From the IMG/VR virus record IMGVR_UViG_3300009952_000004: a stretch of DNA of 35,434 bases; one strand, 5' to 3'. The position numbers were made by a program, and so were the translations under genes. This DNA is from a virus. The notes under the pieces were generated by a model. The model saw nothing but the letters and a program-made list of their open reading frames with translations. It was not told where the DNA came from and made no database searches. Shown here piece by piece: positions 1-35,434 of the stretch. Position 1 is the first letter of the stretch; every line of letters starts with the position of its first letter.

Positions 1-127
1 TCAGCCATGCGCCCGTCAGGGAGTAGCAAGTACCAGCCATTGTTGTATTGAACAAAGCAATTTGACTTCATATCGCCATTTGTTGCATCAAGATAGTACC
101 ACTTATCATACCACTTAACCCAGCCAT
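1..127. repeat. Left copy of the 127-bp terminal overlap (identical to 35308..35434)
   Basis: Direct comparison of the two window ends (tcagccatgcgcccgtcaggg...cttaacccagccat) shows identity over all 127 nt. Confidence 0.95.
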
Positions 128-839
128 TCTGCATAGCGCCATCTCGGTTGAAATAGTACCATTTTCCATTGATTTTTTTCCAAGATGTAGCCATGTATCC
201 GTCCTTATCGAACCAATACCACTTCCCGTCTGTGTGTTTGAGCCATTTCTCTGAATACATATATCCGGATTCATCGAAATAGAACCATGATTTATTTTCT
301 TCGATGTATTCAAATTTCGCTGTTGGATATGTTCCGTTAGGGCGAACGTACCAGTAGCCTTTATCGTTTTTTTGCCACCCCTTTTTCACTTCTTCCAGTT
401 GTGCATTCGGATTTGTTAAACGATAGATATAGTAGTATGGTTGTCCTGCGTAGTACCAGCGCTCGTCATGATCGTTGACCGAAATACCATTATACGCATA
501 ATTGCAATGAATGATATTGTTTTCATCAATAAACATTCCAGTATGTCCGAACGCTCCAGCACTTGCTCCACGTTTCCCCCAGATGAAGATATCGCCACGT
601 TGAGCATCCCACGGACTGTTTTCTGTGATTAGTTCATAACCATTCTTTACAAGCCAATCGTGCTCGTATTCTGTATTGACCGCCCACCCAGCAGATGAAG
701 CTCCAGCGCTTCTTAACGCATAATAGACTGAACTTGAGCAATCGTAAGAATCTGGACCGTCGCGGTCTTCCATACTATAAGACACTTGTCCTTGTCTTGC
801 TCGCATCCATGCAATAGCATTTTCAATATTAATTGTCAT
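1..839 (-). CDS. Endolysin, 5' part (aa 1-279 of 295): Pal-type amidase (Amidase_5-like) plus choline-binding repeats; continues at 35259..35307 on the circle
   Basis: ATG at 839 with a GAAAGGA RBS 9 nt upstream. The translation [46 protein letters not shown]... closely parallels the Dp-1 Pal amidase as I remember it. The C-terminal half carries cell-wall/choline-binding repeats ([43 protein letters not shown]). The frame stays open to base 1. Confidence 0.9.
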
Positions 840-858
840 TTATATTTTTCCTTTCATT

Positions 859-2682
859 TTAAGGTAGTGTTGTAGGCCATGGCTCGCTTGTTAGGTAAGA
901 AATAGAACTTACACGAATATCTCCGATGTCCCTATCGGTAGGGACTGGATCTGTAAACTGAAATCTCAGCATATTGCTATCTCCAGCACCTCCCAAGTAC
1001 CATGTTCCGTATGGAGTGCCCTTGTCGTTGTAAATCCCACCAATCAAGCTAAACTCTGAACGGAAACCAACAGGAACTCCGCCTAAACCTAAAATAAAGC
1101 AATTACGCTCACGGTCAGATGGCTGGATAGAGTACCCAGCGCCACCACGCCTTACGATACCAAACCAACCCCACGACAACCCGCCGAATTGATACATGAC
1201 GGTATCATTCTTTCTACGTACTTTAAGATAAGATGCGCCTAGTTTTGAAACGATGTTCAGCGTTCGCCAACCTGTATCGCCAGTCAAGACTTCCCAGCCT
1301 TGATTGTCGTTTCCTTTTCGTTTTATCCACTTCAAAGCGCCGTTTGTAACTGCCGTATCGACGTAAGTAGTTCCGACTGGAGCTGTAACCTTGCCGTTTG
1401 GCATACCAGTTCCGTGAATTTCGTACTGATTGACTTGTCCAGCGGGTGTGTTTGATGCCGGTTGACTTGGTAGCGTTACACTACCCCCACCGTCAGACAG
1501 AATGAGCGTGTTTCCGGATAAGGTCAATTTTTGCGGGGTTTTAGGAATAGATGCAATTTGTTCTTTAGTTGCGTAACTTTCCCCTTTTTGCTCGACAACT
1601 GAAAGTCTTTGTTTGACATCGGTGTCGTTATAAGGTTGTGGAATTTCTGATTTTTTAGCATATCCCTCTAGGCTTTGATGTTCAGTAAGATACCCTTTAC
1701 CAGTTAGAACATCATTTGTTACAAAATTTGAGGTATCAATAGCCGGCTTGTTTTCTAATCGGTTTACCCGCTCTTTTAATTCTGCATCATTGTATGGTTG
1801 AGGTATTTCTTGCTTTGTTGCATAGTTAGACAATGATTGATGCTCGGTTAAGTAGCCTTTAGAATCCAATTCTTCCTTGGTAACTAATTCGCTAGTATTC
1901 ACGCTTGGTTTGTGTTCCAAAACTTCCAAGCGTTGCTTGATTTCTGTATCGTTATATACAGTATCATTATCTGTCTTGTTTTCTAACGCCGTCACACGCT
2001 CTCTAAGGGCGCTATCGTCGTACACGGTATCTTTATCCGTCTTCGTCTTTAACGCTTCAATATCGGCTGAAATATGGCTTATTTCGGTACGTTCAACTTT
2101 GCTTGCTAGTTCTTGCTTTGTAGCAAACCCGCTTGTGTCGATTTCCGGTTTCGTTTCAAGTGCTTGTAAACGTCTAATGATTTCTGAATCGTCAAACGTT
2201 GCACCCTCGACATGAATATTTTTGATTGCTTCTTCTAGTTCAGCTTTTGTTACAATATTTGTTACAGCGACAATTCTTTTAGTTTCTTTCTCAATAACGG
2301 GCAATTCGCTGTGTTTATCAATTTCAGATACACGAACCCCAAACGAGAATTTCAAGATGTCCGCTGCTTGTACGACTTTTTCAGCATAAACAAACCCGTC
2401 AACGATTTCATCGGTAGTAATTAAGCTAGTATCAAACGGAATAGAAACAAGGTTGTTTTCGACTGTTCCCGCAACTTCCAAAAGCCGATTAGTTGTTTTG
2501 AATTTGAATAAAACGATAACTTTTTCAGCGTTTACGTTGTTTAGTCGTAACTCGATGAATGCATTGTTTTTGTCGTGCGAGTAAAATTCTTCTTTTACTC
2601 TATCTGAATTATCTCGGACGTTGACACAAACGCCAGTTTGTCGTTTAATAATTTTCTTCAAAGGTTGCCCCCTTTCATACAA
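859..2682 (-). CDS. Tail fibre / receptor-binding-like protein (BppU-like N-terminus, repeat-containing shaft, jelly-roll-like tip)
   Basis: The track ORF has 607 codons. The likelier start is the in-frame TTG at 2661, 6 nt after an AAAGGGGG RBS; the TTG at 2682 has no RBS. There are two ~51-aa tandem repeats (YND.E.K.R...LE.KP...TS..VT...KGYLTEHQSL..YA.K.EIPQP) and an LTLSGNTLILSDGGGSVTLP motif. The C-terminal GDTGWRTL...VRRKNDTV resembles receptor-binding tips of siphovirus minor tail proteins. Confidence 0.75.
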   Translation of the reverse strand: MYERGQPLKKIIKRQTGVCVNVRDNSDRVKEEFYSHDKNNAFIELRLNNVNAEKVIVLFKFKTTNRLLEVAGTVENNLVSIPFDTSLITTDEIVDGFVYAEKVVQAADILKFSFGVRVSEIDKHSELPVIEKETKRIVAVTNIVTKAELEEAIKNIHVEGATFDDSEIIRRLQALETKPEIDTSGFATKQELASKVERTEISHISADIEALKTKTDKDTVYDDSALRERVTALENKTDNDTVYNDTEIKQRLEVLEHKPSVNTSELVTKEELDSKGYLTEHQSLSNYATKQEIPQPYNDAELKERVNRLENKPAIDTSNFVTNDVLTGKGYLTEHQSLEGYAKKSEIPQPYNDTDVKQRLSVVEQKGESYATKEQIASIPKTPQKLTLSGNTLILSDGGGSVTLPSQPASNTPAGQVNQYEIHGTGMPNGKVTAPVGTTYVDTAVTNGALKWIKRKGNDNQGWEVLTGDTGWRTLNIVSKLGASYLKVRRKNDTVMYQFGGLSWGWFGIVRRGGAGYSIQPSDRERNCFILGLGGVPVGFRSEFSLIGGIYNDKGTPYGTWYLGGAGDSNMLRFQFTDPVPTDRDIGDIRVSSISYLTSEPWPTTLP

Positions 2683-2686
2683 AATA

Positions 2687-2711
2687 AAAAGGCCTTATAA
2701 AAAGGCCTTTT
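2687..2711 (-). terminator. Intrinsic-terminator-like hairpin between the holin and the fibre gene
   Basis: AAAAGGCCT / AGGCCTTTT 9-bp stem with a 7-nt loop. It is followed by a T-rich run on the minus strand (TTTTTATTTTG) and also on the plus strand, so it is potentially bidirectional. Confidence 0.55.
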
Positions 2712-2712
2712 C

Positions 2713-2982
2713 TTATTCTTCGTGTGGTTCTGTATAAGTCAACGCTCTTTCACTATCTGAAAGTCCGGCGGTTGTCGGATCATTGACAACGCCAACCAAT
2801 ACAAGAAACGCAAACAAAACATTGATAAACACTAGAATTTTATCAACTGTATCGCCAAACTCTAGTGAAAAATTGAAGATATTTGCAAATGCTTGCGCAA
2901 GTAGTGCTAAAGCCGGCACTAAAGCAAGCCAAAAGTTTTTATTTTTAAGTCGTACTGACCAGTTAATTTTATTCATCATCAT
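2713..2982 (-). CDS. Holin, phage phiLC3 family
   Basis: N-terminal NKINWSVRLKNKNFW, two hydrophobic helices, and the C-terminal DPTTAGLSDSERALTY motif typical of this holin family. The real start is probably the third ATG (2976), which has better spacing from GAGGA. Confidence 0.85.
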   Translation of the reverse strand: MMMNKINWSVRLKNKNFWLALVPALALLAQAFANIFNFSLEFGDTVDKILVFINVLFAFLVLVGVVNDPTTAGLSDSERALTYTEPHEE

Positions 2983-3379
2983 TTTCCTCTTTGATTTCTA
3001 GTTCGAGAAATTTCTCAAACAGTATTTTGATAGCACCGTTTCCGCCTAATTCGACGTAGCTTTCATAAAGTCGTGAAAGTTCTTCGATTTCATGCTGACT
3101 TGTCTGCCCACGTCGTATTGATTTTTTCAAGTTTTCTTGCAATCGAAAGCGTTGTAACCGCTGCAATCCTTTTCCGATAAGCGAAAGATTTTTATTGTTA
3201 TCTTTCCCAATTTCCTCGACTGCGTGAACTGATTTTTCAAGTTCCCCGATTTTATCTGATAGAACGTTGATTTGTTTTTCAGTTTCTTTTGTATTCTGCG
3301 TACTTTTGAATGAGAAATAACTTGGAATAATCACAATCAAAACGGGCGTTAGTTTATCAAGTAAAGCTAAAAATTCCAA
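2969..3379 (-). CDS. Membrane-anchored coiled-coil protein next to the holin (possible second holin or lysis regulator)
   Basis: 136-aa ORF with one N-terminal TM helix (LTPVLIVIIPSYFSF). It overlaps the holin start by 14 nt. Function is not recognised. Confidence 0.7.
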   Translation of the reverse strand: MEFLALLDKLTPVLIVIIPSYFSFKSTQNTKETEKQINVLSDKIGELEKSVHAVEEIGKDNNKNLSLIGKGLQRLQRFRLQENLKKSIRRGQTSQHEIEELSRLYESYVELGGNGAIKILFEKFLELEIKEENDDE

Positions 3380-3408
3380 TTAAACCACCCCTTTTCTGAA
3401 ATAGTGGT

Positions 3409-4023
3409 CTATTGAACGGGTTGAGTGTCTAACTCGCTAGATGGTTTCTCTGTTTTTGGTTCAGTCCACTTCCAAACGCCCAGCTTGCCGTTTTGCTCAA
3501 GGTCTGCAAGTTGTTCAAGCGTTTGCCCTTGATATGTGAACGGCTCATTGACTTGAATCATGACGCGTTTCCCTTCTTGGAATTTTTCGACATGATTCGG
3601 ATTTTCAAGTGTGAAAATCTCTTGCGATTGGTAAGTCTTGCCAGTTTGTCCGAGTTCGACAAGTTCAAGGCCACGTTTAAAGACGGTTGGATCAAGCGGG
3701 TTATCCGTATCAGTAACCCGTGCCAATACTGCCCAATCTGCGACGGCTTTCACTTCCGCAATTTTAGCGTCTTTCTGTTCGAGTTTTGCTTCATAGTCTT
3801 GCGCTTGTGTGTGCAAGTCTTCTTGTAGCTTCTTCACCCCGTCCGCTGGATTTAATTCAGTAGCGATTTGACCGAGTACCGCTTGGATAAGAACTTCGTC
3901 TGTTTCGTTCACACGGTCACCAATCAAAACACGGTCAAATGCCGTATATGGTGCTTCTTGTCGGATAGCAACGAAAGTACGGTTGTTTTCTTGTAAATAT
4001 TTGTTTACTACTTTATAAGTCAT
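3409..4023 (-). CDS. Conserved phage protein between the tail and lysis modules (function unknown, possibly DUF1366-like)
   Basis: 204-aa ORF in an operon-consistent position. The family guess is from memory only. Confidence 0.65.
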   Translation of the reverse strand: MTYKVVNKYLQENNRTFVAIRQEAPYTAFDRVLIGDRVNETDEVLIQAVLGQIATELNPADGVKKLQEDLHTQAQDYEAKLEQKDAKIAEVKAVADWAVLARVTDTDNPLDPTVFKRGLELVELGQTGKTYQSQEIFTLENPNHVEKFQEGKRVMIQVNEPFTYQGQTLEQLADLEQNGKLGVWKWTEPKTEKPSSELDTQPVQ

Positions 4024-4026
4024 ATA

Positions 4027-4185
4027 TTATTGTTCCTCTTTTTCTGTTTCTTTTTGCATTTCTGCTTGTAATTGTTGAAGTTGTGCTTGCACTTCTTCGT
4101 AAAGCGCCTTGTAATTTGCGCATTCAATCGTCTTATTTGCGAATTGAATTGCTAGGTCGTTAATAACTTTGTCAGCTTGGTTCAT
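4027..4185 (-). CDS. Small coiled-coil protein (52 aa), absent from the ORF track
   Basis: ATG at 4185 preceded by a GAAAGG RBS. Translation MNQADKVINDLAIQFANKTIECANYKALYEEVQAQLQQLQAEMQKETEKEEQ, stop TAA at 4027-4029. It exactly fills the gap between two genes. Confidence 0.6.
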   Translation of the reverse strand: MNQADKVINDLAIQFANKTIECANYKALYEEVQAQLQQLQAEMQKETEKEEQ

Positions 4186-4198
4186 TGTTTACCTTTCA

Positions 4199-7100
4199 TT
4201 ATCTCCATCGAGGGTAATATCCTCTACTGTAATTTCCATCATGATCTAGGTTCCGGAAATTGTCATAAATGTTATCTAAAATATCAGAAAGACTAACCCC
4301 TTTTATAGTAACGTCATTCATCCCCGATAAAACTCTTGTTTCAGTATTAAGCGTAACCCCACCGCCTTGAGAATTAGGTATGAAGTCCATAAGTTTACCA
4401 TAAAATGTTATAGCGGTTTGGACATTGTTTCCTAAACGCCCGTTCCAAATTTGAATACCAGCTGATGTATGTTCGATACCTGTAACGCCGTTTCGGTTAC
4501 TCATTAATTGAGTGTATGCGCTAGGAACACCGTTAATTGCCCCTTGTCCGAAAATTAAGAATTGCGTAGGTTTGCCGTCAAAACGATTACGGATGCCTAC
4601 GGCTTCCTTATTCATCTCAATCCAGCCAGTTTGCAAGTCAAAATCAGTAACTCCGTTCAGCGATGTTAACTTACCGCCTTTGATGATATTCGCCGTCAAT
4701 CCCTCTGCGACAATGTTCTTCGCTGATACGTTGATAAGTCTAGCTTGACTTGCGTCAATTTCGCCAATGTGAGCCGTGCCGATTTGAGCGTTCCCAATCA
4801 TTGATTTTTTAATCACGCCGTCTTTAATGTAGGTTTTTTCTCCGACAGAAATCAATCCCTCGTTGATTTTAACCGAGCCGTCGGGGTTTAGGTTGATAGC
4901 GCCTAACACGTCGCCAGCGCTATTTAAACTTCGTACTGCCCATGAATTATTTAGTTGTATTTGAACTGTCTTGACGGCTTCCTCTGTATCTTCGGGTGCA
5001 AGCGTGAAGGATGTCGCTTGACTTCCAGTTTCTAGCTTGACCTCTGAAATGTAAAGGTTGATTGTCTTTCCTTTCTCGCCATAAAAGAACAAGGTTATTT
5101 CATCGACATCTACTGGTAAAGTATAGCTTAGATTTTGTTTCACATAACTGTAACTTATCTCTGCATTCTTAATAGTTTTCCAAGACTGTTTCAAAGTAAC
5201 ATTATTTTTTCTGAAGTGTAAGACAATCCATAAGCTACTTAAATCACTACCTCCGTCTTTTGATAACAAGAATGAAAGATTTATCTTGTCATCTTTTGAC
5301 GCGTTAATTTTGATTGCTTGTTCTAACCCGTAAAATTCTCTATTACCAGCCGAACCATAGATATGTACGCCTGATTTACCTTTATTTTTCATTGAATGTT
5401 CATAGTTGAAATTCAATCCAGTTACGTTCGTTTCTGTCCAATTCTTTGAACCCTCTCGAAAATCTGCATTTCTGACGAAATTTCGACTATCTCCGACATT
5501 TTTAGCAACTTCAACTTGAAATAGTTGACTTGTCATAGCCATACGGGCGACATTATCAGCGATACCGTTGTCAGTATTCCCTAAAATTCGCTCGTAGAGT
5601 TGAGCTGTTTCTCTCACACGCTGAAAGTCAACGTCATTAACCTTGCCCGCCATTTGACTAGCGATATTAGCGAATCGCCCGTCAATACCTTGCTTGTAAT
5701 CAGCTAGTTTGATTTCGTTATCTCTTGTAAATGCTTCAAAATGTTGGTTCGTACTTTCAACGGTTTCTGTAAAAGTACTTTTAGCGACATAATCTCTTGA
5801 TATTGTTTCACGGATAGAAGTAATCTGACTTTCTGTTTCTTCATGAGAATAACGTTTTAAGTCAGTAACAGCGTCTTTTAATTTATATTCTTGATTGTTG
5901 ACCTTACTTGAAACAGAAGCTAGTGCGGTTTCATAGTTACCAATAAGATATTTCGCTTCATCTGCTAGATTAGCGCTTGCATTAGCCTTTTTCAAAGCCT
6001 CTTCTGCTTTTGCTTTGGCTTCGTCAACTCCCGAAAGATTGAGATTTTCAAAACGCTTGCTGATTTCGTCAATGATTTCTTGGTCGCTATTTGACCGGAT
6101 GACTTCTTCCCAAACTTCACCCGTCCAACGTAACATGATTGTCTGTCCTTCGTGTTCCGGATTCGGTTTGAACCATATATCATTGATACCGACTTTTCCG
6201 ACGTGCGTTTTTGTTGGGTCGTTCGCACCGTACCAGTTTTTGTTCAAGCCGTCAGCACTTGGCAAAAAGTCCGGCAAGTTTTTAATCAAGCCGTTAAAAC
6301 TAGATGAAATCAATTCATCTGCTTTCTGACTTGCGATATTTTGGATTTTAGCTTCGTTACTTTCTGAAATCCTATCGCCAAGTTTAATGTCGCTTGATTC
6401 ATTATTCAAGCGGTTAAACGTGATTTCAAAAATACGGGTATCATAGTCTAGCTTCTTATCGTGTCGTACTACTCGGATCGTGTCGCCGATATTGACATCT
6501 TTCAAGTAAACCGTTGACGTTTTCAAGGTCAACTGTGGTCTTGAAGCATTGACTAATTGTTCATACGTTCGACGAATTAGAACGTTAGCATCTTCTTCTT
6601 CCTGGAAGACTACAAAGCCAATTTTGGCTCGCATCGTTCCGTCAGCGTTCTTGATGCCGTATTTTTTAGTCATTTCCGGAAGTTCGACATATTTCTGCCC
6701 TTTTGGCTTGTCAACTGGTGCGCCTTTGGATTTCTCCCAAACGACATTCTCAAAATTCAATCTGCGCCCGTATCCAGCTTGTCCGCCTTCGTTGTTCGAT
6801 GCGCTGACTTCCTCGCCTTTGCCTCGTCCAATTAGAGCAGTAAATAGGTTTGTACGCTCGACTTCTTGCAAGATTTGAAGCGCATTGTGTCCGTAAACGA
6901 CACGCTTTCCAGTCGCTTCACCGATGCGTTTTTTGAAATCAATATAGCGTGCGCCAATTTTGTTTCCGTTCATTTCAACGAAAAACTGCATCTCTAAATT
7001 CCAAACGTCGCAGACCTTTTTCAAGGCTTCAAACGTTGAAATATAGTAGAAATTAGTTGAACGTTGACTTGTTTCACTAACAAATCTAGCTTGCCAGTTA

Positions 7101-7459
7101 GTACCAGCAAGCAATTCGTTAATGACAGGTCTAGCAAATGTATTTTGCGGTCGTTTGTCTAAAACAACGGATTTTCTTAATTCTTCAATTCCGGATTGTA
7201 CGCCGATTAAGGTTGTAAGTTTTTCTGAAAACTTTTGCGCAATGTAGAAAAAGTGGAATTTGTGCGCATCTTCGATTGACTGAATAGCCATGTATTCCAC
7301 TTGTTCCAATTCTTGCGCCGTCAAATCTAACATTTCAACGGTCAAACGGTCTGAAACATATCTGTCAGTAGTCAACGTGAATTTTTGGAGGGCGGACTTG
7401 ATAGCATCTTTTTTGACTAGCTTTATAAGTCGCTCGTCTTTATCGAATAAGTAAATCAT
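4199..7459 (-). CDS. Tail-associated protein Tal / antireceptor (phage minor structural protein, prophage tail endopeptidase-type N-terminus)
   Basis: 1086 aa, directly after Dit. The N-terminus MIYLFDKDERLIKLV... is typical of this family. It has a central coiled coil and a C-terminal beta-rich carbohydrate-binding-like module. Confidence 0.85.
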   Translation of the reverse strand: MIYLFDKDERLIKLVKKDAIKSALQKFTLTTDRYVSDRLTVEMLDLTAQELEQVEYMAIQSIEDAHKFHFFYIAQKFSEKLTTLIGVQSGIEELRKSVVLDKRPQNTFARPVINELLAGTNWQARFVSETSQRSTNFYYISTFEALKKVCDVWNLEMQFFVEMNGNKIGARYIDFKKRIGEATGKRVVYGHNALQILQEVERTNLFTALIGRGKGEEVSASNNEGGQAGYGRRLNFENVVWEKSKGAPVDKPKGQKYVELPEMTKKYGIKNADGTMRAKIGFVVFQEEEDANVLIRRTYEQLVNASRPQLTLKTSTVYLKDVNIGDTIRVVRHDKKLDYDTRIFEITFNRLNNESSDIKLGDRISESNEAKIQNIASQKADELISSSFNGLIKNLPDFLPSADGLNKNWYGANDPTKTHVGKVGINDIWFKPNPEHEGQTIMLRWTGEVWEEVIRSNSDQEIIDEISKRFENLNLSGVDEAKAKAEEALKKANASANLADEAKYLIGNYETALASVSSKVNNQEYKLKDAVTDLKRYSHEETESQITSIRETISRDYVAKSTFTETVESTNQHFEAFTRDNEIKLADYKQGIDGRFANIASQMAGKVNDVDFQRVRETAQLYERILGNTDNGIADNVARMAMTSQLFQVEVAKNVGDSRNFVRNADFREGSKNWTETNVTGLNFNYEHSMKNKGKSGVHIYGSAGNREFYGLEQAIKINASKDDKINLSFLLSKDGGSDLSSLWIVLHFRKNNVTLKQSWKTIKNAEISYSYVKQNLSYTLPVDVDEITLFFYGEKGKTINLYISEVKLETGSQATSFTLAPEDTEEAVKTVQIQLNNSWAVRSLNSAGDVLGAINLNPDGSVKINEGLISVGEKTYIKDGVIKKSMIGNAQIGTAHIGEIDASQARLINVSAKNIVAEGLTANIIKGGKLTSLNGVTDFDLQTGWIEMNKEAVGIRNRFDGKPTQFLIFGQGAINGVPSAYTQLMSNRNGVTGIEHTSAGIQIWNGRLGNNVQTAITFYGKLMDFIPNSQGGGVTLNTETRVLSGMNDVTIKGVSLSDILDNIYDNFRNLDHDGNYSRGYYPRWR

Positions 7460-8244
7460 CGCCGTTCATCCCTCCATTTCACTTCTTTTACTCGTGCATT
7501 CGTAGCTGAAATGGTATCACGATTTCTGACCTTGAAATTTTCTAGATCACTAAACAAATCAAGTTCACTCAGAATGCTCCGGCCTTTATACATCACTTTT
7601 ACTTCGTTTGTTTCAAACAAGATTGTAATGTCTTGATTGGCATCATAAGCGCCAGTAAACGAAATTGTTTGCCGTCCATTTGTAATTCTGACAACGTTCG
7701 TTGTTTTAGTCGTTGTTATAACTATTTTTTCCGGCGTAACTTCAAAAGCACCGGTCAATTCAATCTGTCCGACTGAATCTTTCAACCGTGATTTCTTGTA
7801 GCCGTCCGGAACTAACAAAGAGAAACGGCTGACAATGCTTTTTGAGTTTTCCTCAAAGTTATCAGCGCCGTTAAAAATTGCAAAATAAGTGAAATTCGGT
7901 TCATCCTTGAATGTTACTTCAAGCAAGTTTGAACTGTTTGTCGTTCGCAAAAACAAGTTTAGCTTGTCGAATTTTTCCCGTAGTTCTTCGCTTGTTGAGG
8001 CTTCTAGCTGGTATTTAATTTCAAGAACCCTTGAAGGCTCTGAAATTTCTTCAATCCAAACACCACGACGGCCGGCGATAGAAGTCGTTTTGACCTCACG
8101 GCCAATCAAACCTCTACCCGATACCGATAATTGTCGATACCCTTCCACGATCTCGTTTACGGGCGTTCCGTTTATACTCATGTTATCGCTAGGCGTAGTC
8201 GCCACGATGTCATTATGTTTTTCTAGTTTTGAATATCCATACAT
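7456..8244 (-). CDS. Distal tail protein (Dit)
   Basis: 262 aa, located between the tape measure and Tal, with a 4-nt overlap with Tal. Position and size are canonical. Confidence 0.8.
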   Translation of the reverse strand: MYGYSKLEKHNDIVATTPSDNMSINGTPVNEIVEGYRQLSVSGRGLIGREVKTTSIAGRRGVWIEEISEPSRVLEIKYQLEASTSEELREKFDKLNLFLRTTNSSNLLEVTFKDEPNFTYFAIFNGADNFEENSKSIVSRFSLLVPDGYKKSRLKDSVGQIELTGAFEVTPEKIVITTTKTTNVVRITNGRQTISFTGAYDANQDITILFETNEVKVMYKGRSILSELDLFSDLENFKVRNRDTISATNARVKEVKWRDERR

Positions 8245-8258
8245 GGTTTTCTGCCTTT

Positions 8259-10907
8259 CTAGTAACTTGCTAAAGTCAATTCCATTTCTTGAGCGCTTGT
8301 GATATCTTCAGTAAATGCTCTATACGTCGTGTTACCCATTTTAAGAACGATGTCCGCAGATTGTTGTCCAACCGTGATTGTACCGCCGTTAAAATCTACT
8401 GAAGTATCATAGCCAGTCAAACGTCCTAATTGGCCGTCTACGGCGTTTAATTCGCCTTGTAATGTTCCGGCCAGGTCTTTTCCGGTAAACGCATCAATCG
8501 CCCTTTGAGCCATGTTTCCGACTGTTTTCATGACTGCGCCGGCTCGGTTGTTAACCCCGATGATGAAACCTTCGTCTGTGTATTCACCAAATTGACGGAA
8601 AACCCTTGAAGGCGAATGAATACCGAGCAAACCTTTTGCCCAGTCGATAGCACCTTGGACTGCTCCACCTACTGCATCAATCAAAGCGCCTGCAGCGTTT
8701 TTGACACCGTCGACAAATCCTAAAATAAGATTTTTCCCGACGTTGTAAGCATTGCTGATGAAATCCCTTGCTCCCGCCACTGCATTTCTGAATCCGGTTT
8801 TAACCGCTTCTACAATACGAGTTCCAGCATTCGTTACCGTGCTGACTACGTTATTCCAACCGTTTAAGATTGTATTTTTGATATTCTCAATAGCATTTGA
8901 TACTGTTGACTTGACGTTTTCCCAAGCATTCAAGATGCTTGACTTGATATTTTCTAAAACGCCTTTCAAATAAGCCACGATAGCGTTCCAAACATTGATA
9001 ATTGTCTGTTTTGCCGTTTCAATAGCGTTTGAAATGATTGTCTTGATGTTTTCCCAAACAGTTGAAATTGTCGTTTTGATCGCTTCCCAAATTGTTGACA
9101 GAAATTCTGAGATGCCATTCCAAATGTTTTCCCATGTTTCTTTAATGGTTGTAAGTGTGTTTTGAATAAACTCTAAAACTGCATTAATAGCAATTTGAAC
9201 AATAGATTTGATGCCTTCCCAAAGAGTATTGGCAATTTCTTTGATCGTTTCCCATGCACCCGACCAGTCGCCGTTTATCAACTGCATAACTAACTTGATA
9301 ATTCCAAGAATGATATTTAATGCAGTTTCGATGACAACTTTCAAGATGTCCCATGCAACCGATACAACCGATACGATATTGTTCCATGTCGCTTCGATAA
9401 ACGGTGCTAAGAAATTAGTTACTGTTTCAACTACTGATTTAATAGCATTCCAAACAGTCGTAGCCGTTTGCTCAAATAAAGCGTGGTTTTCGTTCCACCA
9501 AGAAATTAACGTACCAAAAATATCTTGAACAAAGCTGACTGCTTCTTGAATAGCACTTGTGATTGCAGTTTTAACGGCTTCAAATGCTGAATTGACTTTA
9601 TTTCTAAATTCTTCACTCGTGTTATATACACCGACTAAAATAGCAATCACACTTGCTATCACTGCGACGACAGCAAGGAATGGTGCGCCCAAAGATGAAA
9701 CAATTCCCACAATTTTGGCAAACGTGACACTTAATGCACTACCGCCCGAATTAAGCAAGGTAAACCATGCTGAAACTTTGGAAACTGCGCCAGCTATTAA
9801 GCTGATAGCACCTACAAACTTGCTGACAATAGAAACAACCCCGCCAATAGCAATTAAAGCAGGGCCAGCTGATACCGCAATAAGTCCTGCCCATTTCTGC
9901 CACGGTTCAAGTGGTAAGTTATCCCAAATCGTTTTTAAAACACGAACCACGTTGTCTTTAAATGTCAAAACCGTGTCTTTCAAGTCTTCCATTAAGCCTT
10001 CAATGTCCGCTTCGCCGTTACCAAGTCCGGCGACAAGGTTTTCAAACGATGCTTTCATCGATTGGAAAGAACCCGCAACGGTTTCGCTTGCTTCTTTGGC
10101 CGTCGTTCCAGTGATTCCGAGTTTGTCTTGCGTGATTCCGATTGCTTCAATCAACGTATGGAATGGAATATCTTTCACGTTTTCTGCGGTTGCAGTAAAA
10201 GCACCGTTTAAAACTCCGGATTCATTAACAAGCCTTGCCATTTCGCTAGCAGTCCCGCCATAGCCTAATTTCAAATTGTCCAAAAGTGTGAAGTTGTCTT
10301 TAGCAAAACCTTGATAAGCATCTTGAATAGAACGCATATCAGTTCCCATTTTATTGGCGTTATCTGCCATTTGAACGAGTGCTTTATCAGCGTATTGTGC
10401 AGCCTTTTCTGTATCTCCGCCCAAACCTTGAAGCAAGGTAGCAGAAAACGAAGTCACTTGTTGCATATACTGATTTGCACTTACGCCGGCGGTTTTAAAA
10501 GCCTTGTTTGCGTTAGAAATAACGCTTGCGCCTTTTTCTTCCATTGTGTCGTATAGCGCTTGCGCTTCTTTTGCCGTGATATTGTACTTTTTGGCAAGTT
10601 GGATTGCGCTTGTTCCGTTGTCTTTGAATAGCGTTTCAACCCCGCCTAGACTTTGTTCTAGATCAGCATAAGATTTTACAATCTTTGTAATTCCAGCGAC
10701 TGTCGGGGCGGTTAAAGTAGCAGTCAATCCGGCGCCTAATTTCGTAGCTGATGCGCCAAAAGATGCAAGACTTTCGCTTACTTTGTCAAGGCTTGCCGAT
10801 GCTTGTGATTTCAAATTTTGAATAGACATTTGCGCTTCTTTCAAGCCACTAGAAAAATCCGTAACATTGGCTTTTAAAACGGCGGTAACGTCAAAATTTG
10901 CTCCCAT
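8259..10907 (-). CDS. Tape measure protein
   Basis: 882 aa, Ala/Gly-rich N-terminal region, central TM-like segment, and many W..I/W.N helical repeats. It follows the G/GT chaperones. Confidence 0.9.
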   Translation of the reverse strand: MGANFDVTAVLKANVTDFSSGLKEAQMSIQNLKSQASASLDKVSESLASFGASATKLGAGLTATLTAPTVAGITKIVKSYADLEQSLGGVETLFKDNGTSAIQLAKKYNITAKEAQALYDTMEEKGASVISNANKAFKTAGVSANQYMQQVTSFSATLLQGLGGDTEKAAQYADKALVQMADNANKMGTDMRSIQDAYQGFAKDNFTLLDNLKLGYGGTASEMARLVNESGVLNGAFTATAENVKDIPFHTLIEAIGITQDKLGITGTTAKEASETVAGSFQSMKASFENLVAGLGNGEADIEGLMEDLKDTVLTFKDNVVRVLKTIWDNLPLEPWQKWAGLIAVSAGPALIAIGGVVSIVSKFVGAISLIAGAVSKVSAWFTLLNSGGSALSVTFAKIVGIVSSLGAPFLAVVAVIASVIAILVGVYNTSEEFRNKVNSAFEAVKTAITSAIQEAVSFVQDIFGTLISWWNENHALFEQTATTVWNAIKSVVETVTNFLAPFIEATWNNIVSVVSVAWDILKVVIETALNIILGIIKLVMQLINGDWSGAWETIKEIANTLWEGIKSIVQIAINAVLEFIQNTLTTIKETWENIWNGISEFLSTIWEAIKTTISTVWENIKTIISNAIETAKQTIINVWNAIVAYLKGVLENIKSSILNAWENVKSTVSNAIENIKNTILNGWNNVVSTVTNAGTRIVEAVKTGFRNAVAGARDFISNAYNVGKNLILGFVDGVKNAAGALIDAVGGAVQGAIDWAKGLLGIHSPSRVFRQFGEYTDEGFIIGVNNRAGAVMKTVGNMAQRAIDAFTGKDLAGTLQGELNAVDGQLGRLTGYDTSVDFNGGTITVGQQSADIVLKMGNTTYRAFTEDITSAQEMELTLASY

Positions 10908-10910
10908 GAG

Positions 10911-11240
10911 TTACCCCCTTTCTTTCAATGATTGATTGAGCCGTCTGTTTCTATCAGCTAAACTCAATCGCTTGTTGTCTTGTTTGACTTCATCTTTCTT
11001 GAAAATCTTGTCAAACTCGTTTTTGTGATTGTAAAAATCGTCAAACGTCCTATACGCTGATTTTGCGCTTTTGCCTTTGCCTTTGGTAGCTTGGACTGTT
11101 TGATTGAACCATGCTTGAATTGCTGAATTATATCGTCTATCTTCTTGCTGAATGAGAAAAGCAGTATTATAGATTTCAAATTCTTCTAGCGTGGTTCGTG
11201 ATGCTTCTTGAAACGTCATATTGTGTCTAGCTATGAGCAA
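10911..11240 (-). CDS. Tail assembly chaperone, T part (made as a G-T fusion by -1 frameshift)
   Basis: This frame is the -1 frame relative to the upstream G ORF. It stays open without stops from the A6 run at 11306-11311 down to 10911. Confidence 0.75.
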   Translation of the reverse strand: MLIARHNMTFQEASRTTLEEFEIYNTAFLIQQEDRRYNSAIQAWFNQTVQATKGKGKSAKSAYRTFDDFYNHKNEFDKIFKKDEVKQDNKRLSLADRNRRLNQSLKERG

Positions 11241-11284
11241 GGCTATCGCTTCATCATAGCCAAAATCTGAACCTTGATTCTCCC

Positions 11285-11626
11285 TTACTCGACTAGGTTC
11301 ATTGCTTTTTTGAGAAGGGGAGACGCTTTTAACTCGTTCACGATTTCAGAAATAGTCTTGTCGTACTCATCATTCAAAATCAAGTCTTCAAGATATTTTT
11401 CAATCGCTTCATTACTTGGTTTTTGGTTTTCGGTTACTGTTCCGGCTTTGATAATGTCAACGAAAGCCATTGGATCATTAAGCGCTTGTCCAGCGTTGAA
11501 CAAAGTCATTGCACCGTAGCCAGTTTTCATTCCTTCCAATTCAGCTGAATGAAGTTTATTCATTTCTCGCAAAAAGCCAAGGCCAAAGCGTAGTGTATAA
11601 TCACGTTCTCCAATTTTTAAAATCAT
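11285..11626 (-). CDS. Tail assembly chaperone G
   Basis: 113 aa, between the major tail gene and the tape measure. It ends 20 nt after a CTC-AAA-AAA-G slippery run. Confidence 0.8.
   Translation of the reverse strand: MILKIGERDYTLRFGLGFLREMNKLHSAELEGMKTGYGAMTLFNAGQALNDPMAFVDIIKAGTVTENQKPSNEAIEKYLEDLILNDEYDKTISEIVNELKASPLLKKAMNLVE
11305..11312 (-). promoter_or_regulatory. Candidate -1 programmed frameshift site (C AAA AAA G)
   Basis: A six-A run in the G frame (LLKKAM). Re-reading one base enters the open T frame (..KK SNEPSRVRENQGSDF..). Confidence 0.6.
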
Positions 11627-11647
11627 CTGTTTGTTCTCCTTTTAAGT

Positions 11648-11678
11648 AAAAAAATAAAGGGCAAATGAATTGCCCTTT
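11648..11678 (-). terminator. Intrinsic terminator after the major tail protein gene
   Basis: On the minus strand, AAAGGGCAA-TTCAT-TTGCCCTTT (9-bp stem) is followed by ATTTTTTT. Confidence 0.75.
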
Positions 11679-11690
11679 TGAATACCACTA

Positions 11691-12236
11691 TTAAACCGGA
11701 ACGCCTGCTCCGTCTGTTTCTTTTTCGAGTGTGTGGTAGTTGTATTGTGCGCTTGCGACTGCTTGTTTTTGTGTTTCTGTCAACTTGTCTGTGTGCAAGA
11801 TACCGTTTCCGTCGATAGCGACTTCATAAGATAACTCAACCTTGTCGTCTGACGGTGCTGACAATTCAAAGTTCTTAAAGTAGCCTTGATAGTATTCTAC
11901 GTCGTACTTATCAACGCCACCCTCTTGTTTCTTGCTTCCAAGGTCAACGATCCAGCATTCGATTTTATCGTTTGCTTTAAACCATTTGCGCATTTCTTTC
12001 CACATATTCACGGTGTCGCCATCTTCACGGTAAGCAAGAGATTTGAACTCTCCGCTTGTTTCTCCGTCTGAAATAGAGTTTACAACCCCGTCTTTTGTTT
12101 TTGTGCTTTCTACGTTCTTTTCTTGTTTGATTGAAAGTTCAGATTGAAAACGTACCTTTCCCGCATCTTGTTTTGTGCGGTCAGCGTAGCGACGAAAAAA
12201 GGCGATGACGTCTTTCCCCAAAATTAAATCTGCCAT
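11691..12236 (-). CDS. Major tail protein (phi13-like family)
   Basis: 181 aa in the canonical position before the chaperones. Strong RBS and a terminator downstream. Confidence 0.85.
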   Translation of the reverse strand: MADLILGKDVIAFFRRYADRTKQDAGKVRFQSELSIKQEKNVESTKTKDGVVNSISDGETSGEFKSLAYREDGDTVNMWKEMRKWFKANDKIECWIVDLGSKKQEGGVDKYDVEYYQGYFKNFELSAPSDDKVELSYEVAIDGNGILHTDKLTETQKQAVASAQYNYHTLEKETDGAGVPV

Positions 12237-12623
12237 TTATTTTTTCTCCTTTTTGGTGTAATTAAAAGTAAAGTCCAGCACAATATGAAGTAAAGGCTGG
12301 ACGTCTGTATTATCTGGGATGACTTGTTTTTCTGTTGTTCGATGATTGAAGTTATACTCATAACCCTCTTTCAAATGCTTCAATACATTCTCAAGATAGG
12401 CTGAAATGTTGTCTATTTTGGCTCTATCCGCTCGTATTCCGTAAATATGGACTGTTTGCCGTGCCGTACCGATTAAGTCGTTATTAGGCGTATCTGAACC
12501 GTTACTCTCTCCGATATAGACAAACGGATATTTTGTATCAGCTTCGGGCAAATAATCGTATGTATCAACCCTTGCATCGCTGATAGCAAAAATCTTTCTG
12601 AATAGGTCGTGGTTAGGTGTCAT
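12237..12623 (-). CDS. Tail terminator / tail completion protein (DUF3168-like)
   Basis: 128 aa, last of the four neck genes before the major tail gene. Confidence 0.7.
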   Translation of the reverse strand: MTPNHDLFRKIFAISDARVDTYDYLPEADTKYPFVYIGESNGSDTPNNDLIGTARQTVHIYGIRADRAKIDNISAYLENVLKHLKEGYEYNFNHRTTEKQVIPDNTDVQPLLHIVLDFTFNYTKKEKK

Positions 12624-12970
12624 CTAAACGCTCCTTTCATAACGTTTGTCATATCTCTTTGAAATTCCGGTGTAATTTGTTCAAGCATCGGTCTGAAGTG
12701 TGGTTTGCCGGCCATGTAGCGTGTGCCGTATTCTTGATAACCCGTATATGCTGCACTACCCGTTATCCATGCTTCCATACCGTGATATGAAACATTGATA
12801 TGACGTTTTAAAAAACCGGTATCTTTAGGCGCTAAATCACGAGCAACTTTTTTCCCTCTTTCAGCGTTGTTTTTCAATACTTGTATAGATTGTTCGACTG
12901 CTTTAGGGTGTGCGTTGTATATCGTGCTTGTTAGCTTTTCTAGACCGTGCCATTCGATACTTGCACCCAT
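12620..12970 (-). CDS. HK97 gp10-family neck/tail component
   Basis: 116 aa. The N-terminal ...IEWHGLEKL...KAV..S...L...AE pattern and the position fit this family. Confidence 0.7.
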   Translation of the reverse strand: MGASIEWHGLEKLTSTIYNAHPKAVEQSIQVLKNNAERGKKVARDLAPKDTGFLKRHINVSYHGMEAWITGSAAYTGYQEYGTRYMAGKPHFRPMLEQITPEFQRDMTNVMKGAFR

Positions 12971-13276
12971 TTATACCTTGACCGTCCTTTTGAGCCGTAC
13001 GGCGCTTTTAGAGGCTTCTACGCTATCAATCTGTTCATACTTGAAGCCGTCATAGATTGCATACAAGAACGGTTCTTGTTCTTGCTGAAATCTGCATATC
13101 ATGACGACATCTGAACGATTGCCGTACATCTCGAAAACCTTTGCTTTTTGAATGAAATTCACAAAGCATGGAACAGTTACAGTTTGTTCAGCTTGGTTGT
13201 CGTAGCTATCCGTTTCCGGATTGTACTTAGCAACGGCTTTCCCTCTTACGAGCGTTATTCTGTGCGGAGTTTTCAT
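12971..13276 (-). CDS. Head closure / head-tail adaptor protein
   Basis: 101 aa, second neck gene, with a 4-nt overlap with the upstream connector gene. Confidence 0.7.
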   Translation of the reverse strand: MKTPHRITLVRGKAVAKYNPETDSYDNQAEQTVTVPCFVNFIQKAKVFEMYGNRSDVVMICRFQQEQEPFLYAIYDGFKYEQIDSVEASKSAVRLKRTVKV

Positions 13277-13620
13277 AGAAAGATTGCCTTTCCACGTTGA
13301 CGTTGTGAACCGTCAAGGCCAAAATCCTTATTCAAAATAGCCATGTAAGGCTTGAATAAGTTGTCAAAGTCTTGATAGGTTACTGAATAACCGTCAACTG
13401 TTTCAGTAGTAACACTTTCTGAACCTTTTCGCCCGTATAGTTTATAAACAACGTTTTCAATCATAAAATTATACTTACTGTCAATATATACCGAACCAGT
13501 AAGCGATTTGAAGTAGCTTTCAGCATCTTCAACTAAATCTTGTAACAAGTCATTTTCTTTTGTGTCGGCAAGGTCAATACCCAACCGACGCTTGATTTTA
13601 GCAAGTTGGGCATTATCCAT
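13273..13620 (-). CDS. Head-tail connector protein (gp6-like, Phage_connect_1-type)
   Basis: 115 aa. The N-terminus MDNAQLAKIKRRLGIDLADTKENDLLQDLVEDAESYF is typical of the family. Confidence 0.75.
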   Translation of the reverse strand: MDNAQLAKIKRRLGIDLADTKENDLLQDLVEDAESYFKSLTGSVYIDSKYNFMIENVVYKLYGRKGSESVTTETVDGYSVTYQDFDNLFKPYMAILNKDFGLDGSQRQRGKAIFL

Positions 13621-13622
13621 GC

Positions 13623-13841
13623 TTATTCTCCTGCTTCTTCTTCGATTTCTTCAACCGGTTCAGCTTCAGGCAATACAATGTCGCCTGGCGCTCCGTCTGA
13701 TTCGATAACTCCTTTTTTCAAAAGAGCCTTAATACGAGCATCCGTTACGCTCAGATCTTCTCGAGGATATACCTCACCTTTTTCATAAAGACGATTGTTG
13801 TCTTTGGTATCAATGATGTTTTCTGTTACGATATAAGCCAT
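13623..13841 (-). CDS. Small head-module protein with an acidic tail (function unknown)
   Basis: 72-aa ORF between the capsid and connector genes, tightly packed with its neighbours. Confidence 0.6.
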   Translation of the reverse strand: MAYIVTENIIDTKDNNRLYEKGEVYPREDLSVTDARIKALLKKGVIESDGAPGDIVLPEAEPVEEIEEEAGE

Positions 13842-13860
13842 TTAATACCCCCTTTCAAGA

Positions 13861-14754
13861 TTAGACGTTTGCCGCATCTGTCAACTTAGCAAATGCGTTT
13901 GTCTTAGTGATCATAACTGCGATGTCCATTGTGCAACGGATAGCAATCATTTCTTGTTCAAATAGGTTTACTGGAGTTCCGTCTGCATTCTTAACAGTAG
14001 TGATTTGACCTTCTTCTGAAATCTTGTAATTGATGTTGTAAGGCACACCATAGATAAGGTGGTCGAAGTCACCGGCTAGCAAGTCACCTTTCTTGAATTG
14101 TTTAGATTTCATATCAACTACGACAGTTCCGTCAAGTTTGTTTGTGTCTTTGTCGTAAATGGTTTTCTTGTCGCCATCACGAGCATCACGAAGCGCTGAA
14201 CGGTTAGAAACACGAGATACAAAAGCGTTGATTTCGATGTCGTCGTCCAAAAGTTTATCTTCAAGTTTTAGGATGTTTTCGTAAGTTACTGGACCGCCGA
14301 TGACTTTACTTGCATCTTTAGCAGCCTTAGCAACTGAATTTGCAAACGGTGTTTCATGTCCCAAAAGTCCGGCTTCGTCAATCTTAGTGTAGAATGCTTC
14401 AACGATTTGTGGTTTCATGTCTTCAAAGAATTTTTCCCAAGTGTAGTTGAGCGCTTCACGAGAAGCAAGAAGAATGATACCGAGTTTATGCGCACGAAGC
14501 GTAACTGGTACGATTTCAGGCTTGTCAGTCTTGATTGTTTCTGTTTCATTTACCCAGTAAGCTGAAACGCCGTCAGTTTGAACGTGGACTGTTTTTTCTT
14601 GTTTACCGTCCATTTCGTGATATTTACCAAGTTGCATCACGATAGAGTTTTGAGCTACTTCTTTCATGATGATGTCTGTAAATTCTTTGTGAAGAGTTCC
14701 GTCTGGTTTCTGTGAAACAAGGACTTTTGAAGGGTTAAAAGTTTGTACTGTCAT
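13861..14754 (-). CDS. Major capsid protein (HK97 fold expected)
   Basis: 297 aa, directly after the scaffold gene, with an AAAGGAG RBS. Confidence 0.85.
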   Translation of the reverse strand: MTVQTFNPSKVLVSQKPDGTLHKEFTDIIMKEVAQNSIVMQLGKYHEMDGKQEKTVHVQTDGVSAYWVNETETIKTDKPEIVPVTLRAHKLGIILLASREALNYTWEKFFEDMKPQIVEAFYTKIDEAGLLGHETPFANSVAKAAKDASKVIGGPVTYENILKLEDKLLDDDIEINAFVSRVSNRSALRDARDGDKKTIYDKDTNKLDGTVVVDMKSKQFKKGDLLAGDFDHLIYGVPYNINYKISEEGQITTVKNADGTPVNLFEQEMIAIRCTMDIAVMITKTNAFAKLTDAANV

Positions 14755-14768
14755 TTATAAAATCTCCT

Positions 14769-15326
14769 TTAGATAATTCTTGAATTGCGGAAGATTTCTC
14801 CGCTTGATTGAGTTTTTGAACCACCAAACGCCGTACTTACTGCGGGCGGTTCGGATTGTGTGTATTCAGACTTGATTTCACTAATAATGCTTTCAAAGTC
14901 TGAAATAGCTTGAAGTGTGCCGTCTGCCGTGTCTTTTACAACAAAAGCAAGGACACGATCATTTACTGGCAACTTACGACTTGATAAGGTCTTAATCGCT
15001 TCATCTGTCAATTCTCGCTTAGTTTGTTCTTTCTCTAACCCAGCGATTTTATCAAGTAACGATTGCTTTTCTGCTTCAGCTTCTTTTCTGCGGTATTCTT
15101 CGAGTTCTTTCCCCGACAACTCTGTTTCCGCTTTGTACTTTTCTAAAGCCTTTGCAATCGCTTCTTGCGTTGATTGAGCGTGCTTCCTTTCTGCTTGCTC
15201 AAGTCGTCTTTGCATCTCTGCGACTGATACTGTCTTTTCAGGTTCTTGTTTTGGAGTGCTAGCTTGTTCCTCAACCGTAGTATCCTGAACTTGAGTATCA
15301 ATTGTCTGTGTTTGTTCTTCTGCCAT
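14769..15326 (-). CDS. Capsid scaffolding protein
   Basis: 185 aa, E/K/Q-rich predicted coiled coil, upstream of the capsid gene, with an AAAGGAG RBS. Confidence 0.8.
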   Translation of the reverse strand: MAEEQTQTIDTQVQDTTVEEQASTPKQEPEKTVSVAEMQRRLEQAERKHAQSTQEAIAKALEKYKAETELSGKELEEYRRKEAEAEKQSLLDKIAGLEKEQTKRELTDEAIKTLSSRKLPVNDRVLAFVVKDTADGTLQAISDFESIISEIKSEYTQSEPPAVSTAFGGSKTQSSGEIFRNSRII

Positions 15327-15410
15327 GTTTGGCTCCTTTCTCTACGCTTTTACGAGCAACCCCCTCGAACTCATGCACCTTTTTACGTCGTAAGCACGGT
15401 TTGGACAATT

Positions 15411-15437
15411 AAAAAACCGTATAGGTTATATACGGTT
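15411..15437 (-). terminator. Intrinsic terminator (second of a tandem pair) upstream of the scaffold gene
   Basis: On the minus strand, AACCGTATA-TAACC-TATACGGTT (perfect 9-bp stem) runs into TTTTTTAATT. Confidence 0.75.
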
Positions 15438-15450
15438 AAAAGTTTGAAAC

Positions 15451-15484
15451 ATAATAAAAAGCACTTAGATTTCTCTAGGTGCTT
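15451..15484 (-). terminator. Intrinsic terminator (first of a tandem pair) at the stop codon of the 71-aa ORF
   Basis: On the minus strand, AAGCACCTAG-AGAAAT-CTAAGTGCTT (10-bp stem with one mismatch) is followed by TTTATTAT. Confidence 0.65.
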
Positions 15485-15698
15485 AATATTTTCTGTCATC
15501 ATAATCAATCGGTTTTTCAAACGCTTCATTTTTCTTAATACACGAATCCACGACTGAATTATATTTTAAAAGAGCTTCCTCAGTCACCTCGAAAGGAACT
15601 ACCAGGTATACCGGAAAATCTTCTCCAAAATGGTTTCTGTATCGCTCTCCAATTTCTTTGAATTCTTTATAAATTTCTTCGTTTTTCCAAAAAAACAT
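15483..15698 (-). CDS. Small ORF downstream of the MuF-HEXXH gene; candidate immunity/inhibitor protein
   Basis: ATG at 15698 lies 6 nt after an AGGGGG RBS and 10 nt after the upstream stop, giving 71 aa (MFFWKNEEIYKEFKEIGERY...). The track start at 15719 has no RBS. The ORF is followed by two terminators. Confidence 0.65.
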   Translation of the reverse strand: MFFWKNEEIYKEFKEIGERYRNHFGEDFPVYLVVPFEVTEEALLKYNSVVDSCIKKNEAFEKPIDYDDRKY

Positions 15699-15708
15699 TC
15701 TATACCCC

Positions 15709-17694
15709 CTACCAAACAAGTGGCTTTTGGTTTTCTAATTTCAATTTTGAAATATCTTTGAATATTTCATTATATATCTTAACAGAATTCGGAAAAACTT
15801 TGTCATAAAATGCTTTTATTTCAGGCGTCATTTGTGCTTGAGTGTATTCTGCAAGAAATTCCATCCCACGATTGGTTTTATCTTTCCAGTAACTATCCTC
15901 ATGTCCGAAGACTTGACTTCCATATTCCGCTTTTCTGAATGAGCTCATCATATCTGATGCAAATGCGGTAACTTCTGCATTTGCTTCAGGATGAATTTCC
16001 GGGTTTAGTTTCTTTGCCAGTTCATATAATTCCAATTTGAAATCTCTTACTTTAGCTTGTTGAAGCTTGAAGAATGCTATCTTCTCTTCTGTTGAAGCCC
16101 CTCTTTTGAGCTTCATATCCCCGAAAATATAATTGTCCATATCTTTTTTTATGACATTATACAAATCATACTGACTACTAAAAGCTTTTCCCCCTAATTC
16201 TGGAACTCCGAAATAACTTGCGATATTGTCAACGCCGTGCGTTAACTCATGCAACACTATCGAATGTGCTTTCTGGTTAATTTTTTTGTTGTAAATAAAG
16301 TCACTTTTTGCGAGATGAACTTTTGTAGTGCTTACATGAGAGCTCTTTTCTCTCGTTCTAACAAAAGATAATTTATCTACTGAACCGTAGACAGAATTTA
16401 CAAAATCATCATTTGGGAAGAAGCGCAATTCTCTTAAAAGACCTTGTGCATTTTCTTCTCCGAAAACATCAACAAAATTCGTCGTTCTAAGTCTCTCTTC
16501 TATACGTGAAACTAAATCACGACGAGTTTTAGGAACTTTGCTTTCTCGTTCTTCTAAAAGTTTTCTCTCTGCTTCTGCCTGTAATTCTTTTAGTTTCGCT
16601 TTTAGCTTCTCTTGCTCTTCGACCCACTCATAATATTTCATAAGATCATCAAAGTCAAGATTGTTGATTTCTTCAGTTGTTAGTTTAGAGAAATCAATCT
16701 TAGTATTTTCTTCCGCTTGTTGAAGAATTATACTATCGTCTTTTTCATTCCAAGAATTAAACTCATCTAGCGTACTTCGTCCGTCTTTGTACTTCATTTC
16801 GATATGTCCATACGCTGAGCATCTACAATTAGGATGCATCGGAAACATATTTACGCCCTTTTCTACCTTGCCAATCGGTACTGCCGTATTGTCTAACGGC
16901 TTGCAAATATCACACGCTCCACTTTCAGCGACAAAAATCATATGAGTAAAGCCGTTATCTTTTAAGACTGCGTGGTCTGTATCTGCGTTTATCCTTGCTA
17001 TTTCGGTCTTTAGCAACCGTTTAGCGTTATACTCACTTGTGCCGTACTTATTAGCAAGCAATTTCATTTCTTTTTGGTAGCCGTTCATATCTGTATAGAT
17101 ACGATTTAAAGAAGCGAATACATCTCTTTGTAGTATTGCTTGTAAACCTGTTTTGCCCCAAACTCGACTAGAAAAGTTTTGTCCGTAGAAATCAGCGTTT
17201 AAAATCGCTTCTAAGCGCTTAGTCGCTCCACTTGAAGAAATACCCAAGATACCCGCTTGTCGCTTAAATTCGGCTAAATATTCGCTTCTACGAGCCTTAT
17301 CGAATACTTCATCAAGGTTACTTGTCAAACTGTTAATTTCAAGTCCTAATTCAGCTTTTAAAAGTTCTAAGCGACTGACTTTCATCTTCAAGTTGTAAAC
17401 TCGTAACCAAGAATTAGTCTTATGACTGAAATCTTTCTCTTTAACGGCTTTTCTTGCCTTATCTGTAAACTTGGTAACGTCAAATTCAGATGCCCGCTTC
17501 ATAGCTTCTTGCTTCGTTAAACCTTCACGCCCAGCATAACCAAGATAAAACTTGTCTATCTGCGCTTGTAGTCTATCATAGCTTTCTTGGTATAACTGCG
17601 TTATCAGTTTGTCACGGTCTAAATCACGCTTGATTAGTTCAGCTTGTGCCTTACGTTCTGCGTTATATAGACGGTTATCAGCTTTCTTGCTCAT
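15709..17694 (-). CDS. Head morphogenesis protein (SPP1 gp7 / Mu F family) fused to a C-terminal HEXXH metalloprotease-like domain (MuF polymorphic-toxin architecture)
   Basis: 661 aa, directly after the portal gene. Residues 1-300 are gp7/MuF-like, ending in FPMHPNCRCS. Residues ~355-400 are a K/E coiled coil. The C-terminal domain carries HELTH at 16237..16251 and TNRGMEFLAEY at 15844..15876. Confidence 0.8.
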   Translation of the reverse strand: MSKKADNRLYNAERKAQAELIKRDLDRDKLITQLYQESYDRLQAQIDKFYLGYAGREGLTKQEAMKRASEFDVTKFTDKARKAVKEKDFSHKTNSWLRVYNLKMKVSRLELLKAELGLEINSLTSNLDEVFDKARRSEYLAEFKRQAGILGISSSGATKRLEAILNADFYGQNFSSRVWGKTGLQAILQRDVFASLNRIYTDMNGYQKEMKLLANKYGTSEYNAKRLLKTEIARINADTDHAVLKDNGFTHMIFVAESGACDICKPLDNTAVPIGKVEKGVNMFPMHPNCRCSAYGHIEMKYKDGRSTLDEFNSWNEKDDSIILQQAEENTKIDFSKLTTEEINNLDFDDLMKYYEWVEEQEKLKAKLKELQAEAERKLLEERESKVPKTRRDLVSRIEERLRTTNFVDVFGEENAQGLLRELRFFPNDDFVNSVYGSVDKLSFVRTREKSSHVSTTKVHLAKSDFIYNKKINQKAHSIVLHELTHGVDNIASYFGVPELGGKAFSSQYDLYNVIKKDMDNYIFGDMKLKRGASTEEKIAFFKLQQAKVRDFKLELYELAKKLNPEIHPEANAEVTAFASDMMSSFRKAEYGSQVFGHEDSYWKDKTNRGMEFLAEYTQAQMTPEIKAFYDKVFPNSVKIYNEIFKDISKLKLENQKPLVW

Positions 17695-19147
17695 TCATGC
17701 CACCTACTAACTGCATGATCTCGTTGTCACTTGCTCCACTTTCTTTCAAAATGCGCTCTTGCTCTGTCTTGTAGTCTGTAAAGCTAGCATTGTTCATCAA
17801 CGTTTCTTGCGATACCACTCCGCCGGCTTCAATGTATGCCTTGATTTCATTCCATACATCTTGCGGAATGTTTGGATGGAAAGTGAAGGTCAGCTTACTA
17901 GCTTCAATCAACGGCTTATTAATAGCCTTGTGAATGTTACTAATCAATTCATAACGACGGCGCAAAGCCTTTGTAAAGAACGTTTCTTTGTCTTTTCTGA
18001 CTTGCTCTAGACCAATCATCTTATAAAGCAAGGCAATGCCCGATGAAGTAGCGTTAAATCTATCATCTTCAAGGTTAGGAATACGACTAAATCTATGAAT
18101 GTCGTTTGCTAGTCGATTCTTATATGCTTCCGTTCCTTGCACGTCATATTGCTTGTAGATATATCCAGCATCAGCGCTTGTTTGTTGTCCATTCGCACTT
18201 ATTCCGGTTTGAAGTAGCATCATGTTAGCGTCTTTCATTTTAGCGAATTTTTCATCACTTATGTTGATAGCTTCCAGGTCTCCCTTGATAACAAGCATTG
18301 CATCGTTCAAGTCTGACATATAGTTCGCTGTGTCTGACTGTCCAGCGTCGTAAGCATCAATCAACGGGATTTCACTTTCAAAGTCACCCATTCTATAGCG
18401 GTTATTCCACCATTCAACCACGGGTACATCTTTATATTCATGTTTGTTGACTGTATCGACTGCCAATTTTACTGAACCACTAGAAAATGGTTTGAAAGTT
18501 ATGACTTGGTCTTTAGTGTAAACCGTCATATTCACTTTATCCGCAAAGACTGGAAGATGAACGGCGCAAATGATATTTTGTTCGACTGTTAAATCACGAA
18601 TGACAAACATTTCAAGCGGGTTGATAGAAACAACTCTGTCCGCTCCGTCTTTATCTCGGAAGTGATATTCAAAAGCACGTCCATAGATTGAAGCATCAAG
18701 TGCTAAATCGCCATTCAAAGCGTTGATGTCATTGTCCCACTCGATTTCTTGAATTGTGTCAAGTTGCTCTTTGTTTGTGCCCTCTAAAATACCGACTGAA
18801 ACGGGGTTACCGATAACGTAGCTAGTTGCAAAACTAGAAATATATCCACCCCATTTATGACGTACCCGATAATCTGCTTTCTCGTTATCTAGTCGTCTAT
18901 GTCCGTTCAAAATACTGTAATTGTCGCCTTTGGCGTATGAAGATAGCACTTTCAAGCGTTTTTGCTGACTACTAAAGAAAGTGTCAATCATATCTCTAAA
19001 GGCTTTCTTACCGTTTGCCGTATCTAATAACGCATCACTTGAAGCATATCTGAATTGCTCGTTTGCGATTGTGCCAAAGTATAGACTGTCAAACCTCGTT
19101 TTCGTAGTCGTGTCTATACCGTGTTCAAATTCGTTTACTTTATCCAC
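17678..19147 (-). CDS. Portal protein (SPP1 gp6 type)
   Basis: 489 aa, GTG start 5 nt after a GGAGGT RBS, located directly after TerL. Confidence 0.9.
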   Translation of the reverse strand: MDKVNEFEHGIDTTTKTRFDSLYFGTIANEQFRYASSDALLDTANGKKAFRDMIDTFFSSQQKRLKVLSSYAKGDNYSILNGHRRLDNEKADYRVRHKWGGYISSFATSYVIGNPVSVGILEGTNKEQLDTIQEIEWDNDINALNGDLALDASIYGRAFEYHFRDKDGADRVVSINPLEMFVIRDLTVEQNIICAVHLPVFADKVNMTVYTKDQVITFKPFSSGSVKLAVDTVNKHEYKDVPVVEWWNNRYRMGDFESEIPLIDAYDAGQSDTANYMSDLNDAMLVIKGDLEAINISDEKFAKMKDANMMLLQTGISANGQQTSADAGYIYKQYDVQGTEAYKNRLANDIHRFSRIPNLEDDRFNATSSGIALLYKMIGLEQVRKDKETFFTKALRRRYELISNIHKAINKPLIEASKLTFTFHPNIPQDVWNEIKAYIEAGGVVSQETLMNNASFTDYKTEQERILKESGASDNEIMQLVGGMNEQES

Positions 19148-19150
19148 TTC

Positions 19151-20440
19151 TTACCTCCTAAACATCTTATTGATCTTACTGATAGCCTTGTCAACGTCCA
19201 CGTCTTTTCTTGTCTGATATATCCTATCTTGCAAGGCGTAGCGTATAGCATCTATGCAGTGATTATAGCTATCTACTGGCTCGTTGATATATTCGTTTGT
19301 CTTTTTGTCTTTCTTCCAAGTATAATTTTCAAGTTCTTCAATCAGCTTCACGCATCTTTCATCTACTATCCAATCATACTGTAACAAGTATTGAATACCT
19401 TGCATAACCGAGCCAGCGCCTTTTTGAACGTCTATCACTCGTGGAATACCAAGATTTCTTAATTCTTGATTAGATTTCTTTTCAGCGCTATCTGCTCGTA
19501 TCTGCTCTTTAGCATATCCAAGTGTCTTTATTGCTTCTGCTATCTTGTCATTCGTCAAGCCTTTTCTTACAAATTCCTCAACGACATATAAACGCTTGTT
19601 TTCGTCGTCTATCCTTACATGAAGAAGTGCTGACGGGTCATTGATAAAACCATAGTCAAGGCCAAAATAAGCCGGCAAATGCGCAAATTCTTCCTTGTTA
19701 AGCAATCGTTTCTCATACTTAGGGAAAATCAGCTTGTCAAGTGTCGCAAACTCGCCCAAAGCATAGATTTTGTAATATGCTTCATTTCTATTTGCTAGTT
19801 CTTCGATATTCTCGATTGTTACTTGATCTAAAAAGCGATTATCTTTGTATGAAGTATGATAAACAACTGTATTCTTCGGCTTCTTCACAAAAAATGCGTT
19901 ATACGTCCAATTCACTTTTGAAACAGGGTTAAACATCAAGAATATCTGCTTATTCAAATGCTTCTTATCCCGCAAACGCAAAGTCAACTGTGTGTAATCA
20001 TCAAGCGTAAACTCCGATGCTTCTTCCATGACGACATCTGACACGCCTTTGATTGACTTTATTTTTTCCGGATTGTCTAACCCTTTAAAAATGAACTGTG
20101 CACCGTTTGGCAGTTCGATACGATATGCTGAATTGTTGACCTTGCACTTATCTAGCAGCTGCCAACTATCCAGGCATTGTTTCACGTCTTCAAAGATTGA
20201 ATCGTGAACCGTTGCGCCTACCTTACGCAAGAATAAAACCTTGCGTGGATGTTTCCAGTCTTGACAAGACTTAAAGACAACCTTTTGTATCACGCCATGA
20301 CTTTTCCCACTCGAAGCACCGCCATAGTGAACCTCAGTAAAGGTTGAATAGTCGTATAACTTATCATAGATATGCTTATTAAATACACGGCTTGGATAGT
20401 CAATAATGATATTGATTTTAGGTTTATTCTTCGTTATCAT
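19151..20440 (-). CDS. terL: Terminase large subunit (PBSX family)
   Basis: Walker A motif YGGASSGKS. ATG at 20440 (MITKNKPKINIIIDY) is the preferred start; the track begins at an upstream TTG (20452) inside terS. Confidence 0.9.
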   Translation of the reverse strand: MITKNKPKINIIIDYPSRVFNKHIYDKLYDYSTFTEVHYGGASSGKSHGVIQKVVFKSCQDWKHPRKVLFLRKVGATVHDSIFEDVKQCLDSWQLLDKCKVNNSAYRIELPNGAQFIFKGLDNPEKIKSIKGVSDVVMEEASEFTLDDYTQLTLRLRDKKHLNKQIFLMFNPVSKVNWTYNAFFVKKPKNTVVYHTSYKDNRFLDQVTIENIEELANRNEAYYKIYALGEFATLDKLIFPKYEKRLLNKEEFAHLPAYFGLDYGFINDPSALLHVRIDDENKRLYVVEEFVRKGLTNDKIAEAIKTLGYAKEQIRADSAEKKSNQELRNLGIPRVIDVQKGAGSVMQGIQYLLQYDWIVDERCVKLIEELENYTWKKDKKTNEYINEPVDSYNHCIDAIRYALQDRIYQTRKDVDVDKAISKINKMFRR

Positions 20441-20870
20441 CCCAATCACCAACCTTTATGTCGATTGTTTTTTGAGTGATTTCTTGCCTATCAATAAACA
20501 AGCCGTAACGCTTACCGAGGTCAACCGCTGCACTCTTTCTTGTTGATACATTCGGTTTAGCATCCATGACTTTTTGATAGCCGTCGCCGTCAAGCACTAA
20601 TAAAGGCTCTGTGATTTCTCCACGCATGACTGCCGTCAAAAATTCAAGCACTTCTTGTTGGTCTGCGACACGTTCGGACTTTAGTTTTTCTAGTTGTTCG
20701 TCTATATAGGCTTTTACGTTAGCTTTTGCAAGCAATCGACTTCCATTTGTCCTTGCGACATCATCGTTCTTAATATTCGGATAAGCCTTTTTATATGCCC
20801 TTGTAGCGTTTAATTCGATGATGTACTCATCGGCAAAAAGCTTTTGTTTTTCGGTCATCCCATTTTCCAT
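20424..20870 (-). CDS. terS: Terminase small subunit (Terminase_2 type)
   Basis: MENGMTEKQKLFADEYIIELNATRAYKKAY is typical of the family. The start is ATG 20870 or 20858, just after AAAGAGGTG. The track extension up to 21041 crosses structured non-coding RNA-like sequence and is rejected. Confidence 0.85.
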   Translation of the reverse strand: MENGMTEKQKLFADEYIIELNATRAYKKAYPNIKNDDVARTNGSRLLAKANVKAYIDEQLEKLKSERVADQQEVLEFLTAVMRGEITEPLLVLDGDGYQKVMDAKPNVSTRKSAAVDLGKRYGLFIDRQEITQKTIDIKVGDWDDNEE

Positions 20871-20887
20871 CACCTCTTTTCTATAAA

Positions 20888-20911
20888 CAAAAAAGCCAGC
20901 ATAAGCTGACT
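20888..20911 (-). terminator. Terminator-like hairpin 18 nt upstream of the terS RBS
   Basis: On the minus strand, AGTCAGC-TTAT-GCTGGCT (6 of 7 bp) is followed by TTTTTGTTT. Confidence 0.55.
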
Positions 20912-21009
20912 GATTTTCATAAGGACTTTTTAAAATGCAAGGCGACTGCAGAGCCTTGCGGAGAATCAATAGTATATTGTCTTTTTTAAATTTATTTTTT
21001 GCAGTCGTA

Positions 21010-21098
21010 TGGCGACGGTCGGAATCGAACCGACGGAGCAAAAAGTTTGTTTGGCTTACTTTGTAAAATCAATAGTGTGAAAAGAACCTTTCGTCGCC
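21010..21098 (-). ncRNA. tRNA-like element (89 nt; possible degenerate or atypical tRNA, UAC at the anticodon position)
   Basis: The minus strand reads GGCGACG...GTCGG-TTCGATT-CCGAC-CGTCGCC-A: a 7/7 acceptor stem and a canonical T arm. However, the D arm lacks GG and pairs poorly, the anticodon stem has only 3 WC plus 1 GU pairs, the variable region is 21 nt, and no CCA is encoded. Confidence 0.4.
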
Positions 21099-21190
21099 AT
21101 AAAGGGCATTACGCCCTTCAGTAAAAAATATATAAGAGTCTGTCAAACTTCGCATTATCTGACAATACCATGATACCACTTTAAAACGTT

Positions 21191-21646
21191 TCATGTTTCC
21201 GCAAAAAGTTCACTTTTGAAAGCGATTAAATCACCGCCCCGATACTGTTCAGCGAATGCAAGACACGCTCTATTCAAGTAGTCTTGAAATTTTGTTTTTT
21301 CAATCCATAACTTTTCTTGGATCTCGTAGTTTAGCATTGGTTCAGTCGCTAAATACTTATTAAACAAAATAAAGCGATATTTTGGATTGAATAAGCGACT
21401 CACTGCTTGCTCGATTTCTTCCAGTTCCCTCGAAGCATCTACACGTCTGATTGCTAGTTTCTCGACTTGCTTAGACGGGCCGTTACTTCCCCTCGGTTCA
21501 AACGTTATCAACTGCGTTACTCGTTGCTCTGGTAAGTCGCAAGCAATTTCACGAATGCGTGGATATTGTCGCAATACTTTCTTCACGTTTGAGATTGTCT
21601 TTTTCTCGTTGATTTCTTGAAATAACACTTGCGCCCCTTTCCTCAT
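21191..21646 (-). CDS. ArpU-family late transcriptional regulator
   Basis: LFQEINEKKTISNVKKVLRQY matches the ArpU N-terminal signature as I remember it. The gene sits at the last position before the packaging genes. An alternative GTG start lies at 21628, after a GGGG RBS. Confidence 0.8.
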   Translation of the reverse strand: MRKGAQVLFQEINEKKTISNVKKVLRQYPRIREIACDLPEQRVTQLITFEPRGSNGPSKQVEKLAIRRVDASRELEEIEQAVSRLFNPKYRFILFNKYLATEPMLNYEIQEKLWIEKTKFQDYLNRACLAFAEQYRGGDLIAFKSELFAET

Positions 21647-22044
21647 GCTTCACCAATCAAAACATTGACTGGTATTTTGAAATAGGTTGCCACGTCTTCG
21701 ACAATGTAATAATTCGGTTGTTTACGCTTATTTTCCCATTTCTCAATTTCTGATACTGTATAACCCAAAATTTCAGACAGTTCATTGCGTGATAATTTCT
21801 TATCTAGTCGTTTCTGCTTCAGCATAAAGGCGAAGCGCTCGCATTGTTTCTTAGTTAGTTTATCGACTTCAAGTTTTATCAATCGTTTACCATTCGGACA
21901 CTTTTTTGTGTATGAATCAAAAGAATAGTAGCGTAGTTGCTTGATAGATATTCCAGTTTCTTCGCTTATCTCTTTAAGAGTTCCACAAGATAAGAAAGTG
22001 TCTTGTTGATAGAGTGCATATTCATTTTCATTTTCTACTTCCAT
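21643..22044 (-). CDS. XRE-type helix-turn-helix DNA-binding protein
   Basis: The C-terminal LSRNELSEILGYTVSEIEKWENKRKQP is an HTH_3-like motif. ATGA overlap with the downstream gene. Confidence 0.7.
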   Translation of the reverse strand: MEVENENEYALYQQDTFLSCGTLKEISEETGISIKQLRYYSFDSYTKKCPNGKRLIKLEVDKLTKKQCERFAFMLKQKRLDKKLSRNELSEILGYTVSEIEKWENKRKQPNYYIVEDVATYFKIPVNVLIGEA

Positions 22045-22260
22045 GCTCTAATTCCTCAATTAGTCGTTTCAAATAAAACTCCGCTTTCTTTAAATCTTCG
22101 ATACCGTTCTTTTTGTGAAATCGCAAAACGTACTTCACTACGTTACCCAAAAGAAACCAGCCTTGTATTCGGGGCAAGGCTTAAACGCATCAATCACGTC
22201 CAAGGCTTCAATCCCACTTTCTGAAATGTAATGGCTCGGTTTATTTACGTTATCTGTCAT
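22028..22260 (-). pseudogene. DUF3310-like gene split by a 1-nt frameshift
   Basis: ATG at 22260 (RBS AGAGGG) gives MTDNVNKPSHYISESGIEALDVIDAF...GFFWVT, then a stop at 22138-22140. The -1 frame continues GNVVKYVLRFHKKNGIEDLKKAEFYLKRLIEELEH to 22028. The break lies in the TTTTGGG run at 22146-22152. Confidence 0.6.
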
Positions 22261-22279
22261 TGTTTGCCCTCTTTTCTAA

Positions 22280-22558
22280 TTAAATAAACAAACTAGCTAA
22301 CCAAATTAAAAACAAATAAATCAAAATTTTTTCAATCTTTGTAAGTATGGGTATTAAATATTCTTCTGTATCTTGTTTTTCTTTATAGTAATCAGGAAAA
22401 ATAAGAGATAATGTAATATCTAAACCAAAGGCTTGCCAAATGCTGATTTCGTTAACTGGAATAATTGTTGTAATAATCGCATTCCACCCGTACTGAAATG
22501 TAAATGCTGAAATAATCACACCGATAAACGCAACAATAAATACACCAAATTTTTTCAT
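22280..22558 (-). CDS. Small membrane protein (three predicted TM helices), strongly AT-rich gene
   Basis: 92-aa ORF with hydrophobic segments FGVFIVAFIGVIISAF, ITLSLIF and ILIYLFLIWLASLFI. It has a 4-nt overlap with the MazG-like gene. Confidence 0.65.
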   Translation of the reverse strand: MKKFGVFIVAFIGVIISAFTFQYGWNAIITTIIPVNEISIWQAFGLDITLSLIFPDYYKEKQDTEEYLIPILTKIEKILIYLFLIWLASLFI

Positions 22559-22872
22559 TCTAAATCCCCTTCTTTCACAAATGAACCGTTTACCATTTTT
22601 CCTTTTCGATTTTTGATCTCGTTGTAAGCTAGTTCAAAACATTCTGCAATACTCCAGCCTTTCTGTTGGCAGTAAATAGTCAGCACTACCAAAATATCAC
22701 CTACTGCATCTTTTCCGTCTGCTTCACGTTCTTTTAAATGTGCTTGTGCAAGTTCGCCTGCTTCTTCAAATAATTTCAGCGCTTGTGCTGTGCTATTGTC
22801 CGGATTGTCCAATCCTCGTTTTTTTGCCCATTGCTCAACTCTGTGCGCCAGTAATTCCATATTTGTTGTCAT
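22555..22872 (-). CDS. MazG-like nucleotide pyrophosphohydrolase
   Basis: 105 aa. The LFEEAGELAQA...DAVGDILVVL pattern matches the EExxE / D..GD motif arrangement of small phage MazG proteins. Confidence 0.75.
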   Translation of the reverse strand: MTTNMELLAHRVEQWAKKRGLDNPDNSTAQALKLFEEAGELAQAHLKEREADGKDAVGDILVVLTIYCQQKGWSIAECFELAYNEIKNRKGKMVNGSFVKEGDLE

Positions 22873-23117
22873 AATTCAATATCATCTCCTACTTCAATAT
22901 TTTGATACCGTTCTTCACTAACCACAAACACATTCCCGTTAACCGTGATAGTGAAAAGACTTCCGATTTTTCGTTTTTCTTCCACTTTGCCAGTAATCTG
23001 ATACTTGCTATCTGCATGATAGACAAGCAAGGGTTTCTGCTGCTCGTCTATAATCGACCGCTGCATAAACAACAAGCAAGTAGTTAATAGGCAATAGCCA
23101 ATTAAGAATCGTTTCAT
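22869..23117 (-). CDS. Small secreted or membrane-anchored protein (function unknown)
   Basis: 82 aa with an N-terminal hydrophobic signal-like segment MKRFLIGYCLLTTCLLF. Confidence 0.6.
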   Translation of the reverse strand: MKRFLIGYCLLTTCLLFMQRSIIDEQQKPLLVYHADSKYQITGKVEEKRKIGSLFTITVNGNVFVVSEERYQNIEVGDDIEL

Positions 23118-23398
23118 TCTTCCATCTCCTGCTTTGGTTTAAAAGGCAATTCTTTTCTTGCTTCACTCATAATATGAGGATTGTCTGTTGGCAATGTTGC
23201 GAAGTATGTTCTCGACACTGCCGCTTGACAAAAAATCATTTCATCAAAAACTAGCTGACATAACTCCACTAAACACTCCTCAATATCAAAGACCTCGTTA
23301 TCGTCTTCACTATCCATTTGTTCTTCATAAAATTCTGCAATTTCACAAGCTTTTCTGTACAACTTACCTGCAAAATCTCTTTTCATTTCTTCCATCAC
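23114..23398 (-). CDS. Hypothetical acidic protein
   Basis: 94-aa ORF, translationally coupled to its neighbours. Confidence 0.6.
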   Translation of the reverse strand: MMEEMKRDFAGKLYRKACEIAEFYEEQMDSEDDNEVFDIEECLVELCQLVFDEMIFCQAAVSRTYFATLPTDNPHIMSEARKELPFKPKQEMEE

Positions 23399-23658
23399 TA
23401 TACCTCTTCAGCGTTTTTAAGAGTAAATCCAACTCCATACATTAACAGATAACTTTGAAGTCTTACAAAGTCTTCAATCAATTCCGCTTCTTGTACATCG
23501 TATTCGGCGATTTCATCCAAAAAATATTCTATGTCATCATGTTGCACACTGCCGTACTCTGTTCTAGTGTGATGCATTTCAACTTCATAACCATCTACAT
23601 CAATTATGTAATGAATCCCATCTGTCGAATTTTCGTATTTATAATCTTTAATAATCAT
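23398..23658 (-). CDS. Hypothetical acidic protein
   Basis: 86-aa ORF with a 1-nt overlap with the downstream gene. Confidence 0.6.
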   Translation of the reverse strand: MIIKDYKYENSTDGIHYIIDVDGYEVEMHHTRTEYGSVQHDDIEYFLDEIAEYDVQEAELIEDFVRLQSYLLMYGVGFTLKNAEEV

Positions 23659-23808
23659 TCACCCAACCTCCTTGCTCTTGAATTCTCTAGTGAGTCTATT
23701 TTTTAAAACTCGAATTTGAAAACACTTATCGTCTGCATATGTATAATAATCATCGGTTTCTTCAATCCATTGACTTCGTGTGTACGGGTATCTGTTTGGT
23801 CGTGTCAT
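23659..23808 (-). CDS. Small hypothetical protein (49 aa), absent from the ORF track
   Basis: ATG at 23808 follows a GAGGTGG RBS. Translation MTRPNRYPYTRSQWIEETDDYYTYADDKCFQIRVLKNRLTREFKSKEVG. Its stop abuts the next ATG. Confidence 0.55.
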   Translation of the reverse strand: MTRPNRYPYTRSQWIEETDDYYTYADDKCFQIRVLKNRLTREFKSKEVG

Positions 23809-23809
23809 G

Positions 23810-24148
23810 TTACCACCTCATATATAGGTATTTTGTATCGATATCTTGTTCTAAAATACAATCTCTCAACGATCTTAAATCTTCTAAAGCACTGCTAACG
23901 GTCCCCCATTTGTTCTTGGGTTCATACTGCACATACTTTTCAGGGTGCTGTTCCAATTCTGAGATGCCACGTTGAATGTTTTCAAAAATATCAGCAACAT
24001 TGTAAATTGTGCCTTGGTCGAAATCCCAATCCATAGCCACCCTAAACATTTTTCCAAGATTGTAAGTTGGAGAACTACGTTCAGGTTCATCAATACAAAT
24101 ATATTGTCCGTTTTCTATTTTTCCTAAAATTTCCAAATCATAACTCAT
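23810..24148 (-). CDS. Conserved phage protein of unknown function
   Basis: 112-aa ORF with an ATGA-type overlap with the upstream small ORF. Confidence 0.65.
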   Translation of the reverse strand: MSYDLEILGKIENGQYICIDEPERSSPTYNLGKMFRVAMDWDFDQGTIYNVADIFENIQRGISELEQHPEKYVQYEPKNKWGTVSSALEDLRSLRDCILEQDIDTKYLYMRW

Positions 24149-24315
24149 CGCTCCACCTCCTCTAACTCACCCTCCCAATCGCTAGCAGGGTGAACACATA
24201 ATTCCGTTCCGTTGTAATAAACGAATTCCTTTTCGCCATAATTGTTCACCAAAACCCATCCTCTTATGGTTTTCACACCATCAAAAGACTTGTGTGTATG
24301 CTTTGCAAATTTCAT
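24145..24315 (-). CDS. Small hypothetical protein (56 aa), absent from the ORF track
   Basis: ATG at 24315 follows a GAGGAGGTGG RBS. Translation MKFAKHTHKSFDGVKTIRGWVLVNNYGEKEFVYYNGTELCVHPASDWEGELEEVER. It has ATGA overlaps at both ends. Confidence 0.6.
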   Translation of the reverse strand: MKFAKHTHKSFDGVKTIRGWVLVNNYGEKEFVYYNGTELCVHPASDWEGELEEVER

Positions 24316-24836
24316 TTTCCCACCTCCTCAATTTCAATACCTTCACAATCAAACACCCAGCCAAAGTTGGCATCTTCGAGTTCTTTGCGGGTGTGATGCA
24401 AGCGAAATTCTTCGCACTCTTCAAAATTGCTTAGCATCCACGTATGGCCAAACCTAAATGTCAGATATGTATTCTCTTCGGACATACCTTTCATCTTCAC
24501 TCGATACCGTTTCTTTTCCTCGACCTCGTAGCCGAATTTGTGCATATTGACGATAATTTCGATAAAGTTATCTGTATTCGATATCCAGTTGAAGAGAGTA
24601 TCGTCATTTGTCGATTTTACCCAATTCGCACAAAGATATGCAATGTTTTTATATAAATTATCTTTGTTTATCTGATACCAAACTGATAAAACTGCCGGTA
24701 CTACTGGTTTTCCGGGTTCGTCTAGTTGATTTACTAGTTCCAAAAGCCCTTTTCTGCTGATGTCAATTTTATCGACGATAGGGCCCTCTTTGTAAGGTAA
24801 ATCCTCGATATGTTTAATCAATTCCTGCTTATTCAT
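24312..24836 (-). CDS. DUF1642-like phage protein
   Basis: The start is ATG 24836 (MNKQELIKHIEDL) after an AAGGAG RBS; the track start at 24887 lies inside the upstream gene. The C-terminal KKRYRVKMKG...HHTRKELEDANFGWVFDCEGIEIEEV resembles the family. Confidence 0.65.
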   Translation of the reverse strand: MNKQELIKHIEDLPYKEGPIVDKIDISRKGLLELVNQLDEPGKPVVPAVLSVWYQINKDNLYKNIAYLCANWVKSTNDDTLFNWISNTDNFIEIIVNMHKFGYEVEEKKRYRVKMKGMSEENTYLTFRFGHTWMLSNFEECEEFRLHHTRKELEDANFGWVFDCEGIEIEEVGK

Positions 24837-25015
24837 TCTTCCAACTCCTTTAACTGTTCTTGATACCTTTTCAGCTCCTTCTTCCAAAAATCACGTTCTG
24901 CGCTTCGTGAGTGTGCAAGCGACTTCACGCAAGGTTCAGATAATTCTTCAATCCTTGCGTTCGCTTTCTCGATTGAACGTTCTAGCGATTCAATCATTTG
25001 TTGTTTAATATTCAT
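24833..25015 (-). CDS. Small coiled-coil protein
   Basis: 60-aa ORF overlapping both neighbours. Confidence 0.55.
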   Translation of the reverse strand: MNIKQQMIESLERSIEKANARIEELSEPCVKSLAHSRSAERDFWKKELKRYQEQLKELEE

Positions 25016-25409
25016 CTTCAGTTATCCTTGATATTTCAAGTTCAATTCTATATTTCTTGTTTCCTGACTTTCCACCGTGTCTGAAGTCCATTGACTTGAT
25101 AACGTGGTAATTATCATCTGTCCAAAATTTCGCATCCGTCAAGCCGTCCAATAGCGCCTTGCTCGTTGGCGACCAGTTCGGCGGGTCGTATATGCGATTA
25201 GTCGGGGCGAATACCCAAACTATCACTTTGCAAGGTTTTTCCTCGTTAAAAGGTAAACCAAAGTAATCTCTTAGAGTATCCAGCCCTTCATAATGCGCAA
25301 GTTGTCTTAAAAACTTTGTGATTTTAGCTTTTTTCTGAAAATGCAATCTGTCATTCGCTGAAATCATCTGCTTTCTGTCAAGTTCAAATTTTAAAATTAG
25401 TTTTTCCAT
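25005..25409 (-). CDS. RusA-like Holliday junction resolvase
   Basis: 134 aa. The DPPNWSPTSKALLDGLTDAKFWTDDNYHV segment fits the RusA D..N..K...D.L...DD pattern. GAGGG RBS. Confidence 0.65.
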   Translation of the reverse strand: MEKLILKFELDRKQMISANDRLHFQKKAKITKFLRQLAHYEGLDTLRDYFGLPFNEEKPCKVIVWVFAPTNRIYDPPNWSPTSKALLDGLTDAKFWTDDNYHVIKSMDFRHGGKSGNKKYRIELEISRITEDEY

Positions 25410-25423
25410 GCATTGCCCTCGTT

Positions 25424-26131
25424 TTATATCTCATCAAAAAAACTTAACTGGCTATTGTGTGAACTGATTCTTTTTTGCGCAATATCAAAATAATAATCGT
25501 CAATCTCAGTTCCTATGAAGTGTCTTTCTGTGTCCAACGATGCAACCGCAGTCGTACCGCTTCCCATGAAGCCGTCGAAAACAATATCCCCGACATTTGA
25601 ATGTTTAATAATACATCGCTTTATTAGTTCGATTGGCTTTTGGTTTTGGTGTATCAACTTTTCATGACTTACTCTTTTAAAATCCCACACATCCGTTAAA
25701 CGTTCGCCATTAAATGTTTTCCGTCCTTTATTTGCCAGTATTATCATTTCGTACTGTTTTCCGAATTGTGCTTCCAGGTCGCCAGCAGTGTGGTTGTTTT
25801 TGCGCCATATAATGATATTTTTTACTGTGAAATATTTTTCGATTTCTTTTTTAAAAAAATCAATCTTATCAAACGAACAAAACATATAAATCGCCGTATT
25901 ATCCTTTAAAATCCGATAACATTCTTTTATGTATTCTTTTACCAATTCCGGATTGTCATCGTTTTGAATAACTTCTGAAAATCTATGATTTTCTTTTCTG
26001 TAGTTTGTTTTATAATTTATTAAATAAGGCGGATCTGTTACGATTAAGTCAATACATTCATCCGGCAATTTTCCCATAAAATCAATGACATCTTCTTTTG
26101 CTATATAATCAATTCTGCTTAATTCCGTCAT
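25424..26131 (-). CDS. DNA methyltransferase (DPPY motif, beta-class N6-adenine/N4-cytosine type), orphan
   Basis: TDPPY (motif IV) lies near the N-terminus and FMGSGTTAVAS (motif I) near the C-terminus. ATG at 26131 follows a GAGGGAG RBS. No nuclease gene is adjacent. Confidence 0.85.
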   Translation of the reverse strand: MTELSRIDYIAKEDVIDFMGKLPDECIDLIVTDPPYLINYKTNYRKENHRFSEVIQNDDNPELVKEYIKECYRILKDNTAIYMFCSFDKIDFFKKEIEKYFTVKNIIIWRKNNHTAGDLEAQFGKQYEMIILANKGRKTFNGERLTDVWDFKRVSHEKLIHQNQKPIELIKRCIIKHSNVGDIVFDGFMGSGTTAVASLDTERHFIGTEIDDYYFDIAQKRISSHNSQLSFFDEI

Positions 26132-26146
26132 GCGCTCCCTCAATTT

Positions 26147-26554
26147 TTAGAACGGCAAATCATCATCTGAAATGTCCATTGGTGCGCCTTGTCGTGAAAA
26201 ATCGGGTGCTTGTTGTTGCGCTTGGTTACCTTGTCCTTTGCTTTCTAATAGTTGGAATGTTCCTGCGACGACTTCTGTCACATAGACACGTTGACCTTGT
26301 TGATTATCGTAGCTTCGTGTCTGAATACGTCCAGTAATTCCAATCAATGCGCCTTTTTTCGCCCAGTTCGCAAGATTTTCTGCTTGTTGTCGCCACATCA
26401 CGCAGTTAATGAAATCAGCTTCACGATCGCCGTTTTCATTTTTAAACGTGCGATTGACTGCAAGGGTAAAAGTAGCGACTGCCACGTTTGAGGGGGTATA
26501 ACGTAAATCTACGTCTTTAGTAAGTCGTCCGACAAGTGATACATTGTTTAGCAT
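26147..26554 (-). CDS. ssb: Single-stranded DNA-binding protein
   Basis: The N-terminus [20 protein letters not shown] indicates an OB fold. There is a Gln-rich linker and the acidic tail DISDDDLPF. Confidence 0.95.
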
Positions 26555-27516
26555 TTTTTCATTCCTTCCACTGTTTCAAAATCAATATCGTGAGCATCTA
26601 ACCATTCTTTGAAGTCTTTTGCTTGTTGCAAATCAAACCAAAACTTGATTGTGGTTACATACCTATCATCGTCTTTTTGTTCCGATTTTGCTTCGTTTTC
26701 GATAACTTCGCCGGTTTCTGCATCATAGGCTTTTATAGTTGCTTCTGCTTGTTCTTTTGCAATGCGATCAATTTCTGCTCTGCGTTCTTCTTCTGCTCGT
26801 TTTCTTGCTTCTTGTTGTTCTTTGAATAGTCTTGCGCTTTCAACGTCTTTTGTAATACTTTCAAGAACTTCAGCAAGTGTTTGCCCGCTTTCATACGCTC
26901 TGATATAAGTAGCCGGACCGAGTTCATAAGTTGCGCATTGTGTGCTGATAATCGAAATATCTTGGTCTTTCTGATTTTGCTTTTGCAACTCATTCATGAC
27001 GATTGTTTCTAGTTCTGCTTCTGTCTTTTTCAAAAGTTGGAAGCTATCTTTTTTAAATTGACTGGCTTTCGTGTATGAATCAAGATACTGTTCAAAAATA
27101 TCCGGATTGAGATTGCCCTCAATAGCTTTTTCTTTGAACCAATTCCGAACTGTATCTTTACGCAAGAGTTTTTGATTTTCTTCGTACCCGTCAATTTGTT
27201 GTTTTAAGGAATCAATCAACCCTTTCAATTTGCTGTAAGGCGTTTTATAGGCTTTTTCAAATTCTGCATACGGTTCATTGATTTTGCCTTTAATTTCTTT
27301 TCTTCGTTCTTCTAGGCTTTGGCTCAACTTGTTCAAGTCGGTTCTTGCTTGTTTAACTTCTTCAATCGAGTTAACTTCTAGATCAAAAGTGCCATACTTT
27401 GCGATAGCTTGTTCAATTCCACTTTCAAACGCTCCAAAGTCGCTGAATGCGACCTTGGCGGGTTCAAAGTTGATTTTGATAGTGTCAAGCTGATTAATTT
27501 TTTCCGCTTCTTTCAT
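26548..27516 (-). CDS. DUF1351-like protein (usual partner of phage annealases)
   Basis: 322 aa, located between the RecT-like gene and ssb, as in many streptococcal and lactococcal phages. Confidence 0.65.
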
Positions 27517-27529
27517 GTTTTAACCCTTT

Positions 27530-28270
27530 CTATACAAACGGCAATTCGATTTCTTCAATCGGTTCTTCTGTGAAAAATGGAATTTCTTCCGCTTGGTATT
27601 CTGTTTCATTTTCTTTTTTCACTTGTTCTTGTTTCATTTGTTCAATTTGCGCTTGTTTACGCTCAATGACTTCTTCCCGACTTTCTCGAGGTGTAACGTC
27701 AATCGGTTGTGCTTGTTCCATTTCGTCCGTCGTGTATAGTCCGCCCACGTTTTCGCTAAACGCTTCACGCATTGCAGATACTAGCGCAACTTTACGAATC
27801 ATCAACGCTGGCATCTTCGCCCACATAGATTTTCCGGTATTATATGCTTTAAAATCCGCATCAACTTCAACCGGGAATTTTCTATCTTTGCGATAAACTT
27901 TCGCCCAACCGCCTAAAAGAGTGTCATTCTTACTGTGGATTGTTCCGGAAATCTGTTTAATTTCTCCGTCTTGTGTTTCTACAACGATACCGGCTTCAAA
28001 ACCGTCAAAGTTTGGATTCTGTTCTGCTCGTTTCATGAACGCATCTTTTGAAACAACCACTTGCGCCGGATTCGTTCCGTACTTAATGAAATATACTTCT
28101 TTCGTGAACGGGTTTAAGTTCCGTTCTTTACACGTTGCGATAAAATACGCTAATTCTTCGTCGCTTGCTTTTCCAGAAGCATCTAAATATTGACGGACGA
28201 TTTTTGCGCTCAATAATTGCGGATTTGTCAAGAAATCTCCCGTTGTTTTAACTGCTACTTGATTTGTCAT
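27530..28270 (-). CDS. RecT/Bet-type single-strand annealing protein
   Basis: ATG at 28270 follows an AAAGGTG RBS. The NLNPFTKEVYFIKYG...VVSKDAFMKRA...FDGFEAGIVV segment is typical of the family. Confidence 0.8.
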   Translation of the reverse strand: MTNQVAVKTTGDFLTNPQLLSAKIVRQYLDASGKASDEELAYFIATCKERNLNPFTKEVYFIKYGTNPAQVVVSKDAFMKRAEQNPNFDGFEAGIVVETQDGEIKQISGTIHSKNDTLLGGWAKVYRKDRKFPVEVDADFKAYNTGKSMWAKMPALMIRKVALVSAMREAFSENVGGLYTTDEMEQAQPIDVTPRESREEVIERKQAQIEQMKQEQVKKENETEYQAEEIPFFTEEPIEEIELPFV

Positions 28271-28290
28271 TTTTTTCACCTTTTATCTTT

Positions 28291-28620
28291 CTATGCGCTC
28301 CAATATTCGTTCAAGTCAACTGCCATGACAGTCGCAAGATTTTTCTGTTCGGTTAAAATTTGTCGCTTGTATGGCGCAAGTCCAGCTTGTCGCTCGTCTT
28401 CATTGCGTGGTAAGTAATACCCGCTCGGTTGTGTTTTTTTCGCTACGATTGGATGCTTGAAATTCACTCGTAGGCTCTCAATCACTTCTTCAAGACTTCG
28501 TTTTGATAGTCCAGTTTCTTGTCTAATCTGTTCAGCCTTGATTGGTTCTTCAAACGTTGCACGGTTGACAATCAAGTTCAATACACTTGTTTCGGTTTCA
28601 TTCATTGTTCTACTAATCAT
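28291..28620 (-). CDS. Hypothetical protein, possible winged-helix DNA binding
   Basis: 109-aa ORF. The function guess is weak. Confidence 0.55.
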   Translation of the reverse strand: MISRTMNETETSVLNLIVNRATFEEPIKAEQIRQETGLSKRSLEEVIESLRVNFKHPIVAKKTQPSGYYLPRNEDERQAGLAPYKRQILTEQKNLATVMAVDLNEYWSA

Positions 28621-28753
28621 ATTCCCTCCCGATGAATACGCATCTTAATTCTGTACTTCCGCACTCTTTACACTCGATAGGCGGATAACTGTCAATCACT
28701 TCAAATTCATGTCCGCAGTCGCAACAACCACAATCCCAAATGTAAAGGTTCAT
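28613..28753 (-). CDS. Small zinc-ribbon protein (46 aa), absent from the ORF track
   Basis: ATG at 28753 follows an AAGGAG RBS. The translation MNLYIWDCGCCDCGHEFEVIDSYPPIECKECGSTELRCVFIGREYD contains CxxC and CxxC pairs. Confidence 0.6.
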   Translation of the reverse strand: MNLYIWDCGCCDCGHEFEVIDSYPPIECKECGSTELRCVFIGREYD

Positions 28754-28755
28754 TA

Positions 28756-29289
28756 TTATTGCTCCTTGTGGATATTCTCAATCTCTTCTAATTTTTCGAC
28801 AAAATCGACATACGCTTTATAAAAATCACCGGATTTTTTGCTATCTTTATATGCTTTTTCAACCAATTCAGCACCGCTACCATAAAAACAACCAACTCTC
28901 CAGTTTTTGTTCGATTTTGTGTAAGTGAAATAACGACCGCTAGACCATGTGTTTTTAAAAACAATATAATCAGCGTTGCCAGATACCCTAGCGTTGCCAT
29001 ATACCCAAGCGTCGCCATATACCCTAGCGTTGCCATATACCCTAGCGTTGCCGTATACCCAAGCGTCGCCGTATACCTCAGCGTTGCCATATACCCTAGC
29101 GTTGCCAGATACCCTAGCGTCGCCGTATACCCAAGCGTCGCCGGATTGACTTAAATTTTTTTCACTTGCAATATAGCCCCCAACTTCTCCTTTTTCAATT
29201 CCGCTAAATGAAATTAACGCCTTAATTCTAAAAAGTTGCACTCCGAAAAATGTAATTGTATCATCTACTAATAGCTCATATTTTCTCAT
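28756..29289 (-). CDS. Hexapeptide-repeat (predicted beta-helix) protein of unknown function
   Basis: 177 aa. It contains nine consecutive G[DN]A[RWE]V[YS] hexapeptides flanked by conserved-looking N-terminal (LFRIKALISFSGIEKGEVGGYIASEKNLSQSGDAWV) and C-terminal domains. Confidence 0.8.
   Translation of the reverse strand: MRKYELLVDDTITFFGVQLFRIKALISFSGIEKGEVGGYIASEKNLSQSGDAWVYGDARVSGNARVYGNAEVYGDAWVYGNARVYGNARVYGDAWVYGNARVSGNADYIVFKNTWSSGRYFTYTKSNKNWRVGCFYGSGAELVEKAYKDSKKSGDFYKAYVDFVEKLEEIENIHKEQ
28978..29139. repeat. Nine tandem 18-bp units (gccRtatacccWagcgtY) inside the hexapeptide-repeat gene
   Basis: Units start at 28978, 28996, 29014, 29032, 29050, 29068, 29086, 29104 and 29122. Three of them (29014, 29032, 29086) are identical. 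Confidence 0.95.
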
Positions 29290-29291
29290 GT

Positions 29292-29585
29292 TTATTGCTC
29301 CTTTGGTTTCGGTAATGCTAGTAAGTCAGGTCTAAGACCTACGGGCGCTTGTGTGTCAAACGTGAATTTTCTATCGCAATTACGAATGTTTTCCCGAGCG
29401 ATGTTGTTAAACTGATTTCGCCCTTGCTGATAAACATCAATAATTGCTTGGTCTAGTTTTTCTTGTTCTTCCTTTTGTCGTCTTGCTTTCTGCTCGCTAT
29501 TTGCAATCAATAGTAAAGTAACGAATAAGCAAGTCATGATTGTTGCAAGTCCTAAAAATTGGCTTGCCAAAGTTGGTTCTGTCAT
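29292..29585 (-). CDS. Membrane-anchored hypothetical protein
   Basis: 97 aa with an N-terminal TM helix (FLGLATIMTCLFVTLLLIA) and a GAGGTG RBS. Confidence 0.6.
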   Translation of the reverse strand: MTEPTLASQFLGLATIMTCLFVTLLLIANSEQKARRQKEEQEKLDQAIIDVYQQGRNQFNNIARENIRNCDRKFTFDTQAPVGLRPDLLALPKPKEQ

Positions 29586-29588
29586 ATT

Positions 29589-29762
29589 CTACACCTCTAA
29601 TAACTTTTCCAAGTCAGCTATGCGCTGATATAAGATTTGATTTTCTTCTTGTGTTTTAATCAATTCACGGTTCAAGTCTAATGCGACTAATCGCCAGTCT
29701 TGATTGATTTCAATTTTGGTTGTGTTAAAAAATCATTTTGTAAATTTGTCTAATAACTTCAT
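29589..29762 (-). pseudogene. Small ORF interrupted by an in-frame TGA after codon 9
   Basis: ATG at 29762 follows a GAGGG RBS. Translation MKLLDKFTK-stop(29733-29735)-FFNTTKIEINQDWRLVALDLNRELIKTQEENQILYQRIADLEKLLEV, all in the same frame. There is no ATG/GTG restart. Confidence 0.4.
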
Positions 29763-29893
29763 GCGATACCCTCACGATCTAGTAAATTGTTTAAAATTCC
29801 GTCAAGTACGTTATAGAAACGATGCCCGCTTGGTACAATGATTTCTTCGTCTTGTTCAATTTTTTTCCCGAAAGCGTATATATTTACTTTCAT
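29759..29893 (-). CDS. Small hypothetical protein (44 aa), absent from the ORF track
   Basis: ATG at 29893 lies 9 nt after GGAG, with an in-frame alternative ATG at 29908. Translation MKVNIYAFGKKIEQDEEIIVPSGHRFYNVLDGILNNLLDREGIA. ATGA overlap with the next ORF. Confidence 0.5.
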   Translation of the reverse strand: MKVNIYAFGKKIEQDEEIIVPSGHRFYNVLDGILNNLLDREGIA

Positions 29894-29907
29894 TTTTTCT
29901 TGCTCCA

Positions 29908-29916
29908 TGTTATAAT
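29908..29916 (+). promoter_or_regulatory. Extended -10 promoter candidate on the plus strand (TGtTATAAT)
   Basis: A perfect TATAAT at 29911-29916 is preceded by TG at 29908-29909, with only a weak -35. It faces against the early operon. Confidence 0.35.
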
Positions 29917-29935
29917 TTAAGTAGTAATTTTAGTA

Positions 29936-29964
29936 AGCGCCTATTCCCGTAGGTGCTTTTTATT
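29936..29964 (+). terminator. Plus-strand intrinsic terminator inside the minus-strand early operon
   Basis: AGCGCCTA-TTCCCG-TAGGTGCT forms an 8-bp stem including one GU pair on the plus strand (an AC mismatch on the minus strand). It is followed by TTTTATT. Confidence 0.5.
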
Positions 29965-30136
29965 CTGCAAACTGATACACGCTACCGTTCATTGAATAGT
30001 AAGTCATTTCTTGCAGTTTACGAATGAATTGATAATTGTCTGTATTTAACAACTTATCTTTCCACAATTCTGATAGTTGATAGTGGTTTTTCTCAAAATC
30101 TGCTATCAGCTTTTTTCTTTCTTCAATTGTTAAAAT
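29960..30136 (-). CDS. Possible small ORF with a non-canonical ATT start (58 aa)
   Basis: The coding-looking frame ILTIEERKKLIADFEKNHYQLSELWKDKLLNTDNYQFIRKLQEMTYYSMNGSVYQFAE has ATT at 30136, 8 nt after a perfect AGGAGG. There is no ATG/GTG/TTG near the 5' end, and TGA-TAA stops lie just upstream in this frame. Confidence 0.35.
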   Translation of the reverse strand: MLTIEERKKLIADFEKNHYQLSELWKDKLLNTDNYQFIRKLQEMTYYSMNGSVYQFAE

Positions 30137-30942
30137 GGTAGTGTCCTCCTGTCTTCTGAGTTATCAGGGTATTTGAAAGTCAATCCCTTTGCACCTTTGG
30201 CAACTCGACTGACAAGACTAGAATCAAATGTCTGTTTCATGTTTTGCCCCGTCATATTGGTTGTAATGATCGTCTTATCTCTAGCATCTAGCAAGTTATA
30301 AAGAAAATCTTTTTTCCATTGCGCTTGATCGCCTTTCCCAAAGTCGTCCAAAATCAGATAATCTACTTTCTTTAACAAGTCCAACCATTCGTCCGTTGTC
30401 CGTGCATCTGTTCGATTGAACCCGCTTTGGATTTTTTGGAACATTGTAGGCACGTTCACGAAAAGAACGCTTTTAGGGTTGTTATTCGCTTTGAAGTCAA
30501 TATTTAACTTCTTAGCGATTGTAATAGCTAGATGCGTTTTCCCAACTCCAGCTTGTCCGAGTAAAATTGCGTTACCCTTGCCGTCGTTGAAATAGTGCCT
30601 TGCTACTCTTAAAGCGTAGTTTTTGGCGTGCTCGTCAATTTCATTTGATACCGTGAACGTATTAAAACTAGCTTCTTTCATATCGCTTGGCATAATGCTA
30701 TTTCTGTTAAATACTTCATACGTTCCATTCAAAATTGAAGAGATAACAGCTTCACCAATTTTCTTTTCTTGTTCCCGTGCCATGTCTTCACGCTGACACT
30801 CAGGGCAAAAGGTAGGCTGATAAGGTGTGCTTCGTCCTTTGGCTTTGACCGGATGCTTGAATGTCCACATATAGCAAGAATGCTTTTTGCATATCTCGTT
30901 TTCGTTCACGAAATAAATTGGATCTAAACTTAATTTTTCCAT
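30130..30942 (-). CDS. DnaC/IstB-like AAA+ helicase loader with an N-terminal zinc finger
   Basis: Walker A GQAGVGKTH, Walker B LILDDFG, an N-terminal C..HSC...CPEC motif, and an AAAGGAGG RBS. Confidence 0.85.
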   Translation of the reverse strand: MEKLSLDPIYFVNENEICKKHSCYMWTFKHPVKAKGRSTPYQPTFCPECQREDMAREQEKKIGEAVISSILNGTYEVFNRNSIMPSDMKEASFNTFTVSNEIDEHAKNYALRVARHYFNDGKGNAILLGQAGVGKTHLAITIAKKLNIDFKANNNPKSVLFVNVPTMFQKIQSGFNRTDARTTDEWLDLLKKVDYLILDDFGKGDQAQWKKDFLYNLLDARDKTIITTNMTGQNMKQTFDSSLVSRVAKGAKGLTFKYPDNSEDRRTLPF

Positions 30943-30954
30943 TCAACCTCCTTT

Positions 30955-31758
30955 CTAAAAAGGTAACTCGCCTTGATATTCATGCTCGATTGTGTTTCCT
31001 ACAATTCTAGTTTTTGAAGCTGAGTTCTTAACCCTCTGTCTTTCTTCTTCGTGTTCGTCCACTTGTTCAAGTGAGGTAAACCCTTTTTCTTTCCATTTCT
31101 CTAAAATTGCTTTTAGATAGTTAAAACTAGGTTGATGAACTCCCGAAGTAATTTCAATAGCACGGTTCAACATATCAAAACTCATTCCGTCAAGCCCTAC
31201 ATATTCAAGTAATTGTTGATGTTGTTTTTCGTTGATACGAATACCGCTGGTTTTTAGATTTTCAGATAAACTTGGACTGATAGTTTTATTATTATTATCT
31301 ATCTCTATATCTTTATCTATCTCTATATCTATCTCTCCGTTACGGTTTGTTACTTCGGTGTTACAATGTAACACTTTTTGACTATCTCTATGCTTGCGAA
31401 CCCTACGGGCGCTTGCAGTTTCACTACCTATCATCTCTGGAACTTGTTCTAAATTATATTGATAGTTATCTGAAGTTGTAAGTAGTTTTTTGTTTTCTAA
31501 AAAGATTAAAGCCATTCTGACTGCTTCGGCATCTTCGTCAATAAGTAGAGATAATTCTTCTGCTAAATCTTCGGCAAGTCCTTCAAAGAATATCTTTCCT
31601 TCGTCCGCTAAACTAACAAGCATGATTTTTAGATAGATGATAGTGATTTCTTCACCTCCGGGAAGTTTTCTCATCAACTTCATTTCTTTTGTTTTAAAAA
31701 AATCTTCTTTTAGTTGTAGCCAATAATATCTTCTATTCGCTCTTGTTATTTTTATCAT
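30955..31758 (-). CDS. Phage replisome organizer (N-terminal organizer domain plus DnaD-like C-terminus)
   Basis: The N-terminus YYWLQLKEDFFKTKEMKLMRKLPGGEEITIIYLKIML is typical of the family. It is the first replication gene after cro. Confidence 0.8.
   Translation of the reverse strand: MIKITRANRRYYWLQLKEDFFKTKEMKLMRKLPGGEEITIIYLKIMLVSLADEGKIFFEGLAEDLAEELSLLIDEDAEAVRMALIFLENKKLLTTSDNYQYNLEQVPEMIGSETASARRVRKHRDSQKVLHCNTEVTNRNGEIDIEIDKDIEIDNNNKTISPSLSENLKTSGIRINEKQHQQLLEYVGLDGMSFDMLNRAIEITSGVHQPSFNYLKAILEKWKEKGFTSLEQVDEHEEERQRVKNSASKTRIVGNTIEHEYQGELPF
31295..31338. repeat. Tandem 18-bp iterons (ttatctatctctatatct x2 plus a partial copy); candidate replication origin inside the organizer gene
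   Basis: Perfect copies lie at 31295-31312 and 31313-31330, with a partial copy at 31331-31338. They encode EIDIEIDKDIEID in the linker between the two domains. Confidence 0.55.
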
Positions 31759-31772
31759 CTCCTTTCTGTTTC

Positions 31773-31788
31773 GTTCTCGTTCGGGAAC
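31773..31788. promoter_or_regulatory. Distal operator-like site GTTCTCGTTCGGGAAC
   Basis: An imperfect palindrome (GTTCyC-N4-GrGAAC) differing by 1 nt from the site at 32024. It lies between the cro stop and the organizer start. Confidence 0.55.
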
Positions 31789-31998
31789 TTAATTTGTAAA
31801 AAAAATACCCAACTGGTCTTTAGTATAACCAAGTATAGTTGCAACTTTGATTAATTCATCTGCATCAAAAGTCACAAATCCGTTCTCACGCTTTGCATAT
31901 CGAGCACGGTCATTCCAACCAAGAGCCTTCGCCATGTCATCTTGTGTCATGCCTTTTGCGATACGCTCTGCTTTAATTCGTAAACAATCTAATTTCAT
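31789..31998 (-). CDS. Cro-like XRE-family repressor (first gene of the early lytic operon)
   Basis: 69 aa with the HTH MTQDDMAKALGWNDRARYAKRENG. It is divergent from the CI-like gene and has an AAAGGA RBS. Confidence 0.8.
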   Translation of the reverse strand: MKLDCLRIKAERIAKGMTQDDMAKALGWNDRARYAKRENGFVTFDADELIKVATILGYTKDQLGIFFTN

Positions 31999-32023
31999 AT
32001 TATGTCCTTTCTTTATTTTTTGT

Positions 32024-32039
32024 TCTCGTTTGGGAACAA
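32024..32039. promoter_or_regulatory. Operator-like site GTTCTCGTTTGGGAAC at the early-promoter start region
   Basis: The same 16-mer family as 31773. It covers the predicted transcription start of the minus-strand promoter. Confidence 0.6.
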
Positions 32040-32045
32040 TTAAAG

Positions 32046-32074
32046 TATATCATGCTCGTTCTCGCTTGTCAACA
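32046..32074 (-). promoter_or_regulatory. Early lytic promoter (TTGACA-17-TATACT with TG extension)
   Basis: On the minus strand, TTGACA at 32074-32069, a 17-nt spacer, and TGaTATACT ending at 32046. Confidence 0.75.
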
Positions 32075-32075
32075 C
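32060..32075. promoter_or_regulatory. Operator-like site GTTCTCGCTTGTCAAC overlapping the -35 of the early promoter
   Basis: It shares the left half cGTTCTCG with the other sites; the right half is degenerate. Confidence 0.5.
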
Positions 32076-32117
32076 TTTTTTTTAAAAAAATAACATTTAT
32101 TTTTAATTTCTTTTTAT

Positions 32118-32146
32118 TTGTACTTTTACGGGAACAGTGATATAAT
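32118..32146 (+). promoter_or_regulatory. Lysogeny (CI) promoter (TTGTAC-17-TATAAT with TG extension)
   Basis: TTGTAC at 32118-32123 and TGaTATAAT ending at 32146. A degenerate operator-like 16-mer (GTACTTTTACGGGAAC, 32120-32135) lies in the spacer. Confidence 0.7.
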
Positions 32147-32175
32147 AGAATAAAGATAAAAAAGGGGTGAGGAAA

Positions 32176-32532
32176 ATGAGAAACAATGCTGAAATAATAG
32201 AATTGATAAAACAAATTTGTAATGAAAAAGGAATATCTTTAAGTGAATTAGCTAGAAGAACTGGAATGGCGAAATCAGCAATATCAAGATATTTCAATTT
32301 AACAAGGGGTTTCCCTCTTAATCGAGCAGACCAATTCGCAAAAGCGTTGGGAGTAACTCCAGAATATCTTTTAGGAGTTGAGCCAGTAACAGAAAACAAA
32401 GAACCCGAATATACTTCATCCGACCTACGCAAAATGGCTGAAAATGCTAAAACATTCGACGGTAAGCCTTTGAATGAAGATGATATTGAAGCCATTCAAA
32501 ACATAATAGAAATATATCTAAATAAAAAATGA
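32176..32532 (+). CDS. CI-like XRE-family repressor
   Basis: ATG at 32176 follows an AAGGGGTGAGG RBS; the track uses an upstream GTG. HTH ISLSELARRTGMAKSAISRYFN. 4-nt overlap with the ImmA-like gene. Confidence 0.85.
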   Translation: MRNNAEIIELIKQICNEKGISLSELARRTGMAKSAISRYFNLTRGFPLNRADQFAKALGVTPEYLLGVEPVTENKEPEYTSSDLRKMAENAKTFDGKPLNEDDIEAIQNIIEIYLNKK

Positions 32533-32909
32533 GCATTGAAGACATTTGCCAAAAATACGGTGTCAAGATAGAATATTTTGATAACGACTTGTGGAATAGG
32601 AACGGCATCTATATTGACGAAATCAAAGTCGTGTTTGTGAGTAAGGACTTAGCACCCGAAAAGCAGAAACAAGTCATATTGCATGAGTTAGGTCATATAG
32701 ACCATACTGAAAGAGAATACCAAAATGCGCTGATAAGATGCGAAAATGAAGCTAATCGGAATATGATACATCATTTACTTGTAGATGCTTTAGATAAATT
32801 AGAAAATCCGTCTGATTTCAATTATCTTGACTTCATGAAATTTTATAATTTAAAAACCACGACTGATGAAGTCATGGTTATGGAAGAATACAAAGCGTTA
32901 TTAAATTAA
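32529..32909 (+). CDS. ImmA/IrrE-family zinc metalloprotease (repressor-cleaving antirepressor type)
   Basis: 126 aa with a HELGH motif, translationally coupled to the repressor gene. Confidence 0.8.
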   Translation: MSIEDICQKYGVKIEYFDNDLWNRNGIYIDEIKVVFVSKDLAPEKQKQVILHELGHIDHTEREYQNALIRCENEANRNMIHHLLVDALDKLENPSDFNYLDFMKFYNLKTTTDEVMVMEEYKALLN

Positions 32910-32958
32910 AAAAATGTGCAACAACTGAACCACAATAAAAGCTGTTAGGAGGGTTCTT

Positions 32959-33555
32959 ATGGAACAGGAACGTAAAGTTTTAGGTATTTTGGCTATTATT
33001 TTTGGGGGTATTGCCTTAATTGGCTCTTGGATGCCTATCATCAATAATTTATCTTTCATTATCGCTATTTTAGCGCTTATTTTAGGGGTAATTGGTCTAT
33101 TCGTTAATAAAAAAAGACCAAAAACTTTAGCTATTATTGGTACAGTTATAGCGGTAGTATCAATGGCAATTGTGCTTGGAACTCAAGCTATGTATGCTAA
33201 ATCACTTGATAACCTTAGTAAAGATATTGAAAAAACAACAATTTCAACAAGTTCATCAAATGAAACTTCAAAGAAAGAAGAAAAAACTAAGTTCAACTGG
33301 ACAAAAGAACAATTTGACGCTCTTAAACAAGGTGACATTATCAACAATGGCGCTGGCGGAACTAACTACGATGATGTCATTCGTGAACACGGTGAACCAA
33401 GCGATACTAACACAACCACAGTTAATGATCACGAAAACAAAACAATCTCTTATACTTCATTTGATAAAGGATTGAAGAGTGTTGTTTTATCATTCGCAAA
33501 ACAAGAGGATGGCTCTTTCCTACTCATCTCTAAAGTTGCAACAGGTCTTGAATAA
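32959..33555 (+). CDS. Three-TM surface protein of the lysogeny module (candidate superinfection-exclusion factor)
   Basis: 198 aa. It has three N-terminal hydrophobic helices, an S/T/K-rich linker, and a ~90-aa C-terminal extracellular-looking domain (FNWTKEQFDALKQGD...). AGGAGGG RBS. Confidence 0.7.
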   Translation: MEQERKVLGILAIIFGGIALIGSWMPIINNLSFIIAILALILGVIGLFVNKKRPKTLAIIGTVIAVVSMAIVLGTQAMYAKSLDNLSKDIEKTTISTSSSNETSKKEEKTKFNWTKEQFDALKQGDIINNGAGGTNYDDVIREHGEPSDTNTTTVNDHENKTISYTSFDKGLKSVVLSFAKQEDGSFLLISKVATGLE

Positions 33556-33575
33556 ATTTAATTCTTACGCTTTTT

Positions 33576-33625
33576 AAAATAAAAAAATCCCACGCTCTGA
33601 AAGTTTGGCGACTGCGAGCGTGAGA
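33576..33625 (-). terminator. Minus-oriented intrinsic terminator between the surface-protein gene and int
   Basis: On the minus strand, TCTCACGCTC...GAGCGTGGGA forms a 10-bp stem including one GU pair, with an 18-nt loop, followed by TTTTTTTATTTT. There is no U-run in the plus orientation. Confidence 0.55.
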
Positions 33626-33701
33626 TTATCTAGTATAAAAAACAACCATTAAAAAGGGCGTTTTCTTATACTCATTTTATCAAAAAGGGGGTGTAAAATC
33701 A

Positions 33702-35123
33702 ATGAAAAATACAAACAAAGTAGCTATATATGCTCGTGTTTCAACCGCAATACAAGCTGAAGAAGGATATTCGATAGACGAGCAGAAAGACAAGCTAGAA
33801 GCATACTGCAAAATTAAAGACTGGAAGATATACGATTTTTACATTGACGGCGGTTTTTCAGGCTCAAACACAAAACGCCCCGAACTTGAGCGCTTGATAG
33901 ATGATGCGAAAAGGAAAAGATTTGATATTGTGTTAGTTTACAAGTTAGATCGCTTGAGTCGTAGCCAAAAAGACACGCTATTTTTAATCGAAGACGTATT
34001 CTTAAAAAATGGCGTTGCTTTTATCAGCTTACAAGAAAATTTTGATACATCTACGCCTTTTGGTAAGGCTTCAATCGGTATGCTCTCAGTATTCGCTCAA
34101 CTTGAGCGTGAGCAGATAAAAGAAAGAATGATTTTAGGTAAAGAAGGACGAGCCAAAAAGGGTAAAACAATGTCATGGACGACTATTCCTTTTGGCTATG
34201 ACTATTCAAAAGAAACGGGTATTTTATCAGTCAATCCAACTCAAGCGCTTATTGTAAATCGTATCTATGAGGAATATCTAAACGGAAAATCAGTAGTTAA
34301 AATTATTAGAGATTTAAACAAAGAAGGACATATCGGACGAAAAAGACCGTGGGGAGAAACGATCACAAAGTATTTACTCAAAAATGAAACATATCTTGGT
34401 GTTGTGAAGTACCGAGGGCAAAAGTACGAGGGTCAGCATGAACCGATTATCTCTCAAGAATTATTTGACCTTGTGCAATTAGAACTCAAGAAAAGGCAAA
34501 TAGATGCCTTGAATAAATACAACAATCCAAGACCATTTCGGGCAAAATATATGCTTTCCGGATTGCTGAAATGTGGGTATTGTGGTGCATCATTGAGAAT
34601 ACACGTTACGCCAAAAGATAAAAACGGGCGCTCGTATCATAAATATCAATGTGCAAACCGCTTCAAGAAAGATACAAAATGTAAATCCGGCTGGTATTCT
34701 CGTGAAGAATTAGAAAACAACGTTTTGAAGCAGTTATCAAGAATTAAGTTAGAACCACAATATCGAAAAGAAACACTTGCAAAAAATGATGAAACAATGA
34801 AAGTCGAAGAAATAAAAGAACAACTGAAAAGACTGAATAACAGACTTGATAAGCTGACTGAATTATACTTAGACGAGATCATAACACGAAAAGAACTCAA
34901 TGCTAAAAACGAAAAACTAAAAACTGAAAAAGCGTTTTTAAAAGAACAACTAGAAAGCAAGAAAAAGAATACAATCAACTTGCGACAACGTAAACTTGCT
35001 AGACTTTTAAAAGATTTTAAACCCGAAAAATTAAGTTATGAAGATGCTTCAAAAATTGTAAAATCAGTCATAAATGAAATTGTTGTCACGAAAGAAGAAA
35101 TGATGATAACGCTAGACTTTTAA
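33702..35123 (+). CDS. int: Large serine recombinase (integrase)
   Basis: 473 aa. It has a resolvase-type N-terminus (VAIYARVSTAIQ...VYKLDRLSRS), a recombinase domain, a Cys-rich zinc ribbon (CGYCGASL...YQCANRFKKDTKC) and a C-terminal coiled coil. Confidence 0.9.
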   Translation: MKNTNKVAIYARVSTAIQAEEGYSIDEQKDKLEAYCKIKDWKIYDFYIDGGFSGSNTKRPELERLIDDAKRKRFDIVLVYKLDRLSRSQKDTLFLIEDVFLKNGVAFISLQENFDTSTPFGKASIGMLSVFAQLEREQIKERMILGKEGRAKKGKTMSWTTIPFGYDYSKETGILSVNPTQALIVNRIYEEYLNGKSVVKIIRDLNKEGHIGRKRPWGETITKYLLKNETYLGVVKYRGQKYEGQHEPIISQELFDLVQLELKKRQIDALNKYNNPRPFRAKYMLSGLLKCGYCGASLRIHVTPKDKNGRSYHKYQCANRFKKDTKCKSGWYSREELENNVLKQLSRIKLEPQYRKETLAKNDETMKVEEIKEQLKRLNNRLDKLTELYLDEIITRKELNAKNEKLKTEKAFLKEQLESKKKNTINLRQRKLARLLKDFKPEKLSYEDASKIVKSVINEIVVTKEEMMITLDF

Positions 35124-35140
35124 GGGTTTAGCGTTGTTTT

Positions 35141-35184
35141 TGTATTTTAGTCAAATTGATAATGATTAGTTAGACTAAAATACA
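35141..35184. other. Candidate attP core: 12-bp perfect inverted repeat TGTATTTTAGTC-N20-GACTAAAATACA
   Basis: It lies in the 135-bp gap between the convergent int and lysin stops. Partial symmetry continues into the spacer. The ~44-bp size fits serine-integrase att sites. It could also act as the int terminator, since it is followed by TTTT. Confidence 0.4.
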
Positions 35185-35195
35185 TTTTAAGCAAA

Positions 35196-35224
35196 TAAAA
35201 AAACCGCCAGCGATTGCCAGCGGT
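35196..35224 (-). terminator. Probable late-operon terminator after the endolysin
   Basis: On the minus strand, ACCGC-12 nt-GCGGT is followed by TTTTTTTATTT. The stem is short, so confidence is limited. Confidence 0.4.
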
Positions 35225-35258
35225 CTAGGTGTAATTAAATTTTTTGATTCTTTCTATT

Positions 35259-35434
35259 TTATTTAGTTGTGATGAGTCCGTCAGGCTCTACTGTGAACTC
35301 AGGCTTATCAGCCATGCGCCCGTCAGGGAGTAGCAAGTACCAGCCATTGTTGTATTGAACAAAGCAATTTGACTTCATATCGCCATTTGTTGCATCAAGA
35401 TAGTACCACTTATCATACCACTTAACCCAGCCAT
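35259..35434 (-). CDS. Endolysin, 3' part (last choline-binding repeats and stop); bases 35308..35434 duplicate 1..127
   Basis: The reverse translation ...[27 protein letters not shown] ends in stop TAA at 35259-35261. Joined to 1..839 across the overlap, it gives a 295-aa protein in frame. Confidence 0.9.
35308..35434. repeat. Right copy of the 127-bp terminal overlap (identical to 1..127)
   Basis: Direct comparison with the left end of the window. Confidence 0.95.

Follow-up and report, generated by a model that had tools for sequence, protein, structure and literature searches.

The C-terminal part of a MuF/gp7 head protein encoded in a 35,434-nt stretch of viral DNA (IMG/VR record IMGVR_UViG_3300009952_000004; the whole stretch is called the window below), together with the small open reading frame (ORF) behind it, is probably an exchangeable effector cassette that belongs to the MuF polymorphic-toxin system of temperate Firmicutes phages, a reading to which we give a probability of roughly 0.6. 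The predicted gluzincin tip and its partner are a further case of this known architecture, and both proteins are uncharacterized. Phages of human-associated Firmicutes commonly carry MuF toxins; the tips studied so far are of the nucleotide-synthetase and ADP-ribosyltransferase types only. A peptidase-type pair is now defined by its candidate catalytic residue (E483), its boundary (aa 331/332), a partner of 71–79 aa, and more than 50 natural variants, and it allows a direct test of protease delivery through a phage head and of the targets that are cleaved.

The MuF Gene and Its Phage

The 661-aa ORF (15709..17694, minus strand) comes immediately after an SPP1-type portal gene, within the order terminase, portal (PF05133, E = 2e-82), 661-aa MuF gene, small ORF, scaffold (DUF4355), and major capsid protein. 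A preliminary description of this DNA had read it as the SPP1-gp7/Mu-F gene expected after the portal, and profile searches agree: TIGR01641 (phageSPP1_gp7) matches aa 206–297 with 47.6 bits, over its cut-off of 39.65; Pfam Phage_Mu_F (PF04233) reaches E = 9e-6 and 26.8 bits, just under its gathering score of 29.6; and phrog_115 ("minor head protein") matches the protein with E = 8e-122. From TIGR01641, Phage_Mu_F, and the position after the portal, the MuF/SPP1-gp7 head-protein domain is assigned to aa 1–331 (16702..17694, minus strand); this domain is the anchor and lies outside the exchangeable cassette. The cassette opens with a linker of aa 332–399 (16498..16701, minus strand; first residues KIDFSKLT), delimited by similarity among recombinants, which contains the K/E-rich helix noticed earlier at aa ~355–400; charged residues make up 54% of aa 355–400. 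All the features named in the preliminary description are present where it had placed them. A large serine recombinase encoded at 33702..35123 marks the phage as temperate; the closest relatives of the window are Javan prophages of streptococci, and the source is a temperate Streptococcus phage.

A Predicted Zinc Peptidase Tip

The C-terminal tip, aa 400–661 (262 aa; 15712..16497, minus strand), is predicted from conservation and a structural model to be a gluzincin metallopeptidase with an inserted helical subdomain of ~110 aa. The HELTH motif that had first drawn attention to this ~260-aa domain (aa 482–486; 16237..16251, minus strand) supplies an HExxH zinc-binding and catalytic motif (H482, E483, H486), extended to HExxHxxD by D489, and every one of the 23 distant homologues whose sequence spans the site retains HExxH. 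Further along the protein, TNRGMEFLAEY (aa 607–617; 15844..15876, minus strand) is a helix with an invariant glutamate, E612 (codon 15859..15861), as the candidate third zinc ligand. The family profile A1 has 12 invariant columns (H482, E483, H486, D489, S580, D581, H598, Y602, W603, E612, A615, and P635), and the homologues that retain these 12 residues are only 22–30% identical to the window's tip. The H, E, H, and D of HExxHxxD are invariant both in A1 and in A8, a profile independent of A1 from which the window's subfamily was excluded, and E612, F613, and A615 are invariant or nearly so across the tip homologues. The distal Glu helix and HExxHxxD together make up a complete gluzincin catalytic set. 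A confident AlphaFold2 model of the tip (pLDDT 85.6, pTM 0.86) has zincin core topology, in which a helix and a three-stranded sheet accompany the HExxH and Glu helices, and it does not take the form of a capsid- or portal-binding fold.

With few exceptions, the tip homologues found form the C terminus of a MuF-type protein or are encoded directly behind a MuF gene. The tip was not found in other polymorphic-toxin delivery families, except for one distant homologue that adjoins an FtsK/SpoIIIE ATPase gene in a non-phage element. Searches of Pfam, NCBIfam, and PADLOC with the tip gave no family over threshold and no Pfam toxin family. Peptidase M90 (MtfA, PF06167) was considered as an assignment and rejected: its best scores were 15.5–17.2 bits against a cut-off of 26.2, in the HExxH region only, and it matches 5 of 20 tip-family members at E = 3e-4 or weaker.

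Anthrax lethal factor and PPEP-1 (Zmp1) belong to the M34/ATLF family (MEROPS M34, Pfam ATLF), and a helix of the lethal-factor type had been suggested for the tip at the outset. In both enzymes, the third zinc ligand is the first Glu of EFFAE, ~45 residues past HExxH, and the catalytic Tyr lies 7 residues before this Glu. The tip resembles them in having HExxHxxD, a C-terminal helix of the E-F-F-A-E type, and an aromatic Tyr ahead of this helix; it differs in that H486 and E612 are 126 residues apart instead of about 45, a distance explained by the inserted helical subdomain, and in that Y602 lies 10 residues before E612, not 7. Lethal factor was matched by profile A1 (E = 3.6e-5) over the two zinc-ligand helices, HExxH and EFFAE: HELTH falls on HEFGHAVDD of lethal factor, and the E612 helix falls on NEAEFFAEAF of lethal factor and PAEFFAESF of PPEP-1, collinear with HExxH. 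However, profile A8 gave no significant M34 match, its best being PPEP-1 at E = 0.45, and Pfam ATLF recognized just two members out of 20 in the tip family (E = 2e-3, under its gathering score) and not the window's protein. A Foldseek search of the tip model against the PDB returned nothing better than E = 0.5, and the 50 best matches listed included neither lethal factor nor PPEP-1; the small core of the tip may be hidden from this search by the inserted helices. In a viral fold library, the tip matched a 644-aa "minor capsid protein" (E = 3.7e-3) and, second best, a phage protein named "Lethal factor (Fragment)" (E = 0.042), along with weak metallopeptidase matches. Because the independent profile gave E = 0.45 and Foldseek gave no solved structure, the label "LF-type" was reduced to "M34-like, marginal," and we describe the tip as a probable zinc protease, an M34-like gluzincin rather than a proven M34 member. 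For TNRGMEFLAEY, then, the proposed helix stands, with its invariant E612, but the similarity of the tip to lethal factor is marginal and depends on the alignment.

The lack of a significant fold match to solved peptidases, together with Pfam peptidase matches that all fall below threshold, would also suit a catalytically dead structural extension, for example a module that binds the DNA end or the portal, with the small ORF as an unrelated moron. We consider this highly improbable, since H482, E483, H486, E612, and eight more residues are invariant at 22–30% identity; the retention of candidate metal-binding and catalytic residues at this distance argues that the tip is not a degenerate enzyme.

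The Small Partner ORF

Behind the MuF gene, an ORF at 15483..15698 (minus strand) encodes a 71-aa acidic protein (phrog_30662), the candidate inhibitor or immunity protein of the tip. The sequence bears out the first account of this ORF: its ATG lies 10 nt past the TAG stop of the MuF gene, and its AGGGGG ribosome-binding site (15705..15710, minus strand) overlaps that stop. Gene callers sometimes pick an upstream TTG start (78 aa) for it; the family alignment identifies the start at MF... as the true one. Across related loci, the start of the small ORF overlaps the MuF stop or sits 0–4 nt after it, which suggests translational coupling.

Of 103 related loci, 102 have a small ORF behind the tip, 71–79 aa long in 98 of them, so that the linkage proposed from the window alone extends to a homologous family; with the retention of HExxH in distant homologues, this places the features seen in the window beyond chance. 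When 51 downstream ORFs from distant loci were made into an HMM, it matched the 71-aa protein end to end (53.5 bits). The phrog_30662 profile gives E = 5e-55 with the small ORFs of relatives and E = 0.005 with that of the window itself; in Javan266 the small ORF is 93% identical. The small ORFs beside the most distant or split versions (loci L008, L009, and L010) do not match the phrog_30662 profile, and those of L008 and L009 form a separate family (E = 8e-6). Divergence of the tip correlates with that of the partner (Spearman 0.55), and divergence of the MuF domain correlates with neither (0.00 and -0.04). That the small ORF is linked to the tip and diverges together with it is a second argument against a dead extension followed by an unrelated moron.

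The partner is nonetheless not strictly specific to a tip variant, since in one lineage it is 91% identical while the tip is only 44% identical; this fits a conserved binding site, and it also fits a role unrelated to the tip surface. The 71-aa protein (pI 4.8; the tip has pI 8.0) is modeled as two helices and a low-confidence C-terminal tail, in which P63, Y66, R69, and Y71 are conserved, and a fold search of this model against the PDB gave no significant match. Promoter-like sites occur in the region at chance level (17 found, 19.4 expected), and a sigma-70-like site that precedes the small ORF by 960 nt is confined to the window and its close relative Javan266, being absent from L002 and L006, two loci that join the same type of cassette to other N-terminal domains. 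The idea of a moron, in which an internal promoter expresses the partner from the prophage and thereby explains the terminators, was rejected as unsupported. Since the partner belongs to the late operon and lacks a conserved promoter for itself alone, it is unlikely to be able to protect a lysogen, and immunity has no obvious use in a cell in late lytic growth, which counts against an immunity role.

Cassette Exchange and the Two Hairpins

Comparison with streptococcal relatives delimits the cassette at both ends. Javan266 is 93% identical to the window over the part of the protein after the MuF domain, tip included, while the MuF domains are only about 30% identical; nucleotide identity to Javan266 rises from 32% to 88% at 16702, and the similarity ends on the 3′ side at 15456. 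Javan266, L002, and L006 differ in their N-domains, and the similarity of each to the window sets in at aa 329–332, the same 5′ junction in three independent recombinants; L006 carries the window's tip type on a PF06152 N-domain. Conversely, the MuF domains of Javan266 and IPP10 are about 80% identical and their tips are unrelated. Linker, tip, and small ORF share one inheritance that is separate from that of the MuF domain; this establishes the swapped-in module that base composition had suggested; the AT-richness itself is true but modest (GC 0.346 in the tip and 0.319 in the small ORF, against 0.389 in the MuF part, 0.403 in the portal gene, and 0.386 in the whole window). The suggestion that the system is undescribed holds for the tip and the 71-aa protein, which are uncharacterized, but the module itself is no rarity: Lactobacillales phages carry it widely, and PHROG already has families for both of its parts (phrog_115 and phrog_30662), without functional annotation.

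The conserved 3′ boundary of the cassette is a terminator-like hairpin (hairpin 1, AAGCACCTAGAGAAATCTAAGTGCTTTT; 15457..15484, minus strand) with a folding energy of -13.6 kcal/mol (z = -5.5) and a U5 tract behind it. The window, Javan266, IPP10, and Javan326 all carry it unchanged despite different upstream genes, and at least 119 IMG/VR contigs contain its exact 28-nt sequence; of the 92 copies preceded by a long ORF, 84 sit 103–618 nt past a MuF-like gene. At least 14 unrelated tip clusters precede this hairpin, each tip with its own small ORF, and the alternative tips include an ADP-ribosyltransferase (PF03496, E = 1.4e-16) and a BECR nuclease (PBECR3, E = 6e-7). Pairing between tip family and small-ORF family at the hairpin locus is strict (tip family T07 with small-ORF family S09 in 5/5, and others). 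The 28-nt hairpin is thus a simple handle with which to catalogue the effector repertoire of oral and pneumococcal streptococcal phages, and it suggests how cassettes swap between phages. A second terminator-like hairpin (hairpin 2; 15415..15437, minus strand; -9.3 kcal/mol, z = -3.3, then U6) is also found upstream of the scaffold gene in S. suis phage Javan573, where the stem is kept through base changes, and the similarity to Javan573 begins at this hairpin, marking the 5′ end of a scaffold–capsid mosaic block. A "transcriptional terminator" annotated in Javan573 proved to be a mis-named CDS, not the hairpin. The two hairpins had been taken as tandem terminators that insulate the MuF gene and its partner; both hairpins and their U-tracts are real, but the insulated unit is not, hairpin 2 being part of the neighboring scaffold–capsid block.

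The exchange data bear directly on the possibility that the tip is a morphogenetic or self-processing peptidase, which trims the scaffold, capsid, or MuF protein during head maturation or after ejection and is regulated by the small ORF. Between its portal and major capsid genes the window lacks a separate gene for a prohead protease, zincin domains of virion-delivered polyvalent proteins have been proposed as processing enzymes (PMC5512222), and phrog_595, which matches the N-terminal part of the protein, is labeled "head maturation protease." However, the phrog_595 match (aa 11–456) covers chiefly the MuF part and the linker and ends before the catalytic motifs, and the protein contains no further effector domain that would need release. 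IPP10, despite its Javan266-like MuF domain, bears an unrelated non-protease tip at the same junction, and the presence of 14 unrelated tip families before the same hairpin implies that the tip is not needed for assembly in this lineage. We therefore regard a processing role as unlikely.

Proposed Role

For the preferred reading of an effector cassette on a MuF/gp7 protein, we propose the following sequence of events. By analogy with SPP1 gp7, 80alpha gp44, and MuF toxins, a few copies of the 661-aa protein would be docked at the portal inside the capsid through the MuF domain; as with these published proteins, the 661-aa protein would exit with the DNA at infection, so that the zinc peptidase tip enters the new cell, where it may cleave one or a few target proteins. 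The position, apparent coupling, and cognate pairing of the 71-aa protein suggest that it would be made in step with the tip by coupled translation, and that, acting as an inhibitor or immunity protein, it would bind the tip and silence it within the producing cell. Its C-terminal tail (P-x-D/G-Y-x-x-R-x-Y) is a candidate plug of the peptidase cleft, although the tail is modeled with low confidence when the protein is modeled alone.

Alternatively, the tip may be no growth-inhibiting toxin but a virion-delivered peptidase for host takeover or counter-defense, with a defense protein, the repressor of a resident prophage, or some other early obstacle as its target; instead of conferring immunity, the small protein would then assist folding or packaging as a chaperone, or serve as a timer that is released. 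It is well established that phages inject head proteins containing enzymatic domains (T4 Alt, P1 Dar, and MuF fusions; PMC5512222), and mildly toxic MuF tips such as peptidases have been proposed to steer the lysis–lysogeny decision or to resist defenses (PMC5576092). A partner that has no promoter of its own, and hence no protection of lysogens to offer, and that tolerates a tip only 44% identical, is also compatible with such a role. On the other hand, classical toxins are among the tips in the same slot, and their strict one-to-one small ORFs are a toxin–immunity signature; the acidic partner, mildly basic tip, and apparent translational coupling are as in inhibitor pairs; and neither tip nor partner matched a PADLOC or anti-defense family, or any NCBIfam family. 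On balance, we hold this alternative to be possible but doubtful.

A more far-reaching version of the effector-cassette reading can be put forward only tentatively. Here the tips would be a new family of virion-injected zinc endopeptidases that cut a specific protein of the host or of a resident prophage at DNA entry (e.g., a defense component or a repressor); the 71-aa protein would be a new small protease inhibitor, whose invariant tail occupies the active-site cleft and which is displaced or left behind at packaging; and the 28-nt hairpin would act as a recombination and termination signpost for cassette swaps in streptococcal phages.

Comparison with Known Systems

The packaging and ejection steps of our model are borrowed from SPP1 gp7 and 80alpha gp44 (PMC10083569, PMC12323379), with which the window's protein shares the family of its N-terminal domain and its gene position; these proteins differ in being short, with neither a C-terminal enzymatic extension nor a cognate small ORF. 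The zincins of polyvalent proteins from phages and conjugative elements (Iyer et al. 2017, PMC5512222) resemble the tip in their core of a three-stranded sheet, HExxH helix, and Glu helix, as modeled here, and in their delivery with invading DNA, which we infer for the tip; the distant tip homologue beside the FtsK/SpoIIIE ATPase gene in a non-phage element is a further likeness. The polyvalent-protein zincin domain has likewise been tied to lethal factor by profile–profile search only (PMC5512222). Those domains, however, sit inside giant multi-effector proteins that they are proposed to process, whereas the window's predicted peptidase is the sole effector domain and has a dedicated small partner.

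Temperate phages are also known to encode MuF polymorphic toxins (Jamet et al. 2017, PMC5576092; Zhang et al. 2012, PMC3482391), the system to which the cassette probably belongs; Apk2-IapK-Aph1 (PMC10083569, PMC12226406) and the ADP-ribosyltransferase Bxa are characterized examples. The survey by Jamet et al. (PMC5576092) gives metallopeptidase domains for 20% of MuF toxins; by Pfam thresholds, the window's tip would count in that survey as an extension without a known domain, and in the literature that we searched there was no experimental study of a MuF metallopeptidase tip. The match to this architecture, proposed at the outset, is borne out in each of its parts: an N-terminal MuF/gp7 domain next to the portal gene, a variable C-terminal tip (enzymatic by prediction here), a small ORF immediately downstream that is specific to the tip family and exchanged with the tip as a unit, and a temperate Firmicutes phage. 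In IPP10, the order MuF, 69-aa ORF, and HD hydrolase equals the published apk2-iapK-aph1 order, and from gene order we infer that the IPP10 tip is Apk2. The window's cassette occupies the same slot as that of IPP10 and ends at the same 28-nt hairpin; it differs from these MuF toxins in its tip, a predicted gluzincin outside the Pfam families, and in its phrog_30662 partner, which is unrelated to IapK or Aph1.

Head Module and MuF Part of the 661-Residue Protein

The head genes are encoded on the minus strand in the order large terminase (19151..20452), SPP1-type portal (17678..19147; PF05133, E = 2e-82), a 661-aa MuF-type ORF (15709..17694), a 71-codon small ORF (15483..15698), a DUF4355 scaffold protein (14769..15326), and an HK97-type major capsid protein (13861..14754). 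The source of the window is a temperate streptococcal siphophage that encodes a large serine recombinase and is most closely related to mitis-group and suis-group Javan prophages. At the end of the window (32959..35123, +), on the strand opposite to the head genes, this recombinase, with its Resolvase, Recombinase, and zinc-ribbon domains, is accompanied by a CD20-like membrane protein; the two mark the prophage's lysogeny end. In the related S. suis phage Javan573, a 103-aa CDS 3′ of the major capsid gene (Javan573_0040, L250:3254-3565) has the GenBank label "transcriptional terminator" and is probably a head protein under the wrong name.

TIGR01641 matches aa 206-297 of the 661-aa protein with a score above the curated cut-off, bearing out the gp7/MuF identity proposed for the N-terminal part in the preliminary description; the Pfam model PF04233 scores slightly under its own cut-off. 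The "minor head protein" family phrog_115 covers all 661 residues (E = 8e-122), a first sign that the fusion of MuF to the C-terminal tip (aa 400-661) is a recurrent architecture. GC content is modestly low in the tip (0.346) and the small ORF (0.319), compared with 0.389 for the MuF part (aa 1-331) and 0.403 for the portal gene.

A Predicted Gluzincin Peptidase Tip

The preliminary description had read a zincin motif, HELTH, at 16237..16251 and a candidate third-ligand helix, TNRGMEFLAEY, at 15844..15876, and had made conservation of the former a test of its proposal; both motifs lie there. With aa 400-661 as query, an exhaustive HMMER search (E < 1e-3) matched 25 cluster representatives, in which the tip forms the C-terminus of 524-707-aa proteins, except for seven shorter sequences (88-256 aa). 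HExxH is kept in all 23 homologues that cover the site, and an alignment of 20 sequences sharing 22-30% identity has 12 invariant columns: H482, E483, H486, D489, S580, D581, H598, Y602, W603, E612, A615, and P635. This invariance of the catalytic set speaks against the tip being a dead structural domain, which we regard as highly improbable.

In the confident AlphaFold2 model built from the 20-sequence alignment (pLDDT 85.6, pTM 0.86), N-terminal helices precede a sheet of three strands and the HExxH helix; an insertion of three helices (~110 residues) separates the latter from the E612 helix, after which come two more helices. As modeled, the tip corresponds to the zincin core described in PMC5512222 plus an insertion. 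Foldseek found no PDB match to the model better than E = 0.5, and its best matches in a viral fold library were a minor capsid protein of 644 aa and an entry labeled "Lethal factor (Fragment)". At the sequence level, the tip family profile reached anthrax lethal factor (E = 3.6e-5), aligning HExxHxxD with HEFGHAVDD and the Glu helix with NEAEFFAEAF, whereas a second profile, with the window's subfamily left out, reached only PPEP-1 (E = 0.45), with the same two motifs aligned. PPEP-1, like lethal factor, is an M34 enzyme. Pfam M90, M91, and ATLF matched a minority of family members, all under threshold. The proposed likeness to lethal factor therefore holds for the two motifs, but it finds no counterpart in the PDB search and fades in the independent profile. 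We conclude that the tip is a predicted gluzincin peptidase domain with M34-type motifs and a possible member of M34.

A Cognate Small ORF Follows the Tip

The 71-codon ORF begins after a 10-nt spacer, with AGGGGG overlapping the TAG stop, as originally described. Direct searches with its product retrieved only close relatives (77-93% identical), and all those examined lie directly 3′ of a long MuF-type gene, in some cases with PF06152 in place of PF04233 as the N-domain. Distant tip homologues were collected in 110 IMG/VR locus records (97 distinct contigs), 103 of which have a recognizable tip gene (531-692 aa when complete). An ORF lies downstream in 102 of these 103, starting mostly 0-4 nt past the stop codon and otherwise overlapping it, and 98 of the 102 are 71-79 aa in size. 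The 51 distinct downstream sequences align end to end, and their profile, built without any member of the window's subfamily, covers the window's 71-aa protein completely (53.5 bits); the linkage in relatives on which the proposed pairing was to be judged thus extends across the family. The family corresponds to phrog_30662, a PHROG without assigned function, and has no family in Pfam. With a pI of 4.8 the partner is acidic, whereas the tip, at 8.0, is mildly basic. The partner's model consists of two helices and a C-terminal tail of low confidence, which holds the conserved residues P63, Y66, R69, and Y71.

In some phages (L008:2901-5352 and L010:2718-4839) the peptidase domain is a gene of its own (383 or 208 aa), in L008 directly 3′ of a short Phage_min_cap2 gene. 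The small ORFs after stand-alone peptidase genes encode 64-70 aa with no phrog_30662 match, and those of L008 and L009 constitute a separate family (E = 8e-6). A further distant homologue, P0056 (L247:4001-5181, and L248; profile E = 4e-13), directly follows a 943-aa FtsK/SpoIIIE ATPase near a resolvase, outside any phage head module, and is itself followed by an overlapping 65-aa ORF; therefore, peptidase and small-ORF pairs may also serve conjugative or other mobile elements.

Tip and Partner Are Exchanged as a Cassette

Alignment to the prophage Javan266 reveals the exchange that the preliminary description had suspected: nucleotide identity is 30-50% above position 16703, 80-98% from 16702 to 15456, and 37% below 15456, and at the protein level MuF is ~30% identical while tip and partner are each 93% identical. 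Three independent recombinants that differ in their N-domains all have the 5′ junction at aa 329-332. Conversely, the MuF part of Javan266 is ~80% identical to that of pneumococcal phage IPP10 up to this junction, beyond which the two tips are unrelated. Among 25 non-redundant pairs, tip and partner divergence are correlated (Spearman 0.55), whereas MuF divergence follows neither the tip (0.00) nor the partner (-0.04). Locus L043, compared with L017 and L036, has a tip only 43-44% identical beside a MuF part at 86-90% and a partner at 91%; here the tip alone has been exchanged for a divergent homologue, leaving the partner unchanged.

The 3′ junction coincides with a terminator-like hairpin, AAGCACCTAGAGAAATCTAAGTGCTTTT (28 nt, 15457..15484; -13.6 kcal/mol, z = -5.5), followed by a U-run. 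The window, Javan266, IPP10, and Javan326 have different genes upstream of it but agree at all 28 nt, and at least 119 IMG/VR viral contigs (loci L128-L246) contain an exact copy. There are at least 123 copies; a long upstream ORF is present in the DNA at hand for 92 of those listed and is MuF-like in 84 of the 92, ending 103-618 nt before the hairpin. Among the copies listed, at least 14 unrelated tip clusters precede it, including an ADP-ribosyltransferase (PF03496, E = 1.4e-16), a PBECR nuclease, a second HExxH domain, and the IPP10 type. Every tip cluster has its own small-ORF family, and the window's type is accompanied by the 71-aa protein in five of five cases. This hairpin is possibly a signpost of recombination and termination for cassette exchange. 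A morphogenetic or self-processing role for the tip is unlikely, because closely related MuF anchors bear non-protease tips, which argues that the tip is dispensable for assembly.

The second HExxH tip (IIHELTHKKHW), unrelated to that of the window, is found in Javan326 (L012:4600-6368) and at 14 further loci, gives weak WLM and M48 matches, and is the commonest tip before the hairpin (15/84 among the copies listed), always with a small ORF of ~59-61 aa. Two loci carry two hairpin copies ~1.5 kb apart (L151, 802-829 and 2340-2367; L178, 3280-3307 and 4818-4845), which may represent tandem or orphan cassettes.

The second hairpin (15415..15437; -9.3 kcal/mol, z = -3.3), also followed by a U-run, is retained together with a ~90-nt leader (15327..15414) 5′ of the scaffold gene in Javan573 (L250:5041-5160), with the conserved stretch GCATGAGTTCG.GG.GGTTGC. 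Its stem is maintained despite base changes, and similarity to Javan573 starts at the hairpin, so that it belongs to the next mosaic block. Both hairpins of the preliminary description are thus real and correctly placed, but because the second goes with the next block, the "two tandem terminators" closing off the pair are better seen as two adjoining block boundaries. A promoter scan found no conserved promoter downstream of the hairpins or upstream of the small ORF; therefore, scaffold and capsid expression must depend either on read-through or on a class of promoter outside the scan. For the scaffold and capsid genes, which are highly expressed, the leader might supply a late promoter or a processing site.

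Proposed Role and Relation to Known Systems

We propose, with a probability of roughly 60%, that the module is one MuF polymorphic-toxin cassette, in which MuF would anchor the peptidase tip for packaging in the capsid, the tip would be ejected at infection and act by proteolysis, and the cognate partner would neutralize it. The architecture suggested earlier, the conserved catalytic residues, the exchange of modules, and the pairing of each tip with its own small ORF are observed directly, and packaging, ejection, proteolysis, and inhibition are put forward here as predictions. The main rival, a possible but more doubtful account, also has the tip delivered, but as a takeover or counter-defense enzyme with the partner as a chaperone.

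Among bacteria, the module turned up in genomes of Streptococcus equinus, Pediococcus, and Lactiplantibacillus and in two MAGs, one of Tetragenococcus and one of an unclassified Bacillota member, while Streptococcus or Enterococcus serves as host to the named phages; the named hosts are therefore Lactobacillales, save for two records labeled as Stenotrophomonas phages. These two (BUCT702, OM735687.1; BUCT704, OM735689.1) carry the tip at 34-40% identity, and their label may reflect wrong host assignment or a contaminant.

In deposited phages with the module, the annotation reads only "minor capsid protein". Our literature search found no paper characterizing this tip family or its partner, nor, in the MuF-toxin literature searched, a description of the shared 28-nt hairpin boundary. 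MuF polymorphic toxins are an already known kind of system (PMC5576092, PMC3482391). The IPP10-type cassette has the same gene order as the published apk2-iapK-aph1, and from this gene order we infer that the two are equivalent.

Follow-up and report, generated by a model that had tools for sequence, protein, structure and literature searches.

The C4 RNA of the phages P1 and P7 and the CI RNA of the satellite P4 are encoded in leaders and matured by RNase P from a precursor with a tRNA-like fold. They carry short complements to sites in their own leader and control downstream transcription. For phage lambda the unit pR'-6S RNA-tR' is known, in which a short non-coding leader runs from a promoter to a strong terminator just ahead of the late genes, beside the regulator gene. 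In plant mitochondria, t-elements combine a conserved GGTTCRANYCC arm with an acceptor stem (Forner et al. 2007, PMC1920247). Cleavage by RNase Z or RNase P was proposed or shown for them, and in setting mRNA ends they are interchangeable with canonical tRNAs (PMC1920247). GOLLD RNA was described as 'often near tRNA islands' and increases during lysis (PMC12286853). For the Ltr family of late-gene regulators, direct repeats just past the ltr stop codon were reported as binding sites of the Ltr proteins (PMC3753634).

A Streptococcus phage leader was analysed here in a stretch of 35,434 nucleotides from a virus (IMG/VR record IMGVR_UViG_3300009952_000004), which is referred to as the window. 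All elements of this leader are located on the minus strand between the regulator gene arpU and terS, and are listed together with these two genes in the direction of transcription:

21191..21646, minus strand: arpU, late-gene regulator, family I of the Ltr superfamily (TIGR01637, 97.2 bits, cut-off 43.1)
21119..21190, minus strand: presumed Ltr-binding and late-promoter region (from the sequence and its recurrence in relatives)
21102..21118, minus strand: 5' hairpin AAGGGC-GTAAT-GCCCTT, 3 nt 5' of the tRNA-like element
21010..21098, minus strand: tRNA-like element (TLE), 89 nt (family covariance model R1, 67.1 bits, E 6e-14), with the following parts
21098-21092, minus strand: acceptor 5' strand GGCGACG
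21091-21087, minus strand: conserved AAAGG right after the acceptor 5' strand
up to 21035, minus strand: unstructured insert of the element
21034-21018, minus strand: T stem and loop GTCGG-TTCGATT-CCGAC
21017-21011, minus strand: acceptor 3' strand CGTCGCC
21010, minus strand: discriminator A
21000..21007, minus strand: box CGACTGCA, family consensus GACTRCA, 2 nt past the discriminator
20960..20999, minus strand: A-rich linker with conserved ACAATATACTATTGRTTCT (subtype A)
20937..20959, minus strand: hairpin 3, GCAAGGC-TCTGCAGTC-GCCTTGC
20889..20911, minus strand: intrinsic terminator AGTCAGC-TTAT-GCTGGCT with T-run, 12 nt before the terS RBS (terminator scan)
20424..20876, minus strand: RBS GAGGTG and terS (RBS 20876-20871, ATG at 20870)

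The four elements of the gap and the 8-nt complementarity between box and hairpin 3 lie where a first-pass annotation, made from the letters alone, had placed them when the minus strand is read. The flanking genes were also named correctly. ArpU matches TIGR01637 and in addition phrog_248 'transcriptional activator' (E 5.5e-38), and terS, the opening gene of the late operon, matches Terminase_2 (PF03592, E 1.2e-28). It is followed by terL (19151-20452) with a match to Terminase_3. A coding reading of the gap, a 41-aa ORF (21069-21194) overlapping the arpU stop (ATGA), was rejected; this ORF is absent from other ArpU-type relatives, such as EJ-1 and Javan308.

With the t-elements, the tRNA-like element shares a non-canonical fold of acceptor stem and T arm, the location within mRNA leaders or trailers and the interchangeability with tRNAs; GGTTCGATTCC at 21031-21021 fits the T-arm consensus GGTTCRANYCC. 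In contrast, it belongs to a bacteriophage and not to an organelle, has no sequence relationship to them, and its cleavage is a prediction. An invariant AGG, and the 5' hairpin, the box/hairpin pairing and the terminator as fixed neighbours, go beyond the t-elements. The C4 and CI RNAs differ in their hosts (Proteobacteria) and in acting on immunity instead of the late operon. Their families were not among the Rfam matches of 20800-21260 at E up to 10, and the complementary box of the phage element lies outside the tRNA-like fold. Like tmRNA, the element has acceptor stem and T arm, a reduced D-loop analogue with GG and a large insertion replacing the anticodon arm. Unlike tmRNA, it carries C3-G70 instead of G3-U70 (C-G forms the third pair throughout the Streptococcus-type sequences), it has neither tag reading frame nor pseudoknots, and it is far too short; the sole tmRNA-type Rfam match was tmRNA_permuted with 12 bits (E 2.9). 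Phage leader islands of tRNAs and GOLLD occupy the same locus in relatives, from the late regulator to terS, but the window has neither GOLLD nor tRNA, and the element is incapable of decoding. That it is always present, whether or not the leader carries cargo, is undescribed for these leaders. The lambda late leader has the same layout of promoter, short leader and terminator adjoining the late regulator gene; it lacks a tRNA-like fold, however, and the Ltr proteins are described as activators (PMC3753634).

ARAGORN and Rfam, proposed in the first-pass annotation as checks of the element, did not call a tRNA. ARAGORN found 0 tRNA genes and no tmRNA in the window, and at the gathering score no Rfam family was matched there, including tRNA, tmRNA and GOLLD (RF02032). 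The best match within the tRNA clan (RF00005 / CL00001) was tRNA-Sec with 18.4 bits, compared with a gathering score of 47. A permissive Rfam scan of 20800-21260 gave only chance-level matches to rseX, tRNA-Sec and TLS-PK6, plus a plastid 3' UTR on the opposite strand, which is simply the reverse of the T arm. The element belongs to an RNA family absent from Rfam 15. No description of it was found in the literature; it may be among the 10,006 anonymous viral candidate RNAs catalogued in PMC10690425.

As in tRNAs, a 5-bp T stem with a loop of the T54-Psi55-C56-R57-A58 type stacks against the 7-bp acceptor stem. The window contains a single 7-bp acceptor, all Watson-Crick, that adjoins a 5-bp T stem whose loop reads TTCRANN, and dinucleotide shuffles yielded 0.004 occurrences per shuffle (4/1000). 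With G-U pairs permitted the chance expectation climbs to 0.28, so that the single sequence is only suggestive. The decisive support for the element lies in the comparison across relatives.

For this comparison, 88 untruncated relatives from mitis-group Streptococcus phages were chosen solely by the downstream module; many of them are closely related to one another. Conservation of the paired positions in related phages, whose failure would have spoken against the first-pass annotation, was seen throughout: all 88 leaders form 7/7 acceptor pairs and at least four of the five T-stem pairs. Among 57 distinct sequences both stems are 100% paired, and double changes were detected in four pairs. 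The first T-stem pair occurs as CG (19), UG (14), GC (12) and UA (12), the acceptor pair 6-67 as UA (33) and CG (22). The covariation score was 0.273 versus 0.152 in shuffles, none of 500 shuffles attaining the observed score, and 93.6% of the cells were paired compared with 32-52% in slid controls. The alignment contains about 88 G-U cells and zero A-C cells. Therefore only the terS-sense strand can form the fold, which speaks for RNA and not for DNA.

Invariant among the relatives are the T loop TTCRATT and, following the acceptor 5' strand, A10-G11-G12; the insert between the conserved parts ranges from 30 to ~100 nt without consensus fold. De novo RNAalifold recovered the acceptor and T helices only; the third subtype brings more double changes. 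For the 57-nt insert of the window, single-sequence MFE folds disagree among members and RNAalifold found no consensus structure, which bears out the description of its D and anticodon arms as poor. A candidate helix of nt 8-12 (ANAGG) with CUUUU or CC-NN-UGU before the T stem was not adopted, as it is broken in the Javan266 subtype; its one A-U to C-G exchange gives weak and inconsistent support. In 72 leaders, nucleotide -1 of the element is U (65) or C (7), the discriminator is followed by U without exception, and CCA is never encoded. Searched with the covariance model R1 (7-bp acceptor, N-N-A-G-G, variable insert, 5-bp T stem, TTCRATT loop, no CCA), 712 kb of sequence gave scores of 57-76 bits for other Streptococcus members and no more than 24 bits for ordinary tRNAs. 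The taxonomic range of the element is a lower bound, the genome-wide pattern scan being dominated by ordinary high-GC tRNAs. Judged by these alignments, the element is a real, selected RNA structure. It represents a covariation-supported RNA family at the late-expression control point of mitis-group streptococcal temperate phages, including phages of S. pneumoniae.

Upstream of the element, TGGTATCA/TGGTATTGTCA repeats were found at 21178-21160 within the presumed Ltr-binding region, and the presumed late-promoter region holds TTGACA (21146-21141) and TATATAT (21134-21128). In relatives, GTATTGTCA and (C/T)TGAYR-N6-7-TATAT motifs recur 5' of the tRNA-like element. The position of the transcription start is a tentative one, because a scan of the gap for sigma-70 consensus promoters found no site. 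Relatives of the EJ-1 type (subtype B) have TTGACG-17-TATATT, near-consensus for sigma-70 and annotated as promoter in AJ609634. In every subtype a hairpin is located 3-6 nt 5' of the element or of the genuine tRNA in that slot. Its sequence differs by subtype, with GAGGC-TTCG-GCCTC in subtype B, and compensatory GAAGC/GCTTC in the leader L103.

Downstream of the element, the linker sequence ACAATATACTATTGRTTCT is kept inside subtype A, and subtype B has another A-rich sequence. Hairpin 3 is paired in 94% of the cells and shows double changes in 3/6 pairs (GCAAGG/CCTTGC versus AGAGG/CCTCT and GCAAGT/ACTTGC). The box is complementary to TGCAGTCG (20950-20943) in the loop and edge of this hairpin, and the 6-bp core of this pairing is formed in 57/57 sequences. 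One box:loop pair covaries (A-U 47, G-C 10); confined to one downstream module, this change probably reflects a single evolutionary event. The two mutually exclusive folds that the first-pass annotation had proposed, hairpin 3 and the long-range box:loop helix, hold for the window, where they are of near-equal folding energy. Three leaders (L140, L155, L175) retain the element and hairpin 3 without the box; hence the box:loop pairing is not indispensable.

A terminator homologous to that of the window was found in 63/67 related leaders, ahead of several different terS families, and its stems covary (AGTCACTC/GAGTGGCT, GGTCRCAC/GTGTGGCT). An antiterminator pairing of the box with the terminator 5' strand (GACTG/CAGTC in the window) was rejected, since it is absent from the Javan266 and EJ-1 types. 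By eye, no conserved pairing to this strand was seen across the three subtypes, and no conserved antiterminator fold involving the tRNA-like element was found in the relatives. Given the conserved terminator, the leader as a whole may still act by antitermination.

The order 5' hairpin, element, U, GACTRCA box (missing in some relatives), hairpin 3, terminator and terS is conserved. The slot of the element is filled by a genuine tRNA-Ser in IPP8 and Javan573 and by a tRNA-Met in Javan74, in the order 5' hairpin, tRNA, terminator, terS and again with no encoded CCA. As for the t-elements, the element and canonical tRNAs are interchangeable at the equivalent position. Module boundaries coincide exactly with the 3' end of the element. 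The first-pass annotation had called such an element unusual at this position; in many Streptococcus temperate phages, however, the gap between regulator and terS is as a rule headed by a tRNA or tRNA-like element, an arrangement undescribed so far.

We give a probability of roughly 0.5 to the reading that the element, at the head of the late transcript, is a tRNA-derived, t-element-like processing handle for RNase P and RNase Z. Out of the three readings proposed earlier (atypical tRNA, RNase P/Z processing signal, regulatory leader) it is the best supported one, because selection acts only on acceptor stem, T arm and AGG and the flanks fit; the genuine tRNAs in the slot agree with it. In the alignments, selection hits exactly the parts needed by RNase P, RNase Z and the CCA-adding enzyme. 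Bacterial RNase P favours U at -1, and RNase Z of B. subtilis acts on CCA-less precursors with U-rich trailers. By their sequence, the pyrimidine at -1, the U past the discriminator and the lack of CCA fit both nucleases. Furthermore, leaders of this type carry other RNAs needing excision, namely tRNAs and GOLLD. Against a handle, the leader of the window carries no RNA cargo and yet keeps the element, and loss of a 5'-triphosphate hairpin normally destabilises mRNA in Firmicutes.

Starting from the observed structure, selection, position and interchangeability with tRNAs, we infer the start site, every enzymatic step and the roles of box and terminator as follows. A transcript from the Ltr (ArpU)-controlled promoter region would start 5' of the 5' hairpin and run into terS. 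The acceptor stem would stack on the T arm, and the invariant A-G-G probably docks on the T loop to form a tRNA-like elbow; this contact is a geometric guess, and AGG might pair instead with the CUUUU or CC..UGU stretch before the T stem. Host RNase P would cleave at G1 and free the 5' hairpin. Host RNase Z would cleave past the discriminator, as CCA is not encoded and U follows. The downstream RNA would start ~2-5 nt before the GACTRCA box, which may pair with the loop of hairpin 3 and so lend the RNA a structured 5' terminus. In some phages it would consist of a short leader and the terS mRNA, in others it would contain cargo such as tRNAs and GOLLD, and the conserved terminator would end the non-coding part and gate read-through into the late genes. 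Alternatively, the arpU transcript might carry the element at its 3' end, which would leave the punctuation logic intact. Processing of this kind suggests that 'tRNA punctuation' of the mitochondrial type also cuts a composite late leader in bacteriophages.

Other explanations have to be compared with the processing handle. A functional atypical tRNA, charged and used in translation, is hardly credible and was rejected: the perfect acceptor stem and the T arm predicted earlier are present, but ARAGORN calls none, the 18.4 bits are far from 47, a conserved D or anticodon arm is absent, and with it the anticodon. Insert length varies, and so does the discriminator (G 43, U 26, C 2, A 1 in 72 leaders). 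For a signal at the DNA level, such as a pac/cos site, an Ltr operator or a recombination site, one could name the vicinity of terS, a frequent position of packaging sites, and the module junctions at the 3' end of the element. This explanation is very improbable, however, as the 88 G-U cells are C-A mismatches on the other strand, the same leader stands ahead of at least three small-terminase types, and the T-loop consensus has no known DNA-level meaning. The element could further be a functionless tRNA pseudogene decaying in an insertion hot spot and conserved by recent common ancestry. Real tRNAs in the slot of other phages, degenerate tRNA-like sequences in the gaps and the close kinship of many sampled sequences would agree with that. 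Nevertheless, we regard it as improbable, since three subtypes with unrelated inserts and differing stem sequences all keep 12/12 pairs and multiple compensatory and G-U changes occurred among the 88 elements. Moreover, T loop and AGG stay constant as the remainder of the element drifts, indicating purifying selection on a sub-structure, and R1 scores its members at 57-76 bits versus ordinary tRNAs at 24 bits or less.

Two regulatory functions come closer, though both are unlikely. Element, box and hairpin 3 could form a cis-acting gate, that is an RNA switch or polymerase-modifying element deciding on passage of the terminator to terS, with lambda pR'-6S-tR' and Q or the HK022 put RNA as analogues; the element would then be required for read-through and not for cutting. 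The terminator lies between element and terS in 63/67 leaders with no space for a promoter after it, and the near-consensus sigma-70 promoter of subtype B (TTGACG-17-TATATT) would need no activator to fire, so that control would logically fall to the terminator. The exclusive, near-isoenergetic folds of box and hairpin 3 in the window would suit a switch as well, and Ltr reporters gave no read-through into terS without Ltr protein (PMC3753634). On the other side, no conserved alternative pairing sequestering the terminator 5' strand was seen by eye, replacement by genuine tRNAs ill suits a sequence-specific polymerase-binding RNA, cargo of up to 1 kb separates hairpin 3 from the terminator, and the box is dispensable in some relatives. 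Rather more doubtful is an action in trans, in which the excised element of ~60-130 nt would, as a stable decoy or sponge, capture a protein of the host or of a defence system that recognises the acceptor/T-arm half of tRNAs, or would be a partner of GOLLD. The canonical invariant T loop and the perfect acceptor stem would suit tRNA-binding proteins, 38/72 leaders retain the element without other cargo, and it shares a transcription unit with GOLLD, found 'often near tRNA islands' (PMC12286853). Yet free variation of the discriminator and of several acceptor pairs speaks against the imitation of one specific tRNA; the insert is free in length and sequence, and without an anticodon arm the element is no decoy for anticodon nucleases. 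A lambda-Q-like gating, by which Ltr and the leader make a terminated lysogen transcript terminator-resistant, or a trans-acting tRNA mimic is put forward with reserve. In the former, a largely constitutive promoter would produce, also in lysogens, a short non-coding RNA that ends at the terminator and sometimes includes tRNAs or GOLLD; the sigma-region-4-like Ltr protein (ArpU/LtrB), acting with the tRNA-shaped leader, would then bring about terminator-resistant late transcription. If either were true, the tRNA shape would be a regulatory device and not a mere cutting mark.

Some relatives contain GOLLD RNA and extra tRNAs between hairpin 3 and the terminator, where the inserted cargo reaches up to 1 kb. 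With ARAGORN, tRNA-Trp, tRNA-Glu and an odd tRNA were found in the leaders of relatives. GOLLD was confirmed by Rfam in four loci, 3' of hairpin 3 and with 269-281 bits, and its sequence signature, from which its presence is deduced, was detected in 15/72 leaders. GOLLD is thereby placed in a defined unit reaching from the Ltr regulator gene to the terminator and flanked by putative tRNA-like processing sites, and its biogenesis and timing become directly testable in a tractable host. The elements account for long 'empty' gaps in Streptococcus prophage annotations, and the covariance model is offered for annotating the regulator-terS gaps of these prophages. A 'minihelix' of Javan166 was rejected, its fold being no better than shuffles (z -0.8). 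Several further degenerate tRNA-like sequences were observed in these gaps.

On the minus strand, the leader between the ArpU-family late regulator gene and terS was found to be composed as follows.

21191-21646 (-), ArpU-family late regulator gene, upstream (TIGR01637, 97 bits vs cut-off 43; phrog_248)
21118-21102 (-), 5' hairpin (minus-strand reading)
21098-21010 (-), 89-nt tRNA-like element (TLE): acceptor stem GGCGACG/CGTCGCC, T arm GTCGG-TTCGATT-CCGAC, discriminator A
21007-21000 (-), box CGACTGCA
20959-20937 (-), hairpin 3, loop and edge TGCAGTCG complementary to the box
20911-20889 (-), intrinsic terminator (minus-strand reading and terminator scan)
20876-20871 (-), terS RBS
20424-20870 (-), terS, ATG at 20870 (Terminase_2)

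The elements and coordinates listed in the first-pass annotation, including the complementarity of box and hairpin 3, were all confirmed by reading the minus strand. In the gene annotation terL lies downstream of terS, and BLAST assigned the region to Streptococcus temperate phages. A 41-aa ORF (21069-21194, minus strand), whose start overlaps the arpU stop codon (ATGA), extends across the promoter region and 5' hairpin and reaches 30 nt into the TLE. This frame is probably spurious, because the overlapping start is absent in other ArpU-type relatives.

From the window sequence alone the TLE is only moderately beyond chance. A 7+5-bp acceptor/T-arm unit with a TTCRANN loop and Watson-Crick pairs throughout turned up in 4 of 1000 shuffles, an expectation of 0.004 per shuffled window, which rises to 0.28 once G-U pairs are permitted. 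The fold energy z-score is -2.4. ARAGORN reported neither tRNA nor tmRNA in the window, and Rfam gave no match at the gathering score. A permissive Rfam scan yielded only tRNA-Sec with 18.4 bits (gathering score 47). These searches speak against the proposed atypical phage tRNA, and a functional tRNA is excluded in practice.

BLAST with the TLE only detected full-length or partial copies in the Streptococcus phages Javan266, Javan336, Javan308, EJ-1, Javan311 and Javan377, each within an unannotated gap 5' of terminase or late genes. By a pattern scan of IMG/VR at least 119 loci were obtained, mostly from human-associated metagenomes, from which 93 elements were extracted, 53 with unique cores. 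As a guard against circularity, membership was also defined by the downstream module alone (box and hairpin-3 loop); 88 of 88 untruncated members defined in this way form 7/7 acceptor pairs and at least 4/5 T-stem pairs.

Covariation in related leaders, suggested earlier as a check, was examined in a fixed-register alignment (A2) of 57 distinct sequences, and the paired positions proved to be conserved. The named structure is paired in 93.6% of cells, compared with 32-52% after sliding of the 3' partners, and pairing reaches 100% within the acceptor and T helices. Two-sided changes occur at nine pairs (94 cells), and the covariation score of 0.273 (0.152 ± 0.007 in shuffles) was reached by none of 500 shuffles. 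Position 1 of the T stem occurs as CG (19), UG (14), GC (12) and UA (12), acceptor pair 6-67 as UA (33), CG (22) and UG (2). G-U occurs in about 88 cells and A-C in none; thus, the fold is kept on the terS-sense strand only. Judged by this alignment, the conserved fold is that of an RNA. De novo RNAalifold prediction for 31 sequences, the divergent Javan311/377 subtype among them, returned the acceptor and T helices only, with double changes at 7 of 14 predicted pairs and no consensus structure within the insert, whose length is 30 nt (EJ-1 type), 56-60 nt (window type) or ~100 nt (Javan311 type). The T loop TTCRATT and A10-G11-G12 immediately 3' of the acceptor 5' strand are invariant. With a covariance model built from the family the window TLE, its single copy there, scored 67.1 bits (E 6e-14) and other Streptococcus members 57-76 bits, while no ordinary tRNA within the same 712 kb of test sequence exceeded 24 bits.

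The surroundings are similarly fixed in 72 distinct leaders. A hairpin lies 3-5 nt 5' of the TLE and the GACTRCA box 2-5 nt downstream of it. The nucleotide preceding G1 is U (65) or C (7), the discriminator is G (43), U (26), C (2) or A (1) and is followed by U in all 72, and CCA is encoded in none. Six core pairs between box and hairpin-3 loop are formed in 57/57 sequences. One of them covaries (A-U 47, G-C 10), probably through a single event, since every G-C case carries the same downstream module. Hairpin 3 shows double changes at three pairs. Directly 5' of the terS RBS, 63 of 67 leaders have a homologous intrinsic terminator, whose stems covary and which precedes several unrelated small-terminase families. 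In three Streptococcus genomes (L140, L155, L175) a ~45-aa small ORF with its own RBS (MKQAMFNKLEDAKQFAKTVKELLCIKEPVMI…) replaces the GACTACA box just 3' of the TLE, with TLE and hairpin 3 retained. Hence, the box:loop pairing is not universal. Insertions were also detected exactly at the TLE 3' end.

Genuine tRNAs occupy the same slot in other phages. The S. pneumoniae phage IPP8 has the order 5' hairpin, tRNA-Ser(gct), 165-nt conserved element, GACTACA box, hairpin 3, GOLLD, tRNA-like 3' half, terminator and terS (Rfam: tRNA 52.9 bits, GOLLD 281 bits). For S. suis Javan573 it is 5' hairpin, tRNA-Ser, 165-nt element, terminator and terS, and for S. anginosus Javan74 5' hairpin, tRNA-Met, a hairpin, terminator and terS. 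These slot tRNAs likewise lack an encoded CCA. In window relatives, ARAGORN identified tRNA-Trp, tRNA-Glu or an odd tRNA between hairpin 3 and the terminator. Rfam confirmed GOLLD (RF02032) in four loci at 269-281 bits; the window contains none. By sequence signatures taken from ARAGORN- or Rfam-confirmed cases, the cargo of the 72 leaders was classified as none (38), GOLLD-type (15), odd tRNA (8), tRNA-Trp (4), tRNA-Glu (2) and contig too short (5).

GOLLD, between hairpin 3 and the pre-terS terminator: L016 5071-5464; L155 250-645 (-); L176 3913-4308; L246 (IPP8) 979-1371
~165-nt element: L246 (IPP8) ~400-580; L249 (Javan573) ~1305-1470; L247 (Javan166) ~1440-1500; directly 3' of the TLE in L164, L176 and L221
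Odd 81-nt tRNA, 3' of hairpin 3: L002 1599-1679; L003 1600-1680; L004 1597-1675

These positions place GOLLD in the putatively Ltr-controlled late leader of streptococcal phages (Ltr, late regulators). Given the genuine tRNAs in the slot and the cargo RNAs, the stretch between regulator and terS is a non-coding RNA island that invariably begins with a tRNA-shaped unit. In the window lineage only acceptor stem, T arm and AGG of this unit are left.

The ~165-nt element starts with TTTGAGYGTTTGTGTCCCAGAATGGGGTAGGCA, ends with a degenerate T arm (GRGGG-TTTGATT-CCCYC) and an acceptor-like strand, and recurs in phage leaders of S. pneumoniae, S. mitis, S. suis and S. dysgalactiae. It has no match in Rfam and is probably a second unannotated RNA family. 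The odd tRNA was called 'tRNA-???' with the two-base anticodon 'aa' by ARAGORN and reached 38-40 bits with the Rfam tRNA model. Only its 3' half (…GAAACGTAGGCAGGTTCGAATCCTGTCGTTCCA) follows GOLLD in IPP8; GOLLD may therefore sit inside this gene or substitute for part of it. A degenerate class-II-like tRNA look-alike (…GGTCTCAGAATTGGTAGA…GAGGGTTCGAGTCCCTCCCTCT), without an ARAGORN call, occurs in L002 (~1330-1410) and in L164 (5' of a promoter-like TTGACG), where it separates the leader promoter from the sigma-r4-like regulator gene.

The upstream gene codes for an ArpU-type regulator at 32 loci and for a sigma-70-region-4-like regulator (phrog_36) at 52; both the window-type and the EJ-1-type leader were found with each. 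Ltr proteins, among which ArpU of EJ-1 is listed, bind direct repeats just past their own stop codon, 5' of the terS promoter, and are the sole phage proteins required for terS expression (Quiles-Puchalt et al., PMC3753634). By analogy with these sites, the TLE most probably lies within the 5' leader of the late transcript. A sigma-70 promoter scan of the window gap gave no consensus site; EJ-1-type leaders carry TTGACG-17-TATATT. A motif TAT(Y)AT(R)GTAT(Y)(R)TCA (GTATTGTCA, 21160-21178, minus strand) is also present at equivalent positions in L001, L003, L246 and L249, shortly 3' of the regulator stop codon. It is kept across differing regulators and first RNA units and may serve as an Ltr operator or as a core element of the late promoter.

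For RNase P, RNase Z and the CCA-adding enzyme, acceptor stem and T arm are the minimal substrate. These are the selected parts of the TLE, its flanks are compatible with both RNases, it is interchangeable with tRNAs, and leader RNAs often need excision. We therefore favour, with a probability of about 0.5, a cis-acting processing handle. The tRNA-like RNase P/Z signal considered in the first-pass annotation is thus the best supported reading, yet unproven. We infer cleavage by both enzymes: RNase P would remove the 5' hairpin, and a cut by RNase Z would give the downstream RNA its 5' end. In this RNA the box is able to pair with the loop of hairpin 3, and the non-coding unit would stop at the terminator, which would also gate entry into terS. 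The closest described analogue, which also favours this reading, is the plant-mitochondrial t-element, a GGTTCRANYCC arm with acceptor stem. It is cleaved by RNase Z or RNase P and, like the canonical tRNAs with which it is interchangeable, sets the ends of mRNAs (PMC1920247). The handle reading is weakened by relatives without the box and by the cargo-free leader, in which its benefit is not evident.

An antitermination or attenuation device is possible but doubtful. The position of the terminator and the near-consensus promoter of the EJ-1-type leaders agree with it, whereas for the TLE as effector no conserved antiterminator fold was found, 1-kb insertions are tolerated and genuine tRNAs can replace it. 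Rather unlikely is a trans-acting tRNA mimic or decoy, as the variable discriminator and acceptor pairs speak against copying one specific tRNA. Decay of a pseudogene is contradicted by the covariation and hence improbable, and a DNA-level signal, contradicted by the strand-specific G-U pairs and the diverse terS families behind the same leader, is very improbable.

The family is absent from Rfam 15, and no description was found in the searchable literature; a 2023 catalogue of ~10,000 anonymous viral candidate RNAs, in which tRNA-like motifs are mentioned, may include it. The principle of tRNA-like processing marks is already known. What appears to be new is the use of such a mark in front of a phage late operon, the stripped-down architecture and the constant link to the box/hairpin/terminator module and, in relatives, to GOLLD. 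Through the TLE, the processing of late-leader RNA and the biogenesis of GOLLD in streptococcal phages become amenable to testing. All clear members among the genome-collection matches listed belong to mitis-group Streptococcus (S. mitis, S. pseudopneumoniae, Streptococcus sp.), a range which is a lower bound. An intermediate score of 42 bits was obtained for a look-alike in the Muribaculaceae MAG JAFOYQ010000056.1 (L212 574-660, minus strand). Its sequence is GGCGAGG-ACAGG-…-GGGG TTCAATT CCCC-ACCTCGCC, and it adjoins a CI/LexA-type repressor ORF in a prophage-like region of 37% GC. It would be either convergent or a distant relative outside Firmicutes.
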